Below the pieces are notes generated by a model. That model searched no databases. It was given only the letters and a program-made list of their open reading frames with translations, and was not told the origin of the DNA. The position numbers were made by a program, and so were the translations under genes. This document shows positions 1 to 64,000 of a DNA stretch of 64,000 nucleotides, piece after piece (position 1 is the stretch's first letter; each line of letters starts with the position of its first letter). This stretch comes from Kiritimatiellia bacterium (GTDB taxonomy: Bacteria > Verrucomicrobiota > Kiritimatiellia > JAAZAB01), in contig JAXGPF010000008.1 in assembly GCA_040767085.1 (NCBI GenBank), forward strand, positions 64,001-128,000, in the 5' to 3' direction.

Positions 1-794
1 ATGACCCGGCGGGCGTCCGGACGGAATCCCAAGAAGACCGCCTGCCCGGCGATGCCCAGCGCCGCGGCCTGCTGTTTTAACGGTTCCAGGTGGCTGCCGT
101 CGCCGACAATCCACAATTGCCAGTCGCGGCGTTGCCGGCGCGCGAGGGCCTGCATGGCGTCGGCATGGCCCTTGTGCGGCTCCAGGCGGCCGACGATGCC
201 GATGATCCTGGTTTCCGGGCCGGCATGGTGTTCGGCGCGCAGGGCGGCCAGCCACGCCGGGTCAGCCGGCGGCATATCGTCCAGCATGATGCCGTGGTAA
301 AGCACCTGGATCGCGTCGGCGGGGATATGCCGCTGGCGGATACAGAATTGCCGGGTGGATTCGGAAACCGCGAGCGCGTAACGGGTGCGCGGCCCCAGGA
401 GGCGCTCCACCGGCCGCTGGTACCAGGGCACGCGCCCGTAATTGCAGCGTTCGTGCACGATCGCCGGCAGGCGCAGCCAGTGTCCGGCCAGCCGGCCCCA
501 GGTGCAGGCGCCGTAACCGTGGGCGTGAATGATGTCCACGCGTTCGCGGCGCAGCAGCCGGAGCAGGGCCGTCAGGTTGCGCGGATCCATCTTGCCGTAT
601 CCCAGAAAGAGCGGCTCGATGCCCGCGGTCCGCATTTGTTCCGCGGCCTTGTCCGGCCCCTTGCGGCTGCATAAAAGCACGCGGAACCGTGTTTGATCGA
701 AGGCCGGCAGCCACCATTGAAAGGCGCGCGCCACGCCGTGCAGCGAAGCTTCCTTGCCGCCGAAATGCTCGCAGAGTTGGAGGACGGTGATCAC
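1..794 (-). CDS. Glycosyltransferase family 4 (GT-B fold); 3' end runs off the window
   Basis: Read manually (absent from the ORF track because it has no stop in the window). GTG at 794 overlaps the upstream stop (GTGA). Translation MITVLQLCEHFGG...DIIHAHG...IVHERCN...AVSES...IGIVGRLESHKGH...LWIVGDG...VFLGFRPD carries typical GT4 motifs. Confidence 0.85.
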   Translation of the reverse strand, partial: MITVLQLCEHFGGKEASLHGVARAFQWWLPAFDQTRFRVLLCSRKGPDKAAEQMRTAGIEPLFLGYGKMDPRNLTALLRLLRRERVDIIHAHGYGACTWGRLAGHWLRLPAIVHERCNYGRVPWYQRPVERLLGPRTRYALAVSESTRQFCIRQRHIPADAIQVLYHGIMLDDMPPADPAWLAALRAEHHAGPETRIIGIVGRLEPHKGHADAMQALARRQRRDWQLWIVGDGSHLEPLKQQAAALGIAGQAVFLGFRPDARRV

Positions 795-1180
795 AAGAGG
801 ATGTCTTTGGTCAAGGCGCGCGCGCGTTCGATATCCTCGCAGGAAATGGCGACGATCCCCGTCGCGCCTTCGCGGCGGATCAGGCGGGCGGAACGCATAT
901 TAATGCCGGCTTCGCTAAAGCGTCGGGCGATTTGCGCCAGCGCGCCCGGCCGATCCGCCACTTTCACGAGGATGGTCTCCTCTGTGACGGCGTGAAACCC
1001 GGCATTGGCCAGGGCGCGCAGGGCGGCGTCGCATTGATCCACGGCCATGGTGATGACCGCGGTCTCGCCGATGCATTCGGAATCAATGGATTCGATGTTA
1101 ACATTGGCCGCCGCCATTTTTTCGGCGACGTCGGCCAGCAGGCCGGCGTGGTCCTTGGCGATGATGGTGATTTGTTTCAT
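791..1180 (-). CDS. Tandem ACT-domain protein
   Basis: Two ACT-like repeats (KDHAGLLADVAEKMAAANVNIESI and ADRPGALAQIARRFSEAGINMRS). ATG at 1180 overlaps the hdc stop (ATGA). Confidence 0.85.
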   Translation of the reverse strand: MKQITIIAKDHAGLLADVAEKMAAANVNIESIDSECIGETAVITMAVDQCDAALRALANAGFHAVTEETILVKVADRPGALAQIARRFSEAGINMRSARLIRREGATGIVAISCEDIERARALTKDILL

Positions 1181-2304
1181 GACATTGTGCTCTGTAAATC
1201 CCCGCAAATGCGGTCCACCATGGCCGGGGTTACATGCGGCATGGTGATGATGTGCGCGCTCTCATGCTGCACGGCCAATTGCCAGCGTTGGATGAAATCC
1301 ATGGGCGGGCGTGGAAAGACCACGGTGATGGAATGGGGGTGCCGCCAGGCCGGCACGCCCATGGCCTGGAATTGTTCCACGGCATAAGCGGCGACGCGCA
1401 GGCAGGCGTCAATGCGCGCCCGGAAACCCGCCCGGCCTAAGGCGCGGAACTGACACCAGAGAAACAGCGGCGTGATGCCGTTGCGCGAGCCGCTGACAGT
1501 GGTGTCCATGGTACCGATGTATTCAATGTTCCGGGAAATCCGGTCCACCAACTCCTTGCGGGCCATGACAATGCCGCAGGGAATTGGCGAACCGATCATC
1601 TTGTGGCCGCTGACGGAGAGACTGTTGATGCCGGCGCGGAAATCGAAGGGCGGGGGATCGTCCACGAACGGCAGGATCATGCCGCTCAAAGCCGCGTCGG
1701 CGTGGATGTAATATTCCTTGATGGCCAGGTTGCGCAGGATGTCGTTGATGCCCGCCAGGTCGTCCACCGCGCCCTTCATGGTGGTGCCGATATTGGCGAA
1801 AATGATCGGGGGCACGTCCCGGTGAATTTTAAGCGACTCCCGCAAATCCTCCAGGTCCATGCGCCCGTCCGGCTGGCTGCGGATCATGACATTGCGCACG
1901 TGCAACATGCGCAAAACCTTACTGACGGAGTAATGCGTGTCTTCCGAGTAATAGACAATGCCTTCGGGATAAACCTCGCGCGCCAGGTAAATGCCGTATA
2001 AATTGCCTTCCGTGCCGCCATTGGTGACATAGCCCCAGATTTTACCTGGCGGCGCATGCACCATCTGCCCGTAGATTTCCAGCACTTCCCGTTCGAACCG
2101 TTGCGTGTTGAGATGATAATTGCTCGCCATGAACGGATCGCCGACATTGTTGATCGGGAAGGCGAGAAACCGGAAGAGCGGGGTGTAATCGAAGTCGGCA
2201 TTGCAAGGGTAGCCGGCAAAACACTGCCGGGCGGTTTGCAAGTCCGCGAACAGGCGGTCCAATTCAACGTGGTCCGCGGCGGATATATTGGGCTGATGCT
2301 GCAT
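1177..2304 (-). CDS. hdc: PLP-dependent histidine decarboxylase (group II decarboxylase)
   Basis: Motifs GYPCNADFDY, INNVGDPF, WGYVTNGGTEGNLYG, HADAALSG, SVSGHKMIGSPIPCG (PLP lysine), SGSRNG. Confidence 0.85.
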   Translation of the reverse strand: MQHQPNISAADHVELDRLFADLQTARQCFAGYPCNADFDYTPLFRFLAFPINNVGDPFMASNYHLNTQRFEREVLEIYGQMVHAPPGKIWGYVTNGGTEGNLYGIYLAREVYPEGIVYYSEDTHYSVSKVLRMLHVRNVMIRSQPDGRMDLEDLRESLKIHRDVPPIIFANIGTTMKGAVDDLAGINDILRNLAIKEYYIHADAALSGMILPFVDDPPPFDFRAGINSLSVSGHKMIGSPIPCGIVMARKELVDRISRNIEYIGTMDTTVSGSRNGITPLFLWCQFRALGRAGFRARIDACLRVAAYAVEQFQAMGVPAWRHPHSITVVFPRPPMDFIQRWQLAVQHESAHIITMPHVTPAMVDRICGDLQSTMS

Positions 2305-2383
2305 GTTTGCGCCTTGGGGTGAAAATTGTCAAAGTATGCCGGAAAGCCGCCGATGGTTCAAGGCAAAAACTGCGGTTTTCTGC

Positions 2384-2412
2384 TTGACGTCCCTGATAAA
2401 TGGGCGGATACT
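2384..2412 (+). promoter_or_regulatory. Putative sigma70 promoter upstream of the Flp pilin gene
   Basis: TTGACG-N17-GATACT. Confidence 0.4.
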
Positions 2413-2509
2413 TTACCCAAAAAGTTGAAATGACGTTTTTTGGTTTATGCGGGTGTTTGATATTGGACAATTAAATTTGCCGGAAGACGGCACTGGCAGG
2501 GAGGCGTAA

Positions 2510-2734
2510 ATGAAAGCTGGACGTTATCGGCGGTCCGGTCAGTCCATGACGGAGTACATCATCATTGTGGCCGTGATTGCGTTGGCGGCGCTGGCCGTGT
2601 TCGGTCTGTTCGGCGACCGGATTCGCGCCATGGTCGGCGGCGCGGTGGTGGATCTGGGCGGCGATGAAGGCGAAGTCGAAGAGGCTACCGAGGTTGAATC
2701 CACCGAGTACTTGAAGACCCTGGGTACAGACTAA
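2510..2734 (+). CDS. Flp/Tad-type (type IVc) prepilin
   Basis: 74 aa; basic leader, G|QSMTEY, hydrophobic helix; GGAGG RBS upstream. Confidence 0.85.
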   Translation: MKAGRYRRSGQSMTEYIIIVAVIALAALAVFGLFGDRIRAMVGGAVVDLGGDEGEVEEATEVESTEYLKTLGTD

Positions 2735-3074
2735 TGCTGAATTGTGAATAATCAGACAAGGCGGCCTGCGGCCACAATCTGCCGTCGCAAAAGCTATGGC
2801 AGACGCAGTCCGGCAGTGGCCGGGCCGCGTCGAAAGTTTGCCGCCCTCCGGTGTGGCGGTGCAAGCCACAAGTGAAAGTGTAGTTTGATCCGGAACCAAT
2901 CCGAAATCATCCGCCCGTCTCTGCCGGACTGGCTGCATCCGGTTGCTGCTGGACAAGCTTTCACATGTCGCCTGCACCTGCACCGTGCCTAAGGTTTATC
3001 ATTCAACCTTCATAATTCATAATTAATTTGAAATGGCACGCCATGGGCGGTAACGCCCCGGCGTGCCATTGCCT

Positions 3075-3635
3075 ATGGACATGACGCCCAATGTGCTCAA
3101 GCGGGCCGGATGCAGCGGCCAATCGCTGGTGGAATCCTGCGTGGTGATCGGGATCATCTGCCTTTTTCTCATGGGCTTGTTTCAGTTGTCCCAGCTTTAC
3201 ATGGCGCGCGAGAGCCTGATGTATGCCGCCGGCCGCGGCGCGCGCGCCCGCACGGTGGGATTCAACGATTTCATGGTGCATAAAACCGTGCGCGTGGCCG
3301 CCATTCCCGCTGCCGGCCGCATGCTGGACCGGCCGGACACCGTCAACAGCCCGTCCGCGCAGCGCAATTTCGAGCGCGCCCGTATTCCGCTCTATCTTGC
3401 CGAGGGACATTATGGGCGTTTGTCCGCCATCCTGGATTATACCAACTGGACGGAACTCGGCCACAGTGTGATTGACCTGGGCGGGCCGCAGTTGGATTGC
3501 CGCGTGCGGCTGGATTTCCCGGTCCAAACCCCGGTCTTCCGGGCCTTTTACCGCGGTGAGACCGTGCCGTTATCCGGCAGCGCGACGCTGGAAAATCATT
3601 ACCCGCTGTATTTGCGGGATATGGATGCGCCGTGA
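3075..3635 (+). CDS. TadE-like pseudopilin
   Basis: G|QSLVE plus hydrophobic helix, then YAAGRGARA. Start uncertain (3063/3075/3081). Confidence 0.75.
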   Translation: MDMTPNVLKRAGCSGQSLVESCVVIGIICLFLMGLFQLSQLYMARESLMYAAGRGARARTVGFNDFMVHKTVRVAAIPAAGRMLDRPDTVNSPSAQRNFERARIPLYLAEGHYGRLSAILDYTNWTELGHSVIDLGGPQLDCRVRLDFPVQTPVFRAFYRGETVPLSGSATLENHYPLYLRDMDAP

Positions 3636-3780
3636 GATGCGCCTCCCCGCCGGCGCCGGCGCGCAAGGCGCGGCTCGCGCTGGCGGCGCAGCGCGCCCTG
3701 CCGTAGGGTTGTGAGTGCAAGCTCGTGTTAGAGTTTGAAGGTTTTAAGGTTTTACGCAAGAATACCGAACGCTGAACACC

Positions 3781-5229
3781 ATGTCGGACCGTCATTCCAG
3801 TCAAATCCCGCCGCCTGCCGCCGCGCATGCGCCGGCCAAAAGCGGGCAGGTGCTGGTGTTCCTGCTGATGGCGCTGGTGATCATCACCATGGTCATCCTC
3901 TGGCATGTGGATTTGAATGCCATCCTGCATTTGAAATCCCGGACGCAGAATGCCGGCGATGCCGCGGCCCTGGCCGCCGCGCGCTGGCAAGGCCTCACGC
4001 TGAACCTGGTCGGCGACTTGAACATCATGCAGGCCCTGGCCTTGTCGGGCGGCGACACGAATGCCGCCGGGCAGATCGCGGAAATGCAGGCGCGGTTGCG
4101 TTACATGGGGCCGCTGGTGGGGCTGGCGGCGGCGCAGCAGGCCGCCAAGCATAACGGCATTTTTGTCAACGCCGCGTTCAGCGCCGCCCTGCAGGAACAT
4201 GCGGATGAAGTCCGCGCAGTTTACATGGATGCCGCCGGCGGTTTCGCCGAGCCCTGGCCCGGCTGCTGGGACGCCTATGCCGGCGTCCTGGAGGCGCTGG
4301 CCGGGGAAGGCCTGGCGGCGGCGCCGGACAATACCCGGCGGTACAACGACTACAATGGCGATCATGTGCTGCTGGACCCCAGTTTTTACGACGCCATCGC
4401 GGGCCAGGATTGGTGCTGGTTCAAGTGGTATAACCTGGCTTTGCTGCGGTTTTACACGGACTACACTTATTGGCCGGCGCTGCCGCCGCGCGTCCCGCCG
4501 GAAACGCCGGCGGACAGCGAAATCTTCGGATTGGGATTGAGCGCGGTGCAGGCCGTGTTGCCCGGCGGCGCCGCCATGCTCACCAATCTGAACGAACTGG
4601 TTGACGAGCGCGATTTAAGTTCCGCGTCGGTCACTACGGCGGCGCTGGCCTTTGCCGCCACCTGGACGACCTATGATCTCGCCCGGTGGACGGCCTGGAC
4701 GGCCCTGGCGGCATCCAATAACTTTCCCATCCGTCCGCTGGCCCCCCGCCCGGAATACGATTATGCCGGCGCGGATGCCGTGGCGCGGGTGGTTGCGGAA
4801 ACGGCGCGCCTCACCCCGCGCGCCGGCGCCAGCGCGGTCAATTGGACCGCCGCCGCCAAGCCGTTCGGCTACCTGGAGACGGCGGACGGGCCGGAACGGC
4901 CGGACTACGCCGGCCTGGTCCTGCCGGCTTTTCATCATGTCCGGCTGGTGCCCGCGGATGCCGCGTCCGGCCCGGCCGGCGGCGCCTATGACATGGCCTG
5001 GCGGGAACATATTACAGTGCATCTGCCGGCTTACATCCGCGACGGGCTGCGGGGCCTGGACGCGGATTGCTGGTATTGCCGGCAATTGGAGCAGTGGGAA
5101 GACGACGACTTCCGCGAGGACGGCCTCGATTGGCTGGAAGAACGGGATGAAGACGGCGAATTGCTCCACCCCTGTTATACGGTTACCGGGCCCGGCGGGC
5201 CGGGCGGCGGCACGCGGCGGGGGCATTGA
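3781..5229 (+). CDS. TadG-like pilus assembly protein with an extended C-terminal domain
   Basis: G|QVLVFLL helix followed by KSRTQNAGDAAALAAAR, the Tad N-terminal motif. Confidence 0.75.
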   Translation: MSDRHSSQIPPPAAAHAPAKSGQVLVFLLMALVIITMVILWHVDLNAILHLKSRTQNAGDAAALAAARWQGLTLNLVGDLNIMQALALSGGDTNAAGQIAEMQARLRYMGPLVGLAAAQQAAKHNGIFVNAAFSAALQEHADEVRAVYMDAAGGFAEPWPGCWDAYAGVLEALAGEGLAAAPDNTRRYNDYNGDHVLLDPSFYDAIAGQDWCWFKWYNLALLRFYTDYTYWPALPPRVPPETPADSEIFGLGLSAVQAVLPGGAAMLTNLNELVDERDLSSASVTTAALAFAATWTTYDLARWTAWTALAASNNFPIRPLAPRPEYDYAGADAVARVVAETARLTPRAGASAVNWTAAAKPFGYLETADGPERPDYAGLVLPAFHHVRLVPADAASGPAGGAYDMAWREHITVHLPAYIRDGLRGLDADCWYCRQLEQWEDDDFREDGLDWLEERDEDGELLHPCYTVTGPGGPGGGTRRGH

Positions 5230-5289
5230 AACACTGATGAAGTCTGCAACCCAATTGGGAGCCGGAGCGCCCACCGCCCCGGAAATCAT

Positions 5290-5811
5290 ATGATGCAAAC
5301 CAGCAAAAGGCATGCCGGCCAGGCGATGGTGGAACTGGCGGTGGGGCTGGTGGCCATGATAGTGCTGCTGGGAGCGCTGATTCAGATTGGCCGGCTGGTG
5401 CAGGCGCGTTCGCGCACCATGATGGAAGCGCGGGCCGCCGCCGGCGCGCTGGGCCTGGCGGCCACCAATGTGGCGGGAGCGCTGGGCGGCGATTATATAT
5501 ATAACTGGCATGCCGGCCGCGACGGCCGCGCTTACACCCGGGACGATGTGCCCCTGGCCGCCACCGGCGCCGCGGCGGCCGTGCAGGCGGCAGTGGCCGC
5601 TTCGGGCATGGCGGGCGTGCCCGCGCCGCCGGCCAATCCGTTCAACGGCCTGGCGGCGGGCGTCCATCCGGCGCAGGATTTCGCCCTGGTTCACGGCGCG
5701 GAATCCGAATCCGTGGAGGTGCTGCCGGTGGTCCGCCAGCTGGTTTATAATGATGATGCTATCGCCGTTTCCAGCAGCGCCTGGCTGGTCTGGATGGAGG
5801 GGATTTATTGA
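5290..5811 (+). CDS. TadE/TadF-like pseudopilin
   Basis: G|QAMVE plus hydrophobic helix. Confidence 0.75.
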   Translation: MMQTSKRHAGQAMVELAVGLVAMIVLLGALIQIGRLVQARSRTMMEARAAAGALGLAATNVAGALGGDYIYNWHAGRDGRAYTRDDVPLAATGAAAAVQAAVAASGMAGVPAPPANPFNGLAAGVHPAQDFALVHGAESESVEVLPVVRQLVYNDDAIAVSSSAWLVWMEGIY

Positions 5812-6045
5812 CGCGGATGATGCCCGCAATCCGGGCTAACCTCAGATTGTCGAATGATGATCTCCGAATAATGAAGGGGCGGGCATTTGTTGACTTTGAT
5901 ATTCTGCGGTTTATCATTTGTCAATTTGCGGTTAAACTTTGGGCATGGTTCAAAAACATGCCTTTTTGGGTAACAGAAGGCAGTATACGCCTGTCACGCA
6001 TGAATGCGCAAGAATTTGATCGGACTTGGGCGGGATTATGGTCGT

Positions 6046-7539
6046 TCAAGCCGCGCGCTTGAACATTTCAAACCCCAGCAATTCCAGCCAGTGCGGATGA
6101 GTTTTGCCGGATAGTAATTCGGCGGGACTTTTATCAACGCGCTCGGGATGTTCACTGCGCAGGAATCGCCGATGGTTGAAGAAGAAACGGAGTAGGTCCA
6201 GATAGCCGTTTCCGATCTGGCGGCGCAGGAAAAAGTAGCGCCGGAGACGGCTGTTGATGTTCTCAATAATGGAGCTGGCGCGGACAACGCCGGCGATGAT
6301 TTTCCGGACGCTTTGCTCCGCGGCGCCTGATTGTTCATCTGATTGTTCACACGGAATATCATCAGCAATGTGGTCCTGGTCGGACGCGCGTTCCTTGATG
6401 CGCTGATTAAAGAGCCGGCGCATATCGGATGGATCCAAGTTGAGTTCGTTGGCGGATGCAATGAGCCTATCGTCTATTTCCTGCGCAAAGGCCAGGAGCA
6501 GGTCGCGTTGGTTTTCCAACATGACACGCACCGGCTGGATTCTGTGCGGACGCAGATGTTCTCTTTGCCGCAACGATTCAATCACGAAATCCAACAGTTG
6601 CCGGCGGGTGTCAACGTTGCCGCCCGCCAGAGAAAGAATATCGTTGCGCAGCCATCCGGCCAAGGTGCTTATATCATCGGCCAGATTGATAGCCGCGGCT
6701 TCGGCCTGACCGGCCACGGCGAGACGTTTCGAGTATTTGTTGCCATTGCCTTTTCTTTTTGCTTTGGTCATTTTTGCCTCCGTTTTTTCGAGAGCCGACA
6801 TTGCGCCGAATGCGCGATTCTCCAGATATACCGTCAGTCGCCCCATATCCAAGAGTGCGTGAAACACATCTCCCCGGCATGGAATATCCGGCCATGCCAG
6901 CGTTTGCCCGGCTCGGAGTCCCAAGCCGCCGTCGGCAACAGTGTAATCCGGCTGAAGGCCTTTGTCGCCGAGCTCCATCAGCCGCAATGCCCATGTGTCG
7001 CCATCGCGCGAGTTTTCCAGACTCAAAAGATAGCAATATGTGGAATCAGCGTCCGCGCCGACCAATACCGGCTGCCGCGCCTGGAATATTTCATCATGGG
7101 CGCCGACTCTGACAGACTCCAAACGCTCGTTGGCGTTAACGGTTTTAGCTTTGCCAACGGCATCCATAAGCGTGTTATGCACGGAGCCAATGGAAATATC
7201 GAAGTCCAGCAGGTCGCGCATGAACTCCACCACGCCCCGGAATGAGCTGTGACAGATTAAAACCAGACCGAGAACGGCTTTACGGAGCCATGCCTTTGTC
7301 ACCGGCAGATAAAACAAGACCTCCTCGTCGGGGAATTTGTCGTCGAACGCTTGGTCTAAAATATTGTTCGCTTTTGCCGATTGCCGATACACAAACTTCC
7401 GGCTGACACCGCTGGCGGCGGCCAGCCGTGAGACCGGTGTTTTCCGCGACAACGCCGCGACAGCCAATGCCTGGCGCGCGCGCGGCGGCAGATTTTTTGC
7501 GGAAGACGGACAATCTCTTGACGCAGTCAACATGGGCAT
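6046..7539 (-). CDS. DDE transposase (Mutator-like)
   Basis: N-terminal HTH (VSRLAAASGVSRKFVY). Candidate catalytic motifs AHDEIF, VADGGLGL, GDVFH (C/DxxH signature) and SSIIENINSRLR. Lies inside the TIR/TSD. Confidence 0.8.
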   Translation of the reverse strand: MPMLTASRDCPSSAKNLPPRARQALAVAALSRKTPVSRLAAASGVSRKFVYRQSAKANNILDQAFDDKFPDEEVLFYLPVTKAWLRKAVLGLVLICHSSFRGVVEFMRDLLDFDISIGSVHNTLMDAVGKAKTVNANERLESVRVGAHDEIFQARQPVLVGADADSTYCYLLSLENSRDGDTWALRLMELGDKGLQPDYTVADGGLGLRAGQTLAWPDIPCRGDVFHALLDMGRLTVYLENRAFGAMSALEKTEAKMTKAKRKGNGNKYSKRLAVAGQAEAAAINLADDISTLAGWLRNDILSLAGGNVDTRRQLLDFVIESLRQREHLRPHRIQPVRVMLENQRDLLLAFAQEIDDRLIASANELNLDPSDMRRLFNQRIKERASDQDHIADDIPCEQSDEQSGAAEQSVRKIIAGVVRASSIIENINSRLRRYFFLRRQIGNGYLDLLRFFFNHRRFLRSEHPERVDKSPAELLSGKTHPHWLELLGFEMFKRAA

Positions 7540-7545
7540 GTCTCC

Positions 7546-7908
7546 TCAAGCGTGTGATTTGCGCCGTTGGCGCGATTTAGTTTTCACGGCAATTCCGCGA
7601 CGGAACTTTTTCAGATTGGAATCTGAAATCCTCTGAACAAGTTTTTTCAACTTCCGATAATCCTCCGCCGCCCGGCGGGCTTCCGCTTCCATGCTTTTCG
7701 GCACGTGCAGCCCCATGCTCCGGCCTTTGTGCTTGTAGGTGAAAGTCAAAGCGGTATGGCGGAACCGAGAATTTTTAGCGCAGCGGCATGTGGGTTTGCC
7801 GCACTGGACACGGGTTTTGCAAAGCGAGGCTTTGATAAGGCCCTGGCAGGATGCCAGCGCCATGGCGCGGGATTTTGGTTTCGATTCGGCGATGCGTGTA
7901 GCGGACAT
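7546..7908 (-). CDS. Small basic IS accessory protein (DUF6788-like)
   Basis: CGKPTCRC...H motif; very basic; directly upstream of the transposase inside the IS. Confidence 0.7.
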   Translation of the reverse strand: MSATRIAESKPKSRAMALASCQGLIKASLCKTRVQCGKPTCRCAKNSRFRHTALTFTYKHKGRSMGLHVPKSMEAEARRAAEDYRKLKKLVQRISDSNLKKFRRGIAVKTKSRQRRKSHA

Positions 7909-8340
7909 GGGGCAACTCCTTTCTGATTAGATTATTACAACAAGACACAAGATACAAAAAAAACGCCGCGGCGTCAACATTTTTCTAAAAAAATATTAAA
8001 TTTTTCTTCTTGTCGTAACCGATTGAATATCAACGAATTACCCCCCCCCGGTTTTCCGCGTTTTTTTTACTTGACAGCGGACGTCCAATGCGGCTATTCT
8101 TACGCCAGTTTTTTGGGGGAATTGTCTTTCAAAAAAACAGGTTGGAGAAACGCGGGGGTTCGGGGGAATGGCGGCAGCGCTCCCGGCGGAGCTTGGCAGT
8201 CCACAGCCTGAACAACCCGCATAAACGAATGGTGATTTTGCGGGAAACACCGGACGATTTTACCGGAAAAGTGTTACCCGAAAATGAACCAGGCCAAACT
8301 TTGCTTGTTTTTATGGCAGTGCTTCAGGGATAAGGCGCAA

Positions 8341-9066
8341 ATGCAACGGGGCCGGATATTTTTAATCTGCCTGCTGGGCATGGGGCTGGTTGCCGGGCCG
8401 GCGGCCAGCCGCGTGTTCTGGCGGCGCACCGCATCCGGCCCGGCGGTTTTGGATAGCCTGCCGGGCTGGCGGACGGTGTATCGGGCGGATGTCCGCATCA
8501 ACGGCCGGCCCGGCGCGCTGCATATTGCCGCCTGCGATGAGGCGGCGCCGGCGGCGGCGGAACGGTTGCGCGGCGCCTGGCGCGGCGGCGCTCCAGCGTT
8601 CCAGCAGGGCGCGGGCATCAGCACGGGAACGGCCCGCGCCGCCGGCCGGGTCAGTCGTTTTTTGTTGCTGGAAATGCCGAATACGGCTACAACTTTGGTC
8701 TTTGTGCTGGAGCAGTCGGAGGAAGATTACCGCGCATCGCTCGCGCCGCCGGGCGCCGCCGGCCTGGCCGGCTGGCCGGTGTACCCCGGCAGCCTGCCGC
8801 GGCTGCGGGTGGAGAATGGGGCGACGGGGGCGGGTCTGGCCGTCATGACGGCGGGCGCCAGCGCGGCGGCGGCGGCGGACTTTTACCGGGAGGCGCTCGC
8901 GGCGCGCGGCTTCCAGCCGTTGTTGCCCGAGCCGTCCGGCGGGCGGGATCGAAGTTTGCTGATTTACGGCAAGGGGCGGGCGCTGTGTTGCGTGCTGGCC
9001 AGTGAAGGCGGCGGGCCGGCGCAAAGCACCATAACTTTATTGTGCAGAAACCTGGAGATGGATTGA
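8341..9066 (+). CDS. Hypothetical exported protein
   Basis: Signal-peptide-like N-terminus MQRGRIFLICLLGMGLVAGPAAS. The ORF-track start at 8284 lies inside the IS end. Confidence 0.65.
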   Translation: MQRGRIFLICLLGMGLVAGPAASRVFWRRTASGPAVLDSLPGWRTVYRADVRINGRPGALHIAACDEAAPAAAERLRGAWRGGAPAFQQGAGISTGTARAAGRVSRFLLLEMPNTATTLVFVLEQSEEDYRASLAPPGAAGLAGWPVYPGSLPRLRVENGATGAGLAVMTAGASAAAAADFYREALAARGFQPLLPEPSGGRDRSLLIYGKGRALCCVLASEGGGPAQSTITLLCRNLEMD

Positions 9067-9074
9067 CGCTGGCA

Positions 9075-10508
9075 ATGAATCGTTGTTTAAGCGCGGTGTT
9101 GGCTGGTATTTTACTGGTGACGAATGGCTGGAGCGCGGCGCGCGACGACTTGCAGGCGCTGGTGTCCGCCGCCATGGAGTGGAATCCGCGGATCAGGGCG
9201 GCCGTCTGTCAGCAGGAACAGGCCGCCGCCGACCGCGCCGGGCTGCGCGGCTTCTTCGATCCGCAGCTTTCGGCCGGCGGCGAATACCTGGATTCGGTTT
9301 ACGGCCGGCGCGAGACCCTGCTGCAGGCCGGTGTGCATGCGCCGGTGGGCCCCGGCGTCTACCTGGACGCCGCCGTGGAAGAGCGTTTTTTCGACCAGAT
9401 GGGCGATGTGGATTCGACCAGCCTGGAATACGACCGCCTGATTCAAAGCCGGGTCTGGCTGGGATTGAATGTGCCCCTGCTGCAGGACCGCGGCTGGCGG
9501 CAGTGGCGGTTGGAGGATTTGCAGGCGCGGCACGCGGTGGCGGCGGCGGACCGGCAATTGCTGGCAGTGCGGCAGGAAGTGCGCCGGGAAGTCGAGCAGC
9601 AGTATTTCACGCTGATCGAAGCCCGGGCTTCGATCAACGTCGCCAAATCGGCCGCCGAGCGCGCGGAGAAACTGCTGCGCGAAGCGGAAGCCATGGTCAG
9701 CGTGCAGGCGCTGCCGGAATACCAGGTGTATGCCGCGCGTTCCGCGGCGGCTTTGCGCCAGGAGGAAGTGCTGGCAGCCCGCCAGAATTACGATGCCGCC
9801 GTGCTGGTGCTGAACTCGCTGGTCGGAGCGCCCGTCCCCCCCGCGCTGTCGGACCCGGCCCTGGAAGATTTAATTGACTGGGCCATGGCGTTGCGGCTGC
9901 CGGAGCAGTACCGCCTGGCCCAAATCCTTTCCGCGCGCGGCAACTACGCCCGGATCATGTCGCAGATCGAGGCGGACCGCGCCGCCCGCGACCTGGCGGA
10001 AGACCAGTTGCGGTCCCGGTTGAGCCTGGTGCTGGAAACCACCCTGCAGGGGGAGGACCCCGACGACCTGGCGGCCACCGGCCGATACCTCAGCGCGCGC
10101 AATGCCGGCGTGCTGGCCGGCGTGGTGTGGAGCCGTCCCTGGGGCTACCGCGCGGAAAAAGCCCAGGTGCGTGTCAAAACCGCCCAACTGGCTGAGCAGG
10201 GCGAGTCGCTGCGGCAGGCGGAGTTGACGATTGCCACAGAACTGGCGGTGGCGCATAAGCGGTTTGCCTCCGCCCACGGGCGGTTGCGGGAGGCGTCGGC
10301 CGCGGTGGCCGCCGCCCAACTGGCGCTGGACTCCGAGGATGAGCGTTTCCGCCTGGGCGAAGGGCGCAGCCGAAATGTGCTGGATGCGCAAAAAGACTTG
10401 ACGGACGCGTTAAAACGGCAAATAGTAGCAGGCGTGGAATTATTGCGCGCTTATTATGCGTTTGATTTCGCCGCCGGGTACAGCCTGGCGGACGCCGAGG
10501 AATTATGA
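9075..10508 (+). CDS. TolC-family outer membrane efflux protein
   Basis: Signal peptide; two OEP helical repeats (LNVPLLQDRG; ERFRLGEGRSRNVLDAQKDL). Confidence 0.85.
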   Translation: MNRCLSAVLAGILLVTNGWSAARDDLQALVSAAMEWNPRIRAAVCQQEQAAADRAGLRGFFDPQLSAGGEYLDSVYGRRETLLQAGVHAPVGPGVYLDAAVEERFFDQMGDVDSTSLEYDRLIQSRVWLGLNVPLLQDRGWRQWRLEDLQARHAVAAADRQLLAVRQEVRREVEQQYFTLIEARASINVAKSAAERAEKLLREAEAMVSVQALPEYQVYAARSAAALRQEEVLAARQNYDAAVLVLNSLVGAPVPPALSDPALEDLIDWAMALRLPEQYRLAQILSARGNYARIMSQIEADRAARDLAEDQLRSRLSLVLETTLQGEDPDDLAATGRYLSARNAGVLAGVVWSRPWGYRAEKAQVRVKTAQLAEQGESLRQAELTIATELAVAHKRFASAHGRLREASAAVAAAQLALDSEDERFRLGEGRSRNVLDAQKDLTDALKRQIVAGVELLRAYYAFDFAAGYSLADAEEL

Positions 10509-11329
10509 TGACGAGATTGCGGAATTTATTCGGTTTCGGCGAGGACCGGGATGATGATTTGCAGCCGCCGCTGGAAAACTCCATCCTGCCCGATCACCAG
10601 CGCGACAAGCTGGAGCGGGATATCCAGATCCTGGAGGATGAATACGGCCTCAAGGAAAAGCAACTGCACAAGGAGGCGGAGCGCCAGGTGCAGGATGCCG
10701 CCAAGGATTCGCTCAAGCAGATGCACGTGATCCAGATGGGGCGCTGCCCGCATTGCGGCGAGCACTTGAGCGAGCATATGTTCGCCGCCATTTGCGAATC
10801 CTGCGGGTGGAATACCTTCGACGTACCGCGCACCGGCCCGATCAAGGTGCATTTGAAGGACCATGCCACCGTGCTGGACGCCCAGCGCTGTTACGTGACT
10901 TCGGCCGGGGATGTCTTTGTGGTCAATAACGATGTGGTCACCGCGCGCCTGCTCAAGGGGGCGGTGGATTGGATCGAGTACCCCTGGTCGTCCGAGGAAC
11001 TGGACCAGCGCTACAAGGCGACGCTGGAGCGCCTGCACATCACCTGCGGCTGGTGCAACAGCAAGGTGGATCCCTCCAGCGAAGGCTTCCATATGGTGCA
11101 CGTGGCTTTCGGCGCCAGCCAGGAGCGCTATGTGTTTTGTTCGGACGCCTGTTACGAGGCTTTCCGCAAGATGTACCCCGCCCGCGTGCATCGCAATTGT
11201 TACGAACGCAAATGCTCGGAATGCAATCTGTGCGTGAAGCGGTACGATGACGACGAGGATGGCAGCATGCGCCTGATTGCCAAGGACCTGCTGCGTTTCA
11301 AGGCTTTTAGAAAACAGCAATCGGGTTAA
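10505..11329 (+). CDS. Cys-rich putative metal-binding protein (coiled coil, Zn ribbon, TRASH-like module)
   Basis: CPHC..CESC, CGWC..FCSDAC, HRNC..CSECNLC; start overlaps the TolC stop. Confidence 0.75.
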   Translation: MMTRLRNLFGFGEDRDDDLQPPLENSILPDHQRDKLERDIQILEDEYGLKEKQLHKEAERQVQDAAKDSLKQMHVIQMGRCPHCGEHLSEHMFAAICESCGWNTFDVPRTGPIKVHLKDHATVLDAQRCYVTSAGDVFVVNNDVVTARLLKGAVDWIEYPWSSEELDQRYKATLERLHITCGWCNSKVDPSSEGFHMVHVAFGASQERYVFCSDACYEAFRKMYPARVHRNCYERKCSECNLCVKRYDDDEDGSMRLIAKDLLRFKAFRKQQSG

Positions 11330-11335
11330 TCGAAT

Positions 11336-12379
11336 ATGGGCGTGGTGCATACTCCCGGGCCGGGCCGGCCCATGCCGCTGCCGGCCAAAACGCGACGCTG
11401 GCTGGCGCGCCGCATGTTGCTGCGGCTGGGCGCGGCGCTGGTGCTGGTGGCCATCGCCGGCTGGTTCATCCGCGTGCCGCGCGTGGTCTGGGCCAACGGC
11501 AATGTGATTTCCGAGGAATACGCCGAAATCCGGCCCGCCGTGGCCGGCACGGTGCAATCCATCGCGGCGCATTCAGGCGACCAGGTGCGGCGCGGCGACC
11601 TGCTGGTGCAGTTGGATAATGCCGAGGCGCTGGCCACCCTGGAGGAGGCGCGGCGCCAGATGCACAAGGCCGAAGCGGAGTTGACGCGGCGCGAGGCGGA
11701 AGTCGCCGAGCAGAAACGCCGCCGGGCCGAAGATATGGCGGTGGTGGACCTGCGCCTGCAGAATGCGCGCAGCCGCCTGGCCCGCATCAAGGAATTGCTC
11801 AGCCGCGGGCTGGTGGCCGGCAGCGCCCTGGAGGACGAACAGTTGAAGGTGGACCTGATCCAGGCCGAGTTGGAATCGCTGCGCCAGCAGGATATGAGCG
11901 TTTATGACAAGGAATTGGCCGTGGTGCGGGAGGAACTGGCGGCCCGGCGGGAGGCCGTCACGCGCGCCGAAGCCGCCGCGCAGGCCCGCGCTATCCGCGC
12001 GCCGATTGACGGCCAGGTGCTGCGCTACGAATTCGTCACCGGCGAAATGGTCCGGCCCGACGTGGTGCTGATGGAAATTTTCGGCGGCGAGGGGCAGGTG
12101 CTGAAACTGCGGATACCCGAGCGCCATGCGGCGCGCGTGAAGGCCGGCGACCCTTATCGCGCGCGCCTGGCCTCCTACGGCGGCTTGCGGGACATCTGGT
12201 TCCGGGGCGAGGTCCAGCATCTGCGCAATGTGATTCAATACGAAGGCGCATCCGGTTACCGGGTGGCTTACTGCAGTTTCGATCCGCAAGGCCGGGGCGT
12301 GCCGCCCGGCGCCACGGCTGAAGCGCGGGTGTATTGCGGCCGCACGCGGCTTTGGCTGTTCCTGCTGGGTCTGGAATAA
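11336..12379 (+). CDS. HlyD-family membrane fusion protein
   Basis: TM anchor, lipoyl half-motifs (IRPAVAGTV..GDQVRRGDLLVQLD and IRAPIDGQV), long coiled coil. Confidence 0.9.
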   Translation: MGVVHTPGPGRPMPLPAKTRRWLARRMLLRLGAALVLVAIAGWFIRVPRVVWANGNVISEEYAEIRPAVAGTVQSIAAHSGDQVRRGDLLVQLDNAEALATLEEARRQMHKAEAELTRREAEVAEQKRRRAEDMAVVDLRLQNARSRLARIKELLSRGLVAGSALEDEQLKVDLIQAELESLRQQDMSVYDKELAVVREELAARREAVTRAEAAAQARAIRAPIDGQVLRYEFVTGEMVRPDVVLMEIFGGEGQVLKLRIPERHAARVKAGDPYRARLASYGGLRDIWFRGEVQHLRNVIQYEGASGYRVAYCSFDPQGRGVPPGATAEARVYCGRTRLWLFLLGLE

Positions 12380-12432
12380 ATCCGCCGCCGTGCCGGCGCG
12401 CCATGCCAGGCAGCCGCGCCGCAACCTTTTTC

Positions 12433-14190
12433 ATGACGCCCCCCGGAAAATCCGAGCTGGCGCAGGTGATGGAATTCCTGCGGCCTTATCGCGTGCGCCT
12501 GGTGCAAATGCTGCTGTTGACCACGGCGCTTTCGATCCTGGCCATGCTGCCGCCGCTGTTGACCCGGGCGTTCATTGACCGCGTGGTGGAAGGCGGCCAT
12601 CGGAATCTGTTCCTGCCGCTGAGCGTCGGTCTGTTGCTGACGCCGCTCCTGGTGGCCGTGGCCGGTTTCCTGCAAACGCAGGGGATCGCCTATATCGGGC
12701 AGCGCTTTGTTTTCGACCTGCGCTGCGCCTTGTACCGGCACTTGCTCGCCATGTCGCTCCGCTTTTTCGGCCGGCACAGCACGGGGATGCTCTTGAACCG
12801 GCTGATGGGCGATTCCGGCGTTGTGGCCAACATGCTGTCCGCCCAGACCATCGGCATTCTGTCCGACCTGGTCTGCTCCTCCTTCGCGCTGGTGGTGACT
12901 TTCGTCATCAACTGGCGCCTGGCGCTGGTGATCGCCCTGGTCGTGGTCATTTTCCTTGTCAATTACCATTACAACATCCGGCGCATCCGCGAGGCGTCCT
13001 GGCAGTACAAGCGCTCCTACGACCGCATGTCCGGCGGCGTGCAGAACCGGCTCGTGGCGGGCCTGACGGTCAAAAGTTTCGGCGCCGAGGAGCGCGAGCA
13101 GGATGCGTTCGAGGGCGACTCCGCGGAAAGCGCCGTGCTGCACCAGAACGCCGGCTTCGCCGGGAACGTCTTCCAGCAGAATACGGCCCTGATCCAGAAT
13201 CTCGGACGGGCCATCCTGTATTTCATGGGGTGCGCCATGGTGCTCCGCGGCGACATGACTTACGGCGATGTGCTGGCCTTCACCACCTACGCCATGCAGT
13301 TGCTGGGGCCGGCCGTGCGGTTTTCGGAACTGGCGCGCCCCCTGCAGGATGTGCGGATCGCCGTGGAACGCATCATGGAGCTCTACCGCCAGCAGCCGGA
13401 AGTGCGGGACGATCCGGCGGCCGCGCCGCTGCCGTCCGCCATCCGCGGCCGCGTGGACTTCGAGAAGGTGGATTTCCATTACAACCCCGGCCAGCCGGTG
13501 CTGCGGGAATTCACCTTGCGGGTGAACGCCGGCGAGACCGTGGCGCTGGTCGGCCCCACCGGCTGCGGCAAGAGCACGGTGATGCTTTTGCTGATGCGGT
13601 TTTTCGACGTGTGCGGCGGGAGTTTGAAAATTGACGGCCGCGATGTGCGCGGCATCCGGCTCCGCGATTTGCGCGCCCAGTTCGGCGTGGTGCTGCAGGA
13701 GCCGCTGCTGTTTAACGTCAGCATTGCCGACAACATCCGCTATGCCCGACCCCGCGCCACCCCGGCGGAAATCGAAGCGGCGGCGCGCGTGGCGGAAATC
13801 CACGACTTCATCGCCACGCTGCCGCAAGGCTATCAAACCATGCTGGGCAGCGAGGGCCTGCAGTTGTCGGTGGGACAGAAACAGCGCCTGACCATCGCGC
13901 GCGCGGTGCTGACCGATCCGGCGATCCTGATCATGGACGAGGCGACCAGTTCGCTTGACAGCGACTCGGAACGCGCCATCCAGACGGCGCTGCGGCGGGT
14001 GCTGCGCAATCGCACGGCCTTCATCGTGGCGCACCGGTTGAGCACCATCCGCGACGCCCACCGCATCATCCTGATCCGCGCCGGCAGGATTATCGAGAGC
14101 GGCAGCCATGCAGAACTGATGGCCCTGCCGGACGGCGCCTACAGCGCGCTTTACAACCGCCATGTCGCCAAAGGGGTAATTGATGATTAG
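12433..14190 (+). CDS. ABC exporter half-transporter (TMD+NBD)
   Basis: GPTGCGKS, signature LSVGQKQR, DEATSSLD, VAHRLST. Start approximate. Confidence 0.9.
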   Translation: MTPPGKSELAQVMEFLRPYRVRLVQMLLLTTALSILAMLPPLLTRAFIDRVVEGGHRNLFLPLSVGLLLTPLLVAVAGFLQTQGIAYIGQRFVFDLRCALYRHLLAMSLRFFGRHSTGMLLNRLMGDSGVVANMLSAQTIGILSDLVCSSFALVVTFVINWRLALVIALVVVIFLVNYHYNIRRIREASWQYKRSYDRMSGGVQNRLVAGLTVKSFGAEEREQDAFEGDSAESAVLHQNAGFAGNVFQQNTALIQNLGRAILYFMGCAMVLRGDMTYGDVLAFTTYAMQLLGPAVRFSELARPLQDVRIAVERIMELYRQQPEVRDDPAAAPLPSAIRGRVDFEKVDFHYNPGQPVLREFTLRVNAGETVALVGPTGCGKSTVMLLLMRFFDVCGGSLKIDGRDVRGIRLRDLRAQFGVVLQEPLLFNVSIADNIRYARPRATPAEIEAAARVAEIHDFIATLPQGYQTMLGSEGLQLSVGQKQRLTIARAVLTDPAILIMDEATSSLDSDSERAIQTALRRVLRNRTAFIVAHRLSTIRDAHRIILIRAGRIIESGSHAELMALPDGAYSALYNRHVAKGVIDD

Positions 14191-16162
14191 GGTGAAATTA
14201 TCCCACCGCCGGCGCAACCTTGAGTTCCGTCCGGTTTACCGGCCCCGCGACCGCAAGGTCGGGGAAGCGGCGCTGTTCTGGCGGTTCATCCGCAATTACC
14301 TGCTGCCCTACCGCCGGATTATCCTGCTCTGCGTCCTGCTGGCGGCGCTGGATAGTTGCGGCTCGTTTTACCTGATCGCCTGGTATACGCGGGTGGTGGT
14401 GGACAAGGTGCTGGTGGTCCGCCCCGCGGCCGCGCCGCCATCCACCGCCGCCGGCTTGCACGAAGAGCCGCAAGCTTTCGCCCCGTTGAACGCGGCCGAC
14501 CGCCGCGGCCAGCACCAGCCGCGGGTCGGCCTGCATCGCGCGCTGGAAACGGCGCCCCTGGCCGGCGGACGGCCGCCGCGCGCCGGCATGCTGCTGGCGG
14601 GTTTGTTTGTCCTCTACCTGCTGACCATCCTGGCGGGCAACCTGATTAACCGCCTGGCTATCCGGCACCGCATCATGGTCGGACGGCGGATCACCAACCG
14701 GCTGCGGGACGATATGCATGAACACGTGATCCGCCTGAGCGTTTCCGCGCAGTCGGCGCATACCCCCGGCCGCCTGATGGCCCGCATCCTCTCCGATGTC
14801 GAAGCGGTGCAGGAATACATGTTGACGCTGATCATCAACGCTTCCAGCCAGTTGATCATGGTGCTGGTCGGCATGTTGCTGCTGGCGCTGATTGACGGGC
14901 GGATCGCCCTGATGGTGCTGGCGATCATGCCGCTGTATGTCATCATCTACCGCGTGGCGCGGCCCCACTTGCGCCGCAACAACCAGGAATTGCGCCATAC
15001 CAACGCCTGCCTCTACGGGCTGGTATCGCAGAAACTGGACGCCATCCGCCTGATCCAGTCCGGCAACCGCGAGAAACGCGAATTGCTGGCATTCTTCCGG
15101 CTGGTCAGCTGCTACCTGCGCGACAGCCTACACCAGGCCTTCCTCGGCTCGTTGAGCGGGCGCCTGGCGGAATTAGTGCGCGCCCTGGGGACGAATGGCG
15201 CGGTTTTCATCTACGGGATGCAGCAGGTGCTGGCCGGCCGGATCAGCCTGGGGGGAATGCTGTACGCCTATGCCACGGCCGCCTCCCTGTTTTCGCCCGT
15301 GCTGGCGCTCAGCCGCCTGAACATGGTGGTGTCCAACCTGCTGGTTTCCCTGCAGCGGCTGGCGGAGATCATGGACGAGCCGGCAGTGATCGCCGACGCA
15401 CCCGATGCCCGGGACCTGGCTTTGCCCCTGCGCCACGGGATTGAAATCTCCGGCCTGCAGTTTGGGTATGACGCCCGGCAGCCGCCGGTGTTGCGCGGGC
15501 TTGACCTGTTTGTGCCGGCTGGAACCTGGATGTGCATCATGGGTCCCAGCGGATCGGGGAAAACCACCCTGTTGTATCTGCTGGCCCGCCTGCTGGAACG
15601 CACTGGCGGCGCCATTCTGCTGGATGGAACACCGCTGGAAAAAATCCGGCTGGAAGCCCTGCGCCGGCAAGTGGCGCTGGTGCCGCAGGAACCGCAGATC
15701 ATCAGCGGCACCGTGCGCGATAACATCTGTTACGGACGGCCCGGAGCCGAACCGGGCGAAATCATGGCCGCCGCCCAAGCCGCCGAGTTTCACGACTTTG
15801 TCATTTCCATGCCCGTGCAATACGAAACTCTGCTGGGCGAAAAGGGCGCCAGCCTCTCCGGCGGCCAGCGCCAGCGCCTTTCCCTCGCCCGGGCACTGCT
15901 GACCCGGCCGGAAATCCTGCTGCTGGACGACTGCACTTCGGCCCTGGACGCGGAGACGGAGCACCGCATCCAGGAAACCCTGGCGCGCGTGCTGCGCGGC
16001 AAGACCGCTGTGCTGGTCTCGCAGCGCGTTTCCATGGCCCAGCGCTGCCGGACGGTATGCGTGCTGCAGGACGGCCAGATCGCGGAAATCGGCGCGCCGG
16101 ACGAATTGCGGACGCGCGGCGGTTATTACGCGCGGTTGTACGCCCAGCAGACGGGGAATTGA
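14180..16162 (+). CDS. ABC exporter half-transporter (TMD+NBD), degenerate catalytic residues
   Basis: GPSGSGKT, LSGGQRQR, Walker B LLLDD (E to D), switch VSQR (H to Q). Confidence 0.9.
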   Translation: MMIRVKLSHRRRNLEFRPVYRPRDRKVGEAALFWRFIRNYLLPYRRIILLCVLLAALDSCGSFYLIAWYTRVVVDKVLVVRPAAAPPSTAAGLHEEPQAFAPLNAADRRGQHQPRVGLHRALETAPLAGGRPPRAGMLLAGLFVLYLLTILAGNLINRLAIRHRIMVGRRITNRLRDDMHEHVIRLSVSAQSAHTPGRLMARILSDVEAVQEYMLTLIINASSQLIMVLVGMLLLALIDGRIALMVLAIMPLYVIIYRVARPHLRRNNQELRHTNACLYGLVSQKLDAIRLIQSGNREKRELLAFFRLVSCYLRDSLHQAFLGSLSGRLAELVRALGTNGAVFIYGMQQVLAGRISLGGMLYAYATAASLFSPVLALSRLNMVVSNLLVSLQRLAEIMDEPAVIADAPDARDLALPLRHGIEISGLQFGYDARQPPVLRGLDLFVPAGTWMCIMGPSGSGKTTLLYLLARLLERTGGAILLDGTPLEKIRLEALRRQVALVPQEPQIISGTVRDNICYGRPGAEPGEIMAAAQAAEFHDFVISMPVQYETLLGEKGASLSGGQRQRLSLARALLTRPEILLLDDCTSALDAETEHRIQETLARVLRGKTAVLVSQRVSMAQRCRTVCVLQDGQIAEIGAPDELRTRGGYYARLYAQQTGN

Positions 16163-16191
16163 GCCGCCGCGCGCCAACCTGAATTGCGCAT

Positions 16192-17259
16192 TCAGAGTTG
16201 ATGGTTGGCCCGGTAAAATTTGCGGCGCCGCGCCTTGATGACAAGGCCGGCGCCGGCGCCGGCGGCCGCCAGGGCCGCCGCCGCCAGCACGGCCAACCAG
16301 GCCGGCCACCGCGGCCCGGCCGCCTGGCTGTCAGGGGCGGGGGCCGGGGTGGGCGCCGGCGCGGGAACCGGCGGCGGCGCGGCAGGTTTGGCGGGCGCCC
16401 TGGCAAAGCCCAGCGCGAGCAATTCCGCCGCCTTGGCGTCCCGGGTTTTCTTGTCCGGGCAGCCGAGCAGGACGGCGATGATGCGGGTGTCGCCGCGTTT
16501 GGCGGTGGCGATCATGGAATAGCCGGCCTGGCGGAAGTAGCCGGTTTTCATCCCGTCGCATCCCGCGCAGGTGAACAACAGGCTGTTGTGGCTGCGCATG
16601 ACAAACGGCGGCTGCTCGCGGAACGGGCGTTCGACGGTGGAGGTGTAACGCAGGCTTGCCGGGTAGGCCAGGACCGCCCGGGCCAGGCGCGCCAGGTCGC
16701 GGGCCGTACTGACGTCCGGCTGCTGGCCCGCGGCCGGGGGCAGGCCGTGGACGGAATGGAACTGCGTCGCTTGCATGCGCAGGCTCCGCGCCTGCCGGTT
16801 CATCATTTCCACGAAGCGGTCTTTGCCGCCGGCGATGTGAATGGCCAGGGCCGTGGCGGCGTCGTTGGCGGACTGTACCATCAGCGCGTAAAGCAATTCG
16901 TCCACCGTGAAGGACTCGTTTTCCTGGAGGTAAACCTGCGAGCCGCCGATCCGGGCGGCCTCGGCGGTTACACGCACCGGGTCGTCCGGCTGCAGCTTGC
17001 CCGCCTGGATCGCCTGCAGGACCAGCAGCAGGTCCATGACTTTGAGCACGCTGGCGGGATAGCCCGGCGCGTCCGAGCGGTCTTCATAGAGGATCATGCC
17101 GGTGTCGGCGTCGGTCACAATGGCGCCCAGGTAAGGCGTTCCGATACGGGTTTCGATCTGGGCGCGCGCGGCGCGGACGGCATCCGGCCGCCCCGCGGCC
17201 AGCAGGCAGGCCAGGCCGATGCCGGCGCGCCAGGCAGCGGACGGAAGTCGTGCATGCAT
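16192..17259 (-). CDS. D-alanyl-D-alanine carboxypeptidase (peptidase S11)
   Basis: PASVLK (SxxK), SANDAA (SxN), KTG; Pro-rich linker and C-terminal TM anchor. Confidence 0.92.
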   Translation of the reverse strand: MHARLPSAAWRAGIGLACLLAAGRPDAVRAARAQIETRIGTPYLGAIVTDADTGMILYEDRSDAPGYPASVLKVMDLLLVLQAIQAGKLQPDDPVRVTAEAARIGGSQVYLQENESFTVDELLYALMVQSANDAATALAIHIAGGKDRFVEMMNRQARSLRMQATQFHSVHGLPPAAGQQPDVSTARDLARLARAVLAYPASLRYTSTVERPFREQPPFVMRSHNSLLFTCAGCDGMKTGYFRQAGYSMIATAKRGDTRIIAVLLGCPDKKTRDAKAAELLALGFARAPAKPAAPPPVPAPAPTPAPAPDSQAAGPRWPAWLAVLAAAALAAAGAGAGLVIKARRRKFYRANHQL

Positions 17260-17412
17260 ATTGATAAGCCCTGAATTTCCGCGATACGAACGATGATGCG
17301 GCCGGTGCGGCGGCGCATGGTTTGACCGGAAATATGGCCGCCGCCGGCGCGGATGTCAAGCGTTTATCCGCCGGCGGCATATAACCGGCAGCGAAATATT
17401 ATTAAAAAATAT

Positions 17413-17442
17413 TTGACAAATTCCGGGACGGTGGATAATAAT
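17413..17442 (+). promoter_or_regulatory. Putative sigma70 promoter of the ilv leader
   Basis: TTGACA at 17413; AT-rich -10 (TAATAA/AATAAT) 17-18 nt downstream. Confidence 0.5.
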
Positions 17443-17450
17443 GCCCGCGC

Positions 17451-17573
17451 ATGAAAAATTATCACACCACCGTAGTCATCCGCGAGGTTAACGGCGCGTT
17501 GCGCGGGGCGCTCGTATTGCGCCTGGCCGTGCCGGGCGCCTGGCACGGTGGTCAACCCCTGCAGCCGGCTTGA
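17451..17573 (+). CDS. ilvB leader peptide (40 aa, Val/Ile/Leu clusters)
   Basis: Translates as MKNYHTTVVIREVNGALRGALVLRLAVPGAWHGGQPLQPA*; followed by antiterminator/terminator structures. Confidence 0.7.
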   Translation: MKNYHTTVVIREVNGALRGALVLRLAVPGAWHGGQPLQPA

Positions 17574-17597
17574 ATCTGCCGGATGATCCAGGAGCCC

Positions 17598-17630
17598 AAC
17601 CCACCGTGCGCAAGCGGTGGGTTTTTTTTT
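17598..17630 (+). terminator. Attenuator terminator upstream of ilvB
   Basis: CCCACCG-tgcgcaag-CGGTGGG followed by T9. The 5' arm CCACCGTG (17601-8) can instead pair with CACGGTGG (17544-51). Confidence 0.8.
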
Positions 17631-17655
17631 AGCGTTGGACGAAGGGAGGGCGGCG

Positions 17656-19374
17656 ATGCGGACAGGCGTGCAATGTTTGATGGACGGATTGCAGCAAGCC
17701 GGCGTGGAAGTGGTGTTCGGGCTCCCGGGCGGGCAAGTGCTGGATATTTTCAAGGATTTGTATCATGCGCCGTTTGAATTTTTCCTGACGCGGCACGAGC
17801 AGGGCGCCGCGCACATGGCGGACGGGTATGCGCGGGCCACCGGCCGCGTCGGCTGTTGCCTGGTGACTTCAGGTCCCGGCGCCACCAATGCCGTCACCGG
17901 GCTGGCCACGGCCAACATGGATTCCATCCCGCTGGTGTGCATTACCGGCCAGGTGCCATCGCACATGATCGGCAACGACGCTTTCCAGGAAGCCGACATC
18001 ACCGGCATCACCCGCCCGGTGACCAAGCACAATTACCTGGTGCGCAACGTGGACGACCTCCCGCGCATCATTGCCGAGGCCTTTTACATCGCCCGTTCGG
18101 GCAAGCCCGGCCCGGTGCTGGTGGATATCCCCAAGGATGTGCAGCGGGCTTCCACACGCGCGCCGACGCCCACGGAAGTGAAAATCCGCAGTTACAACCC
18201 CACCACCGAGGGCCACCCGCGCCAGATCGCCAAGCTGGCCGAGGCGCTGAACGCCGCGGAACGGCCGCTTTTGTACGCCGGCGGGGGCGTGATCTTGAGC
18301 AACGCGGCGGCGGAATTGACGGCGCTGGCGCGCAAGGCGCGCCTGCCGGTGACCACCACGCTGCTGGGCCTGGGCGCGTTCCCGGAGACCGATCCCCTGG
18401 CGCTGCGGATGCTGGGTATGCATGGCAGCGCCGCGGCTAATTTCGCCGTGCAAGAATGCGATTTGCTGGTGTCCGTGGGCGCCCGTTTCGACGACCGGGT
18501 GACCGGGAAAGTGTCGGAATTCGCGCCGCATGCCAAAATTGCCCACATTGACATTGACCCCTCGGCCATTGCCAAGAGCGTGGAAGTGGATATCCCCGTG
18601 GTGGGCGATGTCAGGCAGGTTTTGTCCGAATTGCTGCCGCAGGTGGAATCCCGCGAGCGCGCGTCATGGCTGGCGAAGCTCGGACAATGGCAGGCCAAGC
18701 ATCCTTTCAGTTACGATCCGGACCCGGCCAAGCTCATGCCGCAGTACGTGATTGAGCAGATTTACAAGCTGACCGGCGGCAAGGCGATTATCGCCACGGA
18801 AGTGGGGCAGCACCAGATGTGGGCGGCGCATTTTTACAAGTACACCCGCCCGCGGACGTTCATCTCTTCCGGCGGCCTGGGCACCATGGGGTTCGGCCTG
18901 CCGGCGGCCATCGGCGCCCAGGCGGGCTGCCGCGACCAGATGGTGGTGGATATCGCCGGGGATGGCAGCGCCCAGATGAATTTCCAGGAAATGGTGGTGG
19001 CGGTGGAACACAAACTGCCGGTCAAGGTGGTCATTTTGAACAACACCTACCTGGGCATGGTGCGCCAGTGGCAGGAGATGTTTTACAAGCACGAGTATTC
19101 CGCCACCGTGCTCCGGCAGAGCGACCGCCCGAAAAACGAGCGCATCGCCGACGGCGCCGCGGGGTACCTGCCGGATTTCGTCAAGCTGGCCGAGGCCCAC
19201 GGCGCTTACGGCGACCGGGTCGTCCGGCGCGAGGACGTCATCCCCGCCCTGGAAAAGGCCTTCGCCTACAACGGTCCGGCCCTGGTGGAATGCATGGTGG
19301 AGCGCGAAGCCAACGTGTATCCCATGGTGCCGGCCGGGGCTTCGTTGACGGAAATGATTCACAGCATGGCATGA
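17656..19374 (+). CDS. ilvB: Acetolactate synthase large subunit
   Basis: RHEQGAAHMADGYAR, TSGPGATN, SGGLGTMGFGLPAAIGA, TPP motif GDGS..NN. Confidence 0.96.
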   Translation: MRTGVQCLMDGLQQAGVEVVFGLPGGQVLDIFKDLYHAPFEFFLTRHEQGAAHMADGYARATGRVGCCLVTSGPGATNAVTGLATANMDSIPLVCITGQVPSHMIGNDAFQEADITGITRPVTKHNYLVRNVDDLPRIIAEAFYIARSGKPGPVLVDIPKDVQRASTRAPTPTEVKIRSYNPTTEGHPRQIAKLAEALNAAERPLLYAGGGVILSNAAAELTALARKARLPVTTTLLGLGAFPETDPLALRMLGMHGSAAANFAVQECDLLVSVGARFDDRVTGKVSEFAPHAKIAHIDIDPSAIAKSVEVDIPVVGDVRQVLSELLPQVESRERASWLAKLGQWQAKHPFSYDPDPAKLMPQYVIEQIYKLTGGKAIIATEVGQHQMWAAHFYKYTRPRTFISSGGLGTMGFGLPAAIGAQAGCRDQMVVDIAGDGSAQMNFQEMVVAVEHKLPVKVVILNNTYLGMVRQWQEMFYKHEYSATVLRQSDRPKNERIADGAAGYLPDFVKLAEAHGAYGDRVVRREDVIPALEKAFAYNGPALVECMVEREANVYPMVPAGASLTEMIHSMA

Positions 19375-19384
19375 GGGGGCAACG

Positions 19385-19861
19385 ATGAAACATATCCTGT
19401 CGGTGGTGGTGGAAAATCAGCCCGGGGTCCTGGCCCGCGTGGTCGGCCTGATCTCGGGGCGCGGCTACAACATTGACAGTTTGAACGTGGCGCCCACCCA
19501 GGACGCCTCCACCTCGCGCATCACGATGGTGGTGCCGGGCGACGATCGCGTGTTGGAGCAGGTGACCAAGCAGTTGAACAAGCTGGTGGACGTGATCAAG
19601 GTGCACGATTTCACCGGGGAACGCTTCCTGGGCCGTGAATTGATGCTGGTCAAGGTCATGACGGGGCCGAAAAACCGCGCGCCGGTGGTCGAGCTGGCCG
19701 CGCTGTTCAACGCCCGCGTGGTCAGCGTGCAGAGCAAGTCGCTGACCGTGCAGATGGCGGGCGCCAGCGAGGATGTGGACAACCTGCTGGAACTCCTGCG
19801 GCCGAACGGTATTTTGGAGTTGTCGCGCTCGGGGGTGATCGCGGTGGGCAAACAGGATTGA
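19385..19861 (+). CDS. ilvN: Acetolactate synthase small subunit
   Basis: ENQPGVLARVVGLISGRGYNIDSL, EQVTKQLNKLVDV. Confidence 0.96.
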   Translation: MKHILSVVVENQPGVLARVVGLISGRGYNIDSLNVAPTQDASTSRITMVVPGDDRVLEQVTKQLNKLVDVIKVHDFTGERFLGRELMLVKVMTGPKNRAPVVELAALFNARVVSVQSKSLTVQMAGASEDVDNLLELLRPNGILELSRSGVIAVGKQD

Positions 19862-19907
19862 AGCGGCCGGCGCCAGGCGCCGCGGCCGGCACGGGAGACA
19901 TGCGAAA

Positions 19908-21464
19908 ATGAACAAGGCACAAAATGATCGCGTTTTGATTTTCGATACGACGCTGCGGGATGGCGAGCAATGCCCGGGCGCCAGCCTGAACCAGCGGGAG
20001 AAAATTGAAATTGCCCAGCAGTTGGCGCGCCTGAAAGTGGATGTGATCGAGGCGGGCTTTCCCATCGCCTCGCCGGATGATTTCCGGGCGGTGCAGGCGG
20101 TGGCGGAGCAGGTCCAGGGGCCGCGCATCGCCGGCCTCGCGCGTTCTATGGAAAAGGACATTGTGCGCTGTGCCGAGGCCGTGGCCCCCGCCGGCAAGCG
20201 CGGGCGCATCCATGTGTTCCTGGCCACTTCCCGCATCCACCGCGAGTTCAAACTGCGCAAGGACCAGCGGGAAATCATCCGCCTGGCCGTGGACGCCGTG
20301 ACCCGCGCGCGGAAGCTGTGCGGGGATGTGGAGTTCAGCCCCGAGGATGCCTCGCGCACCGAGCCGGAATTTCTGGCCGAGGTGGTCCGCGCCGTGATTG
20401 ACGCCGGGGCGGGCACCGTCAATATTCCCGACACGGTCGGGTACGCCGTGCCGGACGAGTTCGGCGCCTTGATTGCCGAGCTGTTCGAACGTGTGCCCAA
20501 TATCGGCCAGGCCATCATCAACGTCCATTGCCATAACGACCTGGGACTGGCAGTCGCCAATTCGCTGGCAGCCGTCAAAAACGGCGCCCGGGGCGTCGAA
20601 TGCACGATCAACGGCCTGGGCGAGCGGGCGGGCAATTGTGCGCTGGAAGAATTCGTCATGGCCCTGCGGACGCGGGCGGACGCCTTCAAGCTGCGGACGG
20701 GGATTGAAACCCGCGAAATTTACCGCGCGAGCCGGCTGGTCAGCCGGCTGACGGGCATGGTGGTGCAGCGCAACAAGGCCATCGTGGGCGCGAATGCCTT
20801 CGCCCATGAGTCGGGCATCCACCAGGACGGCATCCTGAAGGAACGCAGCACGTATGAAATCATGCGCCCGGAAGATATCGGCCTCGAAGGCGGCACGGAA
20901 CTGGTCCTGGGTAAACACTCCGGCCGGCACGCCTTCCGCGACCGCCTGGCCGGCATGGGCTTCCAACTGAACGCGGAGGAACTGGAACGGGCTTACGCGC
21001 GGTTTATCGAACTGGCCGACAAGAAAAAAGCGATGTACGACGACGATCTCCTGGCCATTGCCCGCCATGAAATGGAGGATGTGGCCGGGATCTATGCCCT
21101 GGAATACATCCAAGTTTCCACCGGCTCGAGCACCGTGCCTACCGCCACTGTCCGCTTGAAAAAAGGCGCGGCCGTCAAGCAGGATGCCGCCTGCGGCGAT
21201 GGCCCGGTAGATGCCGCCTTGAAGACCGTGGACCGCATCACCGGCGTGCCCGGCCGCCTGCTGGATTACGGCATTCAAGCGGTGACGGTCGGGAAGGACG
21301 CCCAGGGCGAGGTGAGCATGCGCGTGGCGTTTGACAAAGACGTAGTCAGCGGCAAGGCGGCCGGCACGGACATCGTGCAGGCCAGCGCCGCCGCTTACCT
21401 GAATTGCGTCAACCGCATGCTGGCCGCGCGGCGCCAGGCGGAGCCGGCCGCTAAAAATTCATGA
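19908..21464 (+). CDS. leuA: 2-isopropylmalate synthase
   Basis: FDTTLRDGEQ, HCHNDLG, GERAGN, HESGIHQDG; C-terminal regulatory domain. Confidence 0.96.
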   Translation: MNKAQNDRVLIFDTTLRDGEQCPGASLNQREKIEIAQQLARLKVDVIEAGFPIASPDDFRAVQAVAEQVQGPRIAGLARSMEKDIVRCAEAVAPAGKRGRIHVFLATSRIHREFKLRKDQREIIRLAVDAVTRARKLCGDVEFSPEDASRTEPEFLAEVVRAVIDAGAGTVNIPDTVGYAVPDEFGALIAELFERVPNIGQAIINVHCHNDLGLAVANSLAAVKNGARGVECTINGLGERAGNCALEEFVMALRTRADAFKLRTGIETREIYRASRLVSRLTGMVVQRNKAIVGANAFAHESGIHQDGILKERSTYEIMRPEDIGLEGGTELVLGKHSGRHAFRDRLAGMGFQLNAEELERAYARFIELADKKKAMYDDDLLAIARHEMEDVAGIYALEYIQVSTGSSTVPTATVRLKKGAAVKQDAACGDGPVDAALKTVDRITGVPGRLLDYGIQAVTVGKDAQGEVSMRVAFDKDVVSGKAAGTDIVQASAAAYLNCVNRMLAARRQAEPAAKNS

Positions 21465-22330
21465 TTGACGCCAGAACCAAGCTATACGCCGTGCTCGGGC
21501 ATCCAGTGAGCCATTCGCTGTCGCCGCCGATGCAAAACGCGGCTTTTGCCGCCTTGGGTATCAACGCCGCCTACCTGGCATTTGACGTCGCGCCCGACCG
21601 GCTGCCGGCATTGCTGCCGGCCCTGGCCGAACTGGGGTTTGCCGGCTTGAACCTGACCGTGCCGCTGAAGGAACCCGCCTTGCAGTGCCTCTCCGACTTG
21701 GATGAATCCGCCGCGCGCATGCGGTCGGTCAATACCGTCCGGATGGACGGGCATGCGATGCGCGGCTACAGCACCGACGGCGCGGGCTTCCTGGCGGCCT
21801 TGCGGGCGGAATTCAGCCTGGAGGTCCGGGGCCGGAGCATGTGCCTGCTGGGCTGCGGCGGCGCCGGCCGCGCGGTGGCCATCGCCTGTGCCCTGGCCGG
21901 CGCGGCGGAAATCCGGCTGGCCAACCGTTCCGCCGGCCGCGCGGAGCGGTTGGCCGCCGAAATCGCCGGCCTGCCGGACGCCCCCCGCGTCAGCCTGGCG
22001 CCGGCGCAGCCGGCGGCCTGGCGGGAAGCCTGCCGGCAGGCGGAAATTGTGGTGCAGGCCACGTCCGTGGGCTTGCGGCCGGGAGACCCGCCGCTGGTCG
22101 GCGCCGATGCCTTTCAGGCCGGCCAGTGGTTTTACGACTTGATCTACCATGTGCCGGAAACCGCAACGATGCGCGCCGCGGCCACCGCCGGCGCGCGCGC
22201 AGCCAACGGCTTGGGGATGTTGTTGTATCAGGGGGCGCTCGCCCTGGAAATCTGGACCGGCCGGCCGGCGCCCGTGGCGCCTATGCGCCGGGCGTTGCAG
22301 CAGGCGGTATACGGGGACAACCTGCCATGA
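21461..22330 (+). CDS. aroE: Shikimate dehydrogenase
   Basis: [37 protein letters not shown]. Confidence 0.93.
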
Positions 22331-23145
22331 CCTATGAATTCGCGTTCGCCTATCTTTCAACAATGATCTTTGTCCTGGGAGCATGCATCGGCAGTTTTGT
22401 CAATGTCTGCATTTACCGGATTCCCCGCGACCTCTCGGTGGTGGCGCCGCGCTCGTTTTGCCCCGCTTGTTCGCGGATGATTCCCTGGTATTATAACCTG
22501 CCGCTGCTGAGTTATCTCATACTCGGGGGGCAGTGCCGTTATTGCGGCGGCAAAATCAACCTGCGTTATTTCCTGGTGGAGGCGTTGACCGGCTTCCTGT
22601 TCCTGATGATCTGGCTGCGGTTCGGCTGGGATGTCCGCACGCCCGCGTATTGGCTGCTGGCCGCGGGCTTGGTCATTGCCGCGTTTGTAGATTTCGAACA
22701 CCTGATCATTCCCGACCGCATTTCCATCGGCGGGATGCTGGCCGGCCCGGCCCTGGCGGCCTGGGCGCCTGCCATGCACGGTCAGGCGGCGGCTTTTGCC
22801 GGATTCCGTGCGGCGTTGCTGGGCATGCTGGCCGGCACGCTCCTGCTCTGGTCCGTGGCCGAACTCGGGCGCCTGTATTTCAAGCGCGAAGCCATGGGCC
22901 TGGGCGATGTCAAACTGCTGGGGGCGATTGGGGCGTTTCTCGGCTGGCAGGCAGTGCTGTTTACCGTCATCTGCGCCTCGACGGTCGGGGCGGCGGCCGG
23001 GATGACGATGATCGCCATGGGGCGCAAAAAGATGGCGAGTAAAATCCCGTTCGGTCCGTACCTGGCCATGGCCGCTTTGTTGTGGGTGCTGGGCGGCGCG
23101 GACTGGTGGCAGGCCTACCTGGCATGGCTGACGCAAGCGCCCTAG
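22327..23145 (+). CDS. pilD: Prepilin peptidase/N-methyltransferase (A24)
   Basis: [40 protein letters not shown] overlap with aroE. Confidence 0.93.
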
Positions 23146-23185
23146 GCGGGGACCGGCTGGTTAAACGGCAACAGGCAATCCAACC

Positions 23186-23755
23186 ATGCGCGACGCGTTC
23201 AATATCACTTTGGCGGGATTTATGGGGACGGGGAAATCCGCCGTCGGCCGGCGGCTGGCGGAGGCCTTGGGGCGCGAGTTCGTAGACATGGACGCCGTTC
23301 TGGAAGCGCGCGAGGGCCTGCCCGTGCGCCGGATTTTCGATGAAAAGGGCGAGCAATATTTCCGCAGCCTGGAACGGAGCCTGGTCGTCGAACTGGCGGC
23401 GCGGCGGAACCTGGTGATAGCCGCCGGCGGCGGCGCGATCCTCGATCCGGCAAATTTCCGGCGGCTGGCCGCCGCCGGCCCGGTGATCTGCCTGACCGCG
23501 GCGCCCGAAACTATTGCCGCCCGGCTGGGCGCGGCGCAAACGCGGCCGCTGCTGGCCGGCGGCGATCCCGCGCGGATATTAGGCGAAATCCGCCGGCTGC
23601 TGGCGGAGCGCCAGCCGGCTTATGCCGCCGTGCCCTGGCAGGTGGCGACGGACGGCTTGACCGCCGCGGCGGTGGCCCGCCGGATTCTGCGGCAATTGCC
23701 GGCGGCCGTGGTCAGCGGCAAACCAGCGCTCCCGCCAGACCGCCCAGGATCATGA
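23186..23755 (+). CDS. aroK: Shikimate kinase
   Basis: GFMGTGKS, GEQYFRSLE, GGG, RPLL. Confidence 0.93.
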   Translation: MRDAFNITLAGFMGTGKSAVGRRLAEALGREFVDMDAVLEAREGLPVRRIFDEKGEQYFRSLERSLVVELAARRNLVIAAGGGAILDPANFRRLAAAGPVICLTAAPETIAARLGAAQTRPLLAGGDPARILGEIRRLLAERQPAYAAVPWQVATDGLTAAAVARRILRQLPAAVVSGKPALPPDRPGS

Positions 23756-24254
23756 TCAGCGCCGGGTTGACCCGCGCGCAACGCAGAATCGCAAACGCTC
23801 CCACTGCCAGCGCGATGACCGCCAGCCGGCCGGTGCCCGGCGCGGCATTTTCCCACATGGCTATGGCCAGTTTGACGGCGGCGGCGGCAATCAGTCCGGC
23901 CACGGCCGGCCGGAGGGCGCCCATGATGGAATGCACCAGCGGGTGATGCCGGTAACGCTGCCAGGCGGCCGCCAGGGTGATCATGCCCAGCAGGGACGGC
24001 AGCGCCAGGGCGGCGGTCGCCAGCAGGGCGCCGCTGATCCCGGCGGTCTGGTACCCGATGTAAGTGGCGGCATTCACGGCCAGCGGCCCGGGGGTGATTT
24101 CCGCGATGGCCAGGATGTCCAAAAACTGGGCAGTCGTCAGCCAGCCATGGTGCTCGATTTCCTGCTGGATCAAGGGCAGCATGGCATAACCGCCGCCGAT
24201 GGTCAGGCAGCCGATTTTGACAAAAGATACGATTAATTGCAGGTAAATATGCAT
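23712..24254 (-). CDS. Chromate transporter (short-chain CHR) subunit
   Basis: KIGCLTIGGGYAMLP, ITPGPLAVNAATYIG. Confidence 0.9.
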   Translation of the reverse strand: MHIYLQLIVSFVKIGCLTIGGGYAMLPLIQQEIEHHGWLTTAQFLDILAIAEITPGPLAVNAATYIGYQTAGISGALLATAALALPSLLGMITLAAAWQRYRHHPLVHSIMGALRPAVAGLIAAAAVKLAIAMWENAAPGTGRLAVIALAVGAFAILRCARVNPALIMILGGLAGALVCR

Positions 24255-24280
24255 GTCACAAATTTCAAACTCAACTCATG

Positions 24281-24865
24281 TCAAGTTCCCGCCTGTCGAC
24301 GCCGGTAAAAATAACGCAGGGCGCCGGCGGCGCCCGCGCCCAGGATGATCCAGACCACGCTGACGCCGGGGATCAGCGCCAGCGCGGCAGCCGTCCCGGC
24401 CAGGACCCAGGCGGTTGCGCTGCGGCAGGCGCGGCGGGCGGAGGTCCAGGCCACGGCGGCAATGAGCCCGGCCACGGCGCCCCGGATGCCCTGCATGCCC
24501 CGGGCCACCGCCGGAGCGCGCACGGCATGTTCGAGCAGCATGGCCAGCGCCAGGATCACGATCACGGACGGCGCGATCATGCCGGCCGTGGCGGCGATGG
24601 CGCCGGGGATGCCGGCCTGGCGCTTGCCGATGAAGGTGGCGGCATTGATGGCAATGGCGCCGGGAATGGTCTGCGCCATGGCGAAAATATCGTTGAGTTC
24701 CAGCGGCGTTGCCCACTGCCGGCGCTCGACGATTTCCCGTTCCAGCATCGGCAGCATGGCGTAACCGCCGCCGAACGTGAACAGGCCGACGCGGGCGAAA
24801 GCGCAGAACAACGCGCCTAGCGATGTCGGCCGCAGGGCGGCTTCAGATGGCGGAGAGGGAGGCAT
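24281..24865 (-). CDS. Chromate transporter (short-chain CHR) subunit
   Basis: GLFTFGGGYAMLP, QTIPGAIAINAATFIG. Confidence 0.9.
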   Translation of the reverse strand: MPPSPPSEAALRPTSLGALFCAFARVGLFTFGGGYAMLPMLEREIVERRQWATPLELNDIFAMAQTIPGAIAINAATFIGKRQAGIPGAIAATAGMIAPSVIVILALAMLLEHAVRAPAVARGMQGIRGAVAGLIAAVAWTSARRACRSATAWVLAGTAAALALIPGVSVVWIILGAGAAGALRYFYRRRQAGT

Positions 24866-24875
24866 GATCCGTTCT

Positions 24876-26285
24876 TCAGCATTTGACCGCGCAGACGGCC
24901 AGGCCGCCGGCGGCGGTCTCCTTGTAACGCGCCGACATGTCGCGGCCGGTCTGCAGCATGGCGGCGATGACCTCGTCCAGGGTGACTTTCTGTTTCTGCG
25001 GATCGCCGGCGGATGCCAGCAGGTAGGCGTTATAGGAAGTTACCGCGCCCACGGCGTTGCGTTCGATGCAGGGAATCTGCACGTAGCCGGCGATCGGATC
25101 GCAGGTCAGCCCCAGGTGATGCTCCAGGGCGATCTCCGCGGCATTGGCGATGAAATTGACGGCGTAACCGTAAACCTGGGCCAGCAGGGCGGCGCCCATG
25201 GCCGAGGCGACGCCGATTTCACCCTGGCAGCCGACTTCGGCGCCGGAAATGCTGGCGTTGTGCCTGGCGATGAGCGCAATGGCCGCCGCCGCCAGCAGCC
25301 CTTCGCGGAGGGCCTGTTGCGGCATGCGCATCTGGCGCCGCAGCAGGTAAATCAGGCCGGGGAGCACCCCGGCGGAACCGGACGTGGGCGCGGTGACAAT
25401 CCGCCGGCCGGCGGCATTTTCCTCGGCTGCCGCCAGGGCGTAGGCGTTCAGAAACACCAGGAACCGGTCGGGATAATTTTTCAAAGCCCGGGCGCGGGCG
25501 TAAAGCGTCGGCGCCTTGCGCGCCAGGCGGATCGGGCCGGGCAGCAGGCCGCCATGCTGAATGCCGTGTTCCACGGCGGCTTCCATGACGGCGATAATCC
25601 GGTCCAGATCGGCCCAGACGCCGGCGGGGTTGCGCCCGGAAACCGCCTGTTCGTGCTCCAGAAGCAGGTCCACCAGCGGCATGCCGGTGTCCGCCAGGCA
25701 CGCTTGCAGTTGTGCCATGTTAGCAAAAGGATGGGGTGGCGCGGCCTGCGGCGGGGCCGGCTCATCCCGGTAGCGCACAAAGCCTCCGCCGATGGAATAA
25801 CATTCCATTTCCAACAGGGGTTGGGCGCCGGCCGCCAGTCGCAAAATCATGGTGTTGGGGTGGGGGGCATTGGGCAGGTCGCCGGCGCAACGGATATCGG
25901 CGGCCTGGAAGGGGATGCCCTGGCGCGCGCCGGGCAACTCCATGCGGTAAACGGCGGACGGCTCGCGCAGGAGACCAGCCAGGCGCTCCACATCGCAGGT
26001 TTCCGGGGCCATGCCCAGCAGCCCGGCGGCGACGGCGCGATCGGTGCCATGCCCCTTGCCGGTGGCGCTCAGCGAGCCGTACAGATCCACTTCCAGGCGG
26101 GTGGCGCGGGCCTGCGCCGCGGCTGGCAGGGCCGCCGCACTTTCACGGAACCGGCCCGCGGCCTTCATCGGGCCAATCGTGTGTGAGCTGGACGGCCCGG
26201 GCCCGATCTTGAACACGTCGAAAATGGACGTTCGAATGCATTCGGCCGGCGGCGAGGCCGCTGGTTTTTTGCCTTGACGCTTCAT
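24876..26285 (-). CDS. sdaA: Fe-S L-serine ammonia-lyase (single chain)
   Basis: GPGPSSSHTIGPM, LYGSLSATGKGHGTD, GCQGEIG, LGLTCDP, PCIERN. Confidence 0.93.
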   Translation of the reverse strand: MKRQGKKPAASPPAECIRTSIFDVFKIGPGPSSSHTIGPMKAAGRFRESAAALPAAAQARATRLEVDLYGSLSATGKGHGTDRAVAAGLLGMAPETCDVERLAGLLREPSAVYRMELPGARQGIPFQAADIRCAGDLPNAPHPNTMILRLAAGAQPLLEMECYSIGGGFVRYRDEPAPPQAAPPHPFANMAQLQACLADTGMPLVDLLLEHEQAVSGRNPAGVWADLDRIIAVMEAAVEHGIQHGGLLPGPIRLARKAPTLYARARALKNYPDRFLVFLNAYALAAAEENAAGRRIVTAPTSGSAGVLPGLIYLLRRQMRMPQQALREGLLAAAAIALIARHNASISGAEVGCQGEIGVASAMGAALLAQVYGYAVNFIANAAEIALEHHLGLTCDPIAGYVQIPCIERNAVGAVTSYNAYLLASAGDPQKQKVTLDEVIAAMLQTGRDMSARYKETAAGGLAVCAVKC

Positions 26286-26809
26286 CAGAAAGCCAACCGC
26301 GCGGCGGCGCCGAGCGTTACGGTGTCGGTGTTGATGCGTTTGTCCAGGTCCTTGATGTTTTCCCAGTCCAGGAAGCGGTAGTTGGCATTGATATCCAGGC
26401 GCAGGTTGGGCAGGATTTCAAAGTCCAGCCCGGCGCGCACGCCGTAAAACGGGTCGTCGGCGAATTTGCCGTCGGCGTAATTGATGCCGATGCCGCCGGC
26501 CACGTAAATGCCGGATCCCAGCACGAGGTAAGCCTGGGGCGCATAGGTGGTTTCATCGGAACCGCCGAACCCGTTGGGGAAAATTTCCAGGTCGGCCTGG
26601 ATTTTCAGGAGGCGCCAGGGGGCGAACTGGTAGGTTGCCAGCCAGGCCAGCCCGTCGTCATCGAGCTTGTAGTCGTCTTCCTTGATGCGGTCGATCGTCC
26701 GCCAGTAATTGGCGCCCACGCCGAGACGGTGCAACTGGATTTGTTCCGCGCGGGTTTGCGAGCCGGCCGCCAGCATTGCCAACAATCCGACAATCAATAA
26801 TTTCCGCAT
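26285..26809 (-). CDS. Small outer-membrane beta-barrel protein
   Basis: Signal peptide, amphipathic strands, C-terminal Phe. Confidence 0.75.
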   Translation of the reverse strand: MRKLLIVGLLAMLAAGSQTRAEQIQLHRLGVGANYWRTIDRIKEDDYKLDDDGLAWLATYQFAPWRLLKIQADLEIFPNGFGGSDETTYAPQAYLVLGSGIYVAGGIGINYADGKFADDPFYGVRAGLDFEILPNLRLDINANYRFLDWENIKDLDKRINTDTVTLGAAARLAF

Positions 26810-26830
26810 GTTTGATCGCTCCTTGGGTGT

Positions 26831-30031
<3,201 letters not shown>

Positions 30032-30111
30032 GTTTTGCATCTCCGGGAAAAGGGTTGAATTGGCGGTTAGCATGGCGGGTTCGCCCGGCCAGGTCAAGCC
30101 AAAAAGCACGC

Positions 30112-30275
30112 CAGGGCTGCGTCATTCTCGGCGGCTCGCTCCCGCGCCAGGCGGGACAAGCCAGAGGTTTACCCCGCTTTGAGCGGGGTCTCGCCCTACC
30201 CACGACAAATGCTTGTGAAACGGTAGGGCGAGGTCTCCGTACCGAGCCGTCTGTTCTGAGAATGACGCAGCCCTG
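30112..30275. mobile_element. MITE family A copy 1 (TIR CAGGGCTGCGTCATTCTC, carries GTAG REPs)
   Basis: Perfect 18-bp TIR; flanks AAAAGCACGC / AAAAGCGCGC (9/10 TSD). Confidence 0.85.
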
Positions 30276-30394
30276 AAAAGCGCGCGGCTTTATCGGAATT
30301 TGCGTTTGACTACGGCATGGAGGAATGGCAGCATGCAGGTTTGCGATAACCAAGCCAAGCCCATAAATCCCACTAGCAGAAAACAGGTTGCCCC

Positions 30395-31507
30395 ATGTCT
30401 TTTGAAAGCGGCTCAGTCAGTTTCAGCATGTTTTACGTTCCCGCCCCCCTGCCGGAGACCATCCATCAGCGGTTTGCCAAGGGCGTGCTCGGTCCGATAG
30501 ATAAGCTGCGCGAGGAAGAAATTCACGGCTGGGTTGGGCCCCGGCACCTGCTGGATCGCGAGATCAGCGAGATGACGGCCTGGCCCTCCGGTTTTTTGCG
30601 GCTGACGCTCTCCCAGGCGCAACGGGTCATCCCCGCGTCGCTGCTGCGGGCGGAATGCCGCATCGAGGAAATGGCCTGGATGCAGGCCGAGCACCGCGAT
30701 TATGTCAACCGCCAGCAGAAAAGTGAAATCAGGCAGCGGGTGGTCGAGCGCCTTTTGCCGCAAATGCCGCCCCAGCTCAAGGGGATTGACTTCTGTTACG
30801 ATCCGCGGGCAAAATTCCTGTATGTCACCGCGCTTTCGGAGAAACAGTTCGACGCTTTCCTGATCAACTTCGGCCTGACCACCGGGGTCAAACTGATCCA
30901 GGTTGATCCGGTATCCGCCGCGTGGCATGAGGCGCATTGCCGGGCCGACCAATGGCCCGCGCTGGGATTTGCCGCCGAACAGTGGGCGGATTGCGCCCCC
31001 GGGCGCGAATTCTTAATGTGGCTCTGGTTCATGTCGGAGGCCAAAGGCGGCGAAGTGGACTTGGCTGGCGGCGGGAAATTCGCCGTTATGGTGGAAGGAC
31101 CCCTGCTGTTCGATCAGGCGGAGCAGGGTGAGACGGCGATCCGCAAAGGCGAGCCGATGCTGAGCGCCGAAACCCGCGCCGCGCTTCTCAGCGGCAAAAA
31201 GCTGCGCCGGGCCAAGCTGACCCTGGCCCGCGGCGGCGAGGAGTGCTGGACTTGCTCGTTTGACGCCGATGGTTTCATCTTCCGCAACTTGAAATTGCCC
31301 AAGACCGAGGCGATTGACGCCGTGGGCCGCTTTCAGGAGCGGATGGAAATGCTGGACACCTTCCGGGAAGCCTTCCTCGGCCTCTACGGCACTTTCGCCA
31401 AGCTGCGCGACGACCGCGGCCGTTGCCAAGCGCTGGAGTCGGAAATGAAAAAATGGATGTCCGGACGGCCGTCCCGCAAGCTGGCGGATGTATCCAGCAG
31501 TCAGTGA
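30395..31507 (+). CDS. RdgC-like recombination-associated protein
   Basis: GWV, R.IPASLLR, EIRQRVVERLLPQMPP, GREFLMWLWF; resembles the RdgC family. Confidence 0.6.
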   Translation: MSFESGSVSFSMFYVPAPLPETIHQRFAKGVLGPIDKLREEEIHGWVGPRHLLDREISEMTAWPSGFLRLTLSQAQRVIPASLLRAECRIEEMAWMQAEHRDYVNRQQKSEIRQRVVERLLPQMPPQLKGIDFCYDPRAKFLYVTALSEKQFDAFLINFGLTTGVKLIQVDPVSAAWHEAHCRADQWPALGFAAEQWADCAPGREFLMWLWFMSEAKGGEVDLAGGGKFAVMVEGPLLFDQAEQGETAIRKGEPMLSAETRAALLSGKKLRRAKLTLARGGEECWTCSFDADGFIFRNLKLPKTEAIDAVGRFQERMEMLDTFREAFLGLYGTFAKLRDDRGRCQALESEMKKWMSGRPSRKLADVSSSQ

Positions 31508-31849
31508 TCAGTGATCGGTGATCAGTGAACCTTGAGTTTTGGTCAACAGCATTGACAGGTACACGCTGCGTCTGATAAAGTGCAGTCAGCTTGACTGTTG
31601 GTTTTGGTTCAGTAGCATCCCATAGCAAACCGCTTGATTCTCTCACAAAGCCGCAAAGCCACAAAGAAGACGCGGATAATTTACCACTGAACCGGAAGGA
31701 TTGGCCACCCAAAGTTGACTAGATTGACGCATATAGCGGGCATCTTTCCCTTTCCTGTACGTCAATCTGTATTCACAACCCGTTAAATATCAACGAAAGA
31801 GTTGATGGATTTAACGAAAACGGTGGAAATGTGTCGTGCTATGCATGAC

Positions 31850-31868
31850 GCATAATATTATGTTGGCC
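31850..31868 (+). other. attI-like integron simple site
   Basis: GCATAAT-ATTAT-GTTGGCC (7-5-7 spacing as in attI1). The R box GTTGGCC is complementary to R'' GGCCAAC of the first attC. Confidence 0.6.
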
Positions 31869-31880
31869 CAGATCGAGGAC

Positions 31881-32753
31881 ATGACAAAACGAAAACAGAT
31901 CACCAAGACCGTCCGATTTGAGGTCTTCAAGCGCGACTCATTTGCCTGTCAGTATTGTGGACGGAAGGCTCCTGAAGTCCTGCTTGTGATTGACCACATC
32001 GAGCCAGTGGCAAAGGGTGGTACGAACGACATACTGAACCTCATCACCGCCTGCAAAGACTGCAATGCGGGCAAGTCCGATCGCCAGTTGTCAGACTCCT
32101 CGATTCTCGACAAGCAGCGGCAGCAATTGGAGGACTTGCAGGAGCGGAAAGAGCAGATCGAAATGATGTTCCAGTGGCAGAAGGGCCTACTTGACCTCGA
32201 CGACCAGGTCGTTCAGCAGTTGACGGCGTTCTGGTCAGAGCAGGTTCCCGGATATAGCCTGAACGAGACCGGCATCAAGGGTCTCAAACGGCTTAAGCGG
32301 AAGTTTGAACTTGATGAGATCCTGGCCGCCATGAAGATCGCCGCAGAACAGTACATCGAGTTCAAAGACGGGCAACCGACAAAGGAATCCGTTGAGGAGG
32401 CATGGGGGAAGGTCGGCGGCGTCTGTGCCGTCAGGCGCGAAGAGAAGAAACGTCCCCACATGCAAAAGCTTCGTTACGTGCGGGGTATCCTCCGCAACAG
32501 GCTAAGCTACCTGGACGAAGCACGCGCCCTTCAGTTGCTGGAGGAAGCCTTCGACGCAAGTGCGAGCCTTGAAAATCTGGAGAAGCACGCGAAGTCGCTA
32601 CGAACTTGGACCGAATGGCGCAACGACATTGAGGCGTTTATCACCGAGCACGAAGAGAAACCGGAAGATGACGGAGAGGGCCAACAAACGGTCCGAGGCT
32701 ACTCCGAAACCCGCGCCGCAAACGGCGCGTCTTCCGGATCGCCTCAACCGTAG
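31881..32753 (+). CDS. HNH endonuclease with coiled-coil/helical C-terminus (cassette 1)
   Basis: RFEVFKRDSFACQYCG..IDHIEPVAKGG..NLITACKDCNAGK; the ORF reads through attC1. Confidence 0.9.
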   Translation: MTKRKQITKTVRFEVFKRDSFACQYCGRKAPEVLLVIDHIEPVAKGGTNDILNLITACKDCNAGKSDRQLSDSSILDKQRQQLEDLQERKEQIEMMFQWQKGLLDLDDQVVQQLTAFWSEQVPGYSLNETGIKGLKRLKRKFELDEILAAMKIAAEQYIEFKDGQPTKESVEEAWGKVGGVCAVRREEKKRPHMQKLRYVRGILRNRLSYLDEARALQLLEEAFDASASLENLEKHAKSLRTWTEWRNDIEAFITEHEEKPEDDGEGQQTVRGYSETRAANGASSGSPQP

Positions 32754-32761
32754 CGTTCTGT
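32679..32761 (+). other. attC site 1
   Basis: R'' GGCCAAC ... R' GTTCTGT; L boxes CGGTCCGAGGC / GCCTCAACCG with an extra-helical base; inner stem GCGCCG/CGGCGC. Confidence 0.85.
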
Positions 32762-32788
32762 TGAAAGAAACATAGATGGGAAGCACAA

Positions 32789-34498
32789 ATGGACCGTGAA
32801 CGGATCATCCGCGAACTCGCCAAGTGCCGGCTGAAACCGGATGGACACAGGCGTCAGTACACGATAGCCGGAAAGTTGGGACAGGGAGGGAATGGCGTCA
32901 CGTTCGTCGTTCATGTTGGCCGGCGGGAGCTTGTGGCAAAGATATATGTCCCTCCGGACAGCCGGGATCTCGACAATGCCGCCTTCAAGCGATTCACCCG
33001 CGAGATTGAACTCTCCAGTCGGACTCACCATCCCTTTGTCGTCCCGGTTGCGGGAACTGGCAACATCGCGGTGGGCGCTTATACGTTCCCTTTTTATCTG
33101 ATGCCCAAAGCGAAGGGCACACTTCGCAGTCTCATCCCCTCAGCGTTCACGCTTGACGGTCTCGGCTTCAGGCTCCGTACCTTTACGCAAGTCGTAAGCG
33201 GAGTCTCCTATCTGCACCACATCGGCATCTTTCACCGGGACTTGAAACCAGAGAATATTCTCCTGTCCGATAACGGCCTTCCGATGGTGGCCGACCTCGG
33301 CATTGCCCACGTTGCGCCCTCTTTCGTCGAATGGAGCAAGCTTACCCTCCCAAAAGACCATTTGATGAACTGGGATTACTACGCACCCGAACAGAGAGAT
33401 GGTGACGCTACCAAGGTCGATCATCGCGCCGATATCTATGCCTTGGGCCTAATCATGTATGAACTTATGACTGGCGTTTCCCCGTCACGCCCAAACCTCC
33501 CGGAATTGTACAGCTTTGACGTTCGACTCGCGCGGTTGGATAGCATCTTTGGAAAGATGACGGCCCATTATCCTGAGAAACGCTATCAGACTCTTGATGT
33601 ACTCCAGGACGAGTTGACATGGACACTGATTGCCTTGGGAATTCCAACGGAGGCGCCTTCTTCTGATGAGGCAGACAAACGGAGCCTGGTCAGGCTACTG
33701 CGCAGCACCAATGCCGCTAATCGTGCCCGCGCACAGGAGATTGTTCGGCGCCTAGCAGACAAGGCATTGCCCGAGCTTCACGAGATGACCGGCGACACGC
33801 GCGTGGACGTTGCCCTATCCGCGTACAAACTTCTTGGAAATCTTGTCCACAAGGAATCATTGCCGTATTTGTTGGCAGGATTGTACCCGCGACGCTCGGC
33901 GCAGAAGCCCAGATTTGTTACTGGCGAGGCAGCTGCAGAGGCCCTGCGCAACTACCCCGTTGAGGACAGACTGGCGACACTTAGGGCGATTAAGGACTTG
34001 GTTCTCGCCAGACACATCGGCCTCATCATAGAAGGTATTCCGGCACAAGATTCCTACCCACTCGCATCCCGACTGTACGAGTCTAAGCTGTTCTACGACG
34101 ACTGGAGTGAGGAATCAGGCCTCGCCTTCTTACTCCGTCTTGACCAGAATGAGGCTTGGCCGCTTGTCGAGCGCAAACTGGCAAGCGGCTCAACCGTTTA
34201 CTCCTTTACCGTCTTTCGAGACTTCTTCCCCAATGTGAATTCCGACCGACAGAAGCTCCTTATTGACTACATGCTCAATCGCGATAGCGATCTCAGCTCA
34301 TGGGAGCTTCCCAGGCTTCTGGATGCCATTGCGGCATCTTTCGTCCCCTCGCAATTTGCCTCGGAAGCACTATCACGACTCAAAGATGTTGCACAGCGGC
34401 GAATCCGAAAGTGGGATGAGCGGGAAGCATTTGTTCGCAAAGTGGAGGAGCTAGAGGTGAAAACGATCGCTCCTGCAAAGAGCCCAAAGAAATCATGA
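32789..34498 (+). CDS. Ser/Thr protein kinase with a helical (HEAT-like) C-terminal region (cassette 2)
   Basis: LGQGGNG, VAK, HRDLKPENIL, ADLGIA, YYAPEQ, DIYALG. Confidence 0.9.
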   Translation: MDRERIIRELAKCRLKPDGHRRQYTIAGKLGQGGNGVTFVVHVGRRELVAKIYVPPDSRDLDNAAFKRFTREIELSSRTHHPFVVPVAGTGNIAVGAYTFPFYLMPKAKGTLRSLIPSAFTLDGLGFRLRTFTQVVSGVSYLHHIGIFHRDLKPENILLSDNGLPMVADLGIAHVAPSFVEWSKLTLPKDHLMNWDYYAPEQRDGDATKVDHRADIYALGLIMYELMTGVSPSRPNLPELYSFDVRLARLDSIFGKMTAHYPEKRYQTLDVLQDELTWTLIALGIPTEAPSSDEADKRSLVRLLRSTNAANRARAQEIVRRLADKALPELHEMTGDTRVDVALSAYKLLGNLVHKESLPYLLAGLYPRRSAQKPRFVTGEAAAEALRNYPVEDRLATLRAIKDLVLARHIGLIIEGIPAQDSYPLASRLYESKLFYDDWSEESGLAFLLRLDQNEAWPLVERKLASGSTVYSFTVFRDFFPNVNSDRQKLLIDYMLNRDSDLSSWELPRLLDAIAASFVPSQFASEALSRLKDVAQRRIRKWDEREAFVRKVEELEVKTIAPAKSPKKS

Positions 34499-34569
34499 GC
34501 AGAACAATCGGCTTCACTCTTACGGTTGCCCCGGGGCGGATCAACCGAAGGTGAGCCGTAACGTTCGGC
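34499..34569 (+). other. attC site 2
   Basis: R'' GCAGAAC right after the stop ... R' GTTCGGC; CGGCTTCAC / GTGAGCCG with an extra T; inner stem CGGTTG/CAACCG. Confidence 0.88.
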
Positions 34570-34578
34570 AGTAGAGAG

Positions 34579-35226
34579 ATGAAGGCAATAATCCATAGGG
34601 AACTATTGCTCCGTCCGCGTACTGGATACGCAATGGATGCCGTCCAAGCCATTGCCGACTTTTGTGCGCAGTCAGAAGACTACACCTATCTGCGAAAAGA
34701 AACGGACGAGTACTGCAGGCACATCAATGCAGATGCCTGCATGATTGCGGATCGATCCTCCAAAGTCTTCCCCGCGCTAGCCTTTGCGTCGTCTGACGGT
34801 GCTGTGCTCCAGGTTGTGAACATTGTTCCCGGCAGCGTTTCCGAAATCGGAATAGCGGACTACAACATGATACTTGACCGCTTCACCAAGGCATTCGCAA
34901 TATTTTGCGGGGCAAAACGGGTTAAGATGACTATAACACAGACATCGGACTCACTGACCCTCGAGTCGGCTATTCCGGGGAGAAAGACCCGCGACTTCTT
35001 CCAGCGTTTCCTCAATCTGCATCCGACGAGTTACCACCCATCTGACATCGAGCGGCTTGATGTCTTCATCTGCGCTGCTTCAAGATACCACTCTGGCGGC
35101 TTCAACACACATCGGCTCCGCAGGTATTTGATGGAGGTTTTGGAATGGAAAGAAAAGGACGCATCCTGGTGTTGTGACCGAATTGATGCCGGACTGGACA
35201 TTCTGAAAGTAAACAGGAAATTCTAG
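34579..35226 (+). CDS. Hypothetical protein (cassette 3)
   Basis: 215-aa ORF between R' GTTCGGC and the matching R'' GCCGAAC at 35226. Confidence 0.75.
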   Translation: MKAIIHRELLLRPRTGYAMDAVQAIADFCAQSEDYTYLRKETDEYCRHINADACMIADRSSKVFPALAFASSDGAVLQVVNIVPGSVSEIGIADYNMILDRFTKAFAIFCGAKRVKMTITQTSDSLTLESAIPGRKTRDFFQRFLNLHPTSYHPSDIERLDVFICAASRYHSGGFNTHRLRRYLMEVLEWKEKDASWCCDRIDAGLDILKVNRKF

Positions 35227-35302
35227 CCGAACAAACGTAAGCGTCCGGTGGAGCGCCCCCTATGCAAACACTCCGGACGTGGCAAACTGCTTTGGGTTAA
35301 AT
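35226..35302 (+). other. Degenerate or disrupted attC site 3
   Basis: R'' GCCGAAC overlaps the stop; inner stem CGTCCGG/CCGGACG; L boxes pair poorly; possible R' GTTAAAT at 35296. Confidence 0.45.
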
Positions 35303-35308
35303 TATGTA

Positions 35309-35697
35309 GGCGTGGGGTCGGACCGCGGCAAGTTGTGGGGGCGTGGGGGTCGGACCGCGGCAAGTTGTTGTTTGATAGGTGGATAGCCCGATATTATGGT
35401 GAAAAAACGCCTTAAAGGTGTTTTTTGGCGGGCTTTTTGTGTTATAAGCACCTGTAGGCCGGGAAGGATTTGTAAATGAAATGGCCAAAACAATTATGAA
35501 CCGGAGGAAATTGGCGATAGAGCAAGAGCCGATTGCTGGTGAATCGGAAGCGTATATTCTAAGGGAGCAGCCCATTGGCTATGGTAATGCTTAATGTTTA
35601 TTTTGGTAATGAAAAAACGGCGCTAAGGGCCTTTAAAGTATCTGAAATATCTTTAAAGCATTGGTTTTTAGCATATTGCCGAGGTCCGACCCTGTGG
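35309..35697 (+). mobile_element. RAYT-element derivatives: 31-bp left-end stub (35309) plus an internally deleted copy (35340-35697)
   Basis: The left end GGCGTGGGGTCGGACCGCGGCAAG occurs twice. At ~35454 it joins sequence near-identical to 37617-37860 (gene 3' end and right end ...TTGCCGAGGTCCGACCCTGTGG). Confidence 0.88.
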
Positions 35698-35738
35698 TGC
35701 GCACGGGAACCGTGTCCAGCGAAACCAGGAGAAACGCG

Positions 35739-36038
35739 ATGAATATCGAAATCATGCGAGCTTTCTTTGGGTGGTGTACCGTCATCAACGGTGCGTTTCT
35801 GCTTCTAGCATTCTTGTTGTGCGCGAAGGCGAGCGACTGGGTGTACAGGATGCACAGCAGGTGGTTCCCCATCAAAAGGGAGGCATTAACATTGACGATG
35901 TATTGCTTCATCGGAGGGATGAAGATTATCTTTATTATGCTAAACCTTGTGCCATATTTGGCGCCATATTTGGCGCTTGTCATTCTGGCGGGGGCGTGGG
36001 GTCGGACCGCGGCAAGATGTTGTTTGATAGGTGGATAG
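35739..36038 (+). CDS. Small membrane protein, DUF6868-like; C-terminus fused to an element left end
   Basis: FFGWCTVIN...HSRWF...GGMKI...NLVPYLA; AGGAG RBS; 12-bp duplication at 35951-74; element begins at 35993. Confidence 0.7.
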   Translation: MNIEIMRAFFGWCTVINGAFLLLAFLLCAKASDWVYRMHSRWFPIKREALTLTMYCFIGGMKIIFIMLNLVPYLAPYLALVILAGAWGRTAARCCLIGG

Positions 36039-36156
36039 CCCGATATTATGGTAAAAAAACGCCCTTAAAGGTGTTTTTTGGCAGGCTTTTTGTGTTATAA
36101 GCACTTATATTCGTATCATGCCGAGAAAAAATCGCTATTTCATGTGTGGTCATTTA
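35993..36156 (+). mobile_element. Truncated RAYT element (left end plus first 13 codons)
   Basis: Near-identical to 36892-37055. Confidence 0.88.
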
Positions 36157-36213
36157 GCTTGGGGAAACTCTTAACCAGATATTCCAGCGCATGGCCGGTC
36201 CGCGCTGCGTGCG

Positions 36214-36290
36214 GCCCAACCATGCACTGGACCGTCAATGGTCCGCACACACGCAGTGTGCGGCGGCCCGCCGCCAGCGCCCCGTTCGGC
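36214..36290 (+). other. attC site 4
   Basis: R'' GCCCAAC ... R' GTTCGGC; GCACTGG/CCAGCGC; inner stem CCGCACAC/GTGTGCGG. Confidence 0.7.
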
Positions 36291-36315
36291 CAGAAGGCCA
36301 GAAGGGAGAGGGGAG

Positions 36316-36702
36316 ATGAGAAGGATAGTCGTGGCAATGCTGGTGTTTGCGGTGGGCACGATGATCGCAGTGTCACACCCCGGTGGGCTTGATGCAAACG
36401 GCGGCCACTACAACCGAAAGACGGGCGAATATCACTATCACCGACAACCTGCGGCAAACCCGCAGCCGCCTGCGCGATTAACTCCGTCTGCATCGCAGTC
36501 CGTCTCGACAAACAAGACGCAGACGATAGAGAAGTCGTTTTGGCTCAACACGTCCTCAGGCGTCAGGCACAACAAAGGATGCCGTTGGTTCGGGAAGACG
36601 CAAGGCGGTCGCTACTGCGGGCCAAATGAGGGGCGAGCGTGCGGGCAATGTGGTCGGCGTGGGGGTCGGACCGCGGCAAGTTGTTGTTTGATAGTAGGAT
36701 AG
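36316..36702 (+). CDS. Exported YHYH-domain protein with a C-terminal Cys/His module (cassette)
   Basis: Signal peptide; HPGGLDANGGH..GEYHYH; RHNKGCRW..C..CGQCG; the end reads into the element starting at 36656. Confidence 0.8.
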   Translation: MRRIVVAMLVFAVGTMIAVSHPGGLDANGGHYNRKTGEYHYHRQPAANPQPPARLTPSASQSVSTNKTQTIEKSFWLNTSSGVRHNKGCRWFGKTQGGRYCGPNEGRACGQCGRRGGRTAASCCLIVG

Positions 36703-36891
36703 CCAGATATTATGGTAAAAATACGCCCTTAAAGGTGTTTTTTGGCCGGCTTTTTGTGTTATAAGCACTTATATTCGTATCATGCCAAGAAAAAACCGGT
36801 ATTTCATGTGTGGTCATTTATGGCACTTGACCCATAGGTGTCACAACCGTGATTTTTTGCTGAAATTCGGTAAGGACCGTGATGCTTACCG
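36656..36891 (+). mobile_element. Truncated RAYT element (left end plus ~36 codons)
   Basis: Near-identical to 36892-37126; abuts the full copy. Confidence 0.88.
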
Positions 36892-37860
36892 GGCGTGGGG
36901 CCGGACCGCGGCAAGATGTTATATGACAGGTAGATAGCCCGATATTATAATTAAAAAACACTCTTAAAGATGTTTTTTGGCGGGTTTTTTGTGTTATAAA
37001 TACTTATATTCGTATCATGCCAAGAAAAAACCGATATTTCGTGTGTGGTCATTTATGGCACTTGACCCATAGGTGTCACAACCGTGATTTTTTGCTGAAA
37101 TTCGGTAAGGACCGTGATGCTTACCGCAACTTGCTCCGAGCGCGGCTACAAGGTTCTGGGGTTGATTTATACGGTTATTGCCTTACTGGCAACCATGTTC
37201 ATCTCTTGGTGCATAGCGATGCCGGCCTGGATATACCTGCTCTAATAAAGTCAGTGGCCGGTGAATTTGCCCAAGCGTATAATCGGCGCAAAAGGCGCAC
37301 GGGCGCTTTTTGGGGAGACCGGTACCATGCTACGCTGGTTGATAGCGGAAAATATTTGTGGCGTTGTCTGCAATATATTGATCTGAACATGGTGCGTGCC
37401 GGGCGTGTGACGCATCCTGCGGATTGGCCATGGTGCGGATATCATGAATTGGTGGGGGAACGCAAGCGTTACTGTTTAATAAACAGGGATGGATTACGAG
37501 CGGCGTTAAATTTTTCTTCAATTGAGAGTTTTAGCGATGAATATCGGGCAGGCATTGTTGCGCGGTTGGCGGAGCAAAACCTGCTGCGGGAGCCCTGTTG
37601 GACAGAGGTCTTGGCCGTAGGCCGGGAAGGATTTGTAAATGAAATGGCCAAAACAATTATGAACCGGCGGAAATTGGCGATAGAGCAAGAGCCGATTGCT
37701 GGCGAATCGGAAGCGTATATTCTAAGGGAGCAGTCCATTGGCTATGGGAATGCTTAATGCTTGTTTTGGTAATGAAAAAACGGCGCTAAGGGCCTTTAAA
37801 GCATCTGAAATATCTTTAAAGCATTGATTTTTAGCATATTGCCGAGGTCCGACCCTGTGG
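36892..37860 (+). mobile_element. Full-length inverted-repeat-bounded RAYT-like (HUH Y1) element
   Basis: Left GGG(T/C)CGGACCGCGGCAA versus right TTGCCGAGGTCCGACCC (about 16/17 inverted, using the family consensus), enclosing one Y1 gene. Confidence 0.85.
37017..37757 (+). CDS. REP-associated tyrosine transposase-like HUH endonuclease (Y1_Tnp)
   Basis: MPRKNR..HLTHRCHNR, YCLTGNHVHLL (HUH), YNRRKRRTGAFWGDRY, YIDLNMVRAG. Confidence 0.9.
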   Translation: MPRKNRYFVCGHLWHLTHRCHNRDFLLKFGKDRDAYRNLLRARLQGSGVDLYGYCLTGNHVHLLVHSDAGLDIPALIKSVAGEFAQAYNRRKRRTGAFWGDRYHATLVDSGKYLWRCLQYIDLNMVRAGRVTHPADWPWCGYHELVGERKRYCLINRDGLRAALNFSSIESFSDEYRAGIVARLAEQNLLREPCWTEVLAVGREGFVNEMAKTIMNRRKLAIEQEPIAGESEAYILREQSIGYGNA

Positions 37861-38010
37861 CCGTGTCGTCCGACGGCATGACGATCCACTGTCTCAACGG
37901 TTTGCCGTGTCGCTGTGCGAGTGGGCGGAGACACAGGCAGGAGAGAAAAACGCGATTGATCCCCGTCCGTTGCTCGTGTAATCTATGCTTAGCAAAAGGG
38001 AGATAATGTT

Positions 38011-38199
38011 ATGCCAACCGTCATGAAGAAAGAATCAGCACACAAAATCATCGACCGCATGCCTCAGCAGGCGACATGGGATGACCTTATACACGAAATT
38101 TACGTTCACGAGGCGATCGAACGAGGGCTAGCCGATAGCAAGGCCGGAAGGACCAAAGAAGTTAAAGAAGTCCGTGCCAAATACGGCTTGCCGATATGA
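38011..38199 (+). CDS. Putative antitoxin
   Basis: 62 aa (TWDDLIHEIYV..IERGLAD..GR); ATGA-coupled to a RelE/ParE toxin. Confidence 0.75.
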   Translation: MPTVMKKESAHKIIDRMPQQATWDDLIHEIYVHEAIERGLADSKAGRTKEVKEVRAKYGLPI

Positions 38200-38538
38200 G
38201 AGTTCATTGGACAGACACGGCTCAATCCCATCGGCGCCATCCACGCATATATTGCCCAAGACTCCGCCGAGTACGCCATCTACACGATAGATCGCCTGAC
38301 GCGACGCTCTCAGCAAATTGCCGACTTTCCTCTTTCGGGTCGTCGTGTGCCGGAATATGAAATGGACCAAATTCGAGAGGTAATCGAAGCTCATTACCGG
38401 ATCATCTATTACATTAAATCAGACCAGATTGACGTTTTGGCTATCATTCATGAGGCAAGAAATATCCTGGCCGATTGCCAAGAAAACAACATAGCCGAAC
38501 CAGATTTTCCAGCGGATGGCGACCAGCGCCACCGCTGA
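38196..38538 (+). pseudogene. RelE/ParE-family toxin, frameshifted near 38232
   Basis: MRVHWTDTAQSH, then GAIHAYIAQDS..FPLSGRRVPE..IREVIEAHYRIIY..VLAIIHEAR in another frame. Confidence 0.8.
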
Positions 38539-38552
38539 AAATTATGTTCGGC
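38494..38552 (+). other. attC site 5 (end of array)
   Basis: R'' GCCGAAC ... R' GTTCGGC; ATTTTCCAGCGG / CCGCTGAAAAT with an extra C; inner stem TGGCG/CGCCA; 59 bp. Confidence 0.9.
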
Positions 38553-38559
38553 GATTATT

Positions 38560-41500
38560 TTAGTCTCCAACCTTGCCCGTTCCCCGCCCATAGATCAGGT
38601 TGTAAACCACCGGGATCACCAGCAAGGTGAAGATGGTGGAGACGAATAAGCCGAAGATGATGGACCAGGCCAGGCCGCTGAAAATCGGATCGAGGGTGAT
38701 CGGCCAGGCGCCCAGCAGCGTGGTGCCGGCGGTCAGGAAAATCGGGCGGAACCGCGTGGCGCCGGATTCCAGGATGGCCTCGCGCAACGAACGCCCCGCC
38801 GCCGTGTTGACGCGGATGAAGTCAATCAGGATGATGGCGTTGCGCTGGACGATGCCGCCCAGGGCGATCATGCCGATCATGGCGGTGGCGGTGAAAAACA
38901 CGGGAGTGTCGAAACCGCCCACCGGGCGGTTCACCAGCAGGTTCAACAGCCAGAAACCCGGCATGATGCCGATCAGCGTCAGCGGGATGGACATCATGAT
39001 GACCAGCGGCAGCAGGTAGGAGCTGGTTTCGTAAACCAGCAGGACGTAAATGGCCAGGAGCGCCACGGCGAAGGCGATGCCCAGGTCGCGGAAGACATCC
39101 ACCGTGATCTTCCATTCCCCTTCACCGGCCCAGTCCGCCCTGAGACCCGCCGGCAGCGGATTGGCTTTCAGCCATTGCTGCATGGCCAGCACTGCCTCCG
39201 CCGGGCCGCGGCCCGCCATCTCGGCCGTGACGTACACCACCCGCTCCTGGTTTTTATGCATGATGGACTTGTCCTCCACCTGCTCCTCGAACCGGCCCAG
39301 TTCGCCCAGTTGGACAAATTGGCCCTGGCGGCCCTTGATGGGCAGGGTGGCCAGCAGGGCGGTGTCGGAACGCTTGTCGCGGGGCAGCCGCAGCACGAGC
39401 GGCAGTTCGTTCTGTTCGGACGGGGTATGAACCGTGCCGACCATCTGGCCGTCCAGCGCCAGCCGCAGCACCTGGGCGGCGTCCGCCGCGGCGATGCCGC
39501 TGCGTCCGGCGAGATCGCGGTCAACATGGAAAAACCATTTCTGCTGGTTGGTTTCGACCGAGTCGTCCACTTCGACGACTCCCGGCTCCTGTCGCAACCG
39601 CGCGGCCACCTGGCGGGCGCCGGCGATCAATTCGTCGTATTGCTGGTGCGGCTGGCCGTAGATTTCCGCCACCACGGTCGCGAGCACCGGCGGGCCGGGC
39701 GGAGCCTCCACGAGCTTGACCTGCGCGCCATGCCGTTCAGCGATGGCGGCGATGTCATTGCGGATGCGCAGGATGATATCGTGGCTGGATTGCGCCCGGC
39801 GCTGGCGCGGCAGCAAGTTGACGCGGATATCCCCGAGGTTGGGCGCTTGGCGCAGGTAATAGTGCCGGACCAGTCCGTTGAAGTCCATCGGCGAAGGCGC
39901 GCCCAGGGTCGTGGTGAAGTCCACCACTTCCGGTACGCCGCGCAGGTAATCCTCTGCGTCGCGCGCCAGGGCGTCGGTCATTTCCAGCGGGGCGGATTCG
40001 GGCAGGTCCAGCACGAGCTGGAATTCGTTTTTATTGTCGAAGGGCAGCATTTTCAGGGGCACGCGGCCGGTGGCGGCCAGCAGCAGCGCGCCGGCGAACA
40101 GCGCGGCCATCACCGCCAGCAGCAGCCAGGCGGCCCGGCGCGAATCCACGAACGGGGCGGCCAGCCGGCTATAAACCGCGTAGGTGCGGGTGGTCCGCAC
40201 ATCGTAAGGCTTGGCATTGTCCGCCGGGGCGCGCAGCAGCTTGTTGGCCAGCCATGGCGCCAGGGCGAACGCCACCAGCATGGAACTGATCATCGTCAGC
40301 GGCACGTTGAGGGCCATCGGGCGCATGTAGGGGCCCATCATGCCGCTGATGAAAAACATCGGGATGAACGAGACGATGATCGCCAGCGTGGCCAGCACGA
40401 TGGGCGGCATCACTTCTTCCATGGCCAGTTGCACGGCCTCCTCGCGGCGGTGGCGTTTCATGGCGAAAAAGCGGTAAATGTTTTCCACGCTGACGATGGG
40501 GTTGTCCACCAGCAAGCCCAACGCCAGGATCAGCGCGAACAGCGTCACGCGGTTGATCGTGTAGCCGAACAGGAAGTTGCACAGGAGCGTCAGGGCGTAG
40601 GTGATCGGGATCGCCAGCCCGACGATCACGCCGACCCGCCAACTCATGGTCAGGGCGATCAGGGCGACGACGGTGAGCATCCCCAGGCCGAGGTTGAGCA
40701 CCAGGTCGTTGACTTTTTCGTTCGCGGTGGCGCCGTAGTCCCGCGTAATGCGGACGGCGACATTGTCCGGGATGGTCCGGCCCTGCAGCGCCCGCAGGGC
40801 GCGTTCCAGTTCCCGCGCCACTTGCACGGCATTGCTGCCCTTCTTCTTGGCCACGGCGATGCTCACCGCGGCCCGGGGCGCGGCGCCGTCCGGCGCCGCG
40901 AACGCCGGGTCGGCCGGCCCATGGTGGAAGCGGGTCAGGGTGCGCGGTTCCGCCGGGCCGTCGGCGATCCGCGCGACGTCCCGCAGGTAAACCGGGCGGC
41001 CGGCATGCAGCCCCACCATCAGGTTGGCGACTTCGCCGGCATCCCGCAGAAACGGCCCGGCCGCGACCGTCGCCACGGCGTTGCCCTGCTCGAACGAGCC
41101 GGCCTGGAGCTGCAGGTTGCCCGCCTGCAGCGCGCCGGCGATTTCGCGGGGGCAGAGGCCGTGCGCCGCGAGTTGTTCCGGATCGAGGTAGACGGTCAAC
41201 TGGCGTTTTTCGCCGCCGTGAATGGTGATGGCGGCGCTGTCGGGCACGTGCTGGAGTTTGCCGACGACTTCCTCGGCGATTCGGTAGAGCGCGTGGGTGT
41301 CGCAACTCCGGCTGTGCAGGGTGGCGGTCAGAATCGGCACGTCGTCAACTTCCACCGGCTTGACCACCCAGCCGGCGATGCCGGGGGTGGCTTTATCCAC
41401 ATTCTGGAAAATCTTGTTGTACAGCTTGATCAGGCTGGCTTCGCGGTCCTCGCCCACGTAAAACCGCACGGTCACCACCGCCATTCCCGGGCGCGAGGTG

Positions 41501-41766
41501 GAATAGACGTATTCCACGCCGTCAATCTGGTACAGCAGGCGTTCCAGGCGCGACGACACCATTTTTTCCACTTCCGCCGCCGATCCGCCCGGATACATCA
41601 CCAGCACGTCGGCCAGCGGGACGACGATTTGCGGCTCCTCTTCGCGGGGGGTCACCATCAGCGCGATGGCGCCGGCCAGCAGGCTGACCAGGATCAGCAG
41701 CACGGCGAAATTGCCGGTGAGGAAGGCCCGCACCAGCCCGCCCATTACAGAGTGTTTGCCGTCCAT
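38560..41766 (-). CDS. RND efflux permease (AcrB/AcrD/AcrF family)
   Basis: 1068 aa; PREEEPQI, LGLLVDN, RFRPIFLT. Confidence 0.93.
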   Translation of the reverse strand: MDGKHSVMGGLVRAFLTGNFAVLLILVSLLAGAIALMVTPREEEPQIVVPLADVLVMYPGGSAAEVEKMVSSRLERLLYQIDGVEYVYSTSRPGMAVVTVRFYVGEDREASLIKLYNKIFQNVDKATPGIAGWVVKPVEVDDVPILTATLHSRSCDTHALYRIAEEVVGKLQHVPDSAAITIHGGEKRQLTVYLDPEQLAAHGLCPREIAGALQAGNLQLQAGSFEQGNAVATVAAGPFLRDAGEVANLMVGLHAGRPVYLRDVARIADGPAEPRTLTRFHHGPADPAFAAPDGAAPRAAVSIAVAKKKGSNAVQVARELERALRALQGRTIPDNVAVRITRDYGATANEKVNDLVLNLGLGMLTVVALIALTMSWRVGVIVGLAIPITYALTLLCNFLFGYTINRVTLFALILALGLLVDNPIVSVENIYRFFAMKRHRREEAVQLAMEEVMPPIVLATLAIIVSFIPMFFISGMMGPYMRPMALNVPLTMISSMLVAFALAPWLANKLLRAPADNAKPYDVRTTRTYAVYSRLAAPFVDSRRAAWLLLAVMAALFAGALLLAATGRVPLKMLPFDNKNEFQLVLDLPESAPLEMTDALARDAEDYLRGVPEVVDFTTTLGAPSPMDFNGLVRHYYLRQAPNLGDIRVNLLPRQRRAQSSHDIILRIRNDIAAIAERHGAQVKLVEAPPGPPVLATVVAEIYGQPHQQYDELIAGARQVAARLRQEPGVVEVDDSVETNQQKWFFHVDRDLAGRSGIAAADAAQVLRLALDGQMVGTVHTPSEQNELPLVLRLPRDKRSDTALLATLPIKGRQGQFVQLGELGRFEEQVEDKSIMHKNQERVVYVTAEMAGRGPAEAVLAMQQWLKANPLPAGLRADWAGEGEWKITVDVFRDLGIAFAVALLAIYVLLVYETSSYLLPLVIMMSIPLTLIGIMPGFWLLNLLVNRPVGGFDTPVFFTATAMIGMIALGGIVQRNAIILIDFIRVNTAAGRSLREAILESGATRFRPIFLTAGTTLLGAWPITLDPIFSGLAWSIIFGLFVSTIFTLLVIPVVYNLIYGRGTGKVGD

Positions 41767-41769
41767 GGC

Positions 41770-42804
41770 TCAATCCTCCAGCACGGGTTGCGCGAGCACC
41801 TGTTCGCCGTCCGCCAGGCCGCTGAGAATCGCCACCTGTTCGCCGTAGCGCGGGCCGGTTTTCACCAGGCGGGTCAGGCGCCGCCCGTGTTCCAGCACCT
41901 GAACGAATTCCAACTGGCCGGAGCGGTAAACGGCGCCGGCCGGCAGGAGGATTTGGCGGCGTTCGTCCGCGTTGACCCACAGGCGGCCGAAGGTGCCGGG
42001 CAGGAGCGTCCCTGTATTATCTTCCAGATCCACGCGCACAAGCTGGGTGCGGCTCATCGGATCGATTTCCGCGACGATCTCCGCCACCCGGCCGGCGAAC
42101 TTGCGGGACGGCCGTTCGAGCGTCACTTCCACTTCCTGGCCAAGCTGCAGCTTTTCGATCAAACGCAGCGGCGCCGGCACTTCCAGGCGCATGCGGTGCG
42201 GATCGTAAATGGCCATCAGGAGCTGGCCCGGGCCGGTCAGGTCGCCGGCTTCCACGCGGCGGTCGGTGACGATGCCGGCGATGGGCGAGGTGATCTGGGC
42301 ATAGGAAAGCATGACGCGCATGCGCTCCATCTGGGCCTTGGCGGCGTTAAACATGGATTCCGCCGCGGTCAAAGCCTGCTCGGTGGCGGCCTGGGTTTCG
42401 AAAAGCTGACGCGCGCGTTTGTACTCGGCTTCCGCCTGCTTCAATTGCGCTTCCGCGGCGCCGGCCTGCTCGCGGATTTCGCGGTCGTCCAGCGTCAGCA
42501 GCAGGTGGCCGGCCGGCACGGCCTGGCCGGCGGAGACGAACATTTCGTTGACATGCGCCGGGATGCGGGCGCTGATGTTCACCCGGTTGGCCGAAGCCAC
42601 CGTGCCCACCAGGTCCAGGCGCACAGGCACGACTTCCGCGCGGGCGGCGATCACGGCGGCGTTGTCCGGCGCCGGTCGGCCCGGCAGCGGCCGCGCCGCG
42701 GGGGCATCGGCGCGGGGCAGGCATCCGGCGGCCAGCATGGCGGAGAGAAGGGCGGCGGCGGCGGCCTGGCGGCGCCGCAGGTTCAGCGGGTAATCAGCAT
42801 GCAT
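41770..42804 (-). CDS. RND periplasmic adaptor subunit
   Basis: Lipobox-like AAGC; ITSPIAGIV; IDPMSRT. Confidence 0.92.
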   Translation of the reverse strand: MHADYPLNLRRRQAAAAALLSAMLAAGCLPRADAPAARPLPGRPAPDNAAVIAARAEVVPVRLDLVGTVASANRVNISARIPAHVNEMFVSAGQAVPAGHLLLTLDDREIREQAGAAEAQLKQAEAEYKRARQLFETQAATEQALTAAESMFNAAKAQMERMRVMLSYAQITSPIAGIVTDRRVEAGDLTGPGQLLMAIYDPHRMRLEVPAPLRLIEKLQLGQEVEVTLERPSRKFAGRVAEIVAEIDPMSRTQLVRVDLEDNTGTLLPGTFGRLWVNADERRQILLPAGAVYRSGQLEFVQVLEHGRRLTRLVKTGPRYGEQVAILSGLADGEQVLAQPVLED

Positions 42805-42818
42805 TTGACACCTCTTGA

Positions 42819-44159
42819 TTAATCAGGTTTGTGCGCGGGCTGTGCATATTTTTCAGCCAGTGCGCCGCGGGCGCGCTCCAGGTTCGATTGCGCGATCAGC
42901 AGGTCGTATTGCGCCGCCACGCCGCGCGTCTGCAGGGCATGCAGTCCGACTTCGGCCGTCAGCAGTTCGGTGATATCGGCCGCACCTTGCTGGTAGCGCT
43001 CGCGCGTAATGCGCAGCGCCTCGCGGGCGTTTTCCACATTCTTGCGCATGACCTCAATCCGTTCCCGGGCTTCGGCCAGGCTCAGTTGCGCCTGGGTCAG
43101 GTCGAATTGCACCGCCAGGCGGGTTTTGCGCAGTTCCGCCCGGGCGCGGGCCAGTTCGGCGGAAGCCTGGCGGATGGCGTTGGGTCGGCGGAAGCCGTCG
43201 AAAATTTCCCACTCTGCCATGATGCCGGCCATGTAACTGTTTTCGTAATCACGCCAATCGTCGCTATCCCAGTCCAGCGAGCCGAAGGCGTTGAAGGCCG
43301 GGCTGAATTCCCGTCGGGCGCGCCGCCACTGGTGCTGGCTCAAGGTTACCTGTTCGGCAGCCAGGCGGAGTTCCGGTCGGTTTTCCGGGCCGGCCTGTGA
43401 AGCGTCGTCTAACGCTGCCGGTTCCGGTTCCGGCGGGGGCTGCAAGTCGTCCGCCCGGGCTATTTCCACGCCGATGGCGGTGTTGAGCGCCGCTACGGCC
43501 AAGCGGAGTCCGTTGCGGGCGCGGATTGCATCCTCGCGCGCCTCGGCCAGTTTGACATCCAGGTTCAGCACATCGGTTTTGACCGCCGAACCGGCCTGGA
43601 AGCGCTCGCGGGCCACCCGCTGGCTTTCCTCGAGCGATGCGACCATGGCCGTTTGAACGTCCACGAAGGCGCGTGCCTGGAGGGTGTTCAGGTAGGCGCG
43701 GGTGACCTGGTGCACCAACTCGTTGCGCGCCGCGTCCTGCCCGGATTGCGCCAGGCGCGTGCCGGACAGCGCCGCGCCGCGGGCGGATTCGCGCTGGCCG
43801 CCGTCAAACAAACGGTATTTGGCGGCAACGCTCCAGCGGATATTGTCCGTGTCGTCCGGATCGTTAGGGTCGAACTCCGGCGCCATCATGTTCAGTTGCC
43901 GCTGGTTGAGCGTCATCATGAAGGCTTGCGGGGGATTGTCGGTGCGCATGTACGTTCCGTTCAGGGAGAGCCAGGGGTAATAACCCGATTCCGCCTGGCG
44001 CAGCGCAGCCTGCGCGGCCGTGATGCGTTGCGCCGCCGCCGCCATGTCGGGGTTCTCGCTCAGCGCGGTTTGAATGCAATCTTCCAGGGTGATCGCCGGC
44101 GCGGCCGCTGCCAGGACCGCGCCGCAAGCGGTTATGATGTTTGCCAAGCGTTGACGCAT
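42819..44159 (-). CDS. TolC-family outer membrane protein
   Basis: ITLEDCIQTALSENP; ERYQQGAADITELLTAE; start chosen at MRQR after a GGAG RBS. Confidence 0.9.
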   Translation of the reverse strand: MRQRLANIITACGAVLAAAAPAITLEDCIQTALSENPDMAAAAQRITAAQAALRQAESGYYPWLSLNGTYMRTDNPPQAFMMTLNQRQLNMMAPEFDPNDPDDTDNIRWSVAAKYRLFDGGQRESARGAALSGTRLAQSGQDAARNELVHQVTRAYLNTLQARAFVDVQTAMVASLEESQRVARERFQAGSAVKTDVLNLDVKLAEAREDAIRARNGLRLAVAALNTAIGVEIARADDLQPPPEPEPAALDDASQAGPENRPELRLAAEQVTLSQHQWRRARREFSPAFNAFGSLDWDSDDWRDYENSYMAGIMAEWEIFDGFRRPNAIRQASAELARARAELRKTRLAVQFDLTQAQLSLAEARERIEVMRKNVENAREALRITRERYQQGAADITELLTAEVGLHALQTRGVAAQYDLLIAQSNLERARGALAEKYAQPAHKPD

Positions 44160-44243
44160 ATACTTGTCTCCGTAATGATTATTATTATTCTGCCGAAAAG
44201 AGCGAAAAAAACAAGCAAATTCAGCCGGCCAGGGCTGGCCGGT

Positions 44244-44506
44244 CACGGCTGCGTCATTCTCGGCGGCTCGCTCCCGCGCCAGGCGGGACAAGCCGGAGGT
44301 TTACCCCGCTTTGAGCAGGGTCTCGCTCTTCAGCAGATTTCCCAGGTGGGGCGAGCTCTCCGAGTCCGGCTTTGCCGGACGGCTCCGTCGGAGACGTCGC
44401 CCTACCTCCAGCAGATTTCCCAGGTAGGGCGAGGTCTCCCTGCTTCGCTGAAGCTATACAGGGCAAGCCGTACCGAGCCGTCTGTTCTGAGAATAACGCA
44501 GCCCTG
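44244..44506. mobile_element. MITE family A copy 2 (longest, extra REP modules)
   Basis: CACGGCTGCGTCATTCTC ... GAGAATAACGCAGCCCTG; flanks GCTGGCCGGT / GCTGGCCCGC. Confidence 0.82.
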
Positions 44507-44551
44507 GCTGGCCCGCTCAGAGCGGAATGCCGCGGACGCCGAAAAAGGGGG

Positions 44552-45103
44552 TTACCGCGGGATAAACAGCTTCTGGCCCTGGCGCAGATGGTCGGGATCT
44601 TTCAGGTTGTTGGAGTCAATGATGGATTTCACGGAAACCTTATAGGCGCCGGCAATGGCGGAAAGCGTTTCGCCCGGCTGCACGGTATGCTCGTACCCCT
44701 CGCCGCCGCCGGCATTGCCGCTGGGGACGGCCGGGCGGCTGCCGGCGCGCATGACTTCGGCGATCCGCCAGGAGAGTTGATCCACAATCGCCTGGCGGTC
44801 GCGTTCGCGGGCGGCATCGAGGGCCGCCAGCCTCTGTTCCAGAGCGTCCAGCCGCGCTTGCGCGCCGCGCTGCTGGGCGCCGGCTTCGCCGGTGCTGGCG
44901 GACATCCCGTGCATGTCCTGCATCAGCCGCTGGTATTCCATTTCCAGCGTTTCCAGGCGGCCTTCCGTGCGGGCCAGCCGATCCTGGAGCAGCAGCAAAT
45001 CTTCGCGTTCGCGCACGCGCACGGCGGGATCTTCCGTGGTGAGGCAGCCGCCGCCCAGGGCGGCCAGCAGCAGGACGATCAATCCAATGTTAGTTTTTTT
45101 CAT
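44552..45103 (-). CDS. LysM-domain lipoprotein with a coiled coil
   Basis: LGGGC lipobox-like motif; HTVQPGETLSAIA..LRQGQKLFIP. Confidence 0.9.
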   Translation of the reverse strand: MKKTNIGLIVLLLAALGGGCLTTEDPAVRVREREDLLLLQDRLARTEGRLETLEMEYQRLMQDMHGMSASTGEAGAQQRGAQARLDALEQRLAALDAARERDRQAIVDQLSWRIAEVMRAGSRPAVPSGNAGGGEGYEHTVQPGETLSAIAGAYKVSVKSIIDSNNLKDPDHLRQGQKLFIPR

Positions 45104-45106
45104 GTT

Positions 45107-46306
45107 TTACCTCGCGTGCGCGTCTTTCAGTGTCGTTTGCATGATATCAAAGGCCAATCCCTGCGCCCGGCCGTCATGGACGCATTCGTCGAACGGCTGT
45201 TCCGCATCGGTCAGTTGCGCCGGGCCGTCGCAGACCAGCAGGGGCACCGGTTCGATCGTGTGGCCGCGGACGGCGACGGGCGTGCGGTGGTCGGTGGCGA
45301 CCACCAGGCGGCAGGGTTGGCCGCCGGCCTGCAACAGGCGCCAGGCCGGCCCGACGATTTCCCGGTCGAAAGCTTCAATGGCGCGGGTTTTCAGTTTGAG
45401 GTCGCCCATGTGTCCGCATTCGTCCGGCGCTTCCACGTGCAGGAAGACGAAGTCCCGGCCGGCGTCCAGCAGGGCGCGCGCCGCTTCCAGTTTGCCGGCG
45501 TAATTGGTGTCCAGGAAGCCGGTGGCCCCGGGAATGTGCGGGGCGTCCAGCCCTGCCAGCCGCCCGATCCCGCGCACCAGGTCCACGGCGGAAATGACGC
45601 CGCCGGTCAACCCGTAGAGTTCACGGAAGGATGGGAGAACGGTCCGGCGCCCCTGGCCCCAGAGCCAGATCTGGGTGGCGGCGGATTTGCCCGCGCGCCG
45701 CCGCGCGGCATTGACGGGATGATTCTGGAGAATCGCGCGGGAGTCCTCCATCAGGCGGATAATCGCGGCCGCGCCGCCGCCCTGCGGCAGGTTGTATTCC
45801 ACGCGCTGGCCCAGGACGTCATGCGGCGGAATGGTGGTCGTCGTCACGGGCCCGTTGCGCCAGAGCAGCAGGTGGCGGTAGCCGGCGCCGGGATGGAAAC
45901 GCATTTCCGGCGTGCCCAGCGCCTGCTGAACAGCCGCCATGATTTCCGCGCCCTCGGGCGTGGTGATATGGCCGGCGGAGTGGTCGGTGATGATGCCGTC
46001 CTGGACGTTGACCAGGTTGCAGCGGAAAGCGACGTCCTCCGGCGCCAGTTCCAGGCCGGCGCCGGCGGCTTCGATCGGGGCCCGGCCCGTATAGTAGCGG
46101 CGCGGATCGAATCCCAGCATGCTTAAATTGGCCACGTCGCTGCCGGGCGACATGCCGTCGGGAATGGTCTGCACGAGCTGGACCTGCCCGGCGGCGGCCA
46201 GCCGGCGGATATGGGGGATGTCCGCCTGCTGCAGCGGGGTGCGTCCGTTGTATTCCGGGGCGGGGTAATCGCCCATGCCGTCGCCCAGCAAAACCATGAT
46301 TTTCAT
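45107..46306 (-). CDS. apgM: Cofactor-independent phosphoglycerate mutase (ApgM type)
   Basis: GDGMGD, PGSDVAN, GRAPIEA, HVEAPDECGH, TDHRTP. Confidence 0.9.
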   Translation of the reverse strand: MKIMVLLGDGMGDYPAPEYNGRTPLQQADIPHIRRLAAAGQVQLVQTIPDGMSPGSDVANLSMLGFDPRRYYTGRAPIEAAGAGLELAPEDVAFRCNLVNVQDGIITDHSAGHITTPEGAEIMAAVQQALGTPEMRFHPGAGYRHLLLWRNGPVTTTTIPPHDVLGQRVEYNLPQGGGAAAIIRLMEDSRAILQNHPVNAARRRAGKSAATQIWLWGQGRRTVLPSFRELYGLTGGVISAVDLVRGIGRLAGLDAPHIPGATGFLDTNYAGKLEAARALLDAGRDFVFLHVEAPDECGHMGDLKLKTRAIEAFDREIVGPAWRLLQAGGQPCRLVVATDHRTPVAVRGHTIEPVPLLVCDGPAQLTDAEQPFDECVHDGRAQGLAFDIMQTTLKDAHAR

Positions 46307-46384
46307 AAACCGCCTCGTTCGAGTGGAGGGTAAGCATAGCGGTTTGCCCTGCCGCGGTCAAACTTGTTTGGGATTGATTTTTTT

Positions 46385-46765
46385 GGGTGTCAGATAAATT
46401 AGATGGGGTAGTGCGGAAGCAGGGATGCGTAGCGAATTCCGTTCGAAAAGGACGGCGGCCATTTTGGGGCGTCTGTCCGCTGCGCGGACCCTGCGGGCGT
46501 GGTTGCAGGCGATGGCGCAATCAAGAGATTAGCGCCATCGCCTGCGCCCACGCATCCACCCCAAACTTGCCTTGTCTTTTCGAACCCCTCGACAGGCTCG
46601 GGGAGCGGAATTCGCAACGCGATGGCCCAATTTCGGCCAGGATGGTGTTGCCTGGCCGAAATTACCGGAATTTACATAATTGTATTTAACGGATTCATAA
46701 ATCACACTGAAATCAACCGTGGAATTAAAGTTTATTCAAATCACCAACAAATTTGTCGTATACCC
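46385..46765. repeat. ~380-bp fold-back element (MITE family B) copy 1
   Basis: Highly similar to 48736-49117; imperfect TIR GGGTGTCAGATAAATT / AATTTGTCGTATACCC. Confidence 0.8.
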
Positions 46766-46961
46766 GATTTTCGCAGGCCCGAATTTTTTTATTGTGTTGC
46801 GGCGGCTGGTTATGCGATAATCCAAAACAATCGCAGTGGGTATGGCTGCCGCGGGGCGCCGCCGCGCAAAGGATTTAAGCGCGAAGGTTGCCTGTAATTT
46901 CTGCAATCGGGAGTCACCGGCCCGCGGGAATCGTCAATTCAACAACAACAAGGAGCTGATT

Positions 46962-47753
46962 ATGAAGCGGATGGCTTGGGTGATGGGCGCAATGGCAATG
47001 GCGGCGGCAGTTACCGCGTCCGAATCGGAATTCAGCCGGACGCTGTTCACCCGCGAGAATCGTTTGCCGGAATTAAACCGCTGGGAGTTGGGCCTGTTTT
47101 CGCAATACGTGCAATACGATGAATCCCTCGGCGTATCGGGCCTGGATTGGAAGCGCAAGGATTTCACTGTCGGCCCATACGCGCGGTACGGGTTGTATGA
47201 AAACCTCACCGCCTACGCCGCGGTGCCGTTCGGCCATGTGGACTCGGACCGGACCAAAGACACGCACACCGGCATCCGCGACATCACCCTGGGGATGGAA
47301 TTGCTTGCCTACGAATACACTTTCGGTTATCCCTATATCATCCCGTACGTCGAGGTGATCCTGCCCACCGGCGATGAAGACGACAAGCTGGGCAACGGCA
47401 AAACGGACGCGGTTTTCGGCGCCTCGGCGGGCACGACGGTGTACGATGTGTACAATTACATCCTGGACGCCCGCTACAACGTCAACCATAAAAACAGCGG
47501 CGATGAAGACGAAGACGGGATGTTCACGCTGGCGGCGGCTTTCATCTGGGATTTGAACGAACGCTTTGCGCTGATGGCGGAAGCCAAGGGCACCAGCGAG
47601 GATATCGCCGGCGAGAGCGGCATCCCCCTGTATTTCCGCGGCGGCATGAATTACAAGGTTTCCGACCAGTTGTCGCTGAGCTGGTTCGGCGGCGGCGCGG
47701 TTAATTCCGATGAAGACGGCATGGGCGCCATCAAAGTCGGCTACCTGTTCTGA
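46962..47753 (+). CDS. Outer-membrane beta-barrel protein (MetA/CoxB transporter-like)
   Basis: Signal peptide; LPTGDEDDKLGNGK motif; C-terminal YLF; AAGGAG RBS. Confidence 0.75.
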   Translation: MKRMAWVMGAMAMAAAVTASESEFSRTLFTRENRLPELNRWELGLFSQYVQYDESLGVSGLDWKRKDFTVGPYARYGLYENLTAYAAVPFGHVDSDRTKDTHTGIRDITLGMELLAYEYTFGYPYIIPYVEVILPTGDEDDKLGNGKTDAVFGASAGTTVYDVYNYILDARYNVNHKNSGDEDEDGMFTLAAAFIWDLNERFALMAEAKGTSEDIAGESGIPLYFRGGMNYKVSDQLSLSWFGGGAVNSDEDGMGAIKVGYLF

Positions 47754-47795
47754 TCCGGCGCACGGCCGGCCGGCGCTTCGGCTGGCGGATGTTGC

Positions 47796-48713
47796 ATGTT
47801 GAATTCGCAGCGCAACGCGGTGTCGGACGGACGCCCGCCGGTTCCGGCGCGGCGCCGTATGACCGCCTGGCGCCGGCCGGCCATGTTGATCGTGCTTTTC
47901 TGGCTGGCGGCCATGTTCTGGCTGGTGCGCTTCGAAGCCTTCCCGGGCTGGTTTAACCGCGGCTATCATTCTTACCGCGATGTTTTCCGCGACGGCTTGT
48001 TTGTCTTGGATTCGTGGATGCGGGTTTCCCTGCACGGCGAGCCGGCGGGCTACACGCATACCTGGTTGGACAGCGACCCGGCCGCCGGCCGTCAATTGTT
48101 CCGCCTGCGCAATCAGACCGCCCTGTCCGTGCGCCTGCTGGGCCAGCCGCGCGCGATTAACGCCAACCTGAGCGCGACCGTGGACGATGCCGGGCGGTTG
48201 CAGGATTTTTACGCCGTGCTGCGCATGGATGAATGGCGCACCCGGGTGGAAGGCCGCGCCGCCGGGGCCGGCCGCTTCCGGGTGACCGTCCGCGCCGGCG
48301 CCGCCGTCCGGGAACTGGAGGTGGCGGCGCCGGATGACATCCAGTTGCATCTGCCCATGACGGAACTGCTGGTCGGCCGCCTGGCGCCGGGCCGCACTGC
48401 CGCGCTGCGGGTCTTCAACCCGCTGACCATGGCCGTGGATGAGGTGCGTGTGTCCGCGGTCGGCCGCGAGACGCTGCGCCTGGACGGGCGCGAGTATGCA
48501 ACGACCCTGGTCAAGACATCCTACCAGGGCCTAGAGATGCGCGCCTGGGTGGATGCCCAGGGGCGCACGCTGCGGCAGGAGACGCCGTTCGGATTGACCA
48601 TGGAAATCTGCGATCCGGCGGAGGCCGTTTTACCCGCCGGGACGGGGCCGGCCCTGGATTGGCTGGCGCCGCCGGGCACCTGGCCGATGCCCTCTCTTGA
48701 GCCCGCATCCTGA
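47796..48713 (+). CDS. Hypothetical membrane-anchored beta-rich protein
   Basis: N-terminal TM (LIVLFWLAAMFWLV); GC3-rich codon bias. Start may be 47859. Confidence 0.7.
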   Translation: MLNSQRNAVSDGRPPVPARRRMTAWRRPAMLIVLFWLAAMFWLVRFEAFPGWFNRGYHSYRDVFRDGLFVLDSWMRVSLHGEPAGYTHTWLDSDPAAGRQLFRLRNQTALSVRLLGQPRAINANLSATVDDAGRLQDFYAVLRMDEWRTRVEGRAAGAGRFRVTVRAGAAVRELEVAAPDDIQLHLPMTELLVGRLAPGRTAALRVFNPLTMAVDEVRVSAVGRETLRLDGREYATTLVKTSYQGLEMRAWVDAQGRTLRQETPFGLTMEICDPAEAVLPAGTGPALDWLAPPGTWPMPSLEPAS

Positions 48714-48735
48714 TTCTTTCCGCCGGCTGGTGTGC

Positions 48736-49117
48736 GGGCGTAAGACAAATTAGTTGTGGTAATACGGCAGCAGGGATGCGTAGCGAATTCCGTTCGAAAA
48801 GTACGGCGGCCATTTTGGGGCGTCTGTCCGCTGCGCGGACCCTGCGGGCGTGGTTGCAGGCGGTGGCGCAATCAAGAGATTAGCGCCATCACCTGCGCCC
48901 GCGCATCCACCCCAAACTTGCCTTGTCTTTTCGAACCCCTCGACAAACTCGGGGAGCGGAATTCGCAACGCGGTGGCCCAATTTCGGCCAGGATGGTGTC
49001 CCCTGGCCGAAATTATCGGATTTACATGGTTGTATCTATAGCGGACTCATAAATCACACTGAAACCCGCCGTGAAATTAAAGTTTATTCAAATCACCAAC
49101 AAATTTGTCTTACACCA
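48736..49117. repeat. ~380-bp fold-back element (MITE family B) copy 2
   Basis: TIR TAAGACAAATTAGTTG / CAACAAATTTGTCTTA (15/16). Confidence 0.8.
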
Positions 49118-49251
49118 TAGGTGTGCGGGCGGCCGATCCGGCGCTTGACTTGCCGGCGTCCGGTGGTGTAATTATATGCTTGTTGACAGTCCAGGGCCGG
49201 CGGCGGCTGGCCCGTGGGCCTTGGAAGTAACAATCAAGCTGGCAGGGAACC

Positions 49252-50289
49252 ATGTACCTGGACACTTTGTTTCACGGAGCGGAGAAATTCGGCGCATCGG
49301 ATCTGCACCTGATCGCCGGCATGCCGCCGGCCTACCGCGTCAACGGCGAGATCATCCTGGCCGACCAGGATCCGCTTGGCGTGGAAGAACTGAACGACAT
49401 GGTTGGCGCCATGATCAACGACGATCAGCGCAAAAAATACGAGCGGGAATGGGAACTGTGCGTGTCCATCCCCCGCGGCGATCAGGGGCGGGTGCGCGCC
49501 ACGATTTACCGCCGCAACGGGCATCCCGAGTTAAGTTTCCGCTTCTGCGGCAGCCGGATCCCCACCCGCGCGGAACTGGGTTTGCCGGCCAAACTGGACG
49601 ACCTGGTCCGCAACCGCAACGGCCTGGTCCTGGTTACCGGGCCGACCGGGTCGGGCAAGACCACCACTTTGAATTACCTGGTGGACCGGATCAACCACGA
49701 ACGCAACTGCAAAATTATCACCATCGAGGATCCGATCGAATACTCGCATGTCAACGACAAGTCCCTCGTGGTGCAGTTGGAAGTCATGACGGATACGCAT
49801 TCGTTCAACCGGGCGCTGGTGCATGTGCTCCGGCAGGACCCGGATGTGATCGTGGTGGGGGAACTGCGGGATTACGAGGCGATTGGCACCGCCCTGGCGG
49901 CCGCGGAAACCGGCCACCTGGTGCTGGCCACCGTGCATGCCGCCAGCGCCATCCAGACCGTGGAACGCATTGTCGGCGTGTACGAGGGCAACACCCAGCG
50001 GCAGATTCTGCTGCAGTTGGCCAATACCCTCCATGGCATCATCAGCCAGGAACTATTCGCCACCCCCGGGAATGAACGCCGGGTGCTGGCCTACGAGCTG
50101 CTGCTGGCCAATCCCGCCGTGCGGAACATTATCCGGCAGAACGATCTCGCCCAGCTGGCCTCGGTCATGCAGACCTCAGCCCGGGATGGCATGGTGCTGA
50201 TGGATACCACGGTGCGCGACTTGTACGACCGCGGCCTGATCAGTTACGACATGGCCATCAGCCGGATCCGCGATCCGGATGCAATTTAA
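49252..50289 (+). CDS. pilT: PilT/PilU-family pilus retraction ATPase
   Basis: ASDLHL, GPTGSGKTTT, TIEDPIEY, LRQDPDVIVVGELRD, AAETGHLV. Confidence 0.9.
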   Translation: MYLDTLFHGAEKFGASDLHLIAGMPPAYRVNGEIILADQDPLGVEELNDMVGAMINDDQRKKYEREWELCVSIPRGDQGRVRATIYRRNGHPELSFRFCGSRIPTRAELGLPAKLDDLVRNRNGLVLVTGPTGSGKTTTLNYLVDRINHERNCKIITIEDPIEYSHVNDKSLVVQLEVMTDTHSFNRALVHVLRQDPDVIVVGELRDYEAIGTALAAAETGHLVLATVHAASAIQTVERIVGVYEGNTQRQILLQLANTLHGIISQELFATPGNERRVLAYELLLANPAVRNIIRQNDLAQLASVMQTSARDGMVLMDTTVRDLYDRGLISYDMAISRIRDPDAI

Positions 50290-50300
50290 CCCGGCGGCGC

Positions 50301-51026
50301 ATGATTATCCTGGAAAATCTCGGCAAACAATTCGGTCCGGTCTGGGCGGTCCAGGATTTGACCTTGACCGTGCCGCCGGGCGAATTGTTTTGCTTCCTCG
50401 GACCGAACGGCGCCGGCAAGACCACCACCATCAAAATGGCCTGCGGATTGCTGCGTCCGACCGCGGGGACGGCGCGCGTGGCCGGCGGCGATCCAGCCGC
50501 CGACCAGGCCGTGCGCGCCGCCATCGGCTATATCCCGGACCAGCCGTTCCTGTACGAGCGGTTGACCGCCGCCGAGTTTTTCCAGTTTGTCGGCGACATC
50601 TACCGGCTGCCGCCGGAGCGTATCCGCCGGGAACGCGCGGAGTTGTTCGAACTGTTCGGCCTGCAGCCGGCGGCGCAAACCATGATCGGCGAGTTGTCCC
50701 ACGGGTTCCGCCAGCGCCTGATTTATGCCGCGACGCTGCTTCATCAGCCGCAGGTGCTCTTCGTGGACGAACCCTTCATCGGCCTGGACCCGTACACCAT
50801 CCGGCTGCTGCGCGAATTGCTGCGCGCACGCGCGCGCGCGGGCATGACGATCTTCCTCACCACCCATATCCTGGCGCTGGTGGAGGGGCTGGCGGATCGG
50901 GTCGGCATCCTGTCCGATGGGCGCCTGGCGGCGCTCGGCACGGTGGATGAGTTGCGCGCCCGCGCCGGCGGCGCCGGCGCGCTGGAGGATATTTTCCTGG
51001 GCCTGACCCGGGCCGATGCAAATTGA
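50301..51026 (+). CDS. ABC transporter ATP-binding protein (ABC-2 type)
   Basis: GPNGAGKTT, LSHGFRQR, VDEP. Confidence 0.92.
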   Translation: MIILENLGKQFGPVWAVQDLTLTVPPGELFCFLGPNGAGKTTTIKMACGLLRPTAGTARVAGGDPAADQAVRAAIGYIPDQPFLYERLTAAEFFQFVGDIYRLPPERIRRERAELFELFGLQPAAQTMIGELSHGFRQRLIYAATLLHQPQVLFVDEPFIGLDPYTIRLLRELLRARARAGMTIFLTTHILALVEGLADRVGILSDGRLAALGTVDELRARAGGAGALEDIFLGLTRADAN

Positions 51027-51046
51027 CTTTGAGCGATGGGACTGTT

Positions 51047-51532
51047 ATGAAAGCTGCTGCATCTAAAACCGGTCAAACCGGCCGCACCGTCCTGGCGGCC
51101 AATCGCCGCGCCCGCCATCATTATATCGTCCTGGAAACATTCGAGGCCGGCATCGCCCTGGCCGGCACGGAAGTCAAGTCCGTCCGGGCGGGCCTGGTTG
51201 ATTTGAGCGCCGGGTTCGCCGATTGCGGCCCGGGGGGGATCATGCTGCGCGACGTGCATATCAAGCCCTACGAGTTCGGCAACCAGTTTAACCACGAGCC
51301 GCGCCGGGCCCGCCGCCTGCTGCTGCACCGCCGGGAAGTCCACCGCCTGGGCGGGCAATTGGCGCGCAAGGGCTTGACCCTGATCCCCCTGTCGCTGTAT
51401 CTTAACCGGCGCGGGCTGGTGAAACTGGAGCTGGGTTTGTGCCAGGGTAAACTGGCGGCGGACAAGCGCGAAGCTCTGCGCCAGAAGGCCGCGGAAGACG
51501 ATGCCCGCCGGGAGTTGGCCGCCCGGCGGTGA
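51047..51532 (+). CDS. smpB: SsrA-binding protein
   Basis: NRRARHHY..EAGIALAGTEVKSVR..RRLLLHRRE..GLTLIPL. Confidence 0.95.
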   Translation: MKAAASKTGQTGRTVLAANRRARHHYIVLETFEAGIALAGTEVKSVRAGLVDLSAGFADCGPGGIMLRDVHIKPYEFGNQFNHEPRRARRLLLHRREVHRLGGQLARKGLTLIPLSLYLNRRGLVKLELGLCQGKLAADKREALRQKAAEDDARRELAARR

Positions 51533-51559
51533 TACGCTCCTGCAACGCGGGCGGCGGAG

Positions 51560-51911
51560 CGCAACGCAGTTGCGCCGCTACAGAAGAGGCGGAAATATTC
51601 AGGCCGGCTGTAGTGGCCGAACTGCGTTCGGTATCTGTGTCTGGGTGTAGTAGTCCGGCTTTGTCGGACATGCCGGAACGCAACGCAGTTGCGCCGCTAC
51701 AGAAGAGGCGGAAATATTCAGGCCGGCTGTAGTGGCCGAACTGCGTTTGGTATCTGTGTCCGGGTGTAGTAGTCCGGCTTTGCCGGACATGCCGGAACGC
51801 AACGCAGTTGCGCCGCTACAGAAGAGGCGGAAATATTCAGGCCGGCTGTAGTGGCCGAACTGCGTTCGGTATCTGTGTCCGGGTGTAGCAGTCCGGCTTT
51901 GCCGGACATGT
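51560..51911. repeat. Three tandem 119-bp units built from inverted GTAG-type REP-like sequences (BIME-like)
   Basis: GCAACGCAGT recurs at 51561, 51680 and 51799. Each unit has an AACGCAGTTGCGCCGCTACA / TGTAGTGGCCGAACTGCGTT inverted pair. Confidence 0.88.
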
Positions 51912-51943
51912 CGGATAGTGTTTATTGATCAAGGAGAAATCAA

Positions 51944-52930
51944 ATGCGCAAGGTAACGTTATTCACGGGACAATTTGCCGATCTGCCTCTGGAACAACTG
52001 GCCGCCAAGGCCAAGGGGTGGGGATATGACGGGTTGGAACTGGCCTGCTGGGGCGATCACCTGGATGTCGCGCGCGCGGCGCGCGACAAAAAATACGCCC
52101 GCGGCCAGGTGTCTCTGCTGGCCCGGCATGGCTTGGAAGTGTTGGCCATCAGCAACCACCTGGCCGGGCAACTGGTCTGCGATCCGAACAACGACGCGCG
52201 CTCAGACGCATTCGCGCCCGGGGAATGCGCCGGCAATGCGGAAGCCAAGCGCGCCTGGGCGGTGGAATCAATGAAGAATGCCGCGCGCGCCGCGGCCAAT
52301 ATGGGCGTCAAGGTGGTCAATGGCTTCACCGGGTCGTCCATCTGGCACATGCTCTACAGTTTTCCGCCGGCATCCGCGGCGATGATTGACGCCGGGTACG
52401 AGGATTTCGCCCGGCGCTGGAATCCGATCCTGGACATCTTCGACGAATGCGGCGTGCGCTTCGCCCTGGAAGTGCATCCGACCGAAATCGCTTACGACCT
52501 GCACACCGCCCGCCGGGCCCTGCAGGCCATCGACAACCGCCCCGCCTTCGGGTTCAATTTCGATCCCAGCCACCTGTTCTGGCAGATGGTGGACCCGGTG
52601 CGTTTCATCCAGGCTTTCCCGGAACGCATTTACCATGTGCATGTCAAGGATGCGGCGCTGACGCTGGACGGCGCGAGCGGCATCCTGGCGTCGCATCTCA
52701 ACTTCGGCACGCCCGGGCGCGGCTGGGATTTCCGCACCCCGGGCCGGGGCGGCGTCCGTTTCGAGGAAATCATCCGGGCCTTGAACGTCATCAACTACCA
52801 GGGGCCGCTGTCGGTGGAGTGGGAGGATGCCTACATGGACCGCGAGCACGGCGCGGCGGAAGCCTGCCAGTTTGTGCGCCGGCTGGATTTTCCCAAGTCC
52901 GACCGCGTGTTTGATGAAGCGTTCGGGTGA
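51944..52930 (+). CDS. Sugar phosphate isomerase/epimerase (xylose-isomerase-like TIM barrel)
   Basis: LELACWGDH, ALEVHPTE, NFDPSH, HVHVKD, SVEWED. Confidence 0.9.
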   Translation: MRKVTLFTGQFADLPLEQLAAKAKGWGYDGLELACWGDHLDVARAARDKKYARGQVSLLARHGLEVLAISNHLAGQLVCDPNNDARSDAFAPGECAGNAEAKRAWAVESMKNAARAAANMGVKVVNGFTGSSIWHMLYSFPPASAAMIDAGYEDFARRWNPILDIFDECGVRFALEVHPTEIAYDLHTARRALQAIDNRPAFGFNFDPSHLFWQMVDPVRFIQAFPERIYHVHVKDAALTLDGASGILASHLNFGTPGRGWDFRTPGRGGVRFEEIIRALNVINYQGPLSVEWEDAYMDREHGAAEACQFVRRLDFPKSDRVFDEAFG

Positions 52931-53006
52931 TAGAAGCTTTGACATAATGGCCGCCATTTGTTATCATCAACCATTCAAAAATTTAACTGAACACAGGGGT
53001 GCTGCA

Positions 53007-54395
53007 ATGAAAATCGCAAAATTACTGGCGCTGGCGGCGGTGTGCACGGGCGTGTCGGTGGGCGGGCAGACGGTTTTCGTGGTGCCGCCGGAAACGCCCG
53101 GGGCAAGTCCGGGTTACCCGTTCTATTCGTGGGGCAATGCCGCCACCAGCATCCACGATGCCGTCGACGCCGCCGTGCTCGCCGGCGTGACGCAGGTGTT
53201 TGTTTCCAATGGCTTGTATCATATCACGAACGAAATCTCTGTGAAAAACGCCCTCTATTTGCGCAGTTGGAATAACGGGGCGATTGACCAGACCAACACG
53301 ATTATCAATGCCGGGGGGCTGTACCGCGGCTTTTTCGTCAGCAATGCCAATGCCGTCGTGGATGGATTCATGGTCACCAACGCGGCGACCAACGCGGTCA
53401 ACCTTTATCACGGCGTGATCCGGAATTGCGACCTGGCTTTCAACCTGGGGCGAGGCGCAACTATCGGCTTGAACGGGATTCTGGAAGATTGCCGCGTGCG
53501 GGAAAATTACATTGTCGCTCATGGCGGCGGCGTGTATTTGTCCGCCGGAACGGTGCGCCGGTGCGCCATTGTCGGCAACATCGGCAGCAGCTACTATGGC
53601 GGCGGCGTGTATATTATGGGGGGGGGGAAACTGCTGGATAGCAGCATCATCAGCAACCAGTGCGTCGGCACCGCAAACGGCTGGGGCGGCGGCGTGTTTG
53701 TGAGTGAGTTGGGGCTGGTTTCCAATTGCCTTATTCAAGCCAACCGGACCTTCATCCGTACTGCGGGGATTTTTTTGTCGGCTGGCGGCGGCGGCAATAT
53801 CGTGGTGGATAAATGCGTGATTGTTGACAATGTAATAACCGGGGCTACCGGCGGCGGCGGCTCTTACATGAATGGCGGCGTGTTGCGCAATTCGCTGATC
53901 GCCCGCAATTCCGGCGTACGTGGCGGTGGCATTTTTATGATCGTTGCGTCCAATCTAATCGAGAATTGCACGATTGTCTCCAATTCCGCATCCGAACGTG
54001 GCGGCGGGGTGTATGGCCCAGGTAGTGTTGCCACGGATGTGTTGTTGATGAATAATATCATTTACTTCAACAATTCTCCCAACGGAAGCAATTTATATAA
54101 CCAAGATATGGTGTTTTGGACCAACAACTGCACGGCGCCATCGGTGAATGCCTACGGCAGCGGCAACATCACCGATGATCCGGCCTTCGTCAGTTTTGCG
54201 CCGGACATGGATGCGGCCGATTATGATTTTCGGCTGACAGCCGATTCCCGCTGTGTCAATACCGGGACAAATCAGCCCTCAATGTCGTCGTGCGTGGACC
54301 TGGACGGGCGGACGCGGATTGACCGTTTCTACCGCCTGGTGGATATGGGCTGCTACGAATATGTCCCGGGCGGGATGCTTTTCGGCATACGCTGA
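53007..54395 (+). CDS. Secreted right-handed beta-helix repeat protein with a choice-of-anchor-Q-like C-terminal region
   Basis: Signal peptide; GGGVY/N repeats; DDPAFV..DFRL..S.C.NTG..DLDG..R..VDMGCYE. Confidence 0.82.
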   Translation: MKIAKLLALAAVCTGVSVGGQTVFVVPPETPGASPGYPFYSWGNAATSIHDAVDAAVLAGVTQVFVSNGLYHITNEISVKNALYLRSWNNGAIDQTNTIINAGGLYRGFFVSNANAVVDGFMVTNAATNAVNLYHGVIRNCDLAFNLGRGATIGLNGILEDCRVRENYIVAHGGGVYLSAGTVRRCAIVGNIGSSYYGGGVYIMGGGKLLDSSIISNQCVGTANGWGGGVFVSELGLVSNCLIQANRTFIRTAGIFLSAGGGGNIVVDKCVIVDNVITGATGGGGSYMNGGVLRNSLIARNSGVRGGGIFMIVASNLIENCTIVSNSASERGGGVYGPGSVATDVLLMNNIIYFNNSPNGSNLYNQDMVFWTNNCTAPSVNAYGSGNITDDPAFVSFAPDMDAADYDFRLTADSRCVNTGTNQPSMSSCVDLDGRTRIDRFYRLVDMGCYEYVPGGMLFGIR

Positions 54396-54526
54396 AATTG
54401 CGGGCGCGCCAGTGGTCCTAAATAAAAGCCACAGGTATTTGGAGGGTTGGATTACACCCCAACCGTTCTGCGCGGACTTTTGAGCGGCTCTTTAAAAAGC
54501 CTGCCTGCGGCGCCGCGATTGCGGGG

Positions 54527-55327
54527 TCATGCGCATTTACCGCGTTGGAACAGACGGCAGGCGTTGGCCGTGGTTGATTGCGCGATTTCCGCCAGGGGCC
54601 GGCCGCGAATCTGCGCCAGGCAGGCGGCGGTGTGCGGCAGGCAGGCCGGCTCGTTGCGCCGGCCGCGCAACGGTTCCGGCGCCAGGAACGGCGCGTCGGT
54701 TTCCAGCAGCAGGCGGTCGTCTGGGACGAGGGCGGCTGCCGCGCGGATTTCCCCGGCGTTTTTGAATGTCAGGATGCCGCTGAAGCTGATATAGAAACCC
54801 AAATCCAGCAGGCGGCGGGCGTATTCCGGGCCCCCGGTGAAGCAATGCATCACGCCAATGCCATCCGGCGCGCCGGTCCAACCGGCGGCATGCACGGTCA
54901 AATCCTCCAAAATTTCCCGGTCGGCATCGCGGCTGTGGACGATCACCGGCAAAGCGTGGGCCCGCGCCAGTTCCAGCATGCGGCGGAACAGATTGCGCGG
55001 CGCCGGGTCGTCCCGGCGCCCGTGGAAATAATCCAATCCGGTTTCCCCAATGGCCGCAATCTCCGGCGCCGCCAGCAAGCCTTCCAACTCGGAAAGCGCC
55101 GCCGGTGCCGGCGCCTGGCTGCGGTCCATGGCCGCCGCGGCGCGGATATGGGCGGGGTATTGCCGGGCCAATGCCAGGGCCTGCTGGTTGGCGGCCGGGG
55201 ATCCCCCGATGGCCAGGATGCGGGTGACGCCGGCATCCCTGGCGCGCTGGAGCAGGGCTGGGATGCCGCCGTCGGGCGCGGCCGGATCAACCAGCAGGTC
55301 GAAATGCGCATGGGTATCGAAAAACAT
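54527..55327 (-). CDS. tatD: TatD-family deoxyribonuclease
   Basis: FDTHAH, AIGETGLDY, HSRDA, HCF, LETDAPFLAP. Confidence 0.93.
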   Translation of the reverse strand: MFFDTHAHFDLLVDPAAPDGGIPALLQRARDAGVTRILAIGGSPAANQQALALARQYPAHIRAAAAMDRSQAPAPAALSELEGLLAAPEIAAIGETGLDYFHGRRDDPAPRNLFRRMLELARAHALPVIVHSRDADREILEDLTVHAAGWTGAPDGIGVMHCFTGGPEYARRLLDLGFYISFSGILTFKNAGEIRAAAALVPDDRLLLETDAPFLAPEPLRGRRNEPACLPHTAACLAQIRGRPLAEIAQSTTANACRLFQRGKCA

Positions 55328-55374
55328 ATGCGCTAAAATATCCCTCCGCCCCGTGGAATGCAATCCTGGAATGC

Positions 55375-55604
55375 CAGGGCTGTATCATTCTCAGAGCAGA
55401 CGGCTCGGTCGGCTTGTCCTGCATAGCTTCAGCGACGCAGGGAGACCTCGCCCTACCGTTTCATAAGCATTTGTCGCGGGTAGGGCGAGACCTCCGGGCG
55501 AGCCGCTCCGGCGGTAGAAGGGCGAGACCCCGCTCAAAGCGGGGTAAACCGCCGGCTTGTCCCGCATGGCGCGGGAGCGAGCCGCCGGGAATGACGCAAC
55601 CGTG
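55375..55604. mobile_element. MITE family A copy 3 (opposite orientation)
   Basis: CAGGGCTGTATCATTCTC ... GGGAATGACGCAACCGTG; flanks CTGGAATGC / CCCGAATGC. Confidence 0.8.
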
Positions 55605-55670
55605 CCCGAATGCCAACCGGTGCGCGCGCGGCAACTTGTATTTTCGCAGGCGATTTGCTACGCTTTGCCA

Positions 55671-55949
55671 ATGAAACACAGTTCCAAGCCCGCCAAGCCC
55701 GTGCGCGCCTGCCATGCCTGTCTGCTCAACCTGGGCAAAGTCTGCTGGGTTTACGCCAATCCGCGGCGGCAATGGCGCAACCGGCGGTGTCCGGGGTTCG
55801 AAAACCCGGAATTGTACAACGCCCTGGCGGAATGGCAGGCGGCGCCGCATGTCAAAACCAGGAAACAATTGCGGCAGGCGTCCGGCCGTAAAACCAACCA
55901 GCCGCCAGCCTGGCGGCGGCATACTCAACATACAATCGGCAGCGGGTGA
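55671..55949 (+). CDS. Small basic Cys-containing hypothetical protein
   Basis: CHAC..C..C; ends immediately before the hflX start. Confidence 0.55.
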   Translation: MKHSSKPAKPVRACHACLLNLGKVCWVYANPRRQWRNRRCPGFENPELYNALAEWQAAPHVKTRKQLRQASGRKTNQPPAWRRHTQHTIGSG

Positions 55950-57065
55950 TTGATGCAATCTGACGGCAACGCAACGGCAATTATCGAGCGAGCCCTGCTG
56001 GTCCAGGTGGTGATCGGCCGGCAAGCGCGCGCCGAGGCGGAAGACTCGCTCGCGGAGCTGGCGCGGCTGGCGGACACTGCCGGCGCCGCGGTGGTGGGCG
56101 CCATTACCCAGCATCGGGAACGGCCGGACCCGGCGTTGATGATCGGCCAGGGCAAATTGGCGGAGGTGCAACTGGCCGGCCGGGCGGCGGAAGCCAATCT
56201 CCTGATCTTTGACAATGAACTCTCGGCGGTGCAGGCCGCGAATGTGCGCCAGGCGGTCGGCCTCAAGGTGATTGACCGCACCGAGTTGATTCTCCGGATT
56301 TTCGCCCGGCGCGCGCAAACCGCCGAGTCTAAAATCCAGGTGGAACTGGCGCATTTGCAATACCTCGCCGGACGGATTCCCGTGCTGGAAGCCCAGCAGC
56401 GGTTTCAGGGCGGCATTGGCGTGCGCGGGCCGGGCGAGAGCCCGATGCAATTGCGGCGCGCGCCGATGCTGGCGCGGATTACCATTCTTAAAAGGAAACT
56501 CAAGGAAATCCAGCGGCGCCGGCAACTGACACGCCGCCAGCGCCGGATGCCGGAGGTGTGCCTGGTGGGGTATACCAATGCCGGGAAATCCACCCTCCTG
56601 AATGCCTGCAGCGCGGCGGACGCCTACGTGGATGACCGGCTGTTCGCCACGCTGGACACCAAGAGCCGCGCCGTGTTCCTGCCCGACCGCCGCCAGGTGA
56701 TGTTGACCGATACCGTGGGCTTTATCCGGCATCTGCCGCACGGCCTGGTGGCTTCTTTCCGCTCCACGCTGGAGGAGATCGGCGAGGCCGATCTCCTCTT
56801 GCTGGTGCTGGATGCCGGCCACCGCTACCTCCGGGAGCACCTGGCGGTGGTGGAGAAAACCCTGGCCGAAATCAAGGCCGAGCGCGCGCCGCGGCTGCTG
56901 GTGCTCAACAAGATTGATACGCCGGCCGCGCAGGCGGCGCTCCCGGAGCTGCGGCGGGATTTCCCCGAGGCCCTGGCGCTTTCGGCCCTGCACCGGGAAG
57001 GTGTGGCGGAGTTGAAGGAGCGCCTGGCGCAATTGCTGCCCGCGCGCCAGTTGTTGCCGGAGTGA
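55950..57065 (+). CDS. hflX: GTPase HflX
   Basis: LVGYTNAGKSTL, LFATLD, DTVGFI, NKID. Confidence 0.95.
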   Translation: MMQSDGNATAIIERALLVQVVIGRQARAEAEDSLAELARLADTAGAAVVGAITQHRERPDPALMIGQGKLAEVQLAGRAAEANLLIFDNELSAVQAANVRQAVGLKVIDRTELILRIFARRAQTAESKIQVELAHLQYLAGRIPVLEAQQRFQGGIGVRGPGESPMQLRRAPMLARITILKRKLKEIQRRRQLTRRQRRMPEVCLVGYTNAGKSTLLNACSAADAYVDDRLFATLDTKSRAVFLPDRRQVMLTDTVGFIRHLPHGLVASFRSTLEEIGEADLLLLVLDAGHRYLREHLAVVEKTLAEIKAERAPRLLVLNKIDTPAAQAALPELRRDFPEALALSALHREGVAELKERLAQLLPARQLLPE

Positions 57066-57068
57066 ACC

Positions 57069-57719
57069 ATGCCGGTTGAGTTAATTCTCGCATCCGCTTC
57101 CGTCGCGCGCGCGGATTTACTGCGCGCCGCGGGCATCAAGTTCCGCATCGCTCCCGCAAATGTGGCAGAGCCGCCGCCGGCCCCGTACGAGTCGCTGAAA
57201 CATTACCTGGAGCGCCTGGCGCAAATGAAGGCGCAGGCGGCGGCGCCGCGCCATTCCCGGGCGGCCATCCTGGCGGCGGACACGGTGCTATGCCTCCCGG
57301 GCGGCCGGGCTGACCGGATGCGCCTGCGGATTATCGGCAAGCCGTATGGGCGGACGCCCGCCGCGCGCGCCGCCTCAGCGGCGCGTCTGTTGCGGGAACT
57401 CGCGGGGCGTGAACACTTGATCGGCACGGGAATCTGCCTCCTGGGTCCGGAGGACGCGCGCGGGCGCCGGGTCATGCGCCGTGGATATGTTGCGGCGCGG
57501 GTGCGGCTGCGCGCCCTGGCGCCGGCGGAAATCCGGCATTATGTGGCGCAAGTCAAGCCCTGGCATTGCGCCGGCGCCTATGCCCTGCAGGGCGCCGGCG
57601 CGGCGATCATCGCGGCAGTGCGCGGCGACCCGACCACCATCATCGGGTTGCCCATGGAATTGACGCTCCGGCTCCTGGCGGGCTCAGGCGGATTGGCCCG
57701 CGCCGGCATTCTGCATTAA
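57069..57719 (+). CDS. maf: Maf-family nucleoside triphosphate pyrophosphatase
   Basis: LILASAS, AADT, GKP, AGAY, IIGLP. Confidence 0.88.
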   Translation: MPVELILASASVARADLLRAAGIKFRIAPANVAEPPPAPYESLKHYLERLAQMKAQAAAPRHSRAAILAADTVLCLPGGRADRMRLRIIGKPYGRTPAARAASAARLLRELAGREHLIGTGICLLGPEDARGRRVMRRGYVAARVRLRALAPAEIRHYVAQVKPWHCAGAYALQGAGAAIIAAVRGDPTTIIGLPMELTLRLLAGSGGLARAGILH

Positions 57720-58196
57720 AGCCGCCAGCGCCCTGGCTTCATGCGCCTGCAAGCGCGCCAACTCGGCGGGCGGCAGGTTGGTTTTGGCCGCTGAAAAAGC
57801 CAGTTCCATTCCCGGGAAAGCGCGTTGAAACAGGAATTGCGCGCGCGGGATGTGGAAATCGGAAGTGACGACGACGAGGGCGGTTATGCCGTGGCGGGCG
57901 ATAATCGGCCGGGATAATCCGGCATCCTGAATTGTGTTGGAGCTTTCCACGCACTCGAGAAACCGGTCCGGGGGAATGCCCTGCGCCTCCAGGAAGCGCC
58001 TGGTGTAATAACCGTGCGGCTTTTCGGTGGTGTTGAAGTGCGTCCCCCAGCCGCCGGTGGGGAGGATGCAGGCGTCCGGATGCCGCGCGAATTCGAACAA
58101 AGCCTGGCGGCAGCGTTCGACGGCCATGGCCGACAGACGGCCGGCGGCGTCATTTGGCGCGCCCAGCACCGCAATGGCGGTTTTTTTTGGGTGCAT
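57684..58196 (-). CDS. YdcF/DUF218 family protein
   Basis: IAVLG, TGG, SSNTIQDA, VVTSDFHIPRA. Confidence 0.85.
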   Translation of the reverse strand: MHPKKTAIAVLGAPNDAAGRLSAMAVERCRQALFEFARHPDACILPTGGWGTHFNTTEKPHGYYTRRFLEAQGIPPDRFLECVESSNTIQDAGLSRPIIARHGITALVVVTSDFHIPRAQFLFQRAFPGMELAFSAAKTNLPPAELARLQAHEARALAALMQNAGAGQSA

Positions 58197-58242
58197 ATTC
58201 CTGTGCTTTATCTCCGGCGCGGCCTTGATGGGACAGACTGGA

Positions 58243-58824
58243 TCATTCCTTCTTGCCTCCGCGCCGCGCCGTTGCCGGCGGGGTGGCGGCGGGCGGGTTA
58301 TGCCGGCGGTAATCCTGCATGATGTCGCGGATATAGCGCCGGGTGAGGGGATAAGTGATATTATGCCAGAACACGTTCGGGTCGTTGCGGTCGTTTTTGG
58401 CCCAGCGCAGGGCGTTGGAACGCCCGGCATTGTATTCCGCCAGCGCGTAAGGCAGCGGGTTAGCCTTGGCGCTCCAGTAGTTGCGGGCGCGGCTCAGGTA
58501 CCAGGCGCCGGCCTGAATGTTGATTTCGGGTTGGAATAGTTCGTATTTGCTGAAATTGGAACGGCCGGTGCCGGCGGCCCAGTCGGCCGCGGCGGCAGGG
58601 GTGACCTGCATCAGGCCGATTTCGCCGGCCCGGCCGATGCTGCGATGGTTGAACCCGCTTTCATGGCGGATCACCGCGCGCAGGAGCGCCGGCGGCAAGT
58701 CATGTTCCCGCGCGGCATCGAGGATCATGGCGTCGAAGGCATGGTTGCGCCAATGCCAGTAGGCCGCGTAAAACATCGCGCTCGCGATGACGGCGGCGGT
58801 CGCGGCGGCAATTAACCAGCGCAT
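58243..58824 (-). CDS. Lytic transglycosylase (SLT domain)
   Basis: IRHES, GLMQV, NIQAGAWYL, EYNAG. Confidence 0.92.
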   Translation of the reverse strand: MRWLIAAATAAVIASAMFYAAYWHWRNHAFDAMILDAAREHDLPPALLRAVIRHESGFNHRSIGRAGEIGLMQVTPAAAADWAAGTGRSNFSKYELFQPEINIQAGAWYLSRARNYWSAKANPLPYALAEYNAGRSNALRWAKNDRNDPNVFWHNITYPLTRRYIRDIMQDYRRHNPPAATPPATARRGGKKE

Positions 58825-58913
58825 GGTATTTGACAAACCCTTTGGCATAGTTTAAATTTAACGCGAAAGGAAGCTCGCGTCAATTTTATATCACGGGCGG
58901 ACGGATGTTCCGT

Positions 58914-59035
58914 CACGGCTGCGTCATTCTTTGCGGCTCGCCCGGAGGTCTCGCCCTACCCACGACAAATACTTATGAAACGGTAGGGCGAGGTCTCCGT
59001 ACCGAGCCGTCTGTTCTGAGAATGACGCAGCCCTG
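58914..59035. mobile_element. MITE family A copy 4 (minimal form, one REP doublet)
   Basis: CACGGCTGCGTCATTCT ... AGAATGACGCAGCCCTG; flanks GATGTTCCGT / GATGTTCCGC. Confidence 0.85.
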
Positions 59036-59099
59036 GATGTTCCGCGTCGGAATTTTTTGAAATTACCCCAGGTGAAGGATATTACATAAGGAGGTTGGC

Positions 59100-60608
59100 A
59101 TGCGCGAAGTCAAAGCGATTAATCCGGCCTGGTTCAGCCCCATGACCTGGCTGGGACTCGCGATCCTGGCGGCGGTGCTGCTGGGTCCGGGATGGGTCTG
59201 GTTTTTCTGGCGGATCGAACCGGGGCCGGACCAGTTGGCGGTGTTGATCCGGAAAGTCGGGCAGGACCTGCCCTCCGGCCAGATTCTGGCGGAAGCTCCC
59301 GAGCAGAAGGGCATCCAGATGGAAGTGCTGCCTGAGGGCCGTTACTTCCGCAATCCCTACGTCTGGGGGTGGCGGATCGCGCCGATTACGGATGTGCCGC
59401 CCGGCAAGGTGGGCGTACTCGTCCGGCTCTATGGCCGGGACCTGGAGGCCGGCCAGATCATTGCCGGCCCCGATACCAAGGGCATCGTGGCGGAAGTGCT
59501 CCGCCCCGGGAAATACCGCATCAATCCCTTCGCCTACAATGTCCGCTTCTTCGATGCCACGGCCATTCGCGCCGGTTATGTCGGCGTGGTGACTTCGCAG
59601 GAAGGGCGGGACCCGCTGAACACGGATTTGCCCGCCGCCGAACGCAATGTGTTCCTGGTGCAGGATAGCATGAAGGGCGTGCTGCCGGCCGTGTTGGATC
59701 CCGGCACCTATTACCTGAATCCCTACTTGTTAAACGTGGTGGAGGTAAACCTGCAGAGCCAGCGGTTCGAGATGAGCGGGGAGGATGCCATCAGCTTCCT
59801 GACGCTGGACGGATTCACGGTGAATGTCGAGGGCACCCTGGAATTCGCCATCATGCGGGAGTCGGCCGCCTTGCTGACCCACCGGGTGGGCGACATGGAG
59901 GACGTGGTGAAGAAAGTCATTCTGCCGCGCGCCCGGGGATTCAGCCGGCTGGAAGGCAGCAAAAATCCGGCGATCGATTACATCGTGGGCGAGACCCGGC
60001 AGAAATTTCAAAATGTGCTGCAGCAGCATCTGCAGGAGCAATGCGAGGAGTGGGGCGTGGCGATCAAGTCGGTGCTGATCCGCAACATCCTGCCGCCCGA
60101 CCAGATCGCCAGCATCATCCGCGACCGGCAGGTGGCGGTGCAGAATGCCTTGAAATACGAGCAGCAGATCGAACAGGCGCGCTCCAAGGCCGAACTGACC
60201 AGGCAGGAAATGCTGGCGGAACAGAACAAGGAAAAAGTGGTCGCCGAAACCGCGCGCATCCAGGCGGTCATTGAGGCCGAGCAGAACCAGGCGGTGCGCG
60301 TCGTGGCCGCCCAGAAGGATTTGGAGGTGGCGCAGTTGGAAAACGCCGCGGCCGCCTTCCAGGCCGAGGCCCGTCTGCGCGGCGCCCGCGCCGAGCGGGA
60401 CGTGATCGGCCTGCAAAACAAGGCCCAGGCCGATGTGTATGCCGAGCAGGTGCGGGCCTTCGGCACGGGGCTGAATTTCGCCCGCTATACCCTGTACCGC
60501 AAAATCGCGCCGCGCATTGACTCGCTGCTGGCCGCCGACAGTCCCGACGGCCTGGGCGGAATTTTCACCCCGCTGCTGCCGGCGGCGGGCAAGGAGGGCC
60601 AGCCATGA
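59100..60608 (+). CDS. SPFH (band 7) protein with three N-terminal beta repeats and a coiled coil
   Basis: TM helix; three KG...VL.(E/P)G.Y..NP repeats; SPFH core; AE-rich coiled coil. Confidence 0.85.
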   Translation: MREVKAINPAWFSPMTWLGLAILAAVLLGPGWVWFFWRIEPGPDQLAVLIRKVGQDLPSGQILAEAPEQKGIQMEVLPEGRYFRNPYVWGWRIAPITDVPPGKVGVLVRLYGRDLEAGQIIAGPDTKGIVAEVLRPGKYRINPFAYNVRFFDATAIRAGYVGVVTSQEGRDPLNTDLPAAERNVFLVQDSMKGVLPAVLDPGTYYLNPYLLNVVEVNLQSQRFEMSGEDAISFLTLDGFTVNVEGTLEFAIMRESAALLTHRVGDMEDVVKKVILPRARGFSRLEGSKNPAIDYIVGETRQKFQNVLQQHLQEQCEEWGVAIKSVLIRNILPPDQIASIIRDRQVAVQNALKYEQQIEQARSKAELTRQEMLAEQNKEKVVAETARIQAVIEAEQNQAVRVVAAQKDLEVAQLENAAAAFQAEARLRGARAERDVIGLQNKAQADVYAEQVRAFGTGLNFARYTLYRKIAPRIDSLLAADSPDGLGGIFTPLLPAAGKEGQP

Positions 60609-62365
60609 AAAAATCTATTTCCAGCATTTTTACCTTGGCGGCCATGGCCGCCCTGGCCTGGTTGTTCTGGCAGTGGGGATTCTGCCGGTTCTATGTCGCG
60701 CCGGGATACATGGCCGTGGTCACTGCCAAAACCGGCCAACCCCTGGAACCGGGCCAGATCCTGGCGCGCTCCGGCCAGAAAGGCGTGCGCGAGGATGTAC
60801 TCGGCGAAGGCCGGCATTTCCTGAATCCGGTGCTTTTCGACGTGGAGATCGTGCCGATCGTGACGATCCCCGTCGGCAAGATCGGCATTGTCACCGCCAA
60901 GATCGGCGCGGAATTGCCGGAAGGCGAGTTTTTAGCCGATGCCGGCCAGAAAGGCATCTGGCGGCACGTGCTGGGGCCGGGCAAGTACCGTTTGAATCCC
61001 TACGGGTACATGATTGACGTCACCGATGCCGTCAGCATTCCCGTCGGCTACGTGGGCGTGCTGACATCGCTGTCCGGCAAGCAGCCGGCCGCGGGCGCAT
61101 TTGCCCGCGCCGGGGAGAAAGGCGTGCGCGCCGATGTGCTGCAGCCGGGCTTGTATTACGTCAATGCCCGCGAATACAAGGTGGACGTGCTGGAAGTGGG
61201 GGTCAACCAGGTGTCGCTGCTGGGCGTGGGCGGCCAGGTCATCACCAAGCGCCAGATCATCACCCAGAGCAAGGCCACGGATGAACTGCAGCGCACGACG
61301 CTCATGGAGCAGCAGCAGCAGCGCCGCGTGTACCTGGAAAAATCGGAAAACCTGGCGGCGCTGGATAAGCGCCCCAGCCGCGCGCTGATGGCGCAGAGCG
61401 ATGCCCGGGCGGAGGGCGCGGCGCCGGCGGCCAAGCCGCTCGGCCGTTCCGACGACACGCTGGCCACGTTTGCCTTGAACCAGATGGTGGAATTTCCTTC
61501 GCGCGACGGATTTGACATCAGCCTGGACATGACGGTGGAATTCGAATTGCTGCCGGAAGCCCTGGCGGAAATATTCCGCAATTACGGCGATCTGCCGGCG
61601 GTGGTGGAAAAAATCATTCTCCCGCAGATTCTTTCCGTTTCGCGCCTGAAAGGCTCCGCCTACGGCGCCAAGGATTTCGTGGTCGGCGAAGGCCGGGAAA
61701 AATTCCAGAAGGACCTGACGGAAACGCTGGCCGGCACGCTCAAGGAAAAACGCATCATCGTGCATAACGCCTTGATCCGCCATGTGGGCGTGCCGATGCA
61801 GATTCTCGATCCCATCCAGCAGGCCAGCATTGCGGCGGAACAGGATCTGACCAACCGCGAAATGCAGAATACCGCGCGCAAGCTGGCGCAGTTGAACACC
61901 GAGCAGGCGCTGATCGAACAACGCCGCGCCCAGGTGGCCCAGGAGACGGAAAAATTGAAGGCGGAAATCAGGGCTGACCAGGAAAAACAAGTCGCCTTAA
62001 CCCTGGCGGAGGCTACCCGCCGCGTGGCGGAAATCGAGCAGCAGACCGCCGGCGTCCGCGCCGAGCGGACGTTGAAGCTCGGCCAGGCGGAAGCCGAGGT
62101 GATTCAGTTGGTCGAGGGCGAGAAGGCCAGGGGGCAGGTCATGAAGGTGCAGGCTTTCGGCGATCCCCAGGCCTACAGCCTGGCGGAGTTCGCCGCGGGT
62201 TTGAACGACCGGCTCAACATTAACATCATCCATGCTGGCGATGGCACCTTGTGGACGGACCTGGAAAACGCGCGCCTGGGCGACCTGGGCGGCGCCGGCG
62301 TGCTTTCCGGCCGGCCGGCCGCGGGCGGGCCGCCGGCGCGGCCGGCGCCCCGGCAGGTTAAATGA
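60605..62365 (+). CDS. SPFH (band 7) paralog with three N-terminal beta repeats
   Basis: Same architecture; ATGA overlap with the preceding gene. Confidence 0.85.
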   Translation: MKKSISSIFTLAAMAALAWLFWQWGFCRFYVAPGYMAVVTAKTGQPLEPGQILARSGQKGVREDVLGEGRHFLNPVLFDVEIVPIVTIPVGKIGIVTAKIGAELPEGEFLADAGQKGIWRHVLGPGKYRLNPYGYMIDVTDAVSIPVGYVGVLTSLSGKQPAAGAFARAGEKGVRADVLQPGLYYVNAREYKVDVLEVGVNQVSLLGVGGQVITKRQIITQSKATDELQRTTLMEQQQQRRVYLEKSENLAALDKRPSRALMAQSDARAEGAAPAAKPLGRSDDTLATFALNQMVEFPSRDGFDISLDMTVEFELLPEALAEIFRNYGDLPAVVEKIILPQILSVSRLKGSAYGAKDFVVGEGREKFQKDLTETLAGTLKEKRIIVHNALIRHVGVPMQILDPIQQASIAAEQDLTNREMQNTARKLAQLNTEQALIEQRRAQVAQETEKLKAEIRADQEKQVALTLAEATRRVAEIEQQTAGVRAERTLKLGQAEAEVIQLVEGEKARGQVMKVQAFGDPQAYSLAEFAAGLNDRLNINIIHAGDGTLWTDLENARLGDLGGAGVLSGRPAAGGPPARPAPRQVK

Positions 62366-62368
62366 CCT

Positions 62369-62815
62369 ATGGGTGCCGGACGCGATATCCCCCCGCCGCC
62401 TCCCCGGGCATTGCACCGTGACCGCAGCGCCTGGATGATTCAGCGCGAACGGCTGGGGCTGGACTATCTTCCGCCGGCCGGGCGGGAGGCGGTGCCGGCG
62501 GGCGATGTCATCATGGATTTTTGCCGCAAGCTGGAAACCAGCACGGATTTTGCCGTCTTGCGCAAGATTCAGACTGATTGGGAGGACCTGGCCGGGCCGG
62601 CGCTGGCCCGGCATGTCTGGCCAGCCCGGCTGGAGCGGCAGACTTTGACGCTATGCGTGGAAAATTCCGTTTGGCTCTCGGAAGTGGCGCGGGTGGAATC
62701 GCCGCGTTTGTTGAAGCGGCTGCATGTCCGCATTGCCGCCGCCAGGAAATTGGTGAAAAAAATGCGCCTGACGGTGGATGCCGCCATGGTGCGCCGCAAT
62801 CGCCCCGGCGCCTAG
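62369..62815 (+). CDS. DUF721/DciA-family protein
   Basis: WEDLAGPALARHVWP..L.L.V.NSVWLSE. Confidence 0.8.
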   Translation: MGAGRDIPPPPPRALHRDRSAWMIQRERLGLDYLPPAGREAVPAGDVIMDFCRKLETSTDFAVLRKIQTDWEDLAGPALARHVWPARLERQTLTLCVENSVWLSEVARVESPRLLKRLHVRIAAARKLVKKMRLTVDAAMVRRNRPGA

Positions 62816-62838
62816 CGCCAAACCGTCCGCGGCCAGGC

Positions 62839-63507
62839 TTAAGGCAGCCCGCCGGGCGGGCGGGCGCCGCCGCTGTTGACGAACTGCGCGATGGCCGCCA
62901 GCGCCGGCCCGGCATCCGGACCGGTGGCGATGAATTCCAGTTGTTCGCCCTGCACGGCATCCAGGGTCAGCAGGTTGATGATGGATTTGACATTGACGTA
63001 CGGCCGGCCTTGCAGGAGAAAATTGTAATAGGGCATGTCCGGCCGGTGCAGGTAAACCTCGCAGTCGTAGCGCCGGATCATTTCCACCAGGCGCGAAGAG
63101 GGGCGGGTATGCAGGCCGTGGGCATTGGCGACCACGGCGCTGATTTTTAAGAAGCCGTTGCGCTCGAGCGATTCGCGTTCCGCGCGCCAGATGGCGGCAT
63201 AGTTGGCGCACCATTCCTCGGCCGCCAGGGCCCGGCCGATATCGCGGCCCTCGTTTTGCGATCGGAAATATTTATGGCGCTCGATTTCCTGCATCTGGTC
63301 GCGGTTGTCGCGCCGGTGTTTTTCCTTGAGCCATTCCAGGCGAAAGTGCAGAATGAAATGCTCAATCGCCTCTTCCAGGGTAACAGCCGGGTTGCCGGCG
63401 GCGGCCATCCGGCGCTGGTGATCCAGGATGGCCAGCAATTCCGCGGGGGTCAGATTGATGTCCCTGAAATTCAGCGGGCGTTCGGCTGGCGTACCCGTGT
63501 TTTGCAT
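62839..63507 (-). CDS. HPr-domain protein with N-terminal DUF4032-like repeats
   Basis: GLHTRPS (His15 equivalent) and NVKSII (Ser46 equivalent); N-terminal EIERHKYFRSQNEGRDIG..AAEEW...YA..WR. Confidence 0.8.
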   Translation of the reverse strand: MQNTGTPAERPLNFRDINLTPAELLAILDHQRRMAAAGNPAVTLEEAIEHFILHFRLEWLKEKHRRDNRDQMQEIERHKYFRSQNEGRDIGRALAAEEWCANYAAIWRAERESLERNGFLKISAVVANAHGLHTRPSSRLVEMIRRYDCEVYLHRPDMPYYNFLLQGRPYVNVKSIINLLTLDAVQGEQLEFIATGPDAGPALAAIAQFVNSGGARPPGGLP

Positions 63508-63537
63508 AAGACGATATTATATTGAAAAGACGGACGC

Positions 63538-64000
63538 ATGCAATCCCAAACCCACCCCCATGAACGGCATTGCCGGATTACGCTGCGCTGGCCGGAACCG
63601 CCGCTGCGCGTGGCGCTCGTCGAGCCGGAAATCCCGCCCAATACCGGCAATATCGCGCGCCTGTGCGCCGCCACCGGTTCGCCGCTGCACCTGATCGGTC
63701 CGCTGGGATTCCGTCTGTCCAGCGCCGCCGTCCGCCGGGCCGGCCTGGATTACTGGGATGCGGTGGAACTGGTCCGGCACGATCGGCTGGAGGATTTTTT
63801 CGCCATTGCGCCGCCGGCCCGCTGCCATTTTCTGAGCACCGGCGGCCCGGTGTCATACGCCGCGGTGACTTACCGGCCGGGCGATGCCCTGGTTTTCGGC
63901 AGTGAAAGCCGGGGCTTGCCGGCGGCCTTGCTCGCTGCGCATCCCGACCGGGTGCGGGCCATCCCGCTGCGGGCCGACCGGGTGCGTTCGCTGAATCTTG
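63538..64000 (+). CDS. trmL: tRNA (cytidine/uridine-34-2'-O)-methyltransferase; runs off the window
   Basis: Read manually: VEPEIPPNTGNIARLCAATG..LHLIGPLGF..RRAGLDYW..LVFGSESRGL..RSLNL. Confidence 0.92.
   Translation, partial: MQSQTHPHERHCRITLRWPEPPLRVALVEPEIPPNTGNIARLCAATGSPLHLIGPLGFRLSSAAVRRAGLDYWDAVELVRHDRLEDFFAIAPPARCHFLSTGGPVSYAAVTYRPGDALVFGSESRGLPAALLAAHPDRVRAIPLRADRVRSLNL

Follow-up and report, generated by a model that had tools for sequence, protein, structure and literature searches.

Does a transposable element with an HUH enzyme seek out the attC sites of an integron cassette array, or does it only accumulate there? The question is raised by a locus in the genome of a Kiritimatiellia bacterium (GCA_040767085.1), where one fixed sequence end recurs among cassette genes. 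The window, that is, the whole stretch that was analysed, comprises 64,000 nt of contig JAXGPF010000008.1; all features below lie on its + strand and are given in its coordinates. A sequence-only reading of the window had proposed a RAYT-like HUH element that targets or replaces attC sites in an array with no integrase, and knew of no described case.

The element, its copies and its enzyme

A repeat search found five copies of the left-end word, with starts at 35309, 35340 (or 35341), 35993, 36656 (or 36657), and 36892, together with a right part of 244 nt that occurs twice (35454-35697 and 37617-37860; 97% identity). These are the five left ends and two right ends that the sequence-only reading had listed. 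The full element occupies 36892..37860 (~969 bp) and has inverted-repeat termini, GGCGTGGGGCCGGACC... and ...GGTCCGACCCTGTGG(CC). The inverted arms are 17-21 nt long (GGGTCGGACCGCGGCAA / TTGCCGAGGTCCGACCC), 90-94% complementary, and extendable to ~27 nt. The copy at 35340..35697 is MITE-like: its interior is deleted so that element positions 1-117 are fused to 726-969, and its fold pairs both inverted repeats (z = -4.9). Three copies are truncated on their 3' side, namely left-end fragment 1 (35309 to 35336 or 35338, about 28 nt), which is stacked ahead of the MITE-like copy; left-end copy 3 (35993..36157), cut off after tnpA codon 13; and left-end copy 4 (36656..36891), which carries element positions 1-236 and is fused to, or interrupted by, the full copy. 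The earlier division into one complete, one internally deleted, and three truncated copies therefore holds. Left ends of the copies are 86-96% identical and right ends 93-97%, and repeats of 100-240 nt at 86-97% identity exclude chance. Inspection by eye showed no target duplication at 35340-35697 or at a copy on contig C23, in agreement with the earlier reading. At 3 of 7 joints here, the 5' flank of a left end echoes the last right-end bases (TGTGG / TCTGG), a local and unexplained feature; as a rule it was rejected, being absent from two homologue loci (L016 and L017).

Could the repeats have been collapsed or mis-joined in a metagenome-assembled genome? The genome is a 28-contig draft and the repeats are longer than the usual k-mer, but this explanation, which had been raised beforehand as fatal to the earlier reading, is extremely improbable. 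Public contigs from four studies bridge the element joints, each joint being bridged by runs of at least two studies with 0 differences, and the copies diverge by 4-14%. Logan contigs of run X1 cover 35668-36025, 36093-36777, 36862-37031, and 37831-38255 with 0 differences, and those of run X4, from another study, cover 35665-35928, 36280-36694, and 36849-37031. The source sample may be among these runs, and stretches without contig cover in X4 and X7 carry no weight. In run X5, one contig links 35339 with 36656, as would be expected had two left ends recombined; 39 letters are common to both sides of this joint, and it could be a graph artefact.

The element encodes a 246-aa transposase, tnpA (37017..37757), and no second ORF was found within its 969 bp. 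The product matches Pfam Y1_Tnp (PF01797) over residues 14-122 (44.5 bits against a cut-off of 23; 2e-11), and no other Pfam family matched at E <= 0.01; in particular, the tail gave no Bac_DnaA_C, HTH_23, or HTH_28. It carries the HUH motif (N59 H60 V H62), AFWGDRYH, the tyrosine Y120 (YIDLNMVRAG), and a conserved C-terminal REPxWTE..AVG block, and the tail is likewise conserved in the family alignment. The HUH motif and Y120 are invariant in 12 homologues and align with the core of TnpA-REP (4ER8). A PDB search with the single tnpA sequence gave no match and a family profile was needed, which reached 4ER8 TnpA-REP at 2.3e-6, ISDra2 at 3e-4, and IS608 at 0.035. The Y1_Tnp and 4ER8 matches support the reading of the enzyme as a RAYT-like Y1 HUH protein. 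Membership of the IS91 / ISCR rolling-circle elements was rejected because these require a Y2 transposase and Pfam finds Y1_Tnp only. Upstream of tnpA, at 36923..36978, there is a promoter-like ATGACA-17-TATAAT (a consensus match only, 11/12) followed by a T-run hairpin, for which the repeat search gave inverted arms I1-I4; copy 4 also has the equivalent hairpin.

A described element class with stacked ends

The element type has already been described, and the claim that there was no such case does not stand. It is a TIRtron, with terminal inverted repeats (TIRs) of ~27 bp around a gene for a RAYT-like Y1 enzyme (TIRYT). Di Nocera et al. (2013; PMC3733652) describe the same arrangement, a RAYT-like Y1 gene between long TIRs rather than GTAG REPs, with TIR units that are single, dimeric, or clustered and a GGGG-led motif. 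The TIR consensus given there, GGGGWSAS, agrees with GGGGTCGG at 7/8 positions; the seventh base here is G, not A, and some relatives have GGGGTCTGACCCC. The published cases are mostly handled as low-copy loci, whereas here a full copy is accompanied by two MITE-like deletion derivatives, by a pair that is nested or fused, and by copies within an attC cluster. In the classification of Quentin et al. (2018; PMC6006769), the enzyme comes close to TnpA-Y1 subclass 2.1, which equals RAYT group 1 of Bertels et al. (2017; PMC5581495). It shares with this subclass its length (246 aa against a median of 238), an NHVH motif, the lack of GTAG REPs, and a C-terminal extension, and the subclass shows the most IS-like behaviour among RAYT groups. 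It differs in having YIDLNM rather than Y---NP, the Y-motif signature reported there for RAYT class 2, WG rather than W[EQ] in the W motif, and no DnaA_C/HTH_23/HTH_28 by Pfam; M125 of the Y motif is invariant across the family alignment.

The closest structural-sequence relatives are REPtrons, RAYT (TnpA-REP) genes with flanking REPs such as that of E. coli (PDB 4ER8), in which short palindromic units likewise lie inverted on both sides of the gene and multiply locally. In contrast to REPtrons, the product here scores 69 bits against NCBIfam NF047646 (the RAYT / TnpA-REP equivalog), below the cut-off of 80, the ends lack GTAG, the TIR word is confined to the element, and the whole unit behaves like mobile DNA. 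With IS200/IS605 elements (IS608, ISDra2), the element shares a Y1 HUH core, the lack of target duplication and, by analogy, an expected ssDNA chemistry; these elements have subterminal hairpins, no TIRs, a defined 4-5-nt target, and often tnpB, whereas TIRs and no tnpB are present here. The IS1111-attC group and the group IIC-attC introns likewise work with DNA that is folded or single-stranded and occur at attC sites or by arrays, but their enzymes (a DEDD transposase and a reverse transcriptase, respectively) are unrelated to TIRYT.

The TIR core GGGGTCGGACC is a half-degenerate mini-palindrome, in other words a very short REP-like unit. It recurs around homologues of 38-86% identity in many lineages. 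Among 15 homologue loci fetched from genome contigs, 12 have GGGGTCGGACC / GGTCCGACCCC-like motifs (up to 1 mismatch) on at least one side. The loci, at 38-85% protein identity, are from MAGs labelled Lentisphaerae, Omnitrophota, Kiritimatiellae, Verrucomicrobia, Polyangiales, Chitinivibrionales, KSB1, and Eubacteriales. Partial ends are stacked at many homologue loci (L015, L016, L017, L020, L021, L022, L024, and L026; likewise L235, L236, L237, L242, L243, L246, L252, and L256), at metagenome ends and, on both ends, at the C23 copy of this genome (G000:C23). At L218 and L219, which are different sites in two genomes, the stacked units are identical. Stacking of partial ends is thus a family-wide trait and can travel with the element, so the surplus of left ends is not special to this array.

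The exact 17-base TIR word, with one position free, occurs 9 times in the genome, always in element copies or wrecks. Within 4.08 Mb, the exact core GGGTCGGACC is present 18 times, including 10 in element copies or wrecks and 2 in related relics on contig C5. The candidate GGTCGGACC was rejected as a genome-wide REP, with 19 matches at <=2 mismatches from the 17-mer, 11 of them in element copies or wrecks. The genome's own GTAG REPs are of a different sequence, and the element ends have no GTAG. A metagenome scan with the 17-nt TIR word returned 83 ends at 80 loci, only 8 with a transposase within <=600 nt; many of these matches are chance ones inside genes, so attC association in that set was checked only by a crude scan.

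A decaying cassette array and the joints within it

What kind of DNA did the element enter? Sites of the attC type were recognised by their ssDNA fold z together with an arm-pairing scan for AAC/GTT hairpins, which gives ~1 false match per 8 kb and misses degenerate sites. It replaced a simpler genome-wide scan for GCCGAAC...GTTCGGC hairpins, which was dropped because false matches swamped it in a genome of 61% G+C. An Rfam scan of 30000-39000 gave 0 matches at E <= 1. The attC at 34499..34569 (GCAGAAC...GTTCGGC; z = -4.2; 21 arm pairs in the hairpin scan) closes a cassette of HNH and kinase genes. A broken attC follows a 215-aa gene at 35226..35308; its R'' GCCGAAC overlaps the stop codon, its 3' arm is missing (z = +0.4), and its final bases, TAAATTATGTA, are similar to the 3' arm of the attC type found at 38494. 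At 36158..36290, the remnant of a cassette gene C-terminus (..AWGNS and stop) is joined to a chimeric attC, in which a 5' arm of the 38494 type precedes a long attC with 91% identity to a site in a congener (G320:C38). The terminal attC (38494..38552; GCCGAAC...GTTCGGC, 59 nt; z = -7.2) lies at the end of an antitoxin and ParE-like toxin cassette (38011..38538) whose toxin frame is broken into two ORFs. Similar sites occur in congeners. A congener contig that encodes IntI also bears an attC homologous to one of this cluster. No integron integrase over the cut-off was found anywhere in this 95%-complete genome; the best TIGR02249 match (101 bits against a cut-off of 265) is a 113-aa C-terminal remnant on C23. 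At least two co-oriented attC after cassette ORFs and no integrase make the locus a CALIN, and the claimed attC cluster without an integrase is real. The array is also decayed, with two good attC and two that are broken or chimeric.

Uninterrupted homologues locate the joints, and they agree with the earlier placement of left ends at the last codons of two genes and just after a degenerate attC, and of right ends ahead of the 5' leaders of cassette-like genes. Left end 1 joins at the 3' edge of the broken attC. The DUF6868 gene (35739..35992; PF21742, 7.8e-23) has its stop codon replaced by left end 3, and its frame continues to 36038: homologues finish ...LALLIIG before the stop, and the window gene reads ...LALVILAG and passes into the element as AWG. 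Left end 4 joins the YHYH-domain gene (36316..36655; NCBIfam NF033223, 3e-12) within 1-2 codons of its natural stop. The 83% identical congener gene (L030) finishes ...CAGTGTGGCGGATGA, and the window has ...CAATGTGGTC followed by GGCGTGGGGG. The congener attC starts ~50 nt past the stop codon, so left end 4 is not at R''. Left ends follow no general stop-codon rule, because 5/56 family ends lie within 10 nt of a stop against 32/280 controls. A search for an empty site of the C23 copy found none, the left gene alone being conserved in 4 congeners; no empty site was recovered for any other copy either, so the exact termini and target are putative.

Elsewhere in this genome, there are a MITE-like copy on C23, between ordinary genes, and a copy on C18, both outside arrays; element fragments are present in a congener genome. 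The left end on C18 adjoins a CCCCC-GAAT-GGGGG hairpin, and a related end on C5 begins 4 nt past GGTTCGGT, itself after a 14-bp hairpin. Annotated flanks of 11 homologue loci in other genomes show cassette-like neighbours in 1 and ordinary, mostly metabolic, ones in 10, and a crude scan found no attC-like site within ~100 nt at 22 of 25 strong loci of the phylum. At L235, the left-end stack begins 0 nt past the R' (GTTCGTG) of a 59-nt attC (z = -3.5) in a two-attC array, co-oriented with the cassettes. At L016, the right end lies 49 nt ahead of a 56-nt attC-like hairpin, and a solo end lies between two toxin-antitoxin cassettes. Each of the host genomes of L235, L016, and L258 has an IntI that exceeds the cut-off. 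Two or three further lineages do have the element next to attC, but most homologues, like the two other loci of this genome, lie in ordinary intergenic DNA. Obligatory attC targeting is therefore unsupported, as is attC targeting as a general rule.

How the element came to lie among cassettes

How are these repeats best explained? At slightly better than even confidence, we favour a single IS-like TIRtron that colonised a dying cassette array, nested and decayed there, and left both copies and wrecks. If the enzyme works like IS608 TnpA and E. coli TnpA-REP, it would nick and rejoin ssDNA at the element ends. The element has its own promoter-like site, and its left end contains a hairpin. It would have entered an array already without an integrase, at no fewer than three points. 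One copy would then have lost its interior to become MITE-like, and the full copy would have inserted at position 236 of another or recombined with it there. The loss of attC sites and of most of one cassette could be due to deletions, both between co-oriented copies and from one attC to another. Two causes may account for the surplus of left ends: short partial end units accumulate at family termini, like REP clusters beside RAYT genes, and truncated copies retain their left ends. The array would be favoured as dispensable, hairpin-rich DNA at gene 3' ends, and a dedicated attC-replacing reaction is not required. Supporting decay of the array are its chimeric and broken attC, the split toxin frame, and an intI left only as a remnant. 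Two observations sit less easily with a TIRtron plus decay: two gene joints fall exactly at stop positions and one at an attC 3' edge, tidier than random insertion and deletion predict, and two other lineages (L235 and L016) have the element beside attC.

It is possible, although doubtful, that TIRYT recognises the foot of folded ssDNA hairpins, attC above all, and so occupies cassette boundaries repeatedly. Insertion would put the left end at the 5' foot, or else a few bases beyond R' on its 3' side, and copy-copy recombination would then erase the attC. A specific preference for the foot of folded attC, with left ends 0-6 nt 3' of R', is equally tentative. Left end 1 is preceded by ..AAATTATGTA, which agrees with the 38494-type attC in its 3' arm and the beginning of R'. 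The ends at L235, L016, C5, and C18 described above also fit, as do the IntI-encoding hosts of L235, L016, and L258; three lineages among ~36 loci lie beside attC, which by our own estimate makes up <<0.1% of a genome. Against this stand the many loci far from attC-like sites, including the intergenic C23 copy, the YHYH joint upstream of where the congener attC starts, joints that vary in position relative to attC (past R', at stop codons), and the false-match rate of the hairpin scan. IS elements generally accumulate in integron arrays. An IS200/605 element, ISHahl1, has been reported next to a CALIN, only as adjacent to the last attC (PMC7923331), and a literature search found no paper on an RAYT/HUH-attC association.

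Co-oriented copies might instead have moved DUF6868 and YHYH as passengers, in a composite unit or after a missed left-end cut, with no part for an integrase. DUF6868, with a 41-nt leader and no 3' spacer, does lie exactly between a right end and a left end, the outer block edges fall inside one older cassette (35294 TTAAAT... and ...TCTTAAC at 36169), and the divergence of the copies looks as if they arrived separately. This is nonetheless improbable, given that in a congener YHYH forms an ordinary cassette that has attC sites of its own and lacks the element, that the gene-plus-end unit occurs at no second locus, and that the family members inspected carry no passenger between two copies. 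Slightly less probable still is capture by an integrase, in which an excised single-stranded circle with paired inverted repeats would mimic a folded attC and IntI would insert it at R'. The paired repeats give a 16-bp imperfect stem, and at L235, whose genome encodes IntI, the element immediately follows R' where the array ends distally; but the window element ends lack AAC/GTT core boxes, no G/TT hybrid joint exists at the right ends, this genome has only an intI remnant, and most copies are outside arrays.

The accessible parts of the literature on TIRYT/TIRtron loci are genome surveys only (PMC3733652, PMC6006769) and hold no report of movement. To these, the locus adds sequence evidence that a TIRtron behaves as an IS: besides a full copy there are derivatives with deletions, a pair that is nested or fused, and further copies at unrelated sites. 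If there is no targeting, it represents ordinary accumulation of mobile DNA in a dispensable, decaying array. The repeated position beside attC sites is a lead worth testing. If this position in three lineages does reflect targeting, a single-strand HUH enzyme would join the few elements that read folded attC, as a third, enzymatically unrelated attC-seeking class, with IS1111-attC elements and group IIC-attC introns as the first two. Copies recombining with one another would then fuse or erase cassettes, and arrays would be remodelled even without an integrase.

A known transposon type in a lower-G+C island

The element is a TIRtron, a known kind of element in which a RAYT-like gene (the transposase, or TIRYT) lies between terminal inverted repeats (TIRs). 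It has the arrangement described for TIRtrons, in which long TIRs sharing GGGGWSAS flank RAYT-like genes and many TIR units occur in dimers or clusters (PMC3733652). Here, imperfect inverted repeats of ~27 bp flank tnpA. The 246-aa TnpA matches Pfam Y1_Tnp (2e-11) and scores 69 bits, under the cut-off of 80, against the NCBIfam model for REP-associated tyrosine transposases. N59-H60-x-H62, AFWGDRYH, and Y120 (in YIDLNMVRAG) are invariant in a 12-homologue alignment, which also has a conserved C-terminal block. The best match of the alignment profile was E. coli TnpA-REP (4ER8, 2.3e-6), followed by the TnpA of ISDra2 and IS608. Quentin et al. assigned most TIRYTs to TnpA-Y1 subclass 2.1 (PMC6006769), which corresponds to group 1, among the most IS-like RAYT groups according to Bertels et al. 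(PMC5581495). TnpA agrees with what these papers give for the class in length and in its NHVH motif, but its Y motif has NM instead of NP and no Pfam HTH was detected in its tail. What is new is an unusually informative case, in which full, miniature, nested, and truncated copies lie in a dying cassette array.

The draft genome (4.08 Mb, 28 contigs) carries this array in a lower-G+C island bordered on the left by carB (26831-30109, minus strand) and on the right by an AcrB-type pump gene (38560-41766, minus strand). At the left edge (about 31600-31710) is a ~100-nt repeat with dozens of copies in three congeners at 80-93% identity. An HNH endonuclease gene then lies 35 nt from a Ser/Thr-kinase gene with HEAT repeats (together 31836-34498), and a single attC (34499-34569) closes both; they look like a two-gene cassette and are possibly a defence pair. 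Next comes a 215-aa gene whose attC (35226-35308) is broken, followed by a left-end fragment (copy 1, 35309-35338), an internally deleted copy (copy 2, 35340-35697), the DUF6868 gene (35739-35992), truncated copy 3 (35993-36157), an 18-nt gene remnant with a chimeric attC (36158-36290), the YHYH gene (36316-36655), truncated copy 4 (36656-36891), and the full copy 5 (36892-37860; tnpA 37017-37757). A toxin-antitoxin cassette and, at 38494-38552, the terminal attC close the array. A repeat search of the window recovered the five left ends, both right parts, and the inverted arms, at the coordinates given in the sequence-only reading.

Are the stacked copies an assembly artefact, one of the outcomes which that reading named as a refutation? 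Logan contigs of four public sequencing runs from four studies were compared with 34400-38700. Contigs of run X1 span, with 0 differences, the stretch from the right end of copy 2 through DUF6868 to left end 3 (35668-36025), that from truncated copy 3 through the attC and YHYH to left end 4 (36093-36777), the joint of copies 4 and 5 (36862-37031), and the joint of the right end with the toxin-antitoxin leader (37831-38255). Three of these four junctions are also spanned in X4, and some in X5 and X7. The source sample may be among the four runs, but the same joints occur in at least one other study. An assembly artefact is unlikely. In one X5 contig, 36656 follows immediately on 35339, and 39 letters are common to both sides; this is either a graph artefact or a strain from which the DNA separating two left ends is absent.

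Decay of the array and its joints with the element

Two sites of the array (34499 and 38494) fold as attC, with single-strand fold scores (z) of -4.2 and -7.2 and AAC/GTT boxes directly after stop codons. Only R'' and a central hairpin remain at 35226-35308 (z = +0.4). The attC at 36158-36290 is chimeric: its 5' arm is that of the 38494-type attC, and the remainder shares 91% identity with a long attC on a congener contig (G320:C38) that also encodes an integron integrase (IntI) over the cut-off. In another congener (G221), the YHYH gene is a normal cassette between attC sites, beside a tRNA gene. The array had been claimed to lack an integrase, and this is correct: no IntI over the cut-off was found in the genome. 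On contig C23, a 113-aa frame (about 307077-307418; L009 1465-1806) scores 101 bits against the integron-integrase model and probably represents the surviving C-terminal part of a lost intI. In the last cassette, the frame of the ParE-like toxin is broken into two overlapping ORFs (38196-38360 and 38347-38538), likely through a frameshift. With its chimeric and broken attC sites, gene remnant, and split toxin frame, the array is visibly decaying. Outside the array, GTAG-tagged REP-like hairpins such as GTAGTGGCCGAACTGCGTTCGGT cluster at 51559-51870; their stems, GCCGAAC/GTTCGGC, are identical to the R''/R' boxes of the array's attC sites, and at a congener locus (L068) 22 nt separate such a REP from an element end.

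The joints were placed by comparison with homologues of the DUF6868 and YHYH genes. DUF6868 homologues end in ...LALLIIG*, whereas in the window the frame continues from ...LALVILAG straight into element sequence. Near its C-terminus this gene carries GCCATATTTGGC twice, a 12-nt tandem duplication (about 35953-35976) encoding PYLAPYLA. The congener YHYH gene ends in TGTGGCGGATGA, compared with TGTGGTC/GGCGTGG (slash at the joint) in the window. Because the attC of the congener gene starts ~50 nt past the stop, the YHYH joint is at the gene end and not at R''. The sequence before left end 1, TAAATTATGTA, resembles the 3' arm and first R' bases of the 38494-type attC. Leaders of 41 nt (DUF6868) and 150 nt (toxin-antitoxin cassette) follow the right ends. 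The full copy did not arise by simple insertion alone, since YHYH would still lack a stop codon with copies 4 and 5 taken out. The YHYH attC must have been removed either by recombination between two co-oriented copies or by an adjacent deletion.

Ends and stacks across the family

Elsewhere in the genome, a second MITE-like deletion copy lies between two ordinary genes (C23:155655-156095), a left end lies at a contig edge (C18:2-142), and relics of a related element are found on C5 (117633-117650 and 121046-121190). One relic is a solo right-end-like word with GTTAAGC directly after it. The second is a ~135-nt MITE-like pair. A small low-G+C gene has a 14-bp hairpin at its end, next comes GGTTCGGT, and the pair starts 4 nt beyond that sequence. 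Left ends of the element copies are 86-96% identical and right ends 93-97%, indicating that the copies are old or arrived separately.

A homologue scan of genome contigs gave 15 loci, the closest 12 of which (38-85% identity) are of a ~245-aa type. All 12 have a GGGGTCGGACC / GGTCCGACCCC-like motif (1 mismatch allowed) beside the gene on one or both sides. The TIR core resembles a very short REP unit because some family members carry the full mini-palindrome, GGGGTCTGACCCC. In a profile scan, the family was present in 90 of the 401 genomes of a phylum sample (E <= 1e-20), about 30 matches in about 28 genomes being of the ~245-aa type. Among 401 genomes of the class, 12 contain the exact TIR word, with 9 hits in the genome under study and at most 3 in any other; a reversed control pattern gave 1 hit. 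The 17-nt word is also widespread among contigs from soil, sediment, and sludge (L072-L151), often extended to GGCAAC..TTGAT. A transposase lies within 600 nt of only 8 of 83 such ends, and many of them, chance hits in genes aside, may be MITEs or carry other cargo. At L105 and L129, the C-terminal domain alone is encoded next to the end. On a Polyangiales contig, the gene immediately upstream of the TIRYT gene encodes a group II intron reverse transcriptase/maturase (L018 450-1832).

Stacked partial end units are found at homologue loci L015, L016, L017, L020, L021, L022, L024, L026, L235, L236, L237, L242, L243, L246, L252, and L256, at several metagenome ends, and at both ends of the C23 copy. 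Two genomes with different flanks (L218 and L219) have identical stacked units ahead of the left end, showing that stacks can move with the element. The partial units of several stacks (L016, L017, L235) stop just after GGGGTC or GGGGTCG, a candidate position for the nick site. Since stacking is general across the family, the surplus of left ends is largely a family trait and not a property of attC sites.

Position of the element beside attC sites

Does the family prefer attC sites or hairpin feet? The evidence is conflicting. At L235 (50% identity), two genes, each followed by an attC (60 nt, z = -2.2, and 59 nt, z = -3.5), precede a stack of left ends that starts immediately after GTTCGTG of the second attC, co-oriented with the cassettes. 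At L016 (50% identity), an attC-like hairpin of 56 nt (z = -7.3) lies 49 nt past the right end, and beyond it come two Phd/ParE-type cassettes, separated by a solo end, and then a further attC-like site (z = -4.9). This block, TIRtron plus two toxin-antitoxin cassettes on a Kiritimatiellae contig, has a ~190-250-nt direct repeat on either side (1-190 and 2826-3110) whose sequence comes from the 3' part of the adjacent gene. A third case is a 61-nt attC-like hairpin (z = -4.7) ~110 nt from the element end at L258. All three hosts encode IntI, and the array-side loci, 3-4 of about 36, are far above uniform expectation.

However, the C23 and C18 copies lie outside arrays, and 10 of 11 annotated homologue loci from other genomes have ordinary (metabolic or other) gene neighbours. 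In a crude scan, only 2 or 3 of 25 strong phylum loci had an attC-like hairpin ~100 nt or less from an end. Furthermore, mobile DNA is known to accumulate in arrays, and the hairpin scan gives about one false hit per 8 kb. A preference for attC or hairpin feet is therefore kept as the main rival, with a fairly low probability, and not as the best explanation.

The proposal of an undescribed HUH element that replaces attC sites therefore stands only in part: the kind of element is known from the TIRtron/TIRYT descriptions, and an attC-side position is found in three lineages. Literature searches that paired attC with RAYT, with HUH and integron, and with IS1111 and IS200 terms yielded no paper reporting an association of RAYT or TIRYT with attC. 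One paper describes an IS200/605 element adjoining the last attC of a CALIN, a cluster of attC sites without an integrase (PMC7923331), and another draws only an analogy between REP and attC recognition (PMC8266576). What merits a proper survey is that the element lies beside attC sites in three lineages.
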